This document shows positions 1 to 64,000 of a DNA stretch of 64,000 nucleotides, in pieces. The stretch lies in the NCBI GenBank assembly GCA_951406725.2, contig OX597830.1, positions 59,954,001-60,018,000 on the forward strand, read 5' to 3'. Source of the stretch: Octopus vulgaris (Eukaryota). The notes beneath the pieces are model-generated. The model did not search any database and was not told the DNA's origin. It saw only the letters and a program-made list of their open reading frames with translations. Position numbers and translations under genes: made by a program. Within the stretch, counting starts at the first letter, position 1. Each line of letters starts with the position of its first letter.

Positions 1-93
1 TCCAGACAACACTGTTAACCAGTAAGTCACTGAGACTCGTAGCACGCGTTATAATGAAATAATAACTTAATATAATATAGATTCCCCTGTAAA

Positions 94-307
94 GCGGCGA
101 GGTGGCTGAAACGTTAGCACGCTGGGCGAAATGCTTAGCAATATTTCGTCTGTCTTTATGTACTGAGTTCAAACTCCGCCGAGGTCGACTTTGTCTTTCA
201 TCCTTTCAGGGTCAATAAATTAAGTACCAGTTGCGTACTGGGATCGATCTAATCGACTGGCCCTTGCCCCAAATTTTCGGGCCTTGTGCCTAGAGTAGAA
301 AAGAATA
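94..307 (+). mobile_element. tRNA-derived SINE, family B (Meta-like central domain), tail type 1
   Basis: GCGGCGAG.TGGC.GAAACGTTAGC head, B-box GAGTTCAAACTCC, core CTTTCATCCTTTC.GGGTC.ATAAATTAAGTACCAG, tail ending GTAGAAAAGAATA; many copies in window. Confidence 0.85.
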
Positions 308-1809
308 TAGTTCCCTCTGTGTAGGCATAGAGAATTTTATTATATATATACATATATATATATATACATACTTAATAAATATTCACGCATATATATATAC
401 ACACACACATGTGTATTTCTGTAAACTCATATATTTCTGCATTGTGTACTAAGAAGATCGCTTCCCAATTACATGGGTTTGATTTCCATCCCAATGTTGG
501 TGTATTTACGTCCCAATAAATTAGCCGTTCGGCAAACAGACCGATAGAAAATGTACCAGACATAAATTTGGAAATTATATTCTATGCATAAGGGCAGATG
601 TAATGCAGTATGTGTTTGAAAGTGAGGGGGCATAAATGAGGCCATAACACCCATGAAAATTCATATATTTTTGCTGTTGATGAAATTTTAACCATAGATA
701 TAAGACGCAAATGAAGTAATATTTCTGGAATTTCAACTTCTTAGAAGTCAGTAAGTCCCCTTAATGGTGGCTTAACGCCCACAATTTAGTCATTTTTCCT
801 AAGCCAAGACGAATACAATTGTAATCTTGGAAGCTGTATGGTCACCCGAGCATAAAAGATGAGCGTTGTTTGTAATTCAATAGTACAACAGTGTAAGAGA
901 TATACTTGAGATATACTTAGATAGTGATTTCTGCAATGTACTGCATAAATTGTCAAGTAAATTCAGTTGCAAAGTGTTGAGTAAAGTTATTTCGTTGCAG
1001 ACCTCCTTTGAGTCTTTTTATTATCATTGGGTCAGAAATCGTTCCCAGATGATAACATTGATTTCAAGTCCTTCCCAGATAAACGACTGGTTATTCAAAG
1101 ACATTTATAGATTGCAAATTTATTCCGTTCAGTAACCAATCGACATAGTGATCATTGGCAAACTCCAGAAGTGACACTTTCATTTCTCCTTAGCCCTCAC
1201 GTCACACAGTTGCTAATGTTTATTTGAGTAGGGTCACGCCCTTCTAATTGCTATAGATCCGTAATGTATCTTATGGCTGTGCCCGTCACCTGTATGGTGA
1301 GTAATCCTACATTGGGGAGTGGTAACGACCAGGATAGGGTAGCTGACTGCTTATTGTGATCATTCGTCTTTTGGCTTCCTGTAGCTTTGCTCTCTTTTAC
1401 AAACCCAGTGAACAAACAAAGAAATTTCAATAATAGATATAAGACCCAAGTTAAAAAGATTCCCAGCAATTTAACTTCTCTGCTTGACTTTAAGACACCC
1501 CACCACAATAAGGGCTTTAACTCTCACATTTTAGAGCTCCATGAGCTCCATTTTTCAGGAGCAAAAACCTTTGAATAGGTTCCATAAGATTTGGATTTTG
1601 GAATCTGGGCATAACGAAGCGTAGTATGGGATGAGTCATGATTAGAATTTTTGTTAGGGTATGTAAAGAGGGAAATAATCCTCATTACAATTCTTCATCC
1701 GCAATTTTGATGAAATTCGAATCATAGGTATTCCAGTTCATCAGAGAAAATATAAAAGTCTATCTAATTCTTCAATCCCATGTAACACGGGCAACGCCGG
1801 GTATCTCTG

Positions 1810-8620
<6,811 letters not shown>

Positions 8621-8770
8621 GTGCATGAATATGCGTGTTTATGTTCATGTATATATTTATGAATGTAGCAGCATACATGCGGGTAGAATTTTTGGTACTT
8701 TTTGCTTCACACATGCGAACGCACATTCTGAAGAAAACGCACGCTGACGCATACATTTTCCCATTTCCCA

Positions 8771-8808
<38 letters not shown>

Positions 8809-9125
8809 ATAAACTCACATCCACCCTACACACACGTACGCACACACACACGTACACGCACACACACACGTACGCGCACACACACACGTACGCGCACACA
8901 TGTACAGAAACATCTAGATTACTGCGCAACACATTTTCAAATTATTGCCAAGTCGCACGCCGAAAATTTTGCACTCACCAATTCCCTTTCATGTTGCCGC
9001 CACTTCCAACGCCAATGCCGCTGCCTCGCCCCTGCCTCGCCATCGTAATATTGCTGCACATGCATGCATGCATGCAACAGAAACCATGGTAAATGGACTA
9101 GTTTTATGTAATCACACCATGTGCA

Positions 9126-9167
9126 GTGTCACGTTGACCTGGGTGTTGGTGGAGGTCAGCGTGACCT
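9126..9167. promoter_or_regulatory. Tandem IR3 nuclear-receptor elements, including a perfect ERE AGGTCAgcgTGACCT
   Basis: 9153-9167 is the perfect consensus; 9126-9140 GTGTCAcgtTGACCT is imperfect; both lie in a unique-sequence island. Function unproven. Confidence 0.4.
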
Positions 9168-9234
9168 TACCGGCTCACTTTGGCACAGCCGGACTTTGTA
9201 ACGTCGCCAAACCAAACCTGGTCACAAACCATTG

Positions 9235-9377
9235 TGTGATGATGATGATGACGATGATCAGGATGATGATGATGATGATGTTAGTGGCGGTGATGGTGGT
9301 GATGGCGATGATGATAGTGGTAGTGACAGATATGATGGTATTGATAGTGATAATAGTAAGGGCTTTGGTGGTGGTGG

Positions 9378-9426
<49 letters not shown>

Positions 9427-10196
9427 AGCCGCTATCATCGGCGGCGGTGGTGGCGGCGGTGGTGGCGGTGTGGAGGGTTGATGACGATGGTGGTGGTGGA
9501 GGTGGTGATGGTGATGGTGGTGGTAGTGGTGGTTGTACAGATGACAATAGTAGCGGCTGGCGTTGGTGATGAAGATGATCATGGTGTTGACGACGACGAC
9601 GACGATGATGATGCTGATGCTGACGATGGCGATGGCGATGGAGGCGGTGGAGGCGGTGGTGGTGTTGGTTGTGGTTCTGATGGCAGAGAGATAAGTATAT
9701 ACTTTTTGTTTCGGAGGGTGGAGAGGGGGGTGGCGGAATAATGATGGGAAAGATGATGGCGATAGTATAGGTATTGATGTGAAGGTGGCAGTGGTGGCGA
9801 TGGTGATGGAGGTGGTGGTAGTGGTGGCGATGGTGATGGAGGTGGTGATGGTGATGATGGTGATGGAGGTGGTGGTAGTGGTGGCGATGGTGATGGAGGT
9901 GGTGATGGTGATGATGGTGATGGAGGTGGTGGTAGTGGTGGCGATGGTGATGGAGGTGGTGATGGTGATGATGGTGATGGAGGTGGTGGTAGTGGTGGCG
10001 ATGGTGATGGAGGTGGTGGTAGTGGTGGCGATGGTGATGGAGGTGGTGGTAGTGGTGGCGATGGTGATGGAGGTGGTGGTAGTGGTGGCGATGGTGATGG
10101 AGGTGGTGGTGATGGTGGTGGTGGTGGTGGTGGTGGTGGCGGTGGTTGTAGATTTTATTATCAGCAACATTGATGTGGTTATTTTTATTGCAGTGA

Positions 10197-10232
<36 letters not shown>

Positions 10233-10960
10233 CTGCAGTAGTGACGGCGGCGGCTGCGGTGGTAGTGATGGCAGCAGCGATGGAGATGGGGGGTGTCGGA
10301 GCGGGAATGAAAAGGAGATATATTTGGGAAGGGTGGATGGGTGGATGAGGGAGAGGGTGGTTATGATGAAAGGAAATAAAATTGACTGTAGCCCACACTG
10401 TACCATGTTACGTCTACCACCACCACCACCACCACAATAATTTCTCCCAGCACCATAACCATCCCCACCCGGCAGCTCTATCGCTATCACCACTATCGCA
10501 CCCCAGCCACGACCATCACCATTTAACATCATCACCCAACCACCGATGACCCACCATCACCACAACTATCCCCCCCTGCGACTATCACCATAACGACGAC
10601 GACGACGACGACCACCACCACCACTGTCGCTGCCGCCACCACCACCACCACTACCACCACTGTCGCTGCCGCCACCACCACCACCTCCACCACCACCTCC
10701 ACCACCACCTCCACCACCACCACTACCACCACCACCACTACCACCACCACCACCACCACCACCACCACCACCACCACCACCACCACCACCACCACAGCCG
10801 CCAAACTTAACCAGATACATCCTATTTGCATTCTGCAACTAGCAGAAGCATCACCACTATAAAACCCTTATGGTCAGTGATAGGTACTACTACTACTACT
10901 ACTACTACTAACCGTCATTTCCACCGCCACCGACGCCACCACAACAACAATAACAACAAC
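9235..10960. repeat. Trinucleotide repeat field (GAT/GGT/CAC/TAC) with 27-30 bp compound units at ~9790-10110
   Basis: Directly visible. Confidence 0.9.
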
Positions 10961-10984
10961 AAAAGCAGCATGTCAGTAAGGAAG

Positions 10985-11430
10985 CCTCTATATGGTCACT
11001 CGATTTGCTAGAAATAGCAGCCCAATCTGCATTAACTCCCATCCTAACACCTTAAGAAAACAAAAACAAAAAAATAGGACTCGTTGGATAACGTGGTCCT
11101 GAGTTCCCGACACACAGAAATAGATGAGATGGTCGTGACTGGAACGCCTTTGATAATAAGCTTTCTTGGTCAAGGCTGACTTGGGGAGACTGAACAGCAA
11201 CAATAATAACGAGAATGAAGTAATAAAGTAGCGTGTACACGTCGTTTAATCTGCTAGAAATAGCAAGCAAAACTCCCTTAAATTAGATATTACTGTATTA
11301 AACAAAGAGGGATATATTGCACATTGTACTCATTTGCATAAAACGTAGTATGAGCACGGCTGGAACCTGTTTGATCATAGCATTGCACGGTTAGGGCTAA
11401 CCTAGGGTTAAATAATGACAACAGCAGACT
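10985..11430 (+). repeat. Two adjacent copies of a dispersed repeat (GCTAGAAATAGCAG...CTGGAA...TTTGAT.ATA...GGCT.AC.T.GGG, then CAA tail); reverse copy at ~31365-31550
   Basis: Shared motifs at 11007 and 11253 and on the minus strand near 31530. Confidence 0.55.
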
Positions 11431-11687
11431 AAAACAGTTGAACAACAATAGCGATTCTGTGGTAGATGATAAATAGAATCGGTGGAGCACCAGATAAGAC
11501 ACCTTGCGGTAGTTATTAACGTTTCTTTACATTCTCAGTTCGAATTTCCCCTTCTCTTTCATTCATTCTGCCGTTGCCAGTTAAGGAACTAAGTACCGAA
11601 GCAATGTAATTAGCTCCATACTGACGGAGCTACAGCATGGCCACAGTCGTAATAGAAATTTAGAGAAAATTTGCTATAATAATACAG

Positions 11688-12046
11688 CAACGGTTCTCAA
11701 CCCATTTTTATCTATCATTTTTGGTTATTATTATGATGGACCCCCATAGACATTTTTTGTTTAAATGTTAGTTTTATACATTCTTCTTTCAAAATTCCTA
11801 TTCTGTTCATCACGCATTAACATGTGTAGGTTTGCAACCGACCTCTCTGAGAGAACATGTTTCTGTGGCCGGAAACATGTTGAACTGTGTAAAACGTTAG
11901 AGAAAGAAACTTCCTTGTTTCTTGCATTAAATACATCTTTTCAAGGACTCCTGTTGAGTTCCAATTTAATATTTTGCTTTTGTGAATCCCTAAAAGTGCT
12001 ATATGGACCCCGGAGATCATATGGAGCCCAGTTGTGAATCATTGGT
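11688..12046. mobile_element. hAT-type non-autonomous element (MITE)
   Basis: Termini resemble CAGTGGTTCTCAACC...GGTTGAGAACCACTG; homologous in reverse to 46059-46410 and 47625-48436. Confidence 0.65.
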
Positions 12047-12052
12047 ATAGAG

Positions 12053-12320
12053 CAGAGGTTCTCAAACATTTTTTTTAATACCTGGATCCCTTTGATTACT
12101 AGTCCAATTTTGTTTCTCATATATTAACTTATATTGGTTAAAATTGTTGGAGAGAGAAGCCTAGCTGTTTCTTCTAATACATACCAATACGCACATCTAA
12201 AGTAAATTTTTTTTCTAGGGTCCTTGAAATACTACTGTCGATCACCAATTTACTAATTTGTTTCGTGGACCCCCAGAATCTTATATGGACCCTCAGGCAC
12301 CGTATGGACACCGGTTGAGT
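12053..12320. mobile_element. Second hAT-type MITE copy
   Basis: CAGAGGTTCTCAAAC start, TATGGACACCGGTTGAG end. Confidence 0.6.
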
Positions 12321-12499
12321 AAAGAAGTGTGCTCACGATTTTTGCGGGATGTTTGCGACTGGCTGGCTGGAAGCAGTAACGTTCCTTTTGAAAATGTGAC
12401 AGACGATGGCAGCAGGAAAAATATGTGCAGTAAAGGAATTCCAGAGAGACAAACATTATGGGGGGAAGAAGGACTAGCATTCGCGATGGTTTGAGAGTC

Positions 12500-13790
12500 G
12501 ACATAATGCAGGTGAGGAAAAGAAAAAAAGACGAAGGATTCGGGAGCGTGTGCATGTAAATGACAGAAGGCCGATGAGCAGAAGCTAGTTTAGGGACAAT
12601 AGAAAAAGCAGAACAGCGAGATAAAATCAGTGAATTTGTTGGTCAAAGGTTAGTGTCAGCTGGTGAGGGACTTTAAGGCAATCTGTAGAGTAGTCTTTTT
12701 TTGGTGCAGATGGCTGTACGATTATCGAAATAACTACCAGATGTGGGAGCTGCACACAATTGAACGCGTCACTTGGGGGCTAAAATACTTTCTGTCATTG
12801 AAGAGAGAGGCCGGTCTTTTTTTTTAATGTCTTTAGTGAGGTCTGAGGAGCTGTCCTTCATGTGAATGGAATACACTGTAGCACGATTATAAAGATCAGG
12901 GTCTATCATTTTAGAGAGAGACAGATATTCAAGTTTGGTTGTGTCTGGGATGTGGAGGGACTTGTCAAAAAGAAATGCTTCAGTCACTCGCCTATTTCTA
13001 ATAAGCACATGTTCTGCCAGGGTTAATTGGAATAGAATTGGAAGAGCTCCTCTTGGCTTGTAGTACCATAGGGTTCGGGATGTGTGGTGGATAATCGTGA
13101 TGATGCAATGGTAGGACGCTCGAGCTGGACAATTAAGGTAATGGCTTCGCATAGGTTGGTTTTGGAGATGATTAAAAAAATGAAGGGTGTTTGAAATATT
13201 TGTTGGGTGTTAGGGATGCATGAAAAGGGTGAGATCAACTGATGTAGAGAGTTGAGGATCACAAAAGATTTTGTTTTAGTTTCCGTTCGGGTGGCATGAG
13301 TATAGGGTGGTTGTGAGAACCAAGAAGAAATGTCAGCATTGAAGTTACCTAGGACGATGGCTTTTGTGTTGCATGATGGGATGTGATGGATGTCCTCACA
13401 GGTGAGTTGTGGGTGTTTAAAGAGCGATGGAGGAAATAGATGTGTTTGGAGGAATTGGAGGGAGTGAGAGAGACCTCGAGACATATTAACTGGAAATCTT
13501 TATCGACGATGTCCTGATGTGAAAGATGAGTGAGTGTATAATGTACATATCTATTGGCAGCATCTTTCAGAGAAGTAGTCTGGAGAGCAGTGATGATCTG
13601 TGGATAAAGGCTGAGAGATGTGTGCCACAGAGAAGAACAAAATATGTGGTTTGTGTGTAAGTAGGGGGTGATGTAAGGAGTCGAGATCGGATGGGAATCT
13701 GCAGATATGAGAAAATTGGAAGGGAAACTGTCCTGCAGGTTTAGTTACCTCGGTAAGTATGCAGGGTGCCGGTTACAGCACTGGTATCCT
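12500..13790 (-). pseudogene. Decayed LINE ORF2 (APE endonuclease region; L2/Jockey-like)
   Basis: Minus-strand fragments HKPHILFFS, IVLGNFNA (GDFN motif) and RTLWYY; multiple stops and frameshifts. Confidence 0.65.
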
Positions 13791-14084
13791 GTGGTTAAAC
13801 GTGGAGAGCCAGGTCAGAATATTGGCAACAAAATAAAATTCAATCGAAGGCATGAATGGATCAGAAGGTGCTGTTAAAACGGGTAGATATACTCGGCCAC
13901 CTCAAAAGTGGGGAAACTTTCTATGCCGTGTATAACAGGGCTAGAGTAGACGTGTAATTTGCGTGTATGTGAGTGGTGGGGAGTGTGTGTCAGTGTACAC
14001 ACACGCGCACATAAATACACACACACACACACACGAATTCCATCTTATTTCATTCTATTACACTTCCATCGTAAATTGGCAAAT

Positions 14085-14128
<44 letters not shown>

Positions 14129-14643
14129 ACACACATTGAATATATACATTATTACATGTGCATGTGTGTGATTAAGAAGCACACTTTGCAGCCACATGGT
14201 TTCGGGTTCAGTCCCATTGCAAGGTACTTTGGGCAAGTGTCGTCTACTATAACCTCGGGCTGACCTACCAATGTTGATATATATTTTGGTTGATTTAATA
14301 GCTTAAAACTTTTCACAGTGGTGCTCCAGCATAACCACAGTCACATAGCTGAAGCGTATCAAAGAACAAAGAATATATATATATATATACAAATAAGAGA
14401 ATGGAGGAACAGATTCCTTTCAATCATCGACTTACAGATATTACCAATTCATATTTATTTATTGACTACTTAAATAGGAACATCCAAATCCAACAGAATA
14501 AAACAATATACATCAGTATATATACCATAAAAATAATACACATAAAATGGATCTTACAGCTGTTTCAGCCTGTAGATAAAAGTATCTCATTTTGCCTATA
14601 TTAGTCAGATGTATTGAGGTAATATGCAGTTAAAAATGAGTTA

Positions 14644-14694
<51 letters not shown>

Positions 14695-15547
14695 CTTAAG
14701 ACAATTACATAATAAGAATAAAGTCAGCTCTCAGAGAAGAACAAGTGGGAAAGGAGTTAGTAGATAGATATAGATGTGTGGATATTATTCAGAATGTAGA
14801 TTTGTTGTATTGTTCAAAATCTCTTGTCTTGGTAGCTTCTTTTCAATTCGTCCAGTCTTAATCCTCACCTCTCACTTTCACCGTTTCCCTCTCACTGCCT
14901 CTCTCTCTCCGTCTTCCTCTGTCTTTGTCTCTTTCTTTCTCTTTCTCTCTGTTTCTTTCTTTTGTGTGTGTTCAGCGACGATGTTAAGAGCTGCGGCGCT
15001 CCAAGAAGAGTTTTTTTTTTGTTGTTGTTTTTTTTGCGGTGCCTGGAGTTTACATTAAAGTATTAATTATGTTTTATGTTTAGAAAAAAAAAACAAAAAA
15101 AATTAAAAAAGCAAAAACAAAAACAAAAAGTAAAAGTAAAGATAAAAATAAATAAATTAAAAATATAAATTTTAAAAATAATCATTCAAAAATGTTAATT
15201 AGAACTTTCCCATCTTTTTGACTTTGTGACGCACAGGAGATCAAATAATAAAATTACTGCTGTACTAAGCACGGAAATTTAAAATTAACATCAGCGACGA
15301 CGACATCAACAACAACAACAGCAACAATATTATTATGTTGGAAAGTTTAAAATAGAGGAAATTGCAGGTTCCTTCTTTTATTTTTGATTTTTGTGTGTAT
15401 TTTCAAAGAGAGGTACTAAAAACGATTTTTATTAAGACTTAAAATATATTTCCAAATACGTGACGGAGAGGCTGTGTCTTCAATAGCCTCGGGCTGACCA
15501 AAGCCTTGTGAGTGGATTTGATAGACGGAAACTGAAAGAAGCTCGTC

Positions 15548-15619
<72 letters not shown>

Positions 15620-15621
15620 CA

Positions 15622-15680
<59 letters not shown>

Positions 15681-15788
15681 TAGATATATATAAAAAATAT
15701 TACGATGGCCTTGACGCAATTTTAAACCAAAAAGGAAATAATTCACCGTTACTAAAATTGACCAAGAGTGGAGTGACCACTGGCATTG

Positions 15789-15839
<51 letters not shown>

Positions 15840-15842
<3 letters not shown>

Positions 15843-15995
15843 GATGGGCTTATTTCAGTTTCCGTCTACGAAAACCACAAGGTATTGGTCGGTCCGAGGC
15901 TATAGTAGAAGACACTTGTCGAAGGTACCACGCAGTGAGACTGAACCCGGAACAATGTGGTTGGAAAGGAAGCTTCTTATCACACAGCCACGCTT
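15840..15995 (-). mobile_element. Family A SINE head
   Basis: TTTCAGTTTCCGTCTAC...CCGAGGCTATAGTAGAAGACACTTG...GACTGAACCCGGAAC. Confidence 0.8.
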
Positions 15996-16407
15996 GCATA
16001 CCCCCCCCCCCAAAAAAAAACAAAAAAAAACAAAAGAACGGAATATTTCTTGCATACAAGTTTAATTCAGTTAAAATTTTTTTATGGGAAATGTGATATG
16101 ATTATGTCAGCCTTAACACAATTATTTACACTAACTGACTGCTGCGAAAAACCACTGGAAAACTGAATAGACAAAATATTAAAACACCCTAAACAAGGAC
16201 GTTATTACATAACCATTTATTTGAGTGAAATAGTTTATTTAAAATATTTATTATATTTTGTTTTGTAAGAATAAAACTAAATTCAAAATATAAGTGAAAA
16301 GCATTGTTAGGAACACCCTTTTTTTTGTTGGAAACAAATGGTATTGTTCAGATGTCTAAAAACTGCTTTAAAATAAGTCTTGCATTTTTTTTTTATCTCT
16401 GCCAAGA

Positions 16408-16911
16408 CATGGCTGTGTAGTTAAGAAATTCGCCATTTAATACGTGGTTTCGGGTTCAGGCCCAATGCGTGTCACTTTGGGCAAGTGTCTTTCTACGATT
16501 ATCCCTGGGCCGATCAATGCCTTGCGAGGGAATTTGGTAGACGAAAGCTGTGTGGAAGTGCATATTAAATATGTACGCGCGCGCGTGTATGTGAATGTCT
16601 TAGAGTTTGTGTTTGTGCCGCCTTCTCCACTGCTTACAACCGGTATTTGTTTGTTTAAATTCTCATAACTTAGCGGTTCAGCTAAAGAGACCAATAGAAA
16701 AGAGGCCGGACATAAATAAGTCCTGAAGTCGATATGTTCGATTAAAGGCACAAAAGTGGCTGTGTGGTAAGTAGCTTGCTTACCAACCACATGGTTCCGG
16801 GTTCAGTCCCACTGCGTAGCAACTTGGACAAGTGTCTTCCACTATAGCCTCGGGCCGACCAAAGCCTTGTGAGTGGATTTGGTAGACGGAAACTGAAAGA
16901 AGCCTGTCGTA

Positions 16912-16958
<47 letters not shown>

Positions 16959-17165
16959 TTGTGTGTTTGTGTTTGTCCCCCCCCAATGTCGCTTGACAAC
17001 CGATGCTAGTGTGTTTACGTCCCCCTAACTTAGCGGTTCGGCAAAAGAGACCTATAAAATAAGTAGTAGGCTTACAAAGAATAAGTTCTGGAGTCGATTT
17101 GCTTGACTAAAGGCGGTGCTCCAGCATGGCCACAGTCAAATGACTGAAACAAGTAAAAGGGTAAA
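16408..17165 (+). mobile_element. Two tandem family A SINEs (older 16408-16745; near-complete 16755-17165)
   Basis: A-box TGGCTGTGTGG, B-box GGTTCAGTCCC, CORE-like (CC)TTGGGCAAGT, internal (TA)(TG) tract, tail GGCGGTGCTCCAGCATGGCCACAGTC...GAAACAAGTAAAAG. Confidence 0.85.
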
Positions 17166-17339
17166 GAGAGAGTAAACCTTTCATGGGTCAACTGCTAAAA
17201 AGTAAAAAGTAAATGATAAAGTCTTAGAATTTTGTCTGCAAAATTCTACATCCAATAGTCAAAACAGCTGCATTGAGTTAGTTTTGATCAGTTTTAAGAA
17301 CCACAAGACTAGCCATATCCACACACATACACACACACA

Positions 17340-17497
17340 TACGACGGGTTTCATTCAGTTTCCGCCTACCAAATCCACTCATAAATCTTTGGTCGGCCCG
17401 AGGCCATAGTAGAAGACACTTGCCCAAGGTGTCACGCAGTGGGACTGAACCCGGTACCATGTGATTGGGAAGCAAGTTCCCAACCACGCTGCCATAC
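17340..17497 (-). mobile_element. Family A SINE head
   Basis: Reverse complement of the family A head and core. Confidence 0.8.
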
Positions 17498-17551
17498 TTG
17501 GGCCTTTCACAAAATTTTTTTTAAATATTGCTTTAGAAGTGGCTGTTTTAA

Positions 17552-17765
17552 GGCGGCGAGCTGGCAGAAACGTTAGCGCGCTGGACAAAATGCTTAGCGG
17601 TATTTCACCTGTCGCTACGTTCTGAGTTCAAATTCCGCCAAGGTTGACTTTGCCTTTCATCCTTTCGGGGGTCGGTAAAATAAGAGCCAGTTAAGTACTG
17701 GGGTCGATGTAATCGACTGAACCCCATTCCCCCAAATTTCAGGCCTTGTGCCTACAGTAGAAAGA
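17552..17765 (+). mobile_element. Family B SINE, tail type 1
   Basis: GGCGGCGAGCTGGCAGAAACGTTAGC...GAGTTCAAATTCC...CCTTTCATCCTTTCGGGG. Confidence 0.85.
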
Positions 17766-17895
17766 TGGGACTGTTTTGTGGTACGTTTATGTTGTAAAAA
17801 CAGTTAAATACTGAAATAGTAGCGTCAAGTAAAAAGACAAAAAAAACCAAAAAAACACCGTGTTTTTATCTCTTTACCTCGTTCTAAGTATTTGA

Positions 17896-18210
<315 letters not shown>

Positions 18211-18639
18211 GCTCAAGATTCTTAAGCTTTATCACACATTTTGGACACATACGTTTCTTATATTAATCAAACCCATGTGTCTGAAGAACCGAGATAAACC
18301 GGATGAAACATAATAAAACAGTAAATTCTCGTGTGATAAGTTTAGTACAGTTAAACCTATTAACTTACCTGGAGAGTTCAATGAGATGTACCTTTACATT
18401 TCTGAATCTAATACAGATTTCTGAAAGCGTTGAAGTGTTGACGCATTCACACGACCGGCTTCCAGAAGCAATGTTGCTGGGTAACTGAAGAAATTGACGA
18501 ACTTTTCAAAGTTTCTGAAGGTTTGCATTATTTATTCTACGTCAATAAATCAAATACGTTTGACTTGGAATTTAAATTTGCCTTTTCTGTTATTTCTTTC
18601 AGTCGATTCAACATGGCCGGAGAGAACACTCCTTGAAGC

Positions 18640-18666
18640 ACTACTACTACTACTACTACTACTGCG

Positions 18667-18698
<32 letters not shown>

Positions 18699-18722
18699 CA
18701 CTACTACCATTACTACTACCAT

Positions 18723-18805
<83 letters not shown>

Positions 18806-18932
18806 TTACTACTACTACTCCTACTACTATTATTACTACTACTGTTGCTGCTGCTAGTGCTACTGCTGCTACTGCTGCTGCTACTACTACTACTACTACT
18901 GCTCCACCACCACCACCACCACCACCACCACC

Positions 18933-18978
<46 letters not shown>

Positions 18979-18991
18979 CACCACCACCACC

Positions 18992-19039
<48 letters not shown>

Positions 19040-19135
19040 GCTCCACCACCACCACCACCACAACTACTACTACTACTGCTGCTGCTGTGTTGTTGTTGTT
19101 ATTGTTGATGATGATCATGATGATGATGATGACGA
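18640..19135. repeat. (CTA)n/(CCA)n/(CTG)n trinucleotide field
   Basis: Directly visible. Confidence 0.95.
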
Positions 19136-19499
19136 ATGACCTCTTCATGTCTAACCCATCACAAATTCCTCCTTTCATAAATAACGATACCCGACTAGCG
19201 ATCAATCCAACTGTCCCAATTTACCTAGTCCCAAACCAATGCCAACATGCGAAACAGCCCCTAAACAGCCGCTCTAATTGCTTCACCACTCCCAAATCAC
19301 ATCCATATTTATTATTTTAATTAAAGAGCCGTTCATTGTACAATATAGTTCCGGCTATACATATATAAAAAGATGGGATAGTTATGGCTCGAATATCTTT
19401 GATAATGAATCTACTTAATCAGAGCTGACCCAAAACTAATCATTATTATCAGCAGCAGCAGCAGCAACAGAAATAACACCAACAAATCAGATTTGTGAT

Positions 19500-19712
19500 A
19501 TGTATTTCTTTACTACCCACAAGGGGCTAAACACAGAGAGGAAAACAAGGACAGACAAACGGATTAAGTCGATTATATCGACCCCAGTGCGTAACTGGCA
19601 TTTATTTAATCGACCCCGAAAGGATGAAAGGCAAAGTCGACCTCGGCGGAATTTGAACTCAGAACGTAACGGCAGACGAAATACGGCTGCGCATTTCGCC
19701 CGGCGTGCTAAC

Positions 19713-19714
<2 letters not shown>
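19500..19714 (-). mobile_element. Family B SINE, tail type 2
   Basis: TATTTCTTTA.TACCCACAAGGGGCTAAAC tail plus CGAAAGGATGAAAGGCAAAGTCGACCTCGGCGG core. Confidence 0.85.
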
Positions 19715-19746
<32 letters not shown>

Positions 19747-20095
19747 TTATACAAGTTTCATGTGCTAAGCCACTTGGTGTTAAATTGATGGTATTATTAA
19801 ATTAATATCAAAGTTTTCACCCTCATTTATAAATTTATATATATATATATATATATATAGAGTATATTGATATGAATATATCTATATATAAGAGTAATTG
19901 AATGAATAATCTTATTAAGGATAATTCGAAAGATAACCGATACCTGGGTAGCAAATTCACATCAGAAAGAACACGGTTGAAGCTACGTCCCTAGGGCATA
20001 GACTACGCGTCTTCGTGCGGAAATTTGTATGTTTATTTTTAAATTATAAGTATATGAAAGAATGGAGTTGAACGACTAGTTAACAAATATCCTTT

Positions 20096-20178
20096 ATTCT
20101 CGACATATGTTTCGAAGGCTACATATTCCTAATTCCGAAGGAATAAGGAGTACATTATGCAGATTTCTCATCAGATTT
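20096..20178 (-). ncRNA. Hammerhead ribozyme-like motif with long stem II
   Basis: CUGAUGA, long stem capped by cUUCGg, GAAA-CAUAUG-UC; stem I degenerate. Confidence 0.6.
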
Positions 20179-20202
20179 TGTTCAACTCCATTCTTTCCTA
20201 TA

Positions 20203-20271
<69 letters not shown>

Positions 20272-20599
20272 GTGTGTGCATCTGTGTTTGTCCTCCGGCC
20301 ATCGCTTGGCAAATGATGCTGGTGTGTAACTTAGCGGTTCCCTCTAACCTAGCAGTTCGGTTAAAGAGACCGATAGAATAAGTAGTGGGCTTACAAAGAA
20401 TAAGCCCTGGGGTCGATTTCTTCAACTTAAAAAATCCCTTAAGGCGATGCTCCAGCATAGCCGCAAGTAAAAGAATAAAAGAATATGTGTGTATGTGGTT
20501 GTGTGTGTGTGTGTGTGTGCGCGTGTGTGTGTGTATATGCGTGTGCGTGTGTTGTGTGTGTTTGCGCGCGCGTTTGTGTGTGATTGTGTATGTGTGTGA

Positions 20600-20660
<61 letters not shown>

Positions 20661-20702
20661 TACCACTGGCAATTTTTTTCCCTCTGTCTTCCCTTCTCCT
20701 AT

Positions 20703-20737
20703 GTTTCCGACGAAGAGCTCCGCTCGAAACGTTAAAC
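20703..20737 (+). ncRNA. Minimal type-I hammerhead-like motif (design 1) inside a ~165-bp element between (TA)n tracts
   Basis: GUUU-[CCGACGA]-A-GAGC-UCC-GCUC-[GAAA]-CGUU-AAAC; one core change (U4C). Confidence 0.6.
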
Positions 20738-20818
20738 TCCTGTGTTTCCTGAGCGTCCAATAATACTTTATTTGTTCCACGTCCTTGCGTTGTTGTGTTT
20801 TTTTGTTTTCTTGTTTTC

Positions 20819-20884
<66 letters not shown>

Positions 20885-20885
<1 letters not shown>

Positions 20886-21010
20886 GACGGGATACTTTCA
20901 CTTTCTGTGTACCAAATCCACTCACAAGTCTTTTGTCGGCCCGAGGCTATGGTAGAAGATACTCACCGAAGGCTGCGAAGTAATCTTCTTACCACACAGC
21001 CACGCCTGCG
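20885..21010 (-). mobile_element. Family A SINE head, degenerate
   Basis: ACCAAATCCACTCACAAG...CCGAGGCTAT...CTTACCACACAGCCAC. Confidence 0.7.
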
Positions 21011-21269
21011 CCAATATGTATCCAGACTACGATTATGCAATCTACACACTACATATTTATCGTTAAACTATTCTCCCACCGAACACTATACCACATGCAA
21101 TACACCCGTAACACTTCCATACATGTTCAGGCACCTACAGTACACAATATTCGCATATTTCCTCACAATACACCCGTAATTCTACACTGTCCACACACTA
21201 ATATATCGATAGCTTCACACTACCCGCAAACTGAGTACCTATATATTTACACTTCCGCTACACGATTTC

Positions 21270-21700
21270 CATACTGCTACACTAAACCATACACACTCTA
21301 AGTCTATACCGTTATCCTCTACCCATAATATATACCCTGGCTGCTACACTAAATTATACACGCTCTCTGTGTATACCGATGCACCCTACCCGAAATATAT
21401 ATTCATACTGCTACACTAACTGACTAACAAACCTAGACATACACTCCATCTATATAGCTACAATCTACCCGAAATATATGTCCAGACTGCTATACAAAAC
21501 CATACGCACTCTATGTCTATATCGCTATCATCTACCCGTAATATATACCCAGATCGCTACACTAACTTATACACACTCAATGTGTATACCGATGCACCCT
21601 ACCCAGCCTACTACACTAACCCATACACACTCTCCGTCTATATCGTCACAATGTACCCGTAATATATGTTTAGACTGCTACACTGAATTGTATACAATTT
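21270..21700. repeat. ~67-bp minisatellite with a 3-unit higher-order pattern
   Basis: CTGCTACACTAA-like anchors at 21274, 21341, 21408, 21487, 21554, 21608, 21675. Confidence 0.8.
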
Positions 21701-21759
21701 ACCTTTTCTGTGTTCTCCGCTTGCTCCATCCCGTCTTCTTTTCTTCCTTTATCTCTTGT

Positions 21760-22115
<356 letters not shown>

Positions 22116-23047
22116 TCTGACTTTCTCTTCCAGCCTCCATTCCTCCACATGTAGATGTTTTTATTAAATGCACGCATCAACATATATCGTCTCTTTTTTT
22201 TCTTTTTTTTTTTCTTATTTCCAAACAAAGCAATTCTTTAACCTCGGAAACGACCTCCTCCCTACCCCACCCATACACACACACACACAGAGTCACATAC
22301 ACTCCTCATCACAGAGACTCACACTATCTGAGTTGCCCACCTCGAAATCTATCCACTTGAGAGTAGAGTAGCCTCAATACAAGATGTTGAAGAGACTAGA
22401 CACGGCACACCGCGGTACCATGTTGTGTTTCTTTGAATCTGTTGCACCTCTATGTATTTTGGGGGTTGCCTGTATGTTATCTGTCTGTATGTCTGTCATC
22501 GTCTAAACAGCCACAGTCTACCCGTATTATATACCCAGACTGCTAGACTAAACTATACACTCAAAATACTTCTTGTTCTTGCCATAAATATTTCCGGATA
22601 AAATGCCAGCCTATTTTTAATGTATGTGCTTCACTCAGTGCTAGGTGTTACCTTCATTTCTTTTCCCATGTTGACAGAAAAATATAGCAATTTTGCGTTA
22701 AATTTAATCACAATTTTCCAAGTAAATGTATTTAATAAGTAAAATAATAGACAAACTTTGAATTTGATGTTTAATTTGCTCAGAATTTTCCAAATAAATG
22801 TTTTTAAGCAAAATAATTAACAAACAGTATTTTGTGTTTGCTTCGCTCAAACTTTTCTTAACAAACAAAATAATTGACAAACTCTGTTTAAAGATTAAAA
22901 TTAAATCTGCTTTGACGAATGCACTTTTATATTGAACGCTTTTATCTTTTCTAATCATATATACACTCTCACTATACATACACGTTCATCACGTGCGTGT
23001 ATATGTATGTGTGTGTGTGCGTGTGCGATTGTGTGTGTGTATATGCA

Positions 23048-23121
<74 letters not shown>

Positions 23122-23166
23122 CATTAGATAGATAGATTAGATAGACAGATAGAGAGATAGACAGAC

Positions 23167-23240
<74 letters not shown>

Positions 23241-23242
23241 CG

Positions 23243-23280
<38 letters not shown>

Positions 23281-23505
23281 CAAGAGAGAGAGAGAGAGAG
23301 AGAGAGAGAAAGTGAGAGAGAAAGTGAGAGAAAGAGAAAGACAATTATGTAGATAAACAAATTAGACACATTAGATATATTAAATATACCCGCTCTACTT
23401 GACCCCTCTTATAGCCTTTCTTTTACCCTGTGGAATTGATCCCCTCTAAATATATTGGAGTCTCCGTCATTACGGAGAATCTCTGAATCTAATCTGAGGA
23501 CAATA

Positions 23506-23900
23506 TATTCTTTTATTCTTTTACAGCCCTAAGGCCTGTGGCCATGCTAGGGCATCGCTAGTGTAATAATCTTTTAACTGGCCAATTCTATGTGATTGGC
23601 TTTTGGTGAAAGAGGGAGTTCGATACTGTTGCCATCTTTTGAGTTTTCTGCCTTGATATTGGTTCATCTGGGATCATGGATAGCAAAAGGTCAAGTTGTG
23701 TCTTGAAAACATCTACCCGCTTTGGCAAGGCGTTAAATAGCTTGAATCTCAAGCTATTGCACTATATGGTTCTCGCCTTAGCTGTGACAGCTGGGACTTT
23801 TGGAACAGTGCAGTGACGTCCAATTCAAGGTCCGGTAGAACTCTCAATTCTAAAGTTTGGTGCCAACCCCTCAAGTACCTTTCACATATATCATTGCATA
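23506..23900 (-). pseudogene. 3' end of a CR1-like LINE including its 3' tail
   Basis: Minus strand gives GRHCTVPKVPA...FKTQLDLLLSMIPDEP, homologous to the 32805-33431 ORF; ends GCGATGCCCTAGCATGGCCACAG...TAAAAGAATAAAAG. Confidence 0.75.
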
Positions 23901-24135
23901 CCTATTTCTTTATTACCCACAAGGGGCTAAACATAGAGGAGACAAACAAGGACAGACATAGGTATTAAGTCGATTACATCGACCCCAGTGCGTAACTGGT
24001 ACTTAATTTATCGACCTCGAAAGGATGAAAGGCAAAGTCGACCTCGGTCGAATTTGAACTCAGAACGTAACGGCAGACGAAATACGGCTACGCATTTTGC
24101 CCGGCGTGCTAACCACTCTGCCAGTTCTGCCGCCT
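23901..24135 (-). mobile_element. Family B SINE, tail type 2
   Basis: Same as 19500-19714, with full head ending CCGCCTT. Confidence 0.85.
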
Positions 24136-24434
24136 TAACGTTTCTGCCATGCATACCTCTCCCGTCTTCGGTCCAGGGAGTAGTGTCGTACCTCTCTCAG
24201 TCTCTCCCAGTAGCTCAGCTTTTCCATTTATGCAATCTTCCTCGTGTAGCATCGTGGTGGTGGTGGTGGTGGTGATGGTTGCGGCGGTGGCGGTGATAGT
24301 GGTGTTTGTGGTGCTATGTATGTACCTGGTGTTGTTTTATGGGTGTACATCCATTTCATGTGCGCGTGCCACATACATACAGTTATACTCGTATGATGTA
24401 CATATCTTAAATGTATGTATATACACTTTATTTC

Positions 24435-24652
24435 CCTGTTGCCCCAATCCACTCAGCTGGCAAAACTGAGTTGTACCTGTATTTCAAAGGGCCACCCTTG
24501 TTCCATTCTGTGACATGCTGAATCTTCCTAAGGACTACGTTAAGGGCACACGTGTCTGTGGAGTGCTCAGCCACTTGCACGTTAATTTCACAAGCAAGCT
24601 GTTCCGTTGATCGGGTCAACTGGAACCGTCGTCGTAACCGACGGAGCGCCAG
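24435..24652 (+). mobile_element. Family C SINE body and tail
   Basis: GTTGTACCTGTATTTCAAAGGGCC...GAGTGCTCAGCCACTTGCA...GTCGTAACCGACGGAG; homologous to 51752-52116. Confidence 0.75.
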
Positions 24653-24762
24653 ATTAAAAGAAATATATGCATGCATGTGTGTGTGTGTGTGTGTGTGTTT
24701 TGTGTGTGTGTGTTTGTGTGTGTTTGTGTGTGTGTGTGTGTGTGTTTGTGCGTGCGTGCGTG

Positions 24763-24795
<33 letters not shown>

Positions 24796-25274
24796 ACGTG
24801 TGAAAGTCAGTGGAAGTATGATCAAGTGGTTAAGTTCGCTTTGCAATCAAGAGGTTCCTGTTTCGAAACCACTGCTTACTCTCCGATATACGTGAGACGT
24901 CTGACTAAAACCGTGTGAGTGACATGAGGTAGATGGAAACTATGTCGAAGCCCACTAGATAGATCGTACTTTATTACATATTCTATCACTGATTTTATGT
25001 GAGAGTTACGTAAAGAGCGATTTTACGGTGTACTCAACCGCTTGACACGTTAATTTAATGAGTAGGTTGGTTAACTGAGAGATAAGATGGAATAAAATCA
25101 GGAAAAACCGATGCAAGATCCGTTTACATATTGCATATATAGATAATTGTGTACTTCTACGTACACATACATGCAGGCAGATGTGTGTGTGTGTGCGTGT
25201 GTGCATGTGCGTGTTTGTATTTATATACATACTCACACGCACACTTATAGACAAATAGATAGATATATGTATGT

Positions 25275-25562
25275 ATACAGTGTGCAGTGAATAAATTGTC
25301 TAAATTACGCAAACATGAAAATAACATTGACATCTCATTTCAACAGATATATTTACCAAAATTACATAGAAATAGCTTAAAATACTAAAGAGTAACTTTA
25401 TTCAATAAAATCGCCATTGGCTTCAACCACAGCCACCAGACCACTTCGGAACCTCCTGTAACTCTTCTGGATGGTCTCCCTGTTTAAGTTGGTAAATGCT
25501 GCCGTAATCCTTGCCTTCAGTCCATCTTTGGTGTTACAAGGAGTTTTGTTGGTCTCTCGCTC
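25275..25562 (-). mobile_element. Tc1/maT-like transposon 3' remnant
   Basis: ERETNKTPCNTKDGLKARI...RRFRSGLVAVVEANGDFIE*; TA-CAGTGTG terminus; related to 59470-60200. Confidence 0.7.
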
Positions 25563-25568
25563 TGTGTG

Positions 25569-25650
<82 letters not shown>

Positions 25651-26454
25651 TGTTTGTGCGTGAGTGTGCGTGAGTGTCTAAGTGTTCGCGTGATGCGATT
25701 GAGTATGTATATATATATATACATATGCGAACATATGTGTACCCAGCTCATTGTCCGGGCGAAAGATAAACGCAATTTCCACCAAAAAAACATCTGCTAT
25801 AAGCAAAAACAAAAAAAAAAAACATTGATAGATAAACTAATGGAAAGAGGTAGCCATGACTATGGCCTGATGTAGAGTGGGTGGCATAGGAGAAGGGGAG
25901 GAGGTGAGCCTTTAGATCTCTCTCCCTAATCCGCCTCTTCCTATTCCCTCCTCCACAAAATTGCACGTCTGCTAATTCTTTGTTGTTTTTCACCTTTGAA
26001 CCATTTCTTTTCTTCATCTTGTTATTGTGTTTGATCCCATTTGTGTTGTTGTTGTTGATGTTGTGATTGTCTTTGTTGCTTTCGTTGATGTTATTGTGTT
26101 TGATGCTATATCATTGCTATTGTTGGTGCTGTTGATGTTGCTAGCGATGGTGTTGATGCCGTTATTGGAGTTACCGTGACCGTTGGTGTTGTTATTGTTG
26201 TTATGTAAACACCAGGTCGGCTCTGACTGACCAAATGTTCCGGCCATTTATATCTCATCTTTTGCGGACTATATCGTCGTGTGCGTTCTTTTCGGTAAAA
26301 AAAACTGCATGGTGTAACTTGAGAGATGATTTGACAGTTATTTCTAGCAGGCCCAGCTATCATATAAAGCAGTCATGTTCCTTATATTGCGAAGCGGGCC
26401 GCATGAGACATGGCTCATCAAAGGGATATAGATACATAGACAAACAGACAGATG

Positions 26455-26505
26455 GATAGATAAATAGACAGACAGACAAAACGTTGGATTGATAGATAGA
26501 TAAAC

Positions 26506-26582
<77 letters not shown>

Positions 26583-26589
26583 CAGACAG

Positions 26590-26645
<56 letters not shown>

Positions 26646-26838
26646 GTATATGTATATATATATTTAGATAGGAAGATAGATAGACAGACAGACAGACATA
26701 TATATATATATATATTTAGATAGAAAGATAGACAGATATATATATATATATATATATATTTAGATATGTTTCTTTATTAGCCACACAGGGCTGCACACAG
26801 ATAGAACAAATTACAAGGTAGAGCTTTTCTTTTGAAGG

Positions 26839-26871
<33 letters not shown>

Positions 26872-26889
26872 TTAGATAGATAGATAGAC

Positions 26890-26984
<95 letters not shown>

Positions 26985-27275
26985 GTTTGGAAAGGATAGT
27001 GATAGCCGGGTGGAAGTGATAATGATTATGCAATAGGTGAGCAACCTAAGAGAGAAGTAACAGAAGAGCAAGAAGAAGAAGAAGTTTGAAGAGCAATGTG
27101 TTCTTGAAGTGTTGGCTGTTGGCTATCAAACTGTAGCAGTGCATCTTTGAATTATTCATCTTCCTACCTTGACTTTTTCTCTTGATTCTCACATTAACAC
27201 TTCTCTTCAGCTGCCTCAAACATTTCTAACATATCATGATTGTGGCCATTGTTGATTATCACATCTCTCTTCCAC

Positions 27276-27307
<32 letters not shown>

Positions 27308-27610
27308 TTCTCTCTTTCTCTCTCTCTTCTCTCTCTCTCTACCTACCTACCTACCTACCTACCTACCTACCTACCTACCTACCTACCTACCTACCTACCT
27401 ACTTACCTACCTACCTACCTACCTACCTACCTACCTACCTACCTACCTACTTACCTACCTACTTACCTACCTACCTACCTACCTACCCACCTACCTACTT
27501 ACCTACCTACCTACCTACCTACCTACCTACCTACCTACCTACCTACCTACCTACTTACCTACCTACCTACCTATCTACCTACCTATCTACCTACCTATCT
27601 ATCTACCTTT
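26455..27610. repeat. (GATA)n/(TA)n and (CTAC)n microsatellites; further (CTAC)n at 28755-28990
   Basis: Directly visible. Confidence 0.95.
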
Positions 27611-28196
27611 TTATTCACCTACCTGCCTTTCTTCCTTCTAATCCACTTAACTATCCATTTCCAACCTGTCTGTCAACCTCTTACCAGGTGATTGCTCCAT
27701 CTTCGCTGATGATTGCCAGTTCCTTGTGCTTCCTCGTTGTCATTGGCATTTCCGACTTTACATTCATGACCATTCTAATGACTATTCAGTCCCACTACAG
27801 ATCTGCTTGGTTTGAACCTTAGGTGACAAACGAAAGCTGTAGCTTACAGTTCGCTTCCGACTGGTTAGGTTTGCACACATCAACACTCTTCCATCGCAAT
27901 AGGACTTTCAGTCCGTGGAACGACGAAGGAAGATACCATTAAGAGACATCTCTACGCCACTGGATTACAGAGATGATAAACACTTGTACAACACGAGTAC
28001 CGCTATCTGAGAGTCCGTGGTTAATACCTGGTGACTGGTCGAAGCGGGAGGACAAGTAATCACGTAAAACAGTATGCTTTTCATCAGTGTCCCTCTCCAA
28101 GACCCCTAGAAGTGGGACACCACGGACCCCTAGATGTTGTCACAGCTCGTTTTACACACTCGTTTTACTGCGCGTGCTGACATCAACTAAAAGCAT

Positions 28197-28436
28197 TTCT
28201 TATTTCTTTACTGCCCACAAGGTGCTAAACATAGAGAAGACAAACAAGGACAGACAAAGGGATTAAGATCTATTACATCGACCCCAGTGCGTGACTGGTA
28301 CTTATTTTATTGACCCCCGAAAGGATGAAAGGCAAAGTCGACCGCGGCGGAATTTGAAATCAGAATGTAACAGCAGACGAAATGCCGCTAAGCATTCTGC
28401 GCGGCGTGCTAACGTTTCTGCCAGCTCACCACCTTG
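28197..28436 (-). mobile_element. Family B SINE, tail type 2
   Basis: Same motifs as 23901-24135. Confidence 0.85.
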
Positions 28437-29311
28437 CTAAAGGTATTTCTGTAACGCCGCGGTTAGATAGGATATCCTCACATAAGCTAGTTAACCCATT
28501 ACTGAGACCCTTTCAAGTGCTACTATTCCGGATCAGAGTAGATCCGGGAACAATAGTTAGAGGTACTACCACACTCCTCAAAACTCTAGAACTCCTGAAC
28601 CAGAGTCCTACTACTCGATGCAGTTTAAAGTCAAACTCTGCTTACCAACGTACAATGTATAACACAGCGTACCATATATTAAGTTATTTTCTATCTATCC
28701 ACATACGTACCTGCTCAATGCCTGCCTACTTACATCTTTCCCTCCCCTAACCACCCTACCTACCTACCTACCTACCGACCGACCTACCTACCTACCTACC
28801 TACCTACCTACCTACCTACCTACCTACATACCGACCTACCTACCTACCTACCTACCTACCTACCTACCTACCTACCTACCTACCTACCTAGCGACCTACC
28901 TACCTACCTACCTACCTACCTACCTACCTACCTACCTACCTACCTACACATACTGACCTACCTACCTACCTACCTCCCTACCTACCTATTTAACTAACTA
29001 CCTAGCTAACTAATATGTAAGTAACTGACTGACTGACTGACTAATCAACTAACAACATATCTTAAGTGACAATTAAGCCAGTTTTTGAATGATTCGTTTC
29101 ATATCTTCCTTTTCTTTTTTGTTCATTCAGTTGTTATTTAGTACCAGTCGAACGCTGGGGTCGATGTAATCGACTAAACCCCCTCCCCTAGAATTTCAGG
29201 CTTTGAGCCTATAGTAGAAAGGATTTTTATTATTACTAATTGTTGAAGCGAAGTCATTGTACTATGTGAAATATAGATTTTAACTAAAAGAATCGTATAC
29301 AGAGAAAGTAA

Positions 29312-29652
29312 AAGGGTAAAAATCCCCTTCGGTCATGGATGACCATTGGATTGCACCTAGAAAGTTAGTCTCAGAGTCACAAGTCCTGGTAAAGTTTATG
29401 GAAGACCAACAGTCGCCCATGCATACCAACCTCTCCGCTCCATGCCCCCTATGTTACCCAAAAGAAAGGCAAAGGCCGACACAACCGGACACACGTGACG
29501 TCGCAACTCAATTCCACGGCTGAATGAACTGGAGCAACATCAAATAAAGTATCTTGCTGAAGAACACAACACGCAGCTCGGTCCGGGAATCGAACTGACA
29601 AGCTCGTGATTGTGAGCTCGACCTTCTAACCACTAAGTCATGCGCCTTCATT
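29312..29652 (-). mobile_element. tRNA-derived SINE, family D, with 12-bp target-site duplication
   Basis: Minus head TGAAGGCGCATGACTTAGTGGTTAG...GTTCGATTCCCGG; CAGAGAAAGTAA at 29300-29311 and 29653-29664. Confidence 0.8.
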
Positions 29653-29719
29653 CAGAGAAAGTAAGGTTTGCACTTTATTTCTTTATTTCTTCCTCTCGTG
29701 TCTTGGGCAAAAGGAAAAA

Positions 29720-30600
29720 GAAAGAAAGAGAAAAGACCGTAAATATTTCACGCCACCCATTACGAAACATGCAATATCCATGATTAAGCAGGTTCCCCCC
29801 CTTTTCATTCGCAACCACTGTATCCGGTTTTCGAGGTTCAGTTTCATTGGACCATATACAACCTATCCTTAGCACAGAGCGCCCAATGAATCATTCCTGC
29901 GATTCTATCGTGTCTTCTTTTGTCTACTTTTTAGTGCAAATCCTTCCTTCACAATATGCCACACAGCCTAGCCTTTATCAACCTCTGCATTTGACACGTT
30001 CAAATGTATGTATTGTCAATCTTGCATTTTGTGTAATTTAACCTAAGTGCTTCTTTCCGCGCAGCACAAATAAGCGTTTCTGTGTCTGGTTTCAAATCAC
30101 TCTTCCGTAGCCACTACCATTTGTATTCCTGCTCACTTGTCTTGTAAACTGCGCGGGTATCGTGTCTATTCCATTTCCTTTTGTACTCCTTATTCTCTCG
30201 TCTCCACGCATGTATCTGTCCTGACTATACCAGATACTCCCATCTGAATCAACAAGGGTTCTCTAGTACTCTTAATATACCAACCCAAGCTATTTTCTTC
30301 TGAATGGCCCTCACCCGCCTTTGCGTCTAGTTAGATTCGAACTGTCGATATCATTCATGGAGTGGAATGCTCCTTATATTGAATAGTTTTCGGTCTAGCC
30401 CCTACAACTTCTCTTTCCTCCAACTGATTATACCTACACCATAGCTCATTCCTTCATTCGGTTTTGTTAGCAACACCATTCTAAGTCTTCGGAGTTGCTC
30501 TTGCATAAAGCTTTACTTCATTTCTTCTTTCTTCACTTGATTCACTTCAGAAAGAGGCCAGGTTTTTATATGCAGTATCGTCAGTCCTTTTCATAATTTT
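29720..30600 (-). pseudogene. Decayed R4/Dong-type (restriction-like endonuclease) non-LTR retrotransposon
   Basis: Minus-strand fragments GAFHSMNDID...RRKGG*G, EENSLGWYIK, DTETLICAARKEALRLNY...KID, RKPDTVV. Confidence 0.75.
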
Positions 30601-30621
30601 TCCTGAGGGTAATTCTGTACT

Positions 30622-30817
30622 CTTTACTCTCTCTTGTTTCAGTCATTTTGACTGCGGCCATGCTGGAGCACCGCCTTTAATCGAGCGACTCGACCCCGGG
30701 ACTTATTCTTTGTAAGCCCAGTACATATTCTATCGGTCTCTTTGCGGAACCGCTAAGTGACGGGGACATAAACACACCAGCATCGACTGTCAAGCGATGT
30801 TGGGGGGGGACAAACAC

Positions 30818-30904
<87 letters not shown>

Positions 30905-31078
30905 CGACGGGCTTCTTTCAGTTTCCGTCTACCAAATCCACTCACAAGGCTTTGGTCGGCCCGAGGCTATAGTAGAAGACACTTGCCCAAGGTGCCACGC
31001 AGTGGGACTGAACCCGGAACCATGTGGTTGGTAAACAAGCTACTTACCACACAGCCACTCCTCCGCCTTCAAGTCTCG
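30622..31078 (-). mobile_element. Full-length family A SINE with internal (TG)n
   Basis: Complete head, core, microsatellite and tail. Confidence 0.9.
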
Positions 31079-31103
31079 CCACAAATATTACTCCACATTA
31101 AGA

Positions 31104-31305
31104 CGGCGATTTGGCAGAATAGTTAGCAAATGCTTAGCAGCATTTTTATTCATTTTTACGTTCTGAGTTCAAATTCTGCCGAGGTTGACTTTGCCTTTCA
31201 TCCTTTCATGGTCCATAAATCTAGTACCAGTTGAGCACTGGGGGTGATGTAATCGACTTAACCCACCCTCGAAATTGTTGGCCTTGTACCAAAATTTGTA
31301 CAAGT
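31104..31305 (+). mobile_element. Family B SINE, degenerate
   Basis: GAGTTCAAATTCTGCCGAGGTTGACTTTGCCTTTCATCCTTTC. Confidence 0.75.
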
Positions 31306-31789
31306 AATTAGTCCACATTTTAAAGCCTAAATTCTATTTTGATGTCCTAAAGAACTGATTACTGCTGTTGTTGTGTTATTGCCTAACCCGTGTCAATCTT
31401 AATGGAGCCATCTCATGATCAGACATTCCATTCAGGACCATCCCGTCTTTTTCCCTAATGTGCAGGGGACTCGAAATAAATAATTCAGCAAATCGTTTTT
31501 AAGTGGTTTGGTGGGGAGATTTAGCTGTTATTTCTGACTGGTCGTCTCATCGCATTGAAACCTTCTTAAGAGGTGGTTTATTGCAAAACTTGTAATTTGG
31601 TGAGATTATATTCTTCATATTCTTGGAATTCATTAATAATTGTTGTTTGTGATTGGTTTCGATGTTCAGCATAATGAAATACTTTTTAATTATGGTCATT
31701 AGTGTTATATTTTCAGTTATTCCAAACGAAATGTCATCACTGTCCTTGTCATTTGCATATCGCTGTGTATGTATGTATTTACGTATGTC

Positions 31790-31821
<32 letters not shown>

Positions 31822-32056
31822 TGTATGTATGTATGTATGTATGTATGTATGTATGTATGTATGTATGTATGTGTGTATGTGTGTATGTGTGTATGTGTGT
31901 ATGTATGTATGTATGTATGTATGTATGTATGTATTGTATATATATACGTATGTATATTTGTATGCAAATATGTATGTACGTATGTAAACGTGGACAAATG
32001 TGTTCATATAGGCATACTTGTATGTATGCACGTATGTTCAGATATATGTATGCACT

Positions 32057-32087
<31 letters not shown>

Positions 32088-32439
32088 CTCTCCCACACCT
32101 TCACTGTATTTCTCTCTCTCTCTCTCTCTCTCTCCTTCTCTCTCTCTCTCTCTCATAAAACACACACATTTTATTAATAATCGGCAGATGTTACGAGCCG
32201 AGAGTTTCCTACAATAGCACTAATCAAGCTTCATAAGTCTTATAGTGGCATTACACGAAACACTCGGCTCTTGAGTCACTCTGAGACTCATGCCAATTAT
32301 CAATAACAAAAAAAACTATATATACTCATGTTTTACATTCTACATTCCTGTTTACACCTGAAAGCCTATATACATATATATATATATATATATATAGACA
32401 TAGACATAATAAATAATATTATTTATGTGAATAATATAC

Positions 32440-32555
32440 TCTACTCTTTTACTTGATTCAGTCATTTGACTGCTGCCATGCTGGAGCTCCGCCTTTTTAG
32501 CCGAGCAAATCGACCCCGGGACTTATTCTTTGTAAGCCCAGTACTTATTCTATCG
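32440..32555 (-). mobile_element. Family A SINE tail, abutting the LINE remnant
   Basis: CAGTCATTTGACTGC.GCCATGCTGGAGC...CAGTACTTATTCTATCG. Confidence 0.8.
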
Positions 32556-33466
32556 ATCTCAAAAGCTTTTGACAAGGTGGATCATGGACTCAATCTACAG
32601 ATGGGCTGAGGATAATAATCTGCAGTCTAATGCTGAAAAATTCCAGGCCCTACGCTACCAGCATCCAAAACTGAGTATTAAACTTACAGGATACACCGGT
32701 CCACAGGGAATTTCAATCCCAGAGCCTAAATCTGTGAGGGACCTGGGTATCGACATGAGTGATGATACCACTTTCCAAGTGCACATTACCAGGATGGCGA
32801 CAAAGTGCAGACGACTGGCTGGGTGGATCCTAAGAACATTCAGAGAACCAGAGATAAGGAAACCATGATGGGCCTCTGGCGGACATTCGTCCTCAGCCGC
32901 CTGGATTACTGCTCACAGCTATGGTCACCCACCAGTGTAAAATTAACAGCGGACCTTGAAGTAATCCAGAGAAGATTCACAAAGAAGATCGTCTCTTTGC
33001 AACAGCTCAGCTACTGGGAAAGGTTGAAACAGCTAAGATTCTACTCCCTGGAGAGAAGACGGGAGAGGTATGCAATAATATATGTCTGGAAGATCTTGGA
33101 AGGAATTGTGCCAAATTTTGGCATTGTAAGCTACACCAATGCTAGAACGGGACGACACTGCATAGTGCCAAAGATCCCAGCAATGCCATCACGCTTCAGG
33201 ACCAGTTTCTGCAACAGCCTGGGTTTCAAGGGCCCACAGCTTTTTAATATTCTCCCAAAGAGTCTGAGGAACTTGCACAAAGTAGATGTAGCGGTTTTTA
33301 AATCAAAGCTGGACATCTTCCTGTCGAGAGTCCCAGATGAACCTACCTCGCGGCAAGAGGTGCAAATGAGAGTAGCTATATCAAACTCCATTCTTCACCA
33401 AGTGCCACATATTAGACGAGGTTCTTCGTAATAACAGTGTAGCACAAAACGGCGGTGCATCAGCCT
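32556..33466 (+). pseudogene. CR1-like LINE reverse transcriptase C-terminal region, internally deleted and frameshifted
   Basis: KAFDKVDHG, RDLGI, LAGWILRTF, SRLDYCSQLWSP, SYWERLKQL..YSLERRRERY; ORFs 32569-32868 and 32805-33431. Confidence 0.9.
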
Positions 33467-33577
33467 TTCATCCTTTCGGGATCGATAAATTAAGTACCAG
33501 TTGCGTACTGGGGTCGATCTAATCGACTGGTCCCCTCCCCCCAAATTTTGGGCTTTGTGCCTAGAGCAGAAAAGAAT
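33463..33577 (+). mobile_element. Family B SINE 3' half, tail type 1
   Basis: GCCTTTCATCCTTTCGGGATCGATAAATTAAGTACCAG...AGAAAAGAATA. Confidence 0.8.
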
Positions 33578-33645
33578 ATATATATATATATATATATGAT
33601 ATACCTATATGTATGTATATATATATATATATGTGTATATATATA

Positions 33646-33713
<68 letters not shown>

Positions 33714-35422
33714 CACACACACACACATATTCTGTTATACTTTTACTTGTTTCATTCATTTGACAGCATCTATGCTGGAGCACCGCCCAATATCTCAACA
33801 ACCACTTGTCCGATTTACGCGAAACTTGTTTTATTCCGTTCGTATTCACATTTCAGGGAAAACTTATTCCGTAGTATTTTCCTATTATGCACCAATTTGG
33901 CTGGGTAACATTGCAAGCAAGATTCAAGCTCACTTTTAATGTATTATAGATATACGACGGGATCTTTTCAGCTTCCGTCGATCAAATCCAGTCACAAGTC
34001 TTTGGTCGGTCCGTGACTATAGTGGAAGACACCTGCCAAAGGTGCCACGTAGTGGAACTGAACTTGGAACCATGTGGTATTTATAGATCTGTATACACAT
34101 ATTTTTCTAGTTTGGTCACAACTGTCAGACGAACGGTAACGACGTGACGCTCTGAGTAAAAGTTGGTGAAGATTTTTTAACTTTAATATATGGATATTAC
34201 TAGAATAATACATATATATTAAAGTTGAAAAATATTCAAGTACTATTTTGATCCAGCTTGTATCTATGCATAAATAAATATATGTATCTATACATATGTG
34301 TGTGTGCATATAAATGTACATTTTTGTGTACACATATACATACATACATGCATACATACATACATGCATACATACATACATACATACATACATACATACA
34401 TACATACATACATACATACATACATACATACATACATACATACATACATACATGCACATACACATTAAAATATAGAATTGTTGTAAATATTCCCAGCATG
34501 AAACTATTTAGCATGACAGGTGATAACAGAAAATGTTCAAAATTTGATCATTTGGTTGCAACTTACAAAATAGATTGAATGTGACCTTTGACAGAACAAG
34601 ATCGGTAGAATTCCGTTAAAAACAAAGGTACGTTACTCTTTGAACGCAGTAAAGCGTATATATTCCCTAATAATTTTCTTTATCATTAATAGTGGAAAGC
34701 AGTTTTATTCCACGGCTTTGAAAAGAAAACCTCTCCTCGTGTTGTCCAAAGCGGTTGGTACCCTGTGGGACACTTTTGGCAAAAGATAATTTTTCAGATT
34801 TTCTTAATTTTTTCTTTTTTTTTTCATATATTTTATCAAATATCTCATTACTGAGAAAGAATTGCAGAAGCAGAAAACATCTGTTCTTATATTTTTTTCA
34901 TTTTTCTTTTGGTTTAATAATAAGCATCATTACAAGAATGGTCACGAAATTGAAGAACACAGTGAAAGGGTTCTGTTCAGTTGAATCGGAACACATGGAG
35001 ACATATCTGTTAATATGACCGATAATGATGAGAGAAATGAAACCGTTTAAAACGTCATGTTTTACGAAACAGCAAAAAGATGAGGTTAACGTAACACACA
35101 AGACATTTAAAAGCACGATCATTAACCCTAACTTCGCCTCCACAGACCGGTATCACCATTGATCACTAAATTTAGCACTCCACTGACCAGCACTATGACG
35201 ACATTGACCGATAGAAATAGCAATCAGCCCACATGGGAAATAAGGCAAAATTAGCAGATGTATAAAGGAGCAGATCTCGTTTTTCGCCTTCTCTTTCCGA
35301 AATTTCAATTTGTCGTTTCTGTGTGTGTGTATGATTAATTGTCAGTTATAAGGAGAGAGTGAGTCAGTGAGTGCTTGTGCGTGCGTGCATCCGCGCGCGC
35401 GTGTTTGTGTGTATGTTTGTGT

Positions 35423-35481
<59 letters not shown>

Positions 35482-35637
35482 CGTGTGTGTGTGTATGATT
35501 AGTTGTGCGTGGATGTGTGTATGTAACCGTATGAGTATTTCTATGCATGTAAGCATGTAGAGAGATGAAACATAGAGCGTGTGCACGCCGTTGTGCATTC
35601 TTGTAACTATGTTGTATATGTATATATGTGTGTGTGC

Positions 35638-35680
<43 letters not shown>

Positions 35681-35703
35681 TATGTATATACATATATATG
35701 TGC

Positions 35704-35757
<54 letters not shown>

Positions 35758-35867
35758 TCAGGGTGAGTACTTGATAACGCACATATATATATACATATGT
35801 ATTTATATATATATATATGGTATATATTGTATATATATATGCATAAATTTAAGTATGTTTATATATA

Positions 35868-35943
<76 letters not shown>

Positions 35944-36887
35944 CGTGTGTGTATTTGTAAACTGGTAAGAGTATGTGAGAATGTGAGTAAGTGTTTATGC
36001 AAGTATATCTCATATGTGATAAAAAAATATTTGCCATGATTACACATTTTTTTGTTTGTTTTGTGTGGTGAATGATAATATTCTACGATCATGTTTCTTG
36101 CCTCTTCTACCACGGGACTTCGGTGTGTTGTGAGGCTGTAAATAATAGCATTAAACCGCCCCATCCCCATCCCCACCCCAAAGAGCAACAAAAAAAAAAC
36201 TGAAGGTAACAAAAATCATTAGGGAAGTAGATTCCTGTGAAATAATCTGTGGCCCTTTAGGGTACACTTACCAATTATTTCACACTCTCGCACTCCTGCA
36301 CTCGGAGAAGCAAACATACACATTTCTTGTATACATATACACCATTACACCACGTCTACAGAATCTCTCTCTCTCTCTTCCCTTGTGTATATATATATAT
36401 ATATATGAATGTGATAATATATATATAGATATAGATATATAGATAGATAGATTAAGATATATAGATATATATAAATGTGTGTGTGTGTATATATATATAT
36501 ATGGATATATGTATATAGGTATACATCTATGTATGTGGGTATGTTTGTATAATATGCACAAACACAGACACACAAACATACACATATATATGACAAGCAC
36601 ACACTCACACGTATAAGCAAAAACCGACGACCTCGAGACACACTTGCGAGCGCTCAAACACAAAGCACAAATATGGACGGTCTAAAATTATATAGATTCG
36701 AACGGTGCCACCATACACATGTATTTTAGATATTGTCACTGCCACACTCACATACACACATGCACACATAAACACACACACACACACACACATCTAGATA
36801 TGTACATACTTATATGTATAAACATACCATATTCATACGCTTCAATAACAAGGAGTGCACGTTGGAAGCACAATCATAGAATCATGC

Positions 36888-36918
<31 letters not shown>

Positions 36919-37221
36919 CACACATACATACACACATACATACATACATACATATATATATATATACATACATACATGCATACATACATACATACATACA
37001 TTTATACATACATACATATATGCATACGCACATTCATGCATACACACATACATACATACACATATACATACACACATACATACATGCATTCATACATACA
37101 TACATACATACATACATACATACATGCATACATACATACATACATACATACATACATACATACATACATACATACATACATACATACATACATACACACA
37201 TACGAAAATACACATACACAC

Positions 37222-37341
37222 GCACTCACATACAAGCTTCAACCGATGCATATATACACGCAAACATTTTTTCGAAAGTATCCAATATACTTCAGAAACA
37301 ATCACACATACATACATACATACATACATACATACATACAT

Positions 37342-37376
<35 letters not shown>

Positions 37377-37615
37377 GACACTCACATACAAGCTTCAACT
37401 GATGCATATATACACGCAAGAGAGTCATATAGGCTTGAGCAAATGAAGAAATTTATATACAAACACATAAACAAATATATTAGCAAACAATAATGCGCAC
37501 GCAGACATACAGAGAGCCACACACACACAGACACATATACATCTCGATGTATGCAAATATATACGCAAGAGAGTCATATAGGCTTGAGCAAATGAAGAAA
37601 TTATATATATACACA
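37222..37615. repeat. Local tandem duplications, ~155-bp period
   Basis: CTCACATACAAGCTTCAAC.GATGCATATATACACGCAA twice; GCAAGAGAGTCATATAGGCTTGAGCAAATGAAGAAATT twice. Confidence 0.75.
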
Positions 37616-37986
37616 TATAACATACATATCGAGATTTATGCATACATACGCCATGTATGCTTGAACGACTGCATATAACTATCCACAAACATGAACATAC
37701 ACACATACTGGTATGTATACCGATGCATATATACAAATCTACATACAGATACGCATGCACACCCCCTCGCCACACCCACCCACCCACCCACATGTACACA
37801 CAAAAACACATCACACAGAAAATAGTCTGTGTCACGAGACGTTGGTCTTTGCCTCCCCTGTTAAGTCTCGATGAAAAATAGCCATGTTAGCAAAAGTTTG
37901 AAGCAGAAATATTAGACTGGTTTCATCTGGAAACTTCACTTGTCATTTGAAATAAGAAAATTATGCGTAAATGTGAACATGTATGC

Positions 37987-38026
<40 letters not shown>

Positions 38027-38749
38027 ATGTGTGTATGTTCTTCGGCTTTTATTTTAAAAGCGTAACATCAGCAGAGATAGATCCAATTTCCAACCTAGAA
38101 ACATCAACTAGGTCATGTATGTATGTATGTATGTATGTATGTATGTATGTATGTATGTATGTATGTATGTATGTATGTATGTATGTATGTATGTATGTAT
38201 GTATGTATGTATGTATGCATGTATACAGAGTAAAGTATCCGCACACATTTCTATGTGCGTTTATGCAGGCATATGATTGTAAGTGTCACATCTGTTTTGA
38301 CTTAAGTATGTGTGCATATATGTATATTTGTATGTTTTATCGGCGTGTGTACATAACGTATAACAGACTAACTTCTGAAATGTTTTACATATTTTCACAG
38401 TTCTAGTAATTGCTTGTCATTGACATATCTGAATTAACCGTGTTCTTTCTGGTTTTGCGAAACCCAGTTTCTCAATATTGGTGCCGAGGCAGTTAGTTAC
38501 ATAAGCAAGAACGCCAATGAGTATAGATATAAATCTAAAGTTATAGTCTGGCTGTAGTATCACCAAATTTTTTCCTTAGTTCGGAAGAGATGTTTTGTTT
38601 TTCTGTTATCTATAACACTGTCTTTTACGTGTCCCTTGTTTCAATCATTAGACTGCGATCATGGAGGGGCGGCACCTTGAAGAATCTTTAGTCAAATGAG
38701 TTGACCCCAGTACTATTTTTTTTCCAGTTATTTTTTGGCTTTTAAGCCT

Positions 38750-38980
38750 GGTACAATGCGAAGGGTCCTGGCAGAGGGTCATGGTCAACCTGGGCGAGCT
38801 GATGTGGACTCCTCCTCTCTGGTGAATTGCATCAGTGATGATGCAAAAGCGCGATCCCAAGGTTTCCTGCGATTTTACGCTGATTAAGTTCACTTTCAGA
38901 TTGGCCCAACGTATGGCCTCTTTGAAATTCGGACTGTTCTAAGGCTTCTTTTGTACTTGGCATAATTAAACAGTCACATA
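38750..38980 (-). mobile_element. Tc1-like transposase N-terminal HTH remnant
   Basis: MPSTKEALEQSEFQRGHTLGQSESELNQRKIAGNLG resembles LSEFERGxIVGxxExGxSxRxIAxxLG. Confidence 0.5.
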
Positions 38981-39087
38981 TAGAACTATATATATAGTTC
39001 GAATTTATAGAAAAACAAAAGACGAAGAGAGGAGCAGGAACAATAAGCAAGTGTATTAGTTTGACGCTCGGGAAAAATGGAAAAGTG

Positions 39088-39125
39088 TCTTTTACGTTTC
39101 GAGCCTACGCTCTTCAACAGAAAGA
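39088..39125 (-). ncRNA. Minimal type-I hammerhead-like motif (design 1)
   Basis: UCUUU-[CUGUUGA]-A-GAGC-GUAG-GCUC-[GAAA]-CGUA-AAAGA. Confidence 0.65.
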
Positions 39126-39752
39126 AATAAAAAGAGAAGGAATGAAAAAAAAAAACGGTTTGAGTTCAGCGGTCCGACTTACATATATATAGTGCATGCA
39201 TATGTATTAATGTTTTCTGAATGTATGTATATGGATATGAGTACGAACTTGGTTTATGCGCATGTGTGCGCATATAGTTGGGTATATAAACTTATGTATG
39301 CACACGTAGATGTTCCTATGTATGTGTAACTCCTACTGTGTTGGTGTATTTTTGTCTACACCTCTGTGTGAATATGTATGTGTACAAATGTTTAATCGTT
39401 TCTATGTATATACAAGTGTGTATGTGTTTGTGTGTGCGTGTGTGAATCCGGGTGGTTTTATACATTTATGTAGATGTACGTCAATATTTGTGCGAGGTTT
39501 TTGTTCGTGCGTGTACGTAAGTAGCTTTTGTATATATATCCGTGTATGAATGTGTGTTGTTCTTGTTGTCTTTATTGGATTATGTGTATAGCAATATTTA
39601 GAAGTGATACCGATAAGTGTCGGATTAAGCTAATCCTATGTATATCCTAATGTATTATATATCGTATCACATGTTAGTGAAATGCAATGCTTTTGTGACA
39701 AACACATGCCCACACGCACATGCATACATACCACATGCACAATAACCTCTCG

Positions 39753-39791
<39 letters not shown>

Positions 39792-39834
39792 GCATACGCA
39801 CAACACATATGCATACACACACACATACATCACG

Positions 39835-39872
<38 letters not shown>

Positions 39873-40504
39873 TCACTCACATTACATCACACATGCAAAT
39901 AGATGGAAATCTGTGTGTTTTTGCAATTCAGTTCCCCTCTGCCATCTTTTACGGCTTCTTATTCTGGTTTCCTCACTCATTCGCCACATTTATATGATAC
40001 CACACACATGCATATATAAATACACATACACGCACACACACACACATACACACACATACACGCACACACACGTACACACACATGTATGTATATAAATGTC
40101 TTTTACTTTTAATCTTTCTCTTGTTTCAGGTCAACGACATCATTTTACCGAACACCACGACCTCTCGCGGTCGTAAACAAACCAACACCAGCAGTCAAGA
40201 TGTGGTGGAGGGCAAGTACAAAAACACACATATAAAAACATACATGCATATGCACACACTCACACACATGTATGTATGTTTCTATATGTGTGTGTGTCTT
40301 TGTGCGTTCTCCCACCGTGAGTTCGCGGTGTTCGACAAAATAAAGTCGGTGCCCCAGCATGGCTGCAGTCTAATGACAAAAACAGCTGAAAGTTAAACGG
40401 TAAAAGACACTTATAAACATACATACATATGTGTGTGTGAGTGTGTGTGAGTGTGTGTGTGTGTGTGTGTGTCTGTGTGTGTATGTGTGTGTGTCTATAT
40501 TTAC

Positions 40505-41075
40505 ACGACGGGCTTCTTTCAATTTCCGTCAACCAAATCCACTCACAAGGCTTTGGTCGGCCCGAGGCTATAGTAGAAGACACTTGCCCAAGGTGCCAAG
40601 CAGTGGGACTGAACCCAGAACCACGTGGCTGCGAAACAAAGTTTTTACCATACAGCTGTAGGCGCAGGAGTGGCTGTGTGGTAAGTAGCTTGTTTACCAA
40701 CCACATGGTTCCGGGTTCAGTCCCACTGCGTGGCACCTTGGGCAAGTGTCTTCTACTATAGCCTCGGGCCGACCAAAGCCTTGTGAGTGGATTTGGTAGA
40801 CGGAAACTGAAAGAAGCCCGTCGTATATATGTATATATATGCATGTGCGTGTATGTTTGTGTGTCTGTGTTTGTCCCCCTAGCATTGCTTGACAACCGAT
40901 GCTGGTGTGTTTATGTCCCCTAACTTAGCGGTTCGGCAAAAGAGACCGATAGAATAAGTACTGGGCTTAGAAAGAATAAGTCCCGGGGTCGAGTTGCTCA
41001 ATTTTTTGCTTGACTAAAGGCGGTGCTCCAGCATGGCCGCAATCAAAATGACTGAAACAAGTAAAAAGAAAAAGA
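40505..41075. mobile_element. Head-to-head family A SINE pair (minus 40505-40660; plus 40661-41075)
   Basis: Both heads and cores visible with almost no spacer. Confidence 0.85.
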
Positions 41076-41735
41076 AAAAAGAAAAAGAAAGCCAAACTTG
41101 CGCCCATGTTCGTAAGACGTCTACAGGTACGAACTGAGACAGAAAGCGTAGCAGATCCCAATACGGGAGTTGGGGAGTTGAAGCATTCATTTATTACTGA
41201 CCAGGTGATCGTGCAATCGATGAAGCCAAGTGGATTCTGCCTATATAATGAATACAAACGTCTTTTTCTTGAATAAGCTTAACTATCTCGTTTCCTTTCA
41301 TGTCTCGCGAGAATGGCAGATAATTTAACAGCTCCTTAAACACTCACAGATAGGCTACCAATTAGCGTCTAACATAGTCGAGAATCATCACGCCGATATT
41401 CTTCTTTATTTATGTCTTAGAGTAAACCCCAGCATACGGGGAGTAAATTGGTTGTAGCAAATTGCCACACGGTTAGATATTCATAGGTATAAATTACACA
41501 TAGAGGCATGCATACATACACGCACGCATAAGCATTTATACACACACGTGCGCACGCGCATACACACACACACATACACACGCACACACACACACATATA
41601 TGTATATAATATCCAATTCTCATACAAGCACATGTCTATGTATGAGTATGTATAAATATGTCGTATAGATATATTGTAGAAAACACATGCTCATATGTAT
41701 GTGTATGTGTGTGCGAGTGTGTGTGTGTGTGTGAG

Positions 41736-41775
<40 letters not shown>

Positions 41776-42199
41776 CATGTTTAATCGGACTAGTTATGTC
41801 TTATTCCCTTTAAAATTCAGCAGAAACCCGGGAAGAGTCAAACATGACCAGTCTTCTTAGAGACCTCACCATAATAAACAAACATTTCCACTTTAGGTAT
41901 TGAGTATTTATGCACACGCATGCACGCACACGGGAATACACACACACACACACACACACGCACACACACGCACACGCACGCTGTAAACGTCAATGTTTTT
42001 TGTGTTGAAGAAAAGAAATTTTACCATTCTTTTTCAGTGCATGAAGAATAAATTGCGTATCCGAGTCTCTCAGGACGGGGTACAATTAGAAGCATTCAGC
42101 TAAAGAATCTACGACAGATATAATCACAATGGAATGAAAATTTCTTCACTTAGGTTTTTGTTCACCCAGTCTTTTAAAGAGAAACGCACAAGAATATAT

Positions 42200-42270
<71 letters not shown>

Positions 42271-42420
42271 GACTCATGCAAAAGTTCATTACATAATTTC
42301 TCGTTCCCTTGTCATTTAAATAACTTTTACTATGCTCTGTACTCCTCCAAGCTTCTTTCTGAAGCGTATGTATATTGAGTTTTGACACCAGTTTATTAGT
42401 ATTGCAATACCTAAGCAATA

Positions 42421-42470
<50 letters not shown>

Positions 42471-42803
42471 TCAGCAACAATTTAGATTCAAATGAATATG
42501 GCACTTAATTTAGATGCACCAGAATTTTTTATGGTGTTACCTATAAAAATATGCGGGGTGATTATAATCAAAAATAAGCAACAAGAATGAATCCGGTAAT
42601 TTAGTACAATTGTTTCATACTACAACATTTTATTAAAAGCTGTAAATATTACAGCAGATTTAAGATGCCGAGTAATCTTCAGCTAATTTTATATAGGTTT
42701 TCCAATAATATAAAGTTTTCAAATCAATTAATAACATCGTTGGGTATATATATATATATATATATATATATGAGTGTATGTGTATGTGTGTGTGTGTGTG
42801 TGA

Positions 42804-42848
<45 letters not shown>

Positions 42849-42879
42849 CGTAATACAATTTGTTTTAATATATAAAGAA

Positions 42880-44047
42880 ATAGGTAACACAATCAAACCA
42901 ATCGTACATGAAAATATAGCTATATGTCTCATAGTGATATTGCTCCTTCTCAACATTGTCGCCACCTCTTTCAAAGTGTTCCACCTAAGAATGAGAGAAT
43001 ATATCTCAGCTTCGCAAAACACGGCTGGCTGCTGACGTAACCGATTCCTTGCAGTAGTTTTCACTTGTTAAGCACAACCATAATATTTGCTTCTCAATTC
43101 TTCTTTGATGTGACTGAAGAGATAGAAGTCCGAGTATGTTAAATAGGTGAGGGAGGAGGATGCGAAAGAGCTTTTCCATTTCCTTATTTATCTCCAAATT
43201 TGGTTTTCCTTGGTGGAGTCTTGCTCTAAGTCGTTTAAGTTTTTCAATGCATGCTTCAGAGTTGATTGTTTCTCCTCTTGACAAGAAATCATCAAGAATA
43301 ACCCCTCCAGCATCCCAAAAGAGAGTCGTTTATGATTTTCCCAGATGCCTTGAATTTTCTTTTCGTTGAAGACCTCGGATGATGCCATTCCATCGATTCT
43401 CTTTTTGTTTCTGGTTAATAAAGATGAATCCAAGTTTCATCACCAAGTGTGTGCTATTGAAAGGTTTTTCTCTTTCACTGAAAGAGTACAACACTTTCAA
43501 TACTATGTTTATCTGTTTGTTGCTTAGCTACCCAGCGGACACACACTTTTGAATATTCAAGTGACTCAATAATGTCGTCAGTACTACCATGGCTAACACG
43601 AACCTCTGACGCCTGCTCATCAAGGGTTATGCGCCTAACAGCTCTAATCATAGCGTCTGCTTTTCCCTTGATGGCACGGTTGACAGTAATTAACGGAATG
43701 CCACTACGAAGCATGTTTGCTAAGCCTGAATTTTCAATTTTTTTTGCCCACTCATTGCTTAGTCTAAAGCCTTTTCTTTGAAAACGTTTTTCAGTCTTTT
43801 ACGAATTCTTACAGGAGTCTCTCCTTCAACAAGGAATTCAGTTACGGCTCTTTACTCATTGACTTGCAGTGGGGCAGCCATTGTGACATCAGCCAATTCA
43901 TCTGGAAGGAAAAAATAGGTAATTCAAAAGGAAAAGTACATAGCCTATACATCTATACCAAATATTGAATAATTTCATTGAAAACTGCGCCCCTTAGAAA
44001 ACTATAGGAAGGATAATATTTCAATTACTGTTTGACTCACACTCACA
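42880..44047 (-). mobile_element. Decayed mariner transposon
   Basis: IRAVRRITL...YSKVCVRWVAK, LGDETWIHL, GETINSEACIEKLKRLR; TIR-like TTACTGTTTGACTCACACTC at ~44024. Confidence 0.85.
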
Positions 44048-44084
44048 TGTGTGTGTGTGTATACTCTTTTTTTTTTCTCTTTTT

Positions 44085-44490
44085 TTACTCTTTTTACTTG
44101 TTTCAGTCATTTGACAGCGGCCATGCTGGAGCACCGCCTTTAGTCGAGCAAATCGACCCCGGGACTTATTCTTTGTAAGCCCAGTACTTATTCTATCGGT
44201 CTCTTTTGCCGAACCGCTAAGTTACGGGGACGTAAACACACCAGCATCGGTTGTCAAGCAATGCTAGGGGAACAAACACAGACACACAAACATATTCACA
44301 CACACTTATATATATATACATATATACGACAGGCTTCTTTCAGTTTCCGTCTACCAAATCCACTCACAAGGCTTTGGTTGGCCCGAGGCTATAGCAGAAA
44401 ACACTTGCCCAAGATGCCACGCAGTGGGACTGAACCCGGAACCATTTGGTTGGTTAGCAAGCTACTTACCACACAGCCACTCCTGCGCCT
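44085..44490 (-). mobile_element. Full-length family A SINE
   Basis: Complete head, core and tail. Confidence 0.9.
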
Positions 44491-45244
44491 ATGTGTGGTC
44501 CTTATTTAATCGACTCCAAAGTGATGAAAATAAATGTTGACTTCGGCCGGATTTGAACTCAGTCATAATAATGATATTTCATCATAAACACTTAGACAAT
44601 ATGTATGCATATGGATTCATCTATCACTGGGGGTATTTACGGGCAATACGCGTTTGCGTGTATACTTACATTTACATATATCCGCTTATAAGCAAAGTCT
44701 GGTGTTTGTCATACATACATCACACGGTCGAACTTGCATACGTAGATGCGTACGCAGTGGTTGCGCATCCGTGCGTGAATGTATGGATATACATGCAAAC
44801 GTGCGATCAATGAAACATACAACAATTATGATGTTCGAAAAAACAGAAAAATATATTTTAAAAAATAGAAAATTGCAACATGAAGGAATACGGAATACGG
44901 AAATTTGAAGATAAAATTACTTGTATTCATAAAAATAAAAATTATATAAGGATTAAGGAAAACAGAGATACGAAATTGTAAAATTGCAACACCCCAAAAT
45001 CCATAATAATGACAAAATTGTAGCGATGCGGAACTATAACCAAACAGATATGTGACAACGTAGGGAGTTAAATATTCGGATACTCACAGAGTTATCTAAT
45101 TGTTTTTATGCATCAAATAGTCAGAGGCACGAATCTGAGTGCAACTGGATATTTGATCACCGCTTAAATTTACAGAGAATATGTAACAAAACTGTGCAAA
45201 TACGGAATGCGTGGTGATTAGGTAAAGGATTAATACAGATTAAT

Positions 45245-45275
<31 letters not shown>

Positions 45276-46058
45276 AAAAAAACAAACTTGTTAATAGTAG
45301 ATTGAAGAATGACTTAAGCATGGGTTATCAGAGAGAGAGAGAGAGAGAAGAGTGTTGAGATATAACATTGAAGGAAGTAGAAAAAGTCATTTAGGAATTA
45401 GTTAAGAGTTTGTTTTCTGTAGGTAGGGGATTAAATGATGGCTTGGTGACAATCAGGAATCTTAAAAATAATTACTGGTTTTGTAGGATGGAATTTGTAA
45501 CATTGAGAGAAAACTGCAAAAATTGTCATTTAAATCATTGTAAATTTTCTGAAAATTGTAGGTAATGTGAACATATATAATGATAATAATGTATATATGC
45601 TTATACACCAGAGTGTGTGTGTGTGTGTGTGTATGTGTGTGTTTGGTGTGGTATGTGTATATGTGTATTGCTAAAGAGAGAGACAATATGGTGAATTAAT
45701 TCTTTTGAAGATATTTGGTATCCGGAAATTGTGCCGAAGCCGAAGAAAGAACCGTACCTTTTATTGCGCATTTGACGTTGACATAATCCGTTCTTGGTTC
45801 AGTTCAACTTGACCTTTGAGTGCCCTTAATGGAAGTCACTCTGTTGCAATTATTCAGACGGTGTCCCTGGTTTCGTTCGTACTTTCACCCACAGGACTCG
45901 AAGTCCTGCCAAGGGGTCGTGGATACCGTACTTTCCTTCTTTTAAGAAACAGCAAATAAAGCAGAACTTAACTCAAGTCGTGACCAAATTCCAATTTATT
46001 TGCAAGATACACGTCTCGACTCTCATCGAACTGACTTGTAGTTTTCCCTTATCTAGAT

Positions 46059-46410
46059 CAGTGGTTCTCAACCGGGGTCCATATGGGGCCCTCAGGGTCA
46101 ATATAAGATTTTTGGGGTCCACACAACAAAATAGTAAATTGAGGATCCACAACAATATTTGAAGAACCCTTAAAAAAGTTTTGCTTTAGTTGTATGTATT
46201 GTTATATATTGCAAGAAACGGCTAGGTTTCTTTCTCTAACATCTGACATAGTTCAACCTACACAAGTAAATTTGCATAAATAAAATAGGAATTGTGAAAG
46301 AAGTTTCTATAAAACTAGTATTTAAACATCGAATGGCTCTGGTGTGAGGAGGACATCAGAATAAAGTAATAATGAAAGGGGTCTATAAGTAAAAAATAGT
46401 TGCGAACCCT
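46059..46410. mobile_element. hAT-type MITE
   Basis: CAGTGGTTCTCAACCGGGGTCCATATGG ... AGTTGCGAACC. Confidence 0.7.
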
Positions 46411-47624
46411 TTATACTCCTCGACTCTAACATCGCTGCTTTAAACATTCAGAGCTCATTTTCCTCTTCTTCTTTAGTACATTTATTAAAATTCACTTTTA
46501 AGCAACAAACAGTTTACCCAGTCCTTATTAATCCAATGCAATATCTATCTGTAATTCTATCCCATCCTACACTTCCAGCTCTCGTATAAGCATGTAAACA
46601 GTTCAATTAAAATGTCGACATTTGTAATTTTATAAACTTGATCGTGTCTAGGTAAATCCTGTAAATAATATGCAGCACGATGTTTTGTAAGTGAACAGGT
46701 CACGGTCTCAAAGCGACGAAAATATTTTGACAAATTAAACTTAAATGTTGAAGTGAATCTAACGGTTTTGTGTGTTTCTTAAATGGTTTATAAACACCCT
46801 CCACACTGCAATTGTTTTCGTTCCAGCACACGATCTCAGATCAAGTCACTCGCTATGCAAGTACATCTCCAATAAATGTATCTCTTTGTGTAAAATATGC
46901 AATTTAAAACTAAGATGTCCAAGTGAAATTGTGTCTATAGTTCTTAAAATTAAACATTCCCGTGTATGAACTCCACGATGGATTATATAAACATGTCTTG
47001 GGTAGTGTCAACTTTGTGTTACTCTTCGAGTTATTCAAGAGTTTCTATTAAAACTATAAAATCAGTGATTGCAAAAATAAATCATCTGAAACAAAGGTGA
47101 CAGCAACGAAGATGTGAAAATTGAGCTGATACTTAATAACAGTGAGATCTCAGTTTTTCAACGACAATATCATTAAGGAAACATCTGCTGTAAAGTCATC
47201 CATTGGTACAAGTGGAGAAATGACAACATAGAATAGTTTTAGACTATCAGGAACTGAGGATTGATAGCCTTGTAATTGGAATCTTGGAAACAGATATCGA
47301 AGGAAATCTGAAGAAAATACGCGTATACATCTAAAATAGATAACTAGAATTTAAAAGGAAGCGACTTTTTAATATACTCTGTAATGTCCAGTTAACATTG
47401 AAGAATCACAGATTGAACATTGATTGTCTGGTGACTGTATGTTATAGTTACTGGGAGGAAACACTGTTATAGATGGATTATTCATCATTGTTAGACCACA
47501 GATTAAGAATTGATCAGATATTTTATTTAAACATATATTTAAGTCGAACGTTATATGGTGAAAAGCTAGTTCGACCATATATATCGAAGGAAAAAATAAA
47601 AGTCATATTTTAACCATCAAGGCT

Positions 47625-47918
47625 AGTGGTTCGCAACCGGGATCCATATGGTCCCTGAGAGCCCATATAAGATTTTGGGGGTTCAATGCAACAAAATAGC
47701 AAATTGAGGATCTACTATAGTATCTTAAGGGCCCCCTGAAAAACTTTTGCTTTAGATGTTTGCAGGAGTGGCTATGTGGTAAGTAGCTTGCTTACCAACC
47801 ACATGGTTCCGGGTTCATTCCCATTGCGTGGCATCTTGGACAAGTGTCTTCTACTATAGCCTCGGGCTTACCAAAGCCTTGTGAGTGGATTTGGTAGACG
47901 GAAACTGAAAGAAGCCCG

Positions 47919-48002
<84 letters not shown>

Positions 48003-48436
48003 TGTGTCTGTGTTTGTCCCCCCAACATCGCTTGACAACCGATGCTGGTGTGTTTGTGTCCTCGTAACTTAGCGGTTCGGTAAAAGCGACCGATAGAATA
48101 AGTACTAGGTTTACGAAGAATAAGTCCTGGGGTCGATTTGCTCGACTAAAGGCGGTGCTCCAGCATGGCCACAGTCAAATGACTGAAACAACTAATAACG
48201 TAAAAAAGAGTAAAGGAGTATCGGTATGTATTGCAAGAAACAGCTGGGTTTCTTTCTCTAACGTTTTCCATTGTTCAACCCTACACAATTTAATGTGTAA
48301 AAAGCAAAATAGGAATTTTAAAAGAGGTTTCTATAAAACTAGTTTTTAAACAACGAATGGCTACGGGGGGGGGCATCAAAATAAAATAATAGCCAAAGGG
48401 ATCCATACATGTAGAAAATGGTTTAAAACTCCTGAT
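47625..48436. mobile_element. hAT-type MITE split by a full family A SINE (47763-48212, plus strand)
   Basis: The two halves are colinear with 46059-46410. Confidence 0.8.
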
Positions 48437-48630
48437 CAAGTCTTGGCAGCTTAGGTATCGATGTAATTACTATTACATCGATAAATTCATCGTCCCAAGT
48501 AAGGAAAGATTAACATTGTTTTGACCCCCTCCACTTGCAGAGTCAAGATTAACGTAACTATGATTAGCTTATACAGACAATACTCCAGTTAGAATTAAGA
48601 ATTCCAAAATTCTTAAAACAACAGTTTTAG

Positions 48631-48935
48631 TAAAGCAGCCATCTTTAAGTTCAAATGTCGGTCTTCGTGTTAAACCATTGCAATTTAGGTTAAGCCAGTA
48701 ATATTCAAGTTAAACAACAGCATTTAGACGGAAGTAATGGTATCGGTATCAATCCAATAAAATTCGGATCAAATCAAACGGTTGGATTTAAAACAAATGG
48801 TATTCATTTTAAACCAATAATATTCAGATTACACCAATGCTATTTCATTTAAAGTAATGGTTTTGAAGTTAAAGCAGAGGAATCCGGGTTGAAATAAAAG
48901 TATTGTTGTTAAATAAGCGACGCCTAGGTTAACAT
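48631..48935. repeat. Cryptic 20-bp-period degenerate tandem array
   Basis: T.AA-type anchors at 48631, 48651, 48671, 48691, 48711 and 48810, 48830, 48850, 48870, 48890, 48910, 48930. Confidence 0.65.
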
Positions 48936-49281
48936 AGATGAGAGTTCGTATATGAATGGGTCAGCTTGAAGATGTCCGTCTGTGAGTGAAGTTATGAGCG
49001 TAAAAACCTACTTCTCGACCGATATCTCAGATATCCACTGGCAATCTGAAGTCCGAAGGTTTGCGATGTGAGCTGATGCATGCTGATTAGGTTAGTGACT
49101 TCTCAGTTCGATTCTGAGGGCTTGCCTTAGCTTATGCAGTCATGGATCGATAAATCAATATAGGGTTCAGTGACTTTCTACAGAGGTTCTCTGATTTGAT
49201 TAGAAGGCCAACACTTATCGATCGTCTGCTGCATTCATATGAACATACAAACATGCATGCGTGTGCACTTGCATTCAAACA

Positions 49282-49322
<41 letters not shown>

Positions 49323-49431
49323 GCGTTAGTGTACACATCTTTTCTCAGTCTCTCACTCACTCTTTCTCCTCATTTCTCACGATTGCAGTCCCTGTCTTTC
49401 TTTTTCTTTTTCTGTCTTTATGTGTGAGTAT

Positions 49432-49485
<54 letters not shown>

Positions 49486-49577
49486 AAGAAAGAGAGAAAG
49501 AGAAATAGAAAGAGAAAGTGAGAGTGTGTGTGTGTACGTGTGTGTTGTGTGCGTGCGTGCGTTTGCATGTATACATG

Positions 49578-49618
<41 letters not shown>

Positions 49619-49685
49619 ATGTATATGCTTGTATGTATCTTTAAGCACATCATTTATTTATTTGTATCAATAGCTATTGATCTTT

Positions 49686-49729
<44 letters not shown>

Positions 49730-49984
49730 CATACACGAACACACAAACGCACGCACACACAAATGCACGCACACACACACACATACACGCACACACACAC
49801 ACACACACGCACACATACACACATATTTACAATACCACAACTTTTAATTCCCAATAACCTCCTCTTCTCCCCCCTCCAAACCAAACATGTACTTTAGTGG
49901 TTCTACACAAGAGCAACACTAACAACATCAACAACCACAACACGATCATTACAAGAACAACAACGTTAATCACAACTCACGCAC

Positions 49985-50128
49985 GCACCACCATCATCAC
50001 CTCCACCACCACCACTACCATTATCATCATCGTCGTCGTCACCATCATCATCATCATCATCGTCATCATCATCATCATCATCCTCATCATCATCATCACC
50101 ACCACCACTACCATCATCATCATCATCG

Positions 50129-50192
<64 letters not shown>

Positions 50193-50236
50193 CATCATCA
50201 TCATCACCACCACCACTACCATCATCATCATCATCG

Positions 50237-50303
<67 letters not shown>

Positions 50304-50330
50304 CATCATCATCATCACTACCACCACTAC

Positions 50331-50394
<64 letters not shown>

Positions 50395-50665
50395 GTCGTC
50401 GTCGTCGTCACCATCATCTTCACAGTCAACAACAACGCCAGCCAGATTAACACCAATGGCCGGAATCAACACAAACAACTGCAGTAACAACAACAACAAC
50501 ATTAAGTAAGAGTAACAACAACAGCAACAACAATAGTAACACATCCTTCAGTTGCACAAACAACAAGAACGGAATCATTTCTCATGATGATGATGATGAG
50601 GAGGAGGAGGAGGAGGTTGTAATGATATATAAACTACCATCAACAACAAAACTGCTACTACTACA

Positions 50666-50712
<47 letters not shown>

Positions 50713-51136
50713 CACAATGAACAACAATCTTAACGCCATAAGCTTCATCATCATCATCATTATTATTATCATCAACAACGACAACAAGAACAACAGCAAC
50801 TACAATTCTCATCATAATAATAATCCTCATTATTCACATGCACTTGATGATGATGATGGTGATGATGATCGTCCTCATCATGATCATCACTATGATCATC
50901 ATCATCATCACCATCATCATCAACAAGCTCATCATGATCAATAATATTCTCGTGTTCTGTTACACCGTTCTCCTCCTCCTCCCCCTCCTTTTCCTCCTCC
51001 TCTTCATCCTCCTCCTCCTCCTCCTCATCATCATCATCGTCATCGTCATAAGTAGCGGCAGCAAAAGCTAAATCATTATTGCTAAAGCAACAATAACAAA
51101 AACAAAAGGAGCCAACGGCTGTAAGAGAAATGATGG

Positions 51137-51176
<40 letters not shown>

Positions 51177-51230
51177 GCAGAGGCAACAACAACAACAACA
51201 CCCGAAACAAGAACAGCAACAGCAACAACA
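49985..51230. repeat. (ATC)n/(CTA)n/(CTC)n/(CAA)n trinucleotide field
   Basis: Directly visible. Confidence 0.95.
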
Positions 51231-51508
51231 GCCAGTATAGCCCTCAAAGAAAACCAAGACTGACTACAGCAGCGACAATGTGACGTCAGACTTCAATTGA
51301 CAAAGACTAAAGAATATTTATTGGAAACATTATTGGTTGTCCATTTACATACACATATATTGATTGGCAAGTGTGTACAATGGAAGTACACGTATGTGTG
51401 TGTGTGTTTGTGTATGTCTATATGTATGGGTGTGGCGCCCTCTAAATAGCCGTTAATATATATGTGTGTGTGTGTATGTGTGTATGTGTGTATGTGTATA
51501 TATATATA

Positions 51509-51560
<52 letters not shown>

Positions 51561-51599
51561 TTATATATATATATATTTATTTATATATATATATATTTA

Positions 51600-51710
<111 letters not shown>

Positions 51711-51751
51711 TTCGGAATGGTCATATATATATATGCATGTATGTATGTATG

Positions 51752-52116
51752 GTGGCACTCCGTCGGTTACGACGACGACGGTTCCAGTTGATCCGGTCAA
51801 CGGGACAGCCTGCTCGTGAAATTAACCTGCAAGTGGCTGAGCACTCCACAGCCACGTAGTTTTCGGGGAGATTCAGCGTAACCCAGAGTGTGACAAGGCT
51901 GGCCCTTTGAAATGCAGGTACAACAGAAACAGGAAGAAAGAGTGAGAGAAAGTTGTGGTGAAAGAGCACAACAGGGTTCGCCCCCCCCTGCTGGAGCCTC
52001 GTGGAGTTTTAGGTGTTTTTGCTCAATAAACACTGACAACGCCCAATCTGGGAATCGGAACTACGATTCTACGACCGCAAGTCCGCTGCCCTAACCATTG
52101 GGCCATTGCGCCTCCA
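51752..52116 (-). mobile_element. tRNA-derived SINE, family C, with head
   Basis: Minus head GGAGGCGCAATGGCCCAATGGTTAGGGCAGCGGAC...GTTCCGATTCCC; tail CGTCGTAACCGACGGAGTGCCA. Confidence 0.8.
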
Positions 52117-52615
52117 CTGTGTGTGTGTGTATGCACATATGCGGAGTGAGAGAGAAAGAGAGAGAGAGAGAAAACACATATAGATATAAATATATGGATG
52201 TGTGTATGCCTGTATACATACATACATACACACATGTGTATATATATATATACACGCGCACACATACATTTGTATACTATGTAAATTAAATAAACGGAAA
52301 TAGCGCAATTCGAATATATCTCACGAAAGAAATATGGATATATTTAGCGAACACCCTAATGTCCTTGTGGGACATTAGGGTGTTTCGAGAAATATATCTG
52401 TCTCTTCTGTTGGTGTTTGTAAATAGAGGTTTGCAGTCTAGTATATCATAAATAATAGTCTACGTCGAGGGGTTAATATAGGAAGCGTCCTGGAAGAATG
52501 GAACGATGATAATATTTCTATAGAGAACCAAAATATAAGAAAAAATTCGCTCCAAGAGGTAAGGGACATATCTCCCAAATAATCTGTTGGAAAATACATT
52601 AAGTTAGACAGCTTT

Positions 52616-52729
<114 letters not shown>

Positions 52730-52736
52730 GATAGAC

Positions 52737-52815
<79 letters not shown>

Positions 52816-53647
52816 CATAGATATTTATATTTATATGAACCCATGAATGAGCAAGGGAGAGTGAGAGAGAGAGCGAGAGACAGACAGACAGAGACAGAGA
52901 CAAACAGACAGACAGCGAAGACAGACCGAGAGATTAAAGTAGTGTTCTTGAATTCTGAAGTTTCTTGTTTCGAAACCTCCGAAAAAATACTATTTACTAT
53001 CTTGACGACACAAAGGAAAAACTATTGTGAAAAAGTGTAAGTAATGTCCGGATTTTAAATAAGAAAAACAAGTGATCAAATCTTACATTTTAATGAAACT
53101 TAATCGTTAATATAGCTTCCGTGATTATCTATGGCAACTTTCTATCTTCTCGTAAGCTCTTTAATCCCATTAATGAAAAACTCTTTCGGTTTCGAAGAGA
53201 GCTCAGCTTTAACTTCCTCAGTTATTTCGAGAGTTAATCCATCTAAATGATTCTGTAAGCTACGGAACAAATGATAATCTGAAGGAGCAAGGTTCGGGGA
53301 ATAAGGTGATGAGCAATTTTCTCCCAGTCAACTTCCTCAATCTTCTGTGACGTAATCTTTATAGTGTGGGCTCTTGTATTGACCTGATAAAAAAAGCCCA
53401 CTCCTTTTCGATTCACTAAAGCAGGCCTTTTTTTCTTCAAAGCAACGTTCAAACGCTCTAATTGCTGACAGTAGATTTGAGCATTGATTGTGGCATTAAT
53501 TTGTAGCAACTCAAAGTGAATGATTCCTTTGCAATCTCACCAAATAAAGAGAAAATCTTCTTCGCATGTAGTTCTCTTTTCAGCTGTGTTTGGTCCTTTT
53601 CCTCTTCACCTATGCCTACGACGCTTAAACATTTCGACAAAAGACCC

Positions 53648-54083
53648 GTTCTTTTTACATTATGTACATTTGACGGATATTTGTCCTCATTTTGTTCGTT
53701 GTTAACACAATATTTCGGCTGATAAACCCTCCAGCCTTCATCAGGTGTCTTGGGGAAATTTGGAACCTGGATTCTCATTCCTAAGGCATGTTTCGATCTT
53801 CTTCTTCTTCTTCTTCTTCTTCTTCTTCTTCTTCTTCTTCTTCTTCTTCTTCTTCTTCTTCTTCTTCTTCTTCTTCTTCTTCTTCTTCTTCTTCTTCTTC
53901 TTCTTCAGGTCACTGCCTGGAATCGAACTCGGAATCTTGGAGTTCTTAACCACTACGCCATATGCCCGCGGGCATATGAACGCTGGAGAGTATATCAGAC
54001 GAAACATTGTGTTAACATTCGTCAGATGTAAATAATGAAAATAATGTATATAATTCCTCCTCTCTTAAATATAGAACTGTATT
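53648..54083. mobile_element. Fold-back insertion: tRNA-like head, (AAG)n, hammerhead tail; 9-bp target-site duplication
   Basis: AAAAGACCC at 53639-53647 and 54084-54092; palindrome 53959-53978; hammerhead at 53705-53748. Confidence 0.8.
53705..53748 (-). ncRNA. Type-I hammerhead ribozyme motif (design 2), core intact
   Basis: ACAC-[CUGAUGA]-A-GGCUG-GAGGGUUUAU-CAGCC-[GAAA]-UAUU-GUGU. Confidence 0.75.
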
Positions 54084-55082
54084 AAAAGACCCATTTTTCA
54101 TCAGCGGTCACCAGTCCAAAAAAGGGGGAGATGAGTTCACGGGAATGAAGAGAAGAACAAATGTTCACTCGGGATTTACGGTTGGCTTCAGACAAATCCC
54201 GAGGTACCCACTTTCTGAGTTTTGGGACCTTTCCAAGCTGTTGAAAATGGCGGTGAACAGTTGAATGGCTTAAACGAAGATTGGTTACCAAATCTTCAAC
54301 AGAAACTGCATGATCTTTTTCGAGTTCTGCCAAAAGGAGCTTGTCATTAAACTCAACTGGACGTCCTGTTCGGGCCTCATCTTCAAGGCTGAAATCTCCA
54401 CTTGGAAATTTTACAAAGCATCTTCTGCAAGTTCTTTCATTCAGGTTCTCTTCTCCATAAGCTGAGTGAATATTTCGAGTCGTTTCAGCTGCAGAGTTCC
54501 TTTTTTTACACTCAAAAAGCATTTTGTGCCTCGAATGCTCCTTAGACGCTTTCATGCTCGAAGAGTCATAATTAGTGAAATTTCAATTAAATTATTCTGT
54601 AAGATTAAATTTAATAAGGTTAAATATGTCCAAATAGATATAAATATTATTTGATTGCATTAGACTTTCTAAAATACTGTTAAAGCATTTACAAATTGAA
54701 AATTTAGAAGTCCGGACATATGGATAGTCAGATATATTCACTTCACGTACTTTATAGCCATTGCTAACCGTCAGTATATGATGCAATTTTTATTCTCTGT
54801 TTGTCTGTCTGTCTCTTTCTCTCTGTCTCTCTCCCCCTCTCTCTCTCGCCATGTACACACGCACGCACACACACATACACACATACACACACAAAACTGG
54901 CGAAAGATATTGAATGTCTCTTACAAACGCATCTAAATACCAACGAATGAGATGTAAACCGCAATAGAAAGCAACAAATACAGCCAAATTGTGATAGTAG
55001 AAATGATTATGATATAGCTAACACGGTAACAACGTCAGAAAATGAAGTCAGAGCTACCATATATACAAATAAATATATTAAA

Positions 55083-55490
55083 TGCTCATGCAGAGAGAAA
55101 TCAAAATGCCCATTGATGAACCTCTGTATGAGTACAAATCTAGTATATAAATGTACCGTGCACAAAAGGGGAGGGCCGTATGTTTACATTGGGCAAACAG
55201 CTGATTCATTTAAAAATCGTTATCGCAACCGTATCGTCAGGTTCAAGAGAACCAATAAGAGACAGTTAACATCCTTTGGCCGATTTTGTATGGCGACTGA
55301 AGGAAGATAAAATCAAGTATAGCATAATTTGTTCAATAGTAAGGCACGCAAAACCATGTAATATCATTTCCAGGAGATGCCGAGGAATATCTGACTATTC
55401 TATGGACCAATGAGAAGATCATCAACAGAATTTCTGAAAGACTCTCAAGATGCCTACACGCATATAAGTGTACTTTCACACAATGCAGTG
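55083..55490 (+). pseudogene. Penelope-like retroelement GIY-YIG endonuclease remnant
   Basis: CSCREKSKCPLMNLC..NLVYKCTV...YVYIGQTADSFKNRY and later INRISERLSRCLH; frameshifted. Confidence 0.8.
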
Positions 55491-55884
55491 GGAATGAATT
55501 TAAGTAACTGTTAACATAATTTACTTTAAGGTATGAATGAATTAAGTTTGGCTTTAACCTCCCTATTCTTATAAACAATAAGTAACTATTTAATTCGCTA
55601 TGTGAACGTATACGCACCAAACCACAGGATGCTTGTATGAGCGAGTGTACATGCGCCATCCAGCTTGCACCAGGGCGTTTAAACACCCTCATCTCTTAAC
55701 GGTTATTTTAAAAACTTTTCTCGCTGTATTGCATGTTCGTTTCTTTTTTGCATCTGTGATTTGATTTGATTTCCGATCTTCTATATAAATGAAGATATTT
55801 CCTTCGTTTTGCTGCTTTTCTTTCTACGAAATGAGAAGATATATTTCGGAACTGTTACTTTAACGAGTTGTGTCTATTTCTCAC

Positions 55885-55930
55885 CCGATGAGACACATCT
55901 GCACCGTCGGATGTTCCTGAACCAGTTGTT
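55885..55930 (+). ncRNA. Degenerate hammerhead-like motif in the Penelope 3' region
   Basis: CCGAUGA...ACAUCUG/CGGAUGU stem...GAAC-CAGUUG; core damaged. Confidence 0.4.
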
Positions 55931-56121
55931 AAGTATCCCGTGAGGGATCGATCCATGTGTGCATCCCGAGAGGAATCAATTGTCGTGATTAATAAAAATT
56001 CTCGTATCTTCCATCTTCCTTCTTTCATTTACCATACATATTTAAGGAAACTGTGAAAGTGACCGTGCTTTACCGGTAAGCTAACAGGTATAAACCATTC
56101 GTTTTATTATCGAATACACAC

Positions 56122-56227
<106 letters not shown>

Positions 56228-56339
56228 GTATATATATATATAACGGAAAGCTTTATGAAAATAAACAAAAGACGAAGGCAGGTGGAGTACAAACAAACAA
56301 TTGTATTAGTATGGCGCTCAGGAATATAAATAAAACAAG

Positions 56340-56377
56340 TCTTTTACGTTTCGAGCCTACGCTCTTCAACAGAAAGA
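56340..56377 (-). ncRNA. Minimal hammerhead-like motif (design 1)
   Basis: 38 nt identical to 39088-39125; element 56242-56482 lies between (TA)n tracts. Confidence 0.65.
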
Positions 56378-56480
56378 TACACAGAAAAGAAACACGGAGA
56401 GAAATAAGGAAAGAAGAAAAATGCGTGCAGAAGCTAGCGATTCAACATGGCGATCTGATTCCGGCCAGAAGTCAGAGATC

Positions 56481-56574
<94 letters not shown>

Positions 56575-56619
56575 GTATATGTATATATATATTTATGCAT
56601 ATATATATATATATATATA

Positions 56620-56697
56620 CATTATTTACGTTTGACGGATATTTGTCCTCATCTTGTTAACACAACGTTTCGGCTGATATACTCTCCAGCCTTCATT
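56620..56697 (-). mobile_element. Truncated design-2 hammerhead element
   Basis: AUGAAGGCUGGAGAGUAUAUCAGCCGAAACGUUGUGUUAAC...; lacks the 5' CUG. Confidence 0.7.
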
Positions 56698-56771
56698 CAT
56701 GCATATATACATACATACATACATACATATGTATACATACATACCTACATACATACATATGTATACATACA

Positions 56772-56832
<61 letters not shown>

Positions 56833-56946
56833 ATATTTCGGAATGGTCATTTTGCCAGTTTAGCCAATAAAAACACACGCACTATATATTTGGTGTTATT
56901 TTGCTTCAGTGCTATTTATTTTTTACATTAATCTTAATCTTATTTC

Positions 56947-56991
56947 GGCCAGAGTTCTTTCGTCACACTCCTGTGACCGCATCAGTGGTCC
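56947..56991 (-). ncRNA. Hammerhead-like motif (design 4)
   Basis: GGACCA-[CUGAUGC]-G-GUCAC-AGGAGU-GUGAC-[GAAA]-GAAC-UC-UGGCC. Confidence 0.5.
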
Positions 56992-57414
56992 TTTGTTTTC
57001 TTCTTTCTTATTTGTGTCTCTCCTTAGTAACCGTTAGCCATTTTGTATTTCTATTGTATGTCTTCATTTGCGCATGCTTATATATCTATGTGCGTTTATG
57101 TTTATTTAGTGTGTGTGGGGGATGCCTGTAATATTTGTATCTTCTGTTTATATATGTTCATGTAATTTGTATTTTGTTTTTGTTGTTTTTGTTTATTCTT
57201 ATTTTGTTCATGTGTTTACATCCACTTATTATTATCATATGCTTGTATGTATACAAAAACAACACCAAAAACACCCCCAAATATATGGCGCGCTAGGCAT
57301 AACAACAACGTGAACTTCCAACCTGTTGTCTCTTGAGGTTTCTCGGTGAGACTTGGAGCCAACTTGTACAAATATAAAGCAAAAGTCAAACATAGAATAA
57401 TAATAATAATGATA

Positions 57415-57628
57415 ATTCTTTCTACTATAGGCGCAAGGCTTGAAATTTTGGGGAAGGGTCCAGTCTATGAAATCAACCCCAGTACGCAACTGGCACTTAA
57501 TTTATCAAACCCGAAAGGATGAAAGGCAAATTCTACATCGGCGGAATTTGAACTCAAAGTGTAGCGGCAGACGAAATACCGCTAAGTATTTTCGTCCGGC
57601 GCGCTAACGTTTCTGCCAGTTCGCCGTG
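57415..57628 (-). mobile_element. Family B SINE, tail type 1
   Basis: CGAAAGGATGAAAGGCAAA...GCTAACGTTTCTGCCAGTTCGCC. Confidence 0.8.
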
Positions 57629-57630
57629 TA

Positions 57631-57690
<60 letters not shown>

Positions 57691-57912
57691 TATTATTATT
57701 ATTATTATTATTATTATTTATTATTATTATTATGATGATGATGATGATGATAATAATAATAATCTTTTCTTTTCTGCTCTATGCATATGGTGTGAAAATT
57801 TAGGGACCTGGGTTTACACCGACCCTCGTGCTCAACTGGGACTTAATTCATCGACCTCAAAATTATAAAAAGTAAAAGACATTAGTATTCAAGCCCACAT
57901 ATAACAAAACAC

Positions 57913-57953
<41 letters not shown>

Positions 57954-58250
57954 TGAGTGTGCATCTTTGTACGCGATATTTAAATCGTTCTGCACAGGGT
58001 TTTTTTTCGTAACTAAAGAACTCAAGTCTGAATGTATGGGGGGGGGGGGCATATATATTTTCCTCTCCTCCAGATTAAAAAACAGAAAGAAGAAAAAAAC
58101 AACAAACAAGAAACAAAGAGTGGGAAACCCAAAACACTTTTGCTTTGAAACTATTAATTCAATATCTTCTGGGAGTTTGCTCTGAGTGCGAATGGAAGAA
58201 GAGCAACGCACCAATACACATGCGGAAATGTGTATGTATACTTGCAACCA

Positions 58251-58290
<40 letters not shown>

Positions 58291-58306
58291 CAAATATGCA
58301 TGCGTG

Positions 58307-58354
<48 letters not shown>

Positions 58355-58398
58355 CAAGATATTTCCATATATATATATATATATACACACATACATAC

Positions 58399-58457
<59 letters not shown>

Positions 58458-58566
58458 GGTATATGTATGCATACATGTATGCATGTATGTATGTATGTAT
58501 GTATGTATCTATCTATCCATCTATCTATCTATCTATCTATCCATCTATCTATCTATCTATCTATCC

Positions 58567-58641
<75 letters not shown>

Positions 58642-59218
58642 TAGATAGATAGATATACACGTATGTGTGTATATATGTATATAAACACGTATGTGGTGAG
58701 TTGTGCATGTATTAGTTTTCTTATATATAGCTATATAACAATGCACGCGCGCGCGTACACACACGCACACACACGCAAACACTCACACACACACACACAC
58801 AAACACACACGCACACACACACACACACACGCAGTCGCATACATATCCATCATCATCTCGATTTGTATGTTTTTTGACCCAGTTTGGTAATAACCAATGC
58901 ACTTACAGCATTTACACAATATCTACTTCTCTCACGTTTACATGTTTCTCTCTCTCTCTCTCCCCCTCTCTCTCTCTCTCTGTTTTTTTCTTTCTTTCTC
59001 CCTCCTTCTTTCGCTCTCTCTCTCTCTCTCTCTCTCTCACATACATCCCCAGACTCTCTTATTTACGCATTCTTTTATTCATTGTTTCTTTGTATAATAT
59101 ACATGCGTGTGTATGTGTGTGAATGTATTTGCATATGAATATGTAAATGTATGTATGCCTATATAAATATATACATGCATACATGCATACATTTGCATAT
59201 ATATATATATATATATAT

Positions 59219-59466
59219 GTCGTAATCCCTCGACTATTGCGGCTGTTACGTTCCAAAAACCTCTGCGACAGGTGGAAATCCGCGAAGTAGAAACCGCACT
59301 GTATAATTATTACTACTATTTTGTATATATTATTATTTGTATATATATTTGTAATTTGTAGATATTTATTTTATTATAAATACAAACAACACCACAGAGG
59401 AATCGACGTAAGCTTAAATTAAGAACCCGTGATAAGTGAACCGTGATATGGTGTGGGATTGCGGTA
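59219..59466. mobile_element. pogo/Tigger-like MITE
   Basis: GTAATCCCTCGACTATTGCGG ... CCGTGATATGGTGTGGGATTGC imperfect terminal inverted repeats. Confidence 0.6.
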
Positions 59467-59469
59467 TAT

Positions 59470-60200
59470 ACAGGGTGCGTAAGATTTTTGGGGACAGATT
59501 TATATTCGGAAAAAAACCCAGACATATAATAACAGGTAACTTTATCAAAAACTGCTATGAGGATAAAAATAAACTTTATTTTCTATAACGTTATTCAATA
59601 AAGCCACCTTCAGCTTCAACAGCTGCTATATGAGATGTAAATCATCTACATGCTTGAATCAATGGTCCTGGTTCATTTTGGACATTACTCTGACTATGGA
59701 AGCCTTCAAAGCAGTTTTGGTGTTATGGGTGTGTTCATTGACCTCTCCCTCAACAACACTCCACATGTAATAGTCCAATGGATTGAGATCTGGGGAATTA
59801 GGTGGCCAAATGTTAGGGATTGTGTGATCATGAACGTTTTCAGCCATCCATTCCTATGTAACTCGAGGCATGCGTGTTAGTGCAGAATCTTACTGAAATG
59901 CATATGGCCTTCCATTGCATACACTGTCTATCCAGGGTTTAACAATTATTTCCAGGACTTCAATGTAGGCGGCAGATTTAACTCTAAGGCCTCGTGGAAA
60001 GAAGTAAGGAGGTACCACATGTCCTTCATTGCTGACAATTCCTAAAACCATGACAGTTACAAGAAATTTTTTATGCATAACACATGGAACTTTAGAATGG
60101 TTTGCAAATAATCCTGATATACGAAAAGAATGTAGTAAGTATTACACTGCAGAGACAACGCGGTATTCCTCACTGAAATACATCCAGTTTTTTTTTTCTA
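59470..60200 (-). mobile_element. Tc1/maT-like transposase remnant (catalytic region)
   Basis: VMVLGIVSNEG...YIEVLE..VKPW...YAFQ*DSA; WPPNSPDLNPLDYYMW; TA-CAGGGTG terminus. Confidence 0.85.
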
Positions 60201-60687
60201 TCTGGTCGTGCGTTCTTCACATTGTTCAAGATACACAATGTAATTTTACAGACGGAACTATCATATATGTTACTTGAGAACGGTTTAATCTATCGGTTGT
60301 TGGAAACTTTTCATTTAATTTTCAGTCTGTGACGGTAAATCTTCAGAACAACAAAACAAAGACAGTTGTAAAATCTTATACTATTGATTGATTTAGCAAT
60401 CAATAATTCTTTTATGAAACTATAATTACTGTAGGAATTGAAAACAAAAAAAAACAGATTGAGATACTTCCGACCGACACTGAAATGCTATAAACTTTTC
60501 AACGACGCCACCTGAAGGTCAGGTATTTTTGCCTAGAAAGCATGGATCCCTGATCGTACAATACAATCGAATATACAGAGCCCGACAGCTGACTCGAAAG
60601 CATTCTTTTACTCTGTAGATTTTGTCTCTCCAAACCAGCTGTGCATTGTGCATCCATAAGATCTATGGATTTCTCTTTTATGTTTTA

Positions 60688-61083
60688 CTAGCAGTATCGC
60701 CCGGCGTTGCTCGGGTTTGTAAAGGAAATAACTATATAAGCATTTTTAGAGATGTAAAGTATAATAGCCATCTCAATATGGCTAACCACAAAGGAGAAGT
60801 GTTACTGTAGCTTTTTACGTTCTGAGATTTAATAATAAATTTTTAGAGAGTTACTTCCTTTATGTATGCCAAAAATGCATTAAAAATGGGAAAAATTGAT
60901 GGTAATTTTTTTTTTAAATCGTAGACTCATCGTAGACGCGCGCTAATACCCAGAAGGGCTCGATATGAATCACGACTATAAGATACCCGGTTTTGGTTAA
61001 ACTGCACCGCAAAATGTGGGAGTAGTTAGGGATCTAAATCGGAGGGGACAGACGGCACACAACCTCACTTTTATATATAAAGA
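60688..61083 (-). mobile_element. Non-autonomous Helitron
   Basis: Minus strand A|TCTTTATATATAAAA...CCCGAGCAACGCCGGG hairpin...CTAG|T. Confidence 0.8.
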
Positions 61084-61084
61084 T

Positions 61085-61477
61085 TTGTTTCAGTCATTAG
61101 GCTATGACCATGCTGGGGCACCGCCTCGAAGGTTCTTTAGACGAATGAATTAACGCCTGTACTTATCTTTCTTAAAACCTGGTAGTTATTCTGTCGGTAT
61201 GTTTTGCCGAACCGTTAAGTTCCGGGGACGTAAACATACCAGCATCGGTGGTCAAGGGCTGGAGGTGAAAACACAGATACAAACACACACTCTCTCTCAC
61301 ACACACACATCTATATATACGACGGGCTTTCAGTTTCTGTCCACCAAATCCACTCACAAGGCTTTGGTCAGCCAAGGCTCCAGTGGAAGGGACTTGCCCA
61401 AGCCGCAACGCAATGGCACTGAACCCATAACCATGTGATTGGGAAGCAAACTTTTTACCATATAGCAACGCCTGCGT
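61085..61477 (-). mobile_element. Family A SINE, diverged
   Basis: Tail CCATGCTGGGGCACCGCC; head CCAAATCCACTCACAAGGCTTTGGTC. Confidence 0.8.
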
Positions 61478-62196
61478 CAATGAAATGAAATGGATTTCAC
61501 TAGATTAACGACAATATCTTTCAAGAATTCTTTATTACTAGCATACTCACTAATTTAGATAAAAGAAAAGGATTAATTCCACATTATTGTCCCCAGTTCT
61601 ATCGGAATGTGTTGGAGCAAGGATTTAAATCCTATTCGATCGACTGAAATGTTGTCAATAAAGCTAGTCTGTTCTTCAACTGATCACGAAACTGCATGCT
61701 TTGTATAATGGAGAAGTTTCAGATATTGGAGTAACCAACAATATTCCTTAACCGAAGATCAGAGTATTTAAACTGTCGTCAGCAGTGAAGGCTTCGTCTG
61801 ATCTGTTTCCAAAAGCTTTAAATCAGAAGACTCGACCGCACAAACTCATAGCCAACAAACTCAATGAGCTTTTTGGGGATATTTTTTCTTGACGACCCCT
61901 AGCTTAAATTATGTCGTTTCACTACACATTCGACGATGTAAGTCGACTTTCTAATGAGAACTGATCCAACAAGGCCTTTGCTGACATAACCTTATTTACC
62001 GCATATCGTCTGAACGATATGTATAAATCTGTACAATCATGAGTAACAATGTAATGAATCACTAAACATTTTTCGATAAACCCTACATCATAAATTTAAT
62101 GCTCTTTTCTTTGGTTTGATAGTCTCCTCGCGCGCGTATTTGAGCCTGTATGTAGTCAGATACATACATGTATATGTGTGTATGTAAATATTCGTG

Positions 62197-62257
<61 letters not shown>

Positions 62258-62281
62258 ATAGGCGTAGATATATTTGTATTT

Positions 62282-62318
<37 letters not shown>

Positions 62319-62897
62319 CACATAATTATATGTATATATATGTATAGATATATCTCGTGCAAATAATTCTATATGTACGTATGTCTAACGTACATAATTA
62401 TATATATAATCAAGCACGAATTACAGTGTATATGTTAGTGTGCATTTTGTGTGTGGGGGGGGGTCTGTGATGATTGTGTGCAGGTTTGTGTTTGTGGGTG
62501 GGTGGGCGTGTGTGCAGAGATAAAGACTTAGTCCCGTAAACATTATGGCAACCATATTGATAAAGGCAATAGAATCACTCTCACGCCATTCTGATGCTGT
62601 TGTACTTGGTTTCGTTAGCTCGTTTTGTTGTTGTTGCTGTTGTTGTTGTTGTAGTTACAATCTACCAATCAGCTTATCTGCCCCTTCCTCCCTCTTCCCC
62701 AACCACTACACTAACCCATGCACAGACCAGCTTCACGGTTGAGTTAGAGAGCTGTGGTCTAATTAATATTTTTATTTTAGTCCACGCTTAATTTAACGCT
62801 TAGCACTGCACACACATAAACTGGCAAAGACAAAGGCGCACATTCACACACAGAAACATATAACCACACAGGCACACACACACACACACACACACAG

Positions 62898-63003
<106 letters not shown>

Positions 63004-63004
63004 A

Positions 63005-63240
63005 GTGCCGATGTTGACAAAGCCCTTACCCATCACTTGTTAGTGTCTTCTAGCTTAAAATCAGAAACAAAGGGGTTTATCATAGTAGCCCAAGATCAAT
63101 GCCTACCTACAAGGAGCTACCAGGCCAACATATTAAAGAACGGCAGCTGCCCAACATGTCGTGTATGTCAACAACAAAATGAAACCATTCATCATGTTGT
63201 CTCTATGTGCAGTTTTCTTGTGTCCACAGAGTATATATGG
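63005..63240 (+). pseudogene. R4/Dong-type retrotransposon zinc-knuckle fragment
   Basis: LKSETKGFIIVAQDQCLPTRSY...CRVCQQQNETIHHVVSMC...EY (CCHC). Confidence 0.8.
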
Positions 63241-63328
63241 TAAGAAAAATCCTAAACAAAGAAGACTCCTCGAATAGTGGGGAAACACTGAGACGACCAC
63301 ATTGTCTAAGCTGTCCGAAGAGCACAAG

Positions 63329-63510
63329 CTCGGATCGTTTTAATCTCGGATCGTTTTCACTCGGATCGTTTTCTCTCGGATCGCTTTCTCTCGGATCGTT
63401 TTCTCTCGGATCGCTTTCTCTCGGATCGTTTTCTCTCGGATCGCTTTCTCTCGGATCGTTTCCTCTCGGATCGTTTTAATCTCGGATCGTTTTCACTCGG
63501 ACCGTTTTCT
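63329..63510. repeat. 15/16-bp minisatellite CTCGGATCGTTTTCT, 12 units
   Basis: Counted directly. Confidence 0.95.
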
Positions 63511-64000
63511 CCAATCTCATTCACCTTTCGTCAAATTTGCTGGAAGACAGCACGTCCCCTCCTCACCCTCAGATTTCTTTTCACGTGGAACCTGAAAAAG
63601 TTTATAGATTCGCTCGACAGGTTTCTCTCTTCAGTCCTTTCATTACTGTCCACCTCACAACCTCTTTCACTGGCCACAAGACAGACAAAAGCTTCCTGCC
63701 CTTCACTGCCAAAGGAAATCAGCGGGGCAATCTTCACAATGGATTGAGCTGATGTTCTAATCTGTCTCACACGTGACAGCAGATGTTTGACGCATCTCCA
63801 TGGGTCACCACAATTGTTTTAGCTCAATTAGAAACCTAAATTGAGTCTAGATATATTACAGGGGAGAATAATACCAACAGTAGCCTTTATGTCCTATTTA
63901 CTTTCAGATGTACCACTTTTACCATAGAGAAGTAAACCTTTCATTTTTCTTGAGATTCAGTGATGTAACTAGCTGTAACAAACTGTGGTCCATAGAAAGG

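Follow-up and report, generated by a model that had tools for sequence, protein, structure and literature searches.

The feature that we followed up in Octopus vulgaris is a solo pseudo-LTR (pLTR) of a protein-coding, autonomous Penelope/Poseidon family, inserted head to head with an inverted short arm into a mariner transposase. It lies in a window of 64,000 nucleotides (contig OX597830.1, positions 59,954,001 to 60,018,000, assembly GCA_951406725.2), the whole stretch that was analysed, from a genome of 2.8 Gb that is rich in microsatellites. What is unusual is the tRNA-derived head with A- and B-boxes on a Penelope pLTR; each half of this combination has precedents in the available text of earlier papers (Sm-alpha, Cassandra-type elements, retrozymes). 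Judging from sequence patterns, we give an even chance to the proposal that the two boxes, at the 5′ edge of the pLTR, act as an internal Pol III promoter for solo pLTRs and the full coding element alike. The more far-reaching proposal falls just short of even odds: that an autonomous coding retrotransposon captured a tRNA-derived promoter at its pLTR edge, moved its whole unit of about 2.9 kb to Pol III, purged runs of four T (T4) from its ORF and translates uncapped RNA, with its solo pLTRs acting as self-promoting hammerhead SINEs. The features of the window, numbered from its first letter, are:

53036–54582, minus strand: degenerate Mos1-like mariner transposase, the host, split by the insertion (Pfam, mariner copies)
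53639–53653, minus strand: target-site duplication, downstream copy, 13 of 15 positions identical to the upstream one (mariner comparison)
53654–54083, no single strand: whole insertion, a minus-strand long pLTR arm and a plus-strand inverted short arm, head to head (mariner alignment, family-module mapping)
53654–53703, minus strand: tail, ending at the upstream one of the family's two 3′ end points (30–40 bp extension absent from this arm)
53704–53749, minus strand: minimal type I hammerhead, with stem I of 5 bp, CUGAUGA, a bulged A, stem II, GAAA and a 2-bp palindromic stem III
53744–53738 and 53716–53713, minus strand: the hammerhead core motifs CUGAUGA and GAAA, respectively
53776–53778, minus strand: ATG that opens the ORF in full-length copies (single open frame of the family majority sequence)
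53798–53905, minus strand: (AAG)36 tract (sequence)
53906–53973, minus strand: tRNA-derived head, inferred +1 at 53973; the window copy lacks 13 nt of the anticodon-arm region
53919–53930, minus strand: B-box (aligns with the T-arm of genomic tRNAs)
53950–53960, minus strand: A-box (aligns with the D-arm of genomic tRNAs)
53960–53977, no single strand: palindromic junction of the two arms, 18 bp, centred on the 5′ edge of the head (sequence)
53976–54081, plus strand: inverted arm, comprising the hammerhead from core ATGA on, the tail and the extension of about 40 bp
54084–54098, minus strand: target-site duplication, upstream copy, the mariner K-W-V-F codons (mariner comparison)
54951–56030, plus strand: 3′ part of another GIY-YIG retroelement family, whose 3′ region is long and T-rich (946 candidates)
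56604–56696, minus strand: separate 5′-truncated fragment of the same pLTR, 87% identity (family-module mapping)

The order of modules on the minus strand that was given in the initial annotation, from A-box and B-box through (AAG)n and a linker to the hammerhead and tail, is borne out by the sequence, and so is the position of the insertion right after KWVF in a mariner ORF. The interrupted ORF matches the Pfam domains HTH_48 (1e-16) and Transposase_1 (8e-11), and uninterrupted mariner copies read through the site, their alignment running to 54083 and picking up again at 53653. The insertion had been placed at 53648–53972; it is real but larger than this, an inverted copy of the tail having been overlooked. 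Its target-site duplication, reported as 9 bp, is likewise real but extends over about 15 bp, of which the 9 bp form the perfect core, and the uninterrupted mariner copies rule out that these 9 bp are mere mariner coding sequence. A second copy of the tail, noted near 56620–56697, was found at 56696–56604; this fragment lacks the 5′ strand of stem I and the core CUG and thus carries no complete hammerhead. Both short fragments in the window (53976 and 56696) start at one same base of the hammerhead core, position 59 of the family tail.

The block from head to tail had been interpreted as a separate non-autonomous family, a free tRNA head fused to a borrowed tail, but the whole block proved to be the pLTR of an autonomous element. 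Of the first 30 head-anchored loci, 6 have the head about 35 nt past the stop codon of an RT/GIY-YIG ORF; in the larger head-anchored set, 18 of 87 have it directly behind the stop, and of 30 loci anchored on the ORF end, 27 have it after the ORF (8 of these 30 being near-identical copies on one contig). The pLTR also stands upstream of the ORF, as seen at loci found with the ORF 5′ part, so that a full element reads head, (AAT)n, ATG, hammerhead, tail, extension, RT, GIY-YIG, stop, 35 nt, head, (AAT)n, hammerhead, tail. The majority sequence, built from 78 segments, has one open frame of 835 aa. Since its ATG sits in the linker, the hammerhead, tail and extension are coding and form the N-terminus of the ORF, and the natural copies L242, L244 and L246 are open through hammerhead and tail into the ORF. 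The tail, with two fixed end points, is thus not a LINE end, in keeping with the original suggestion that a Penelope RT/GIY-YIG protein is the mobiliser.

The RT was identified in a natural copy by its Pfam match to RVT_1 (1.4e-10), and a PDB sequence search returned distant RTs only. Pfam gave no match for the C-terminal endonuclease, for which the best fold match to the predicted model (pLDDT 76.7) is I-TevI (Z 10.4, rmsd 2.5, 87 aligned); the top four VIA-align rows are all GIY-YIG-type nucleases, and the top Foldseek match is also of this type but weak (E 0.31). With an RT ORF, a C-terminal GIY-YIG domain, flanking pLTRs that carry a minimal hammerhead and an inverted truncated partner, the family belongs to the EN+ Penelope-like elements (PLEs), and its clade is likely Poseidon. 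No additional cysteine linker was seen between RT and EN in the 835-aa translation. Contigs from five organisms carry the stretch, with no RNA among its carriers in the index, and the viral contigs searched contained no relatives. Eight near-identical truncated copies on the small contig C31 (L070–L074, L086, L088, L089) share their flanks and therefore belong to a larger amplified unit, and a 534-bp tandem satellite of about 99% identity lies upstream of one long copy (L093:1-4497, reverse orientation).

A GIY-YIG remnant at about 55.1 kb had been put forward as the partner. This candidate was rejected, there being no blastn or tblastx match to the ORF, and the 3′ end of its relatives being different. 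In relatives of this neighbouring element, stem II of a hammerhead-like CCGAUGA ... GAAAC is long and the motif carries a large insert; the corresponding stretch of the window copy (about 55880–55990) is degenerate.

The hammerhead of the window has the CUGANGA, GAAA and UH core elements, stems I and II and the palindromic stem III of the minimal type I, and its anatomy matches that in PMC4209133. RNAfold recovers stems I and II (z −2.1), and Rfam makes no hammerhead call in the window or in family copies, where the motif falls below the model threshold. Self-cleavage is predicted after 53709, and inserted copies extend 50–95 nt beyond this predicted cut, so their templates were uncut at that hammerhead. 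Stem III had been said to stay palindromic (ACGU, AUAU); among 88 copies it reads ACGT in 51, ACAT in 16, ATGT in 12, ATAT in 1 and otherwise in 8, a pattern of CpG decay that rules out covariation.

Among the seven tRNA isotypes fetched, the family head is most similar to this genome's tRNA-Arg(TCT) (z 8.9), which together with the alignment of the two boxes to the D- and T-arms upholds the proposal that the head is tRNA-derived. The family majority sequence has both boxes intact, pairing in the acceptor and T stems is poor, and neither ARAGORN nor Rfam makes an above-threshold tRNA call for the head in the window or in family copies. No clear tRNA-like head was detected in 12 related elements from other organisms (best z 3.1 versus 6.7). 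A pattern search for other SINE heads in the fetched loci returned tRNA genes only; separately, another tRNA-like SINE head with a similar B-box was observed downstream at L022:1850-1900. The trinucleotide tract that follows the head is mostly (AAT)n or (AAC)n in family copies (AAT dominant in 16 of 18 scored), and other repeats have often inserted in it, parting head from tail (L025, L041, L046, L047, L048, L080, L243, L248). Just before the ATG, the pLTR has an unstructured A-rich leader that often ends in (AAC)n. We take this (AAT)n/(AAC)n leader to be reminiscent of cap-independent viral leaders; an Rfam match to a tobamovirus IRES over it is at chance level (E 5).

For the abundance of the short copies, we counted exact 24-mers genome-wide, obtaining 1745 for the head, 4762 for the hammerhead and 735 for the sequence just upstream of the head, with none for reversed-pattern controls; a rough extrapolation from the hammerhead count gives tens of thousands of short copies. 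The loci sampled were the first exact 24-mer matches on contig C1, a non-random choice, and 4 of 90 hammerhead-anchored loci were removed as duplicates. As had been predicted, head and hammerhead are linked and move jointly: of 87 head-anchored loci, 68 have the tail motif at most 700 nt after the head, against 1 of 65 controls. Short copies are commonly head-to-head pairs inside duplications of 10–15 bp. An inverted arm is present in 59 of 86 insertions, of 45 pairs, 42 carry the extension on a single arm and none on both, and flanking repeats of at least 10 nt border 32 of 46 pairs (a few of which are segmental duplicates) versus 4 of 138 controls. The 3′ ends of insertions fall into two groups, at the two fixed end points of the family. 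Dispersed singles and head-to-head pairs predominate, rather than the head-to-tail tandems that characterise non-LTR retrozymes; four matches to the junction of UTR and head, spaced 150 and 300 bp apart at G000:C2:16238319-16238939, probably represent a tandem satellite that arose from the edge of the pLTR. Copies are 5–8% diverged from the majority sequence, from which present activity cannot be concluded.

Could the short copies nevertheless be an independent SINE family, founded by fusion of a tRNA head to a Penelope tail? They do look like head-plus-tail SINEs, and the ORF is absent from 69 of 87 head-anchored loci, but an identical head stands within the autonomous element. Furthermore, after removal of 25 duplicate loci, all 15 variable sites tested were common to solo (98) and ORF-linked (41) copies without a fixed difference, and no separate solo subfamily was found (the smallest p among the 15 tests, 0.011, was at a CpG site). 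We regard this origin as largely refuted and scarcely credible. The short form has the tRNA-derived A/B-box head of a SINE, but this head is not peculiar to a non-autonomous form, mobilisation is not by a LINE and the 3′ end is not a simple repeat; it behaves like a SINE yet fails SINE membership because its head belongs to an autonomous element and no LINE is involved.

The positions at which insertions stop bear on the promoter. With positions counted from the inferred +1, 50 insertions reach +9; the ends of 39 of them lie in the interval −13 to +9, and of the 11 others only 6 end within the next 465 nt. The same is seen where a copy has both the 5′ end of the ORF and a direct pLTR extending to the head: of five such copies, four stop at or near the edge (−1, +4, +9, +42) and one runs on. 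A smaller cluster of stops, at +21 to +24, coincides with a TTAA palindrome. Genome-wide, perfect head-to-head junctions number 364, versus 440 UTR-linked heads, and the fetched loci contain 31 perfect junctions and none with the 2-nt bulge that would often be expected if a longer cDNA had folded on an extended hairpin. The head edge is, however, the third strongest terminal hairpin of the unit (−4.6 kcal/mol), so that structure alone could gather junctions there.

A further line of evidence is the scarcity of T runs. The sense strand of the majority sequence (2565 nt) contains no T4 and 13 T3 runs, the absence of T4 having P = 0.027 under synonymous shuffling, 0.011 under base shuffling and 0.004 with Phe codons freed. 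Across family copies, we counted 34 T4 runs versus 188 expected and 1 T5 run versus 43, although a dinucleotide shuffle lowers the T4 expectation to 70 per 59 kb, or about 3 per unit. The result rests on a single ancestral sequence, the copies therefore not being independent. T4 runs exceed expectation in 80 related ORFs (316 observed versus 212 expected, with 1 of 44 at zero), in mariner (34 versus 23) and in the neighbouring GIY-YIG family (217 versus 184). G4 runs are likewise absent from the unit (P 0.27 synonymous, 0.044 base shuffle). In a related Penelope family from a metagenome assembly (L371–L373, L422), an ORF stretch almost free of T4 is accompanied by a T-rich 3′ region and no tRNA head. 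At the true tRNA genes of the octopus genome, T runs follow. Taken together, the pile-up of 5′ ends, the shape of the junctions and the T4-free sense strand suggest a working Pol III promoter.

Three raw RNA runs, of each of which about 6 in 100 were read, yielded 8408, 5840 and 5499 reads, equal in both directions, of which 62–68 in 100 continue into unlike flanks. They show no pile-up of molecule starts or ends, in fragmented cDNA libraries that are unable to show a Pol III start, and at the head boundary the main loose end corresponds to the head-to-head junction. Because RNA made by Pol III has no cap, translation of the 835-aa ORF from it would need some other route. Against Pol III also speaks the one Penelope promoter dissected so far, which in the available text resembles the Pol II promoters of LINEs (PMC2377424).

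In the mechanism that we propose, transcription by Pol III would begin on or close to the G of GCCC. Starting in a 5′ pLTR, the polymerase would read about 2.9 kb without meeting a T4 terminator, and starting in a solo or 3′ pLTR it would yield a SINE-like RNA of about 0.3 kb. By analogy with Anolis Poseidon, the element protein would nick both target strands and prime cDNA synthesis at two internal positions. Those cDNAs that run off the 5′ end of the RNA would finish in the self-complementary GCCC-NN-GGGC, and such ends could pair with themselves or each other to form the head-to-head junction. Template switches, later or concurrent, would then shorten one of the arms; for the short arm of the window copy this would have been a jump from the palindrome to the hammerhead core across 3–4 nt of microhomology. 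For the hammerhead itself, the prediction is weak cutting, as a dimer or aided by protein, and it would be dispensable for making inserted copies. With a promoter that is internal and starts at the edge of the repeat, complete reverse transcription would regenerate the full pLTR.

Three other explanations of the head itself were weighed against this one. If Pol III at the head makes short RNAs only, and the coding RNA is supplied by read-through or a Pol II promoter, the translation problem is solved; the stop hotspot and junction counts require short RNAs only, and tandem, UTR-linked 5′ pLTRs do occur (L266, L238). Such a division of labour leaves unexplained both the T4-free ORF and the ORF-bearing copies that start at −1, +4 and +9, and we consider it unlikely, if well worth keeping in mind. 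We hold equally improbable that the element is an ordinary Pol II Poseidon whose head persists as a passive relic of some captured piece of tRNA or SINE, with 5′-truncated short copies piling up at the palindrome. To the extent of the published text available, PLEs ordinarily show 5′ truncation and inverted arms (PMC8557442); the strong hairpin, the missing G4 runs and the continuation of most RNA reads into flanks also agree with a relic. It accounts poorly for the perfect junctions in place of bulge-keeping ones, for a T-run depletion opposite in direction to that of relatives, and for two boxes that are intact beside poorly pairing stems.

The head might instead be a processing signal, RNase P cutting a longer Pol II transcript at the equivalent of tRNA position 1 and so setting the 5′ end of the RNA, and indeed 8 of 33 stops fall at +6, which is that position. 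The pile at +6 is, however, an alignment outcome when the two-base centre of the palindrome is reversed, perfect junctions require a cDNA that reaches the GCCC upstream of +6, and the head neither folds nor scores as a tRNA, which makes this a very remote prospect.

Pol III promoters in mobile elements have so far been described for short non-coding passengers, such as SINEs and Cassandra/Helenus. If the Pol III promoter reading is true, a coding retrotransposon on Pol III raises the question of how an uncapped RNA of 2.9 kb gets translated, and the element provides a concrete route of pLTR regeneration, a point left open by the Penelope promoter study. SINE-like elements could then arise with neither a LINE nor a founding fusion of their own, and an autonomous element and its SINE would be one family, the short copies of which would be annotated as tRNA SINEs although they are Penelope termini. 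The short form may already bear a SINE name in Repbase or Dfam. Our literature search turned up no Penelope element whose head is tRNA-like or of Pol III type; Repbase, Dfam or the supplements of papers may already describe the family. The octopus repeat surveys, in their available text, do not mention the arrangement. Ohshima and Okada reportedly described octopus tRNA-derived SINEs in 1994, two of them of tRNA-Arg origin; these possibly share their tRNA isotype with the Penelope head.

Among the systems closest to the element are other PLEs. As far as the available text of PMC11167929 (Anolis Poseidon PAc) and PMC8557442 extends, it shares with them a single ORF of RT and C-terminal GIY-YIG, a pLTR overlapping the ORF start, a hammerhead sitting at the start codon, a pair of 3′ end points 30–40 nt apart, an inverted 5′-truncated partner and AT-rich targets; unlike the octopus head, those PLEs are described there without tRNA-derived A/B boxes or Pol III transcription. 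In PAc, the ORF starts at the hammerhead, reverse transcription proceeds from two internal sites, and cleavage is unneeded for insertion (PMC11167929). The Penelope of Drosophila virilis offers a parallel to our reading of the octopus element, in that an internal pLTR promoter drives the downstream ORF, but that promoter is TATA-less and LINE-like, with an intron, and in the part of the paper available its authors see no obvious mechanism of pLTR regeneration except tandem formation (PMC2377424); a promoter starting at the repeat edge would supply one in the octopus.

The idea of a ribozyme SINE, raised in the initial annotation, has a precedent in Schistosoma Sm-alpha. From the accessible portions of PMC6765202 and PMC2770079, Sm-alpha and Sj-alpha likewise have a tRNA-derived Pol III promoter followed by a hammerhead, and have copies in the tens of thousands; they differ in being non-coding, with a canonical hammerhead and tandem arrays, and those portions describe no autonomous partner that has the head in common with them. 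Cassandra, Helenus and Ajax (TRIMp3) also carry a promoter for Pol III of small-RNA origin inside the terminal repeat, but according to the text available of PMC10886601 they are non-autonomous LTR elements of 0.3–1.3 kb, whereas the octopus element is coding and about 2.9 kb long. The animal non-LTR retrozymes (PMC7229834; bioRxiv 10.64898/2026.07.22.740005) are, in the available parts of both papers, short hammerhead elements that are regarded as non-autonomous derivatives of PLE pLTRs, with no mention there of Pol III or a tRNA head. They form head-to-tail arrays and circular RNAs, in contrast to the dispersed head-to-head pairs of the octopus family with their target duplications.
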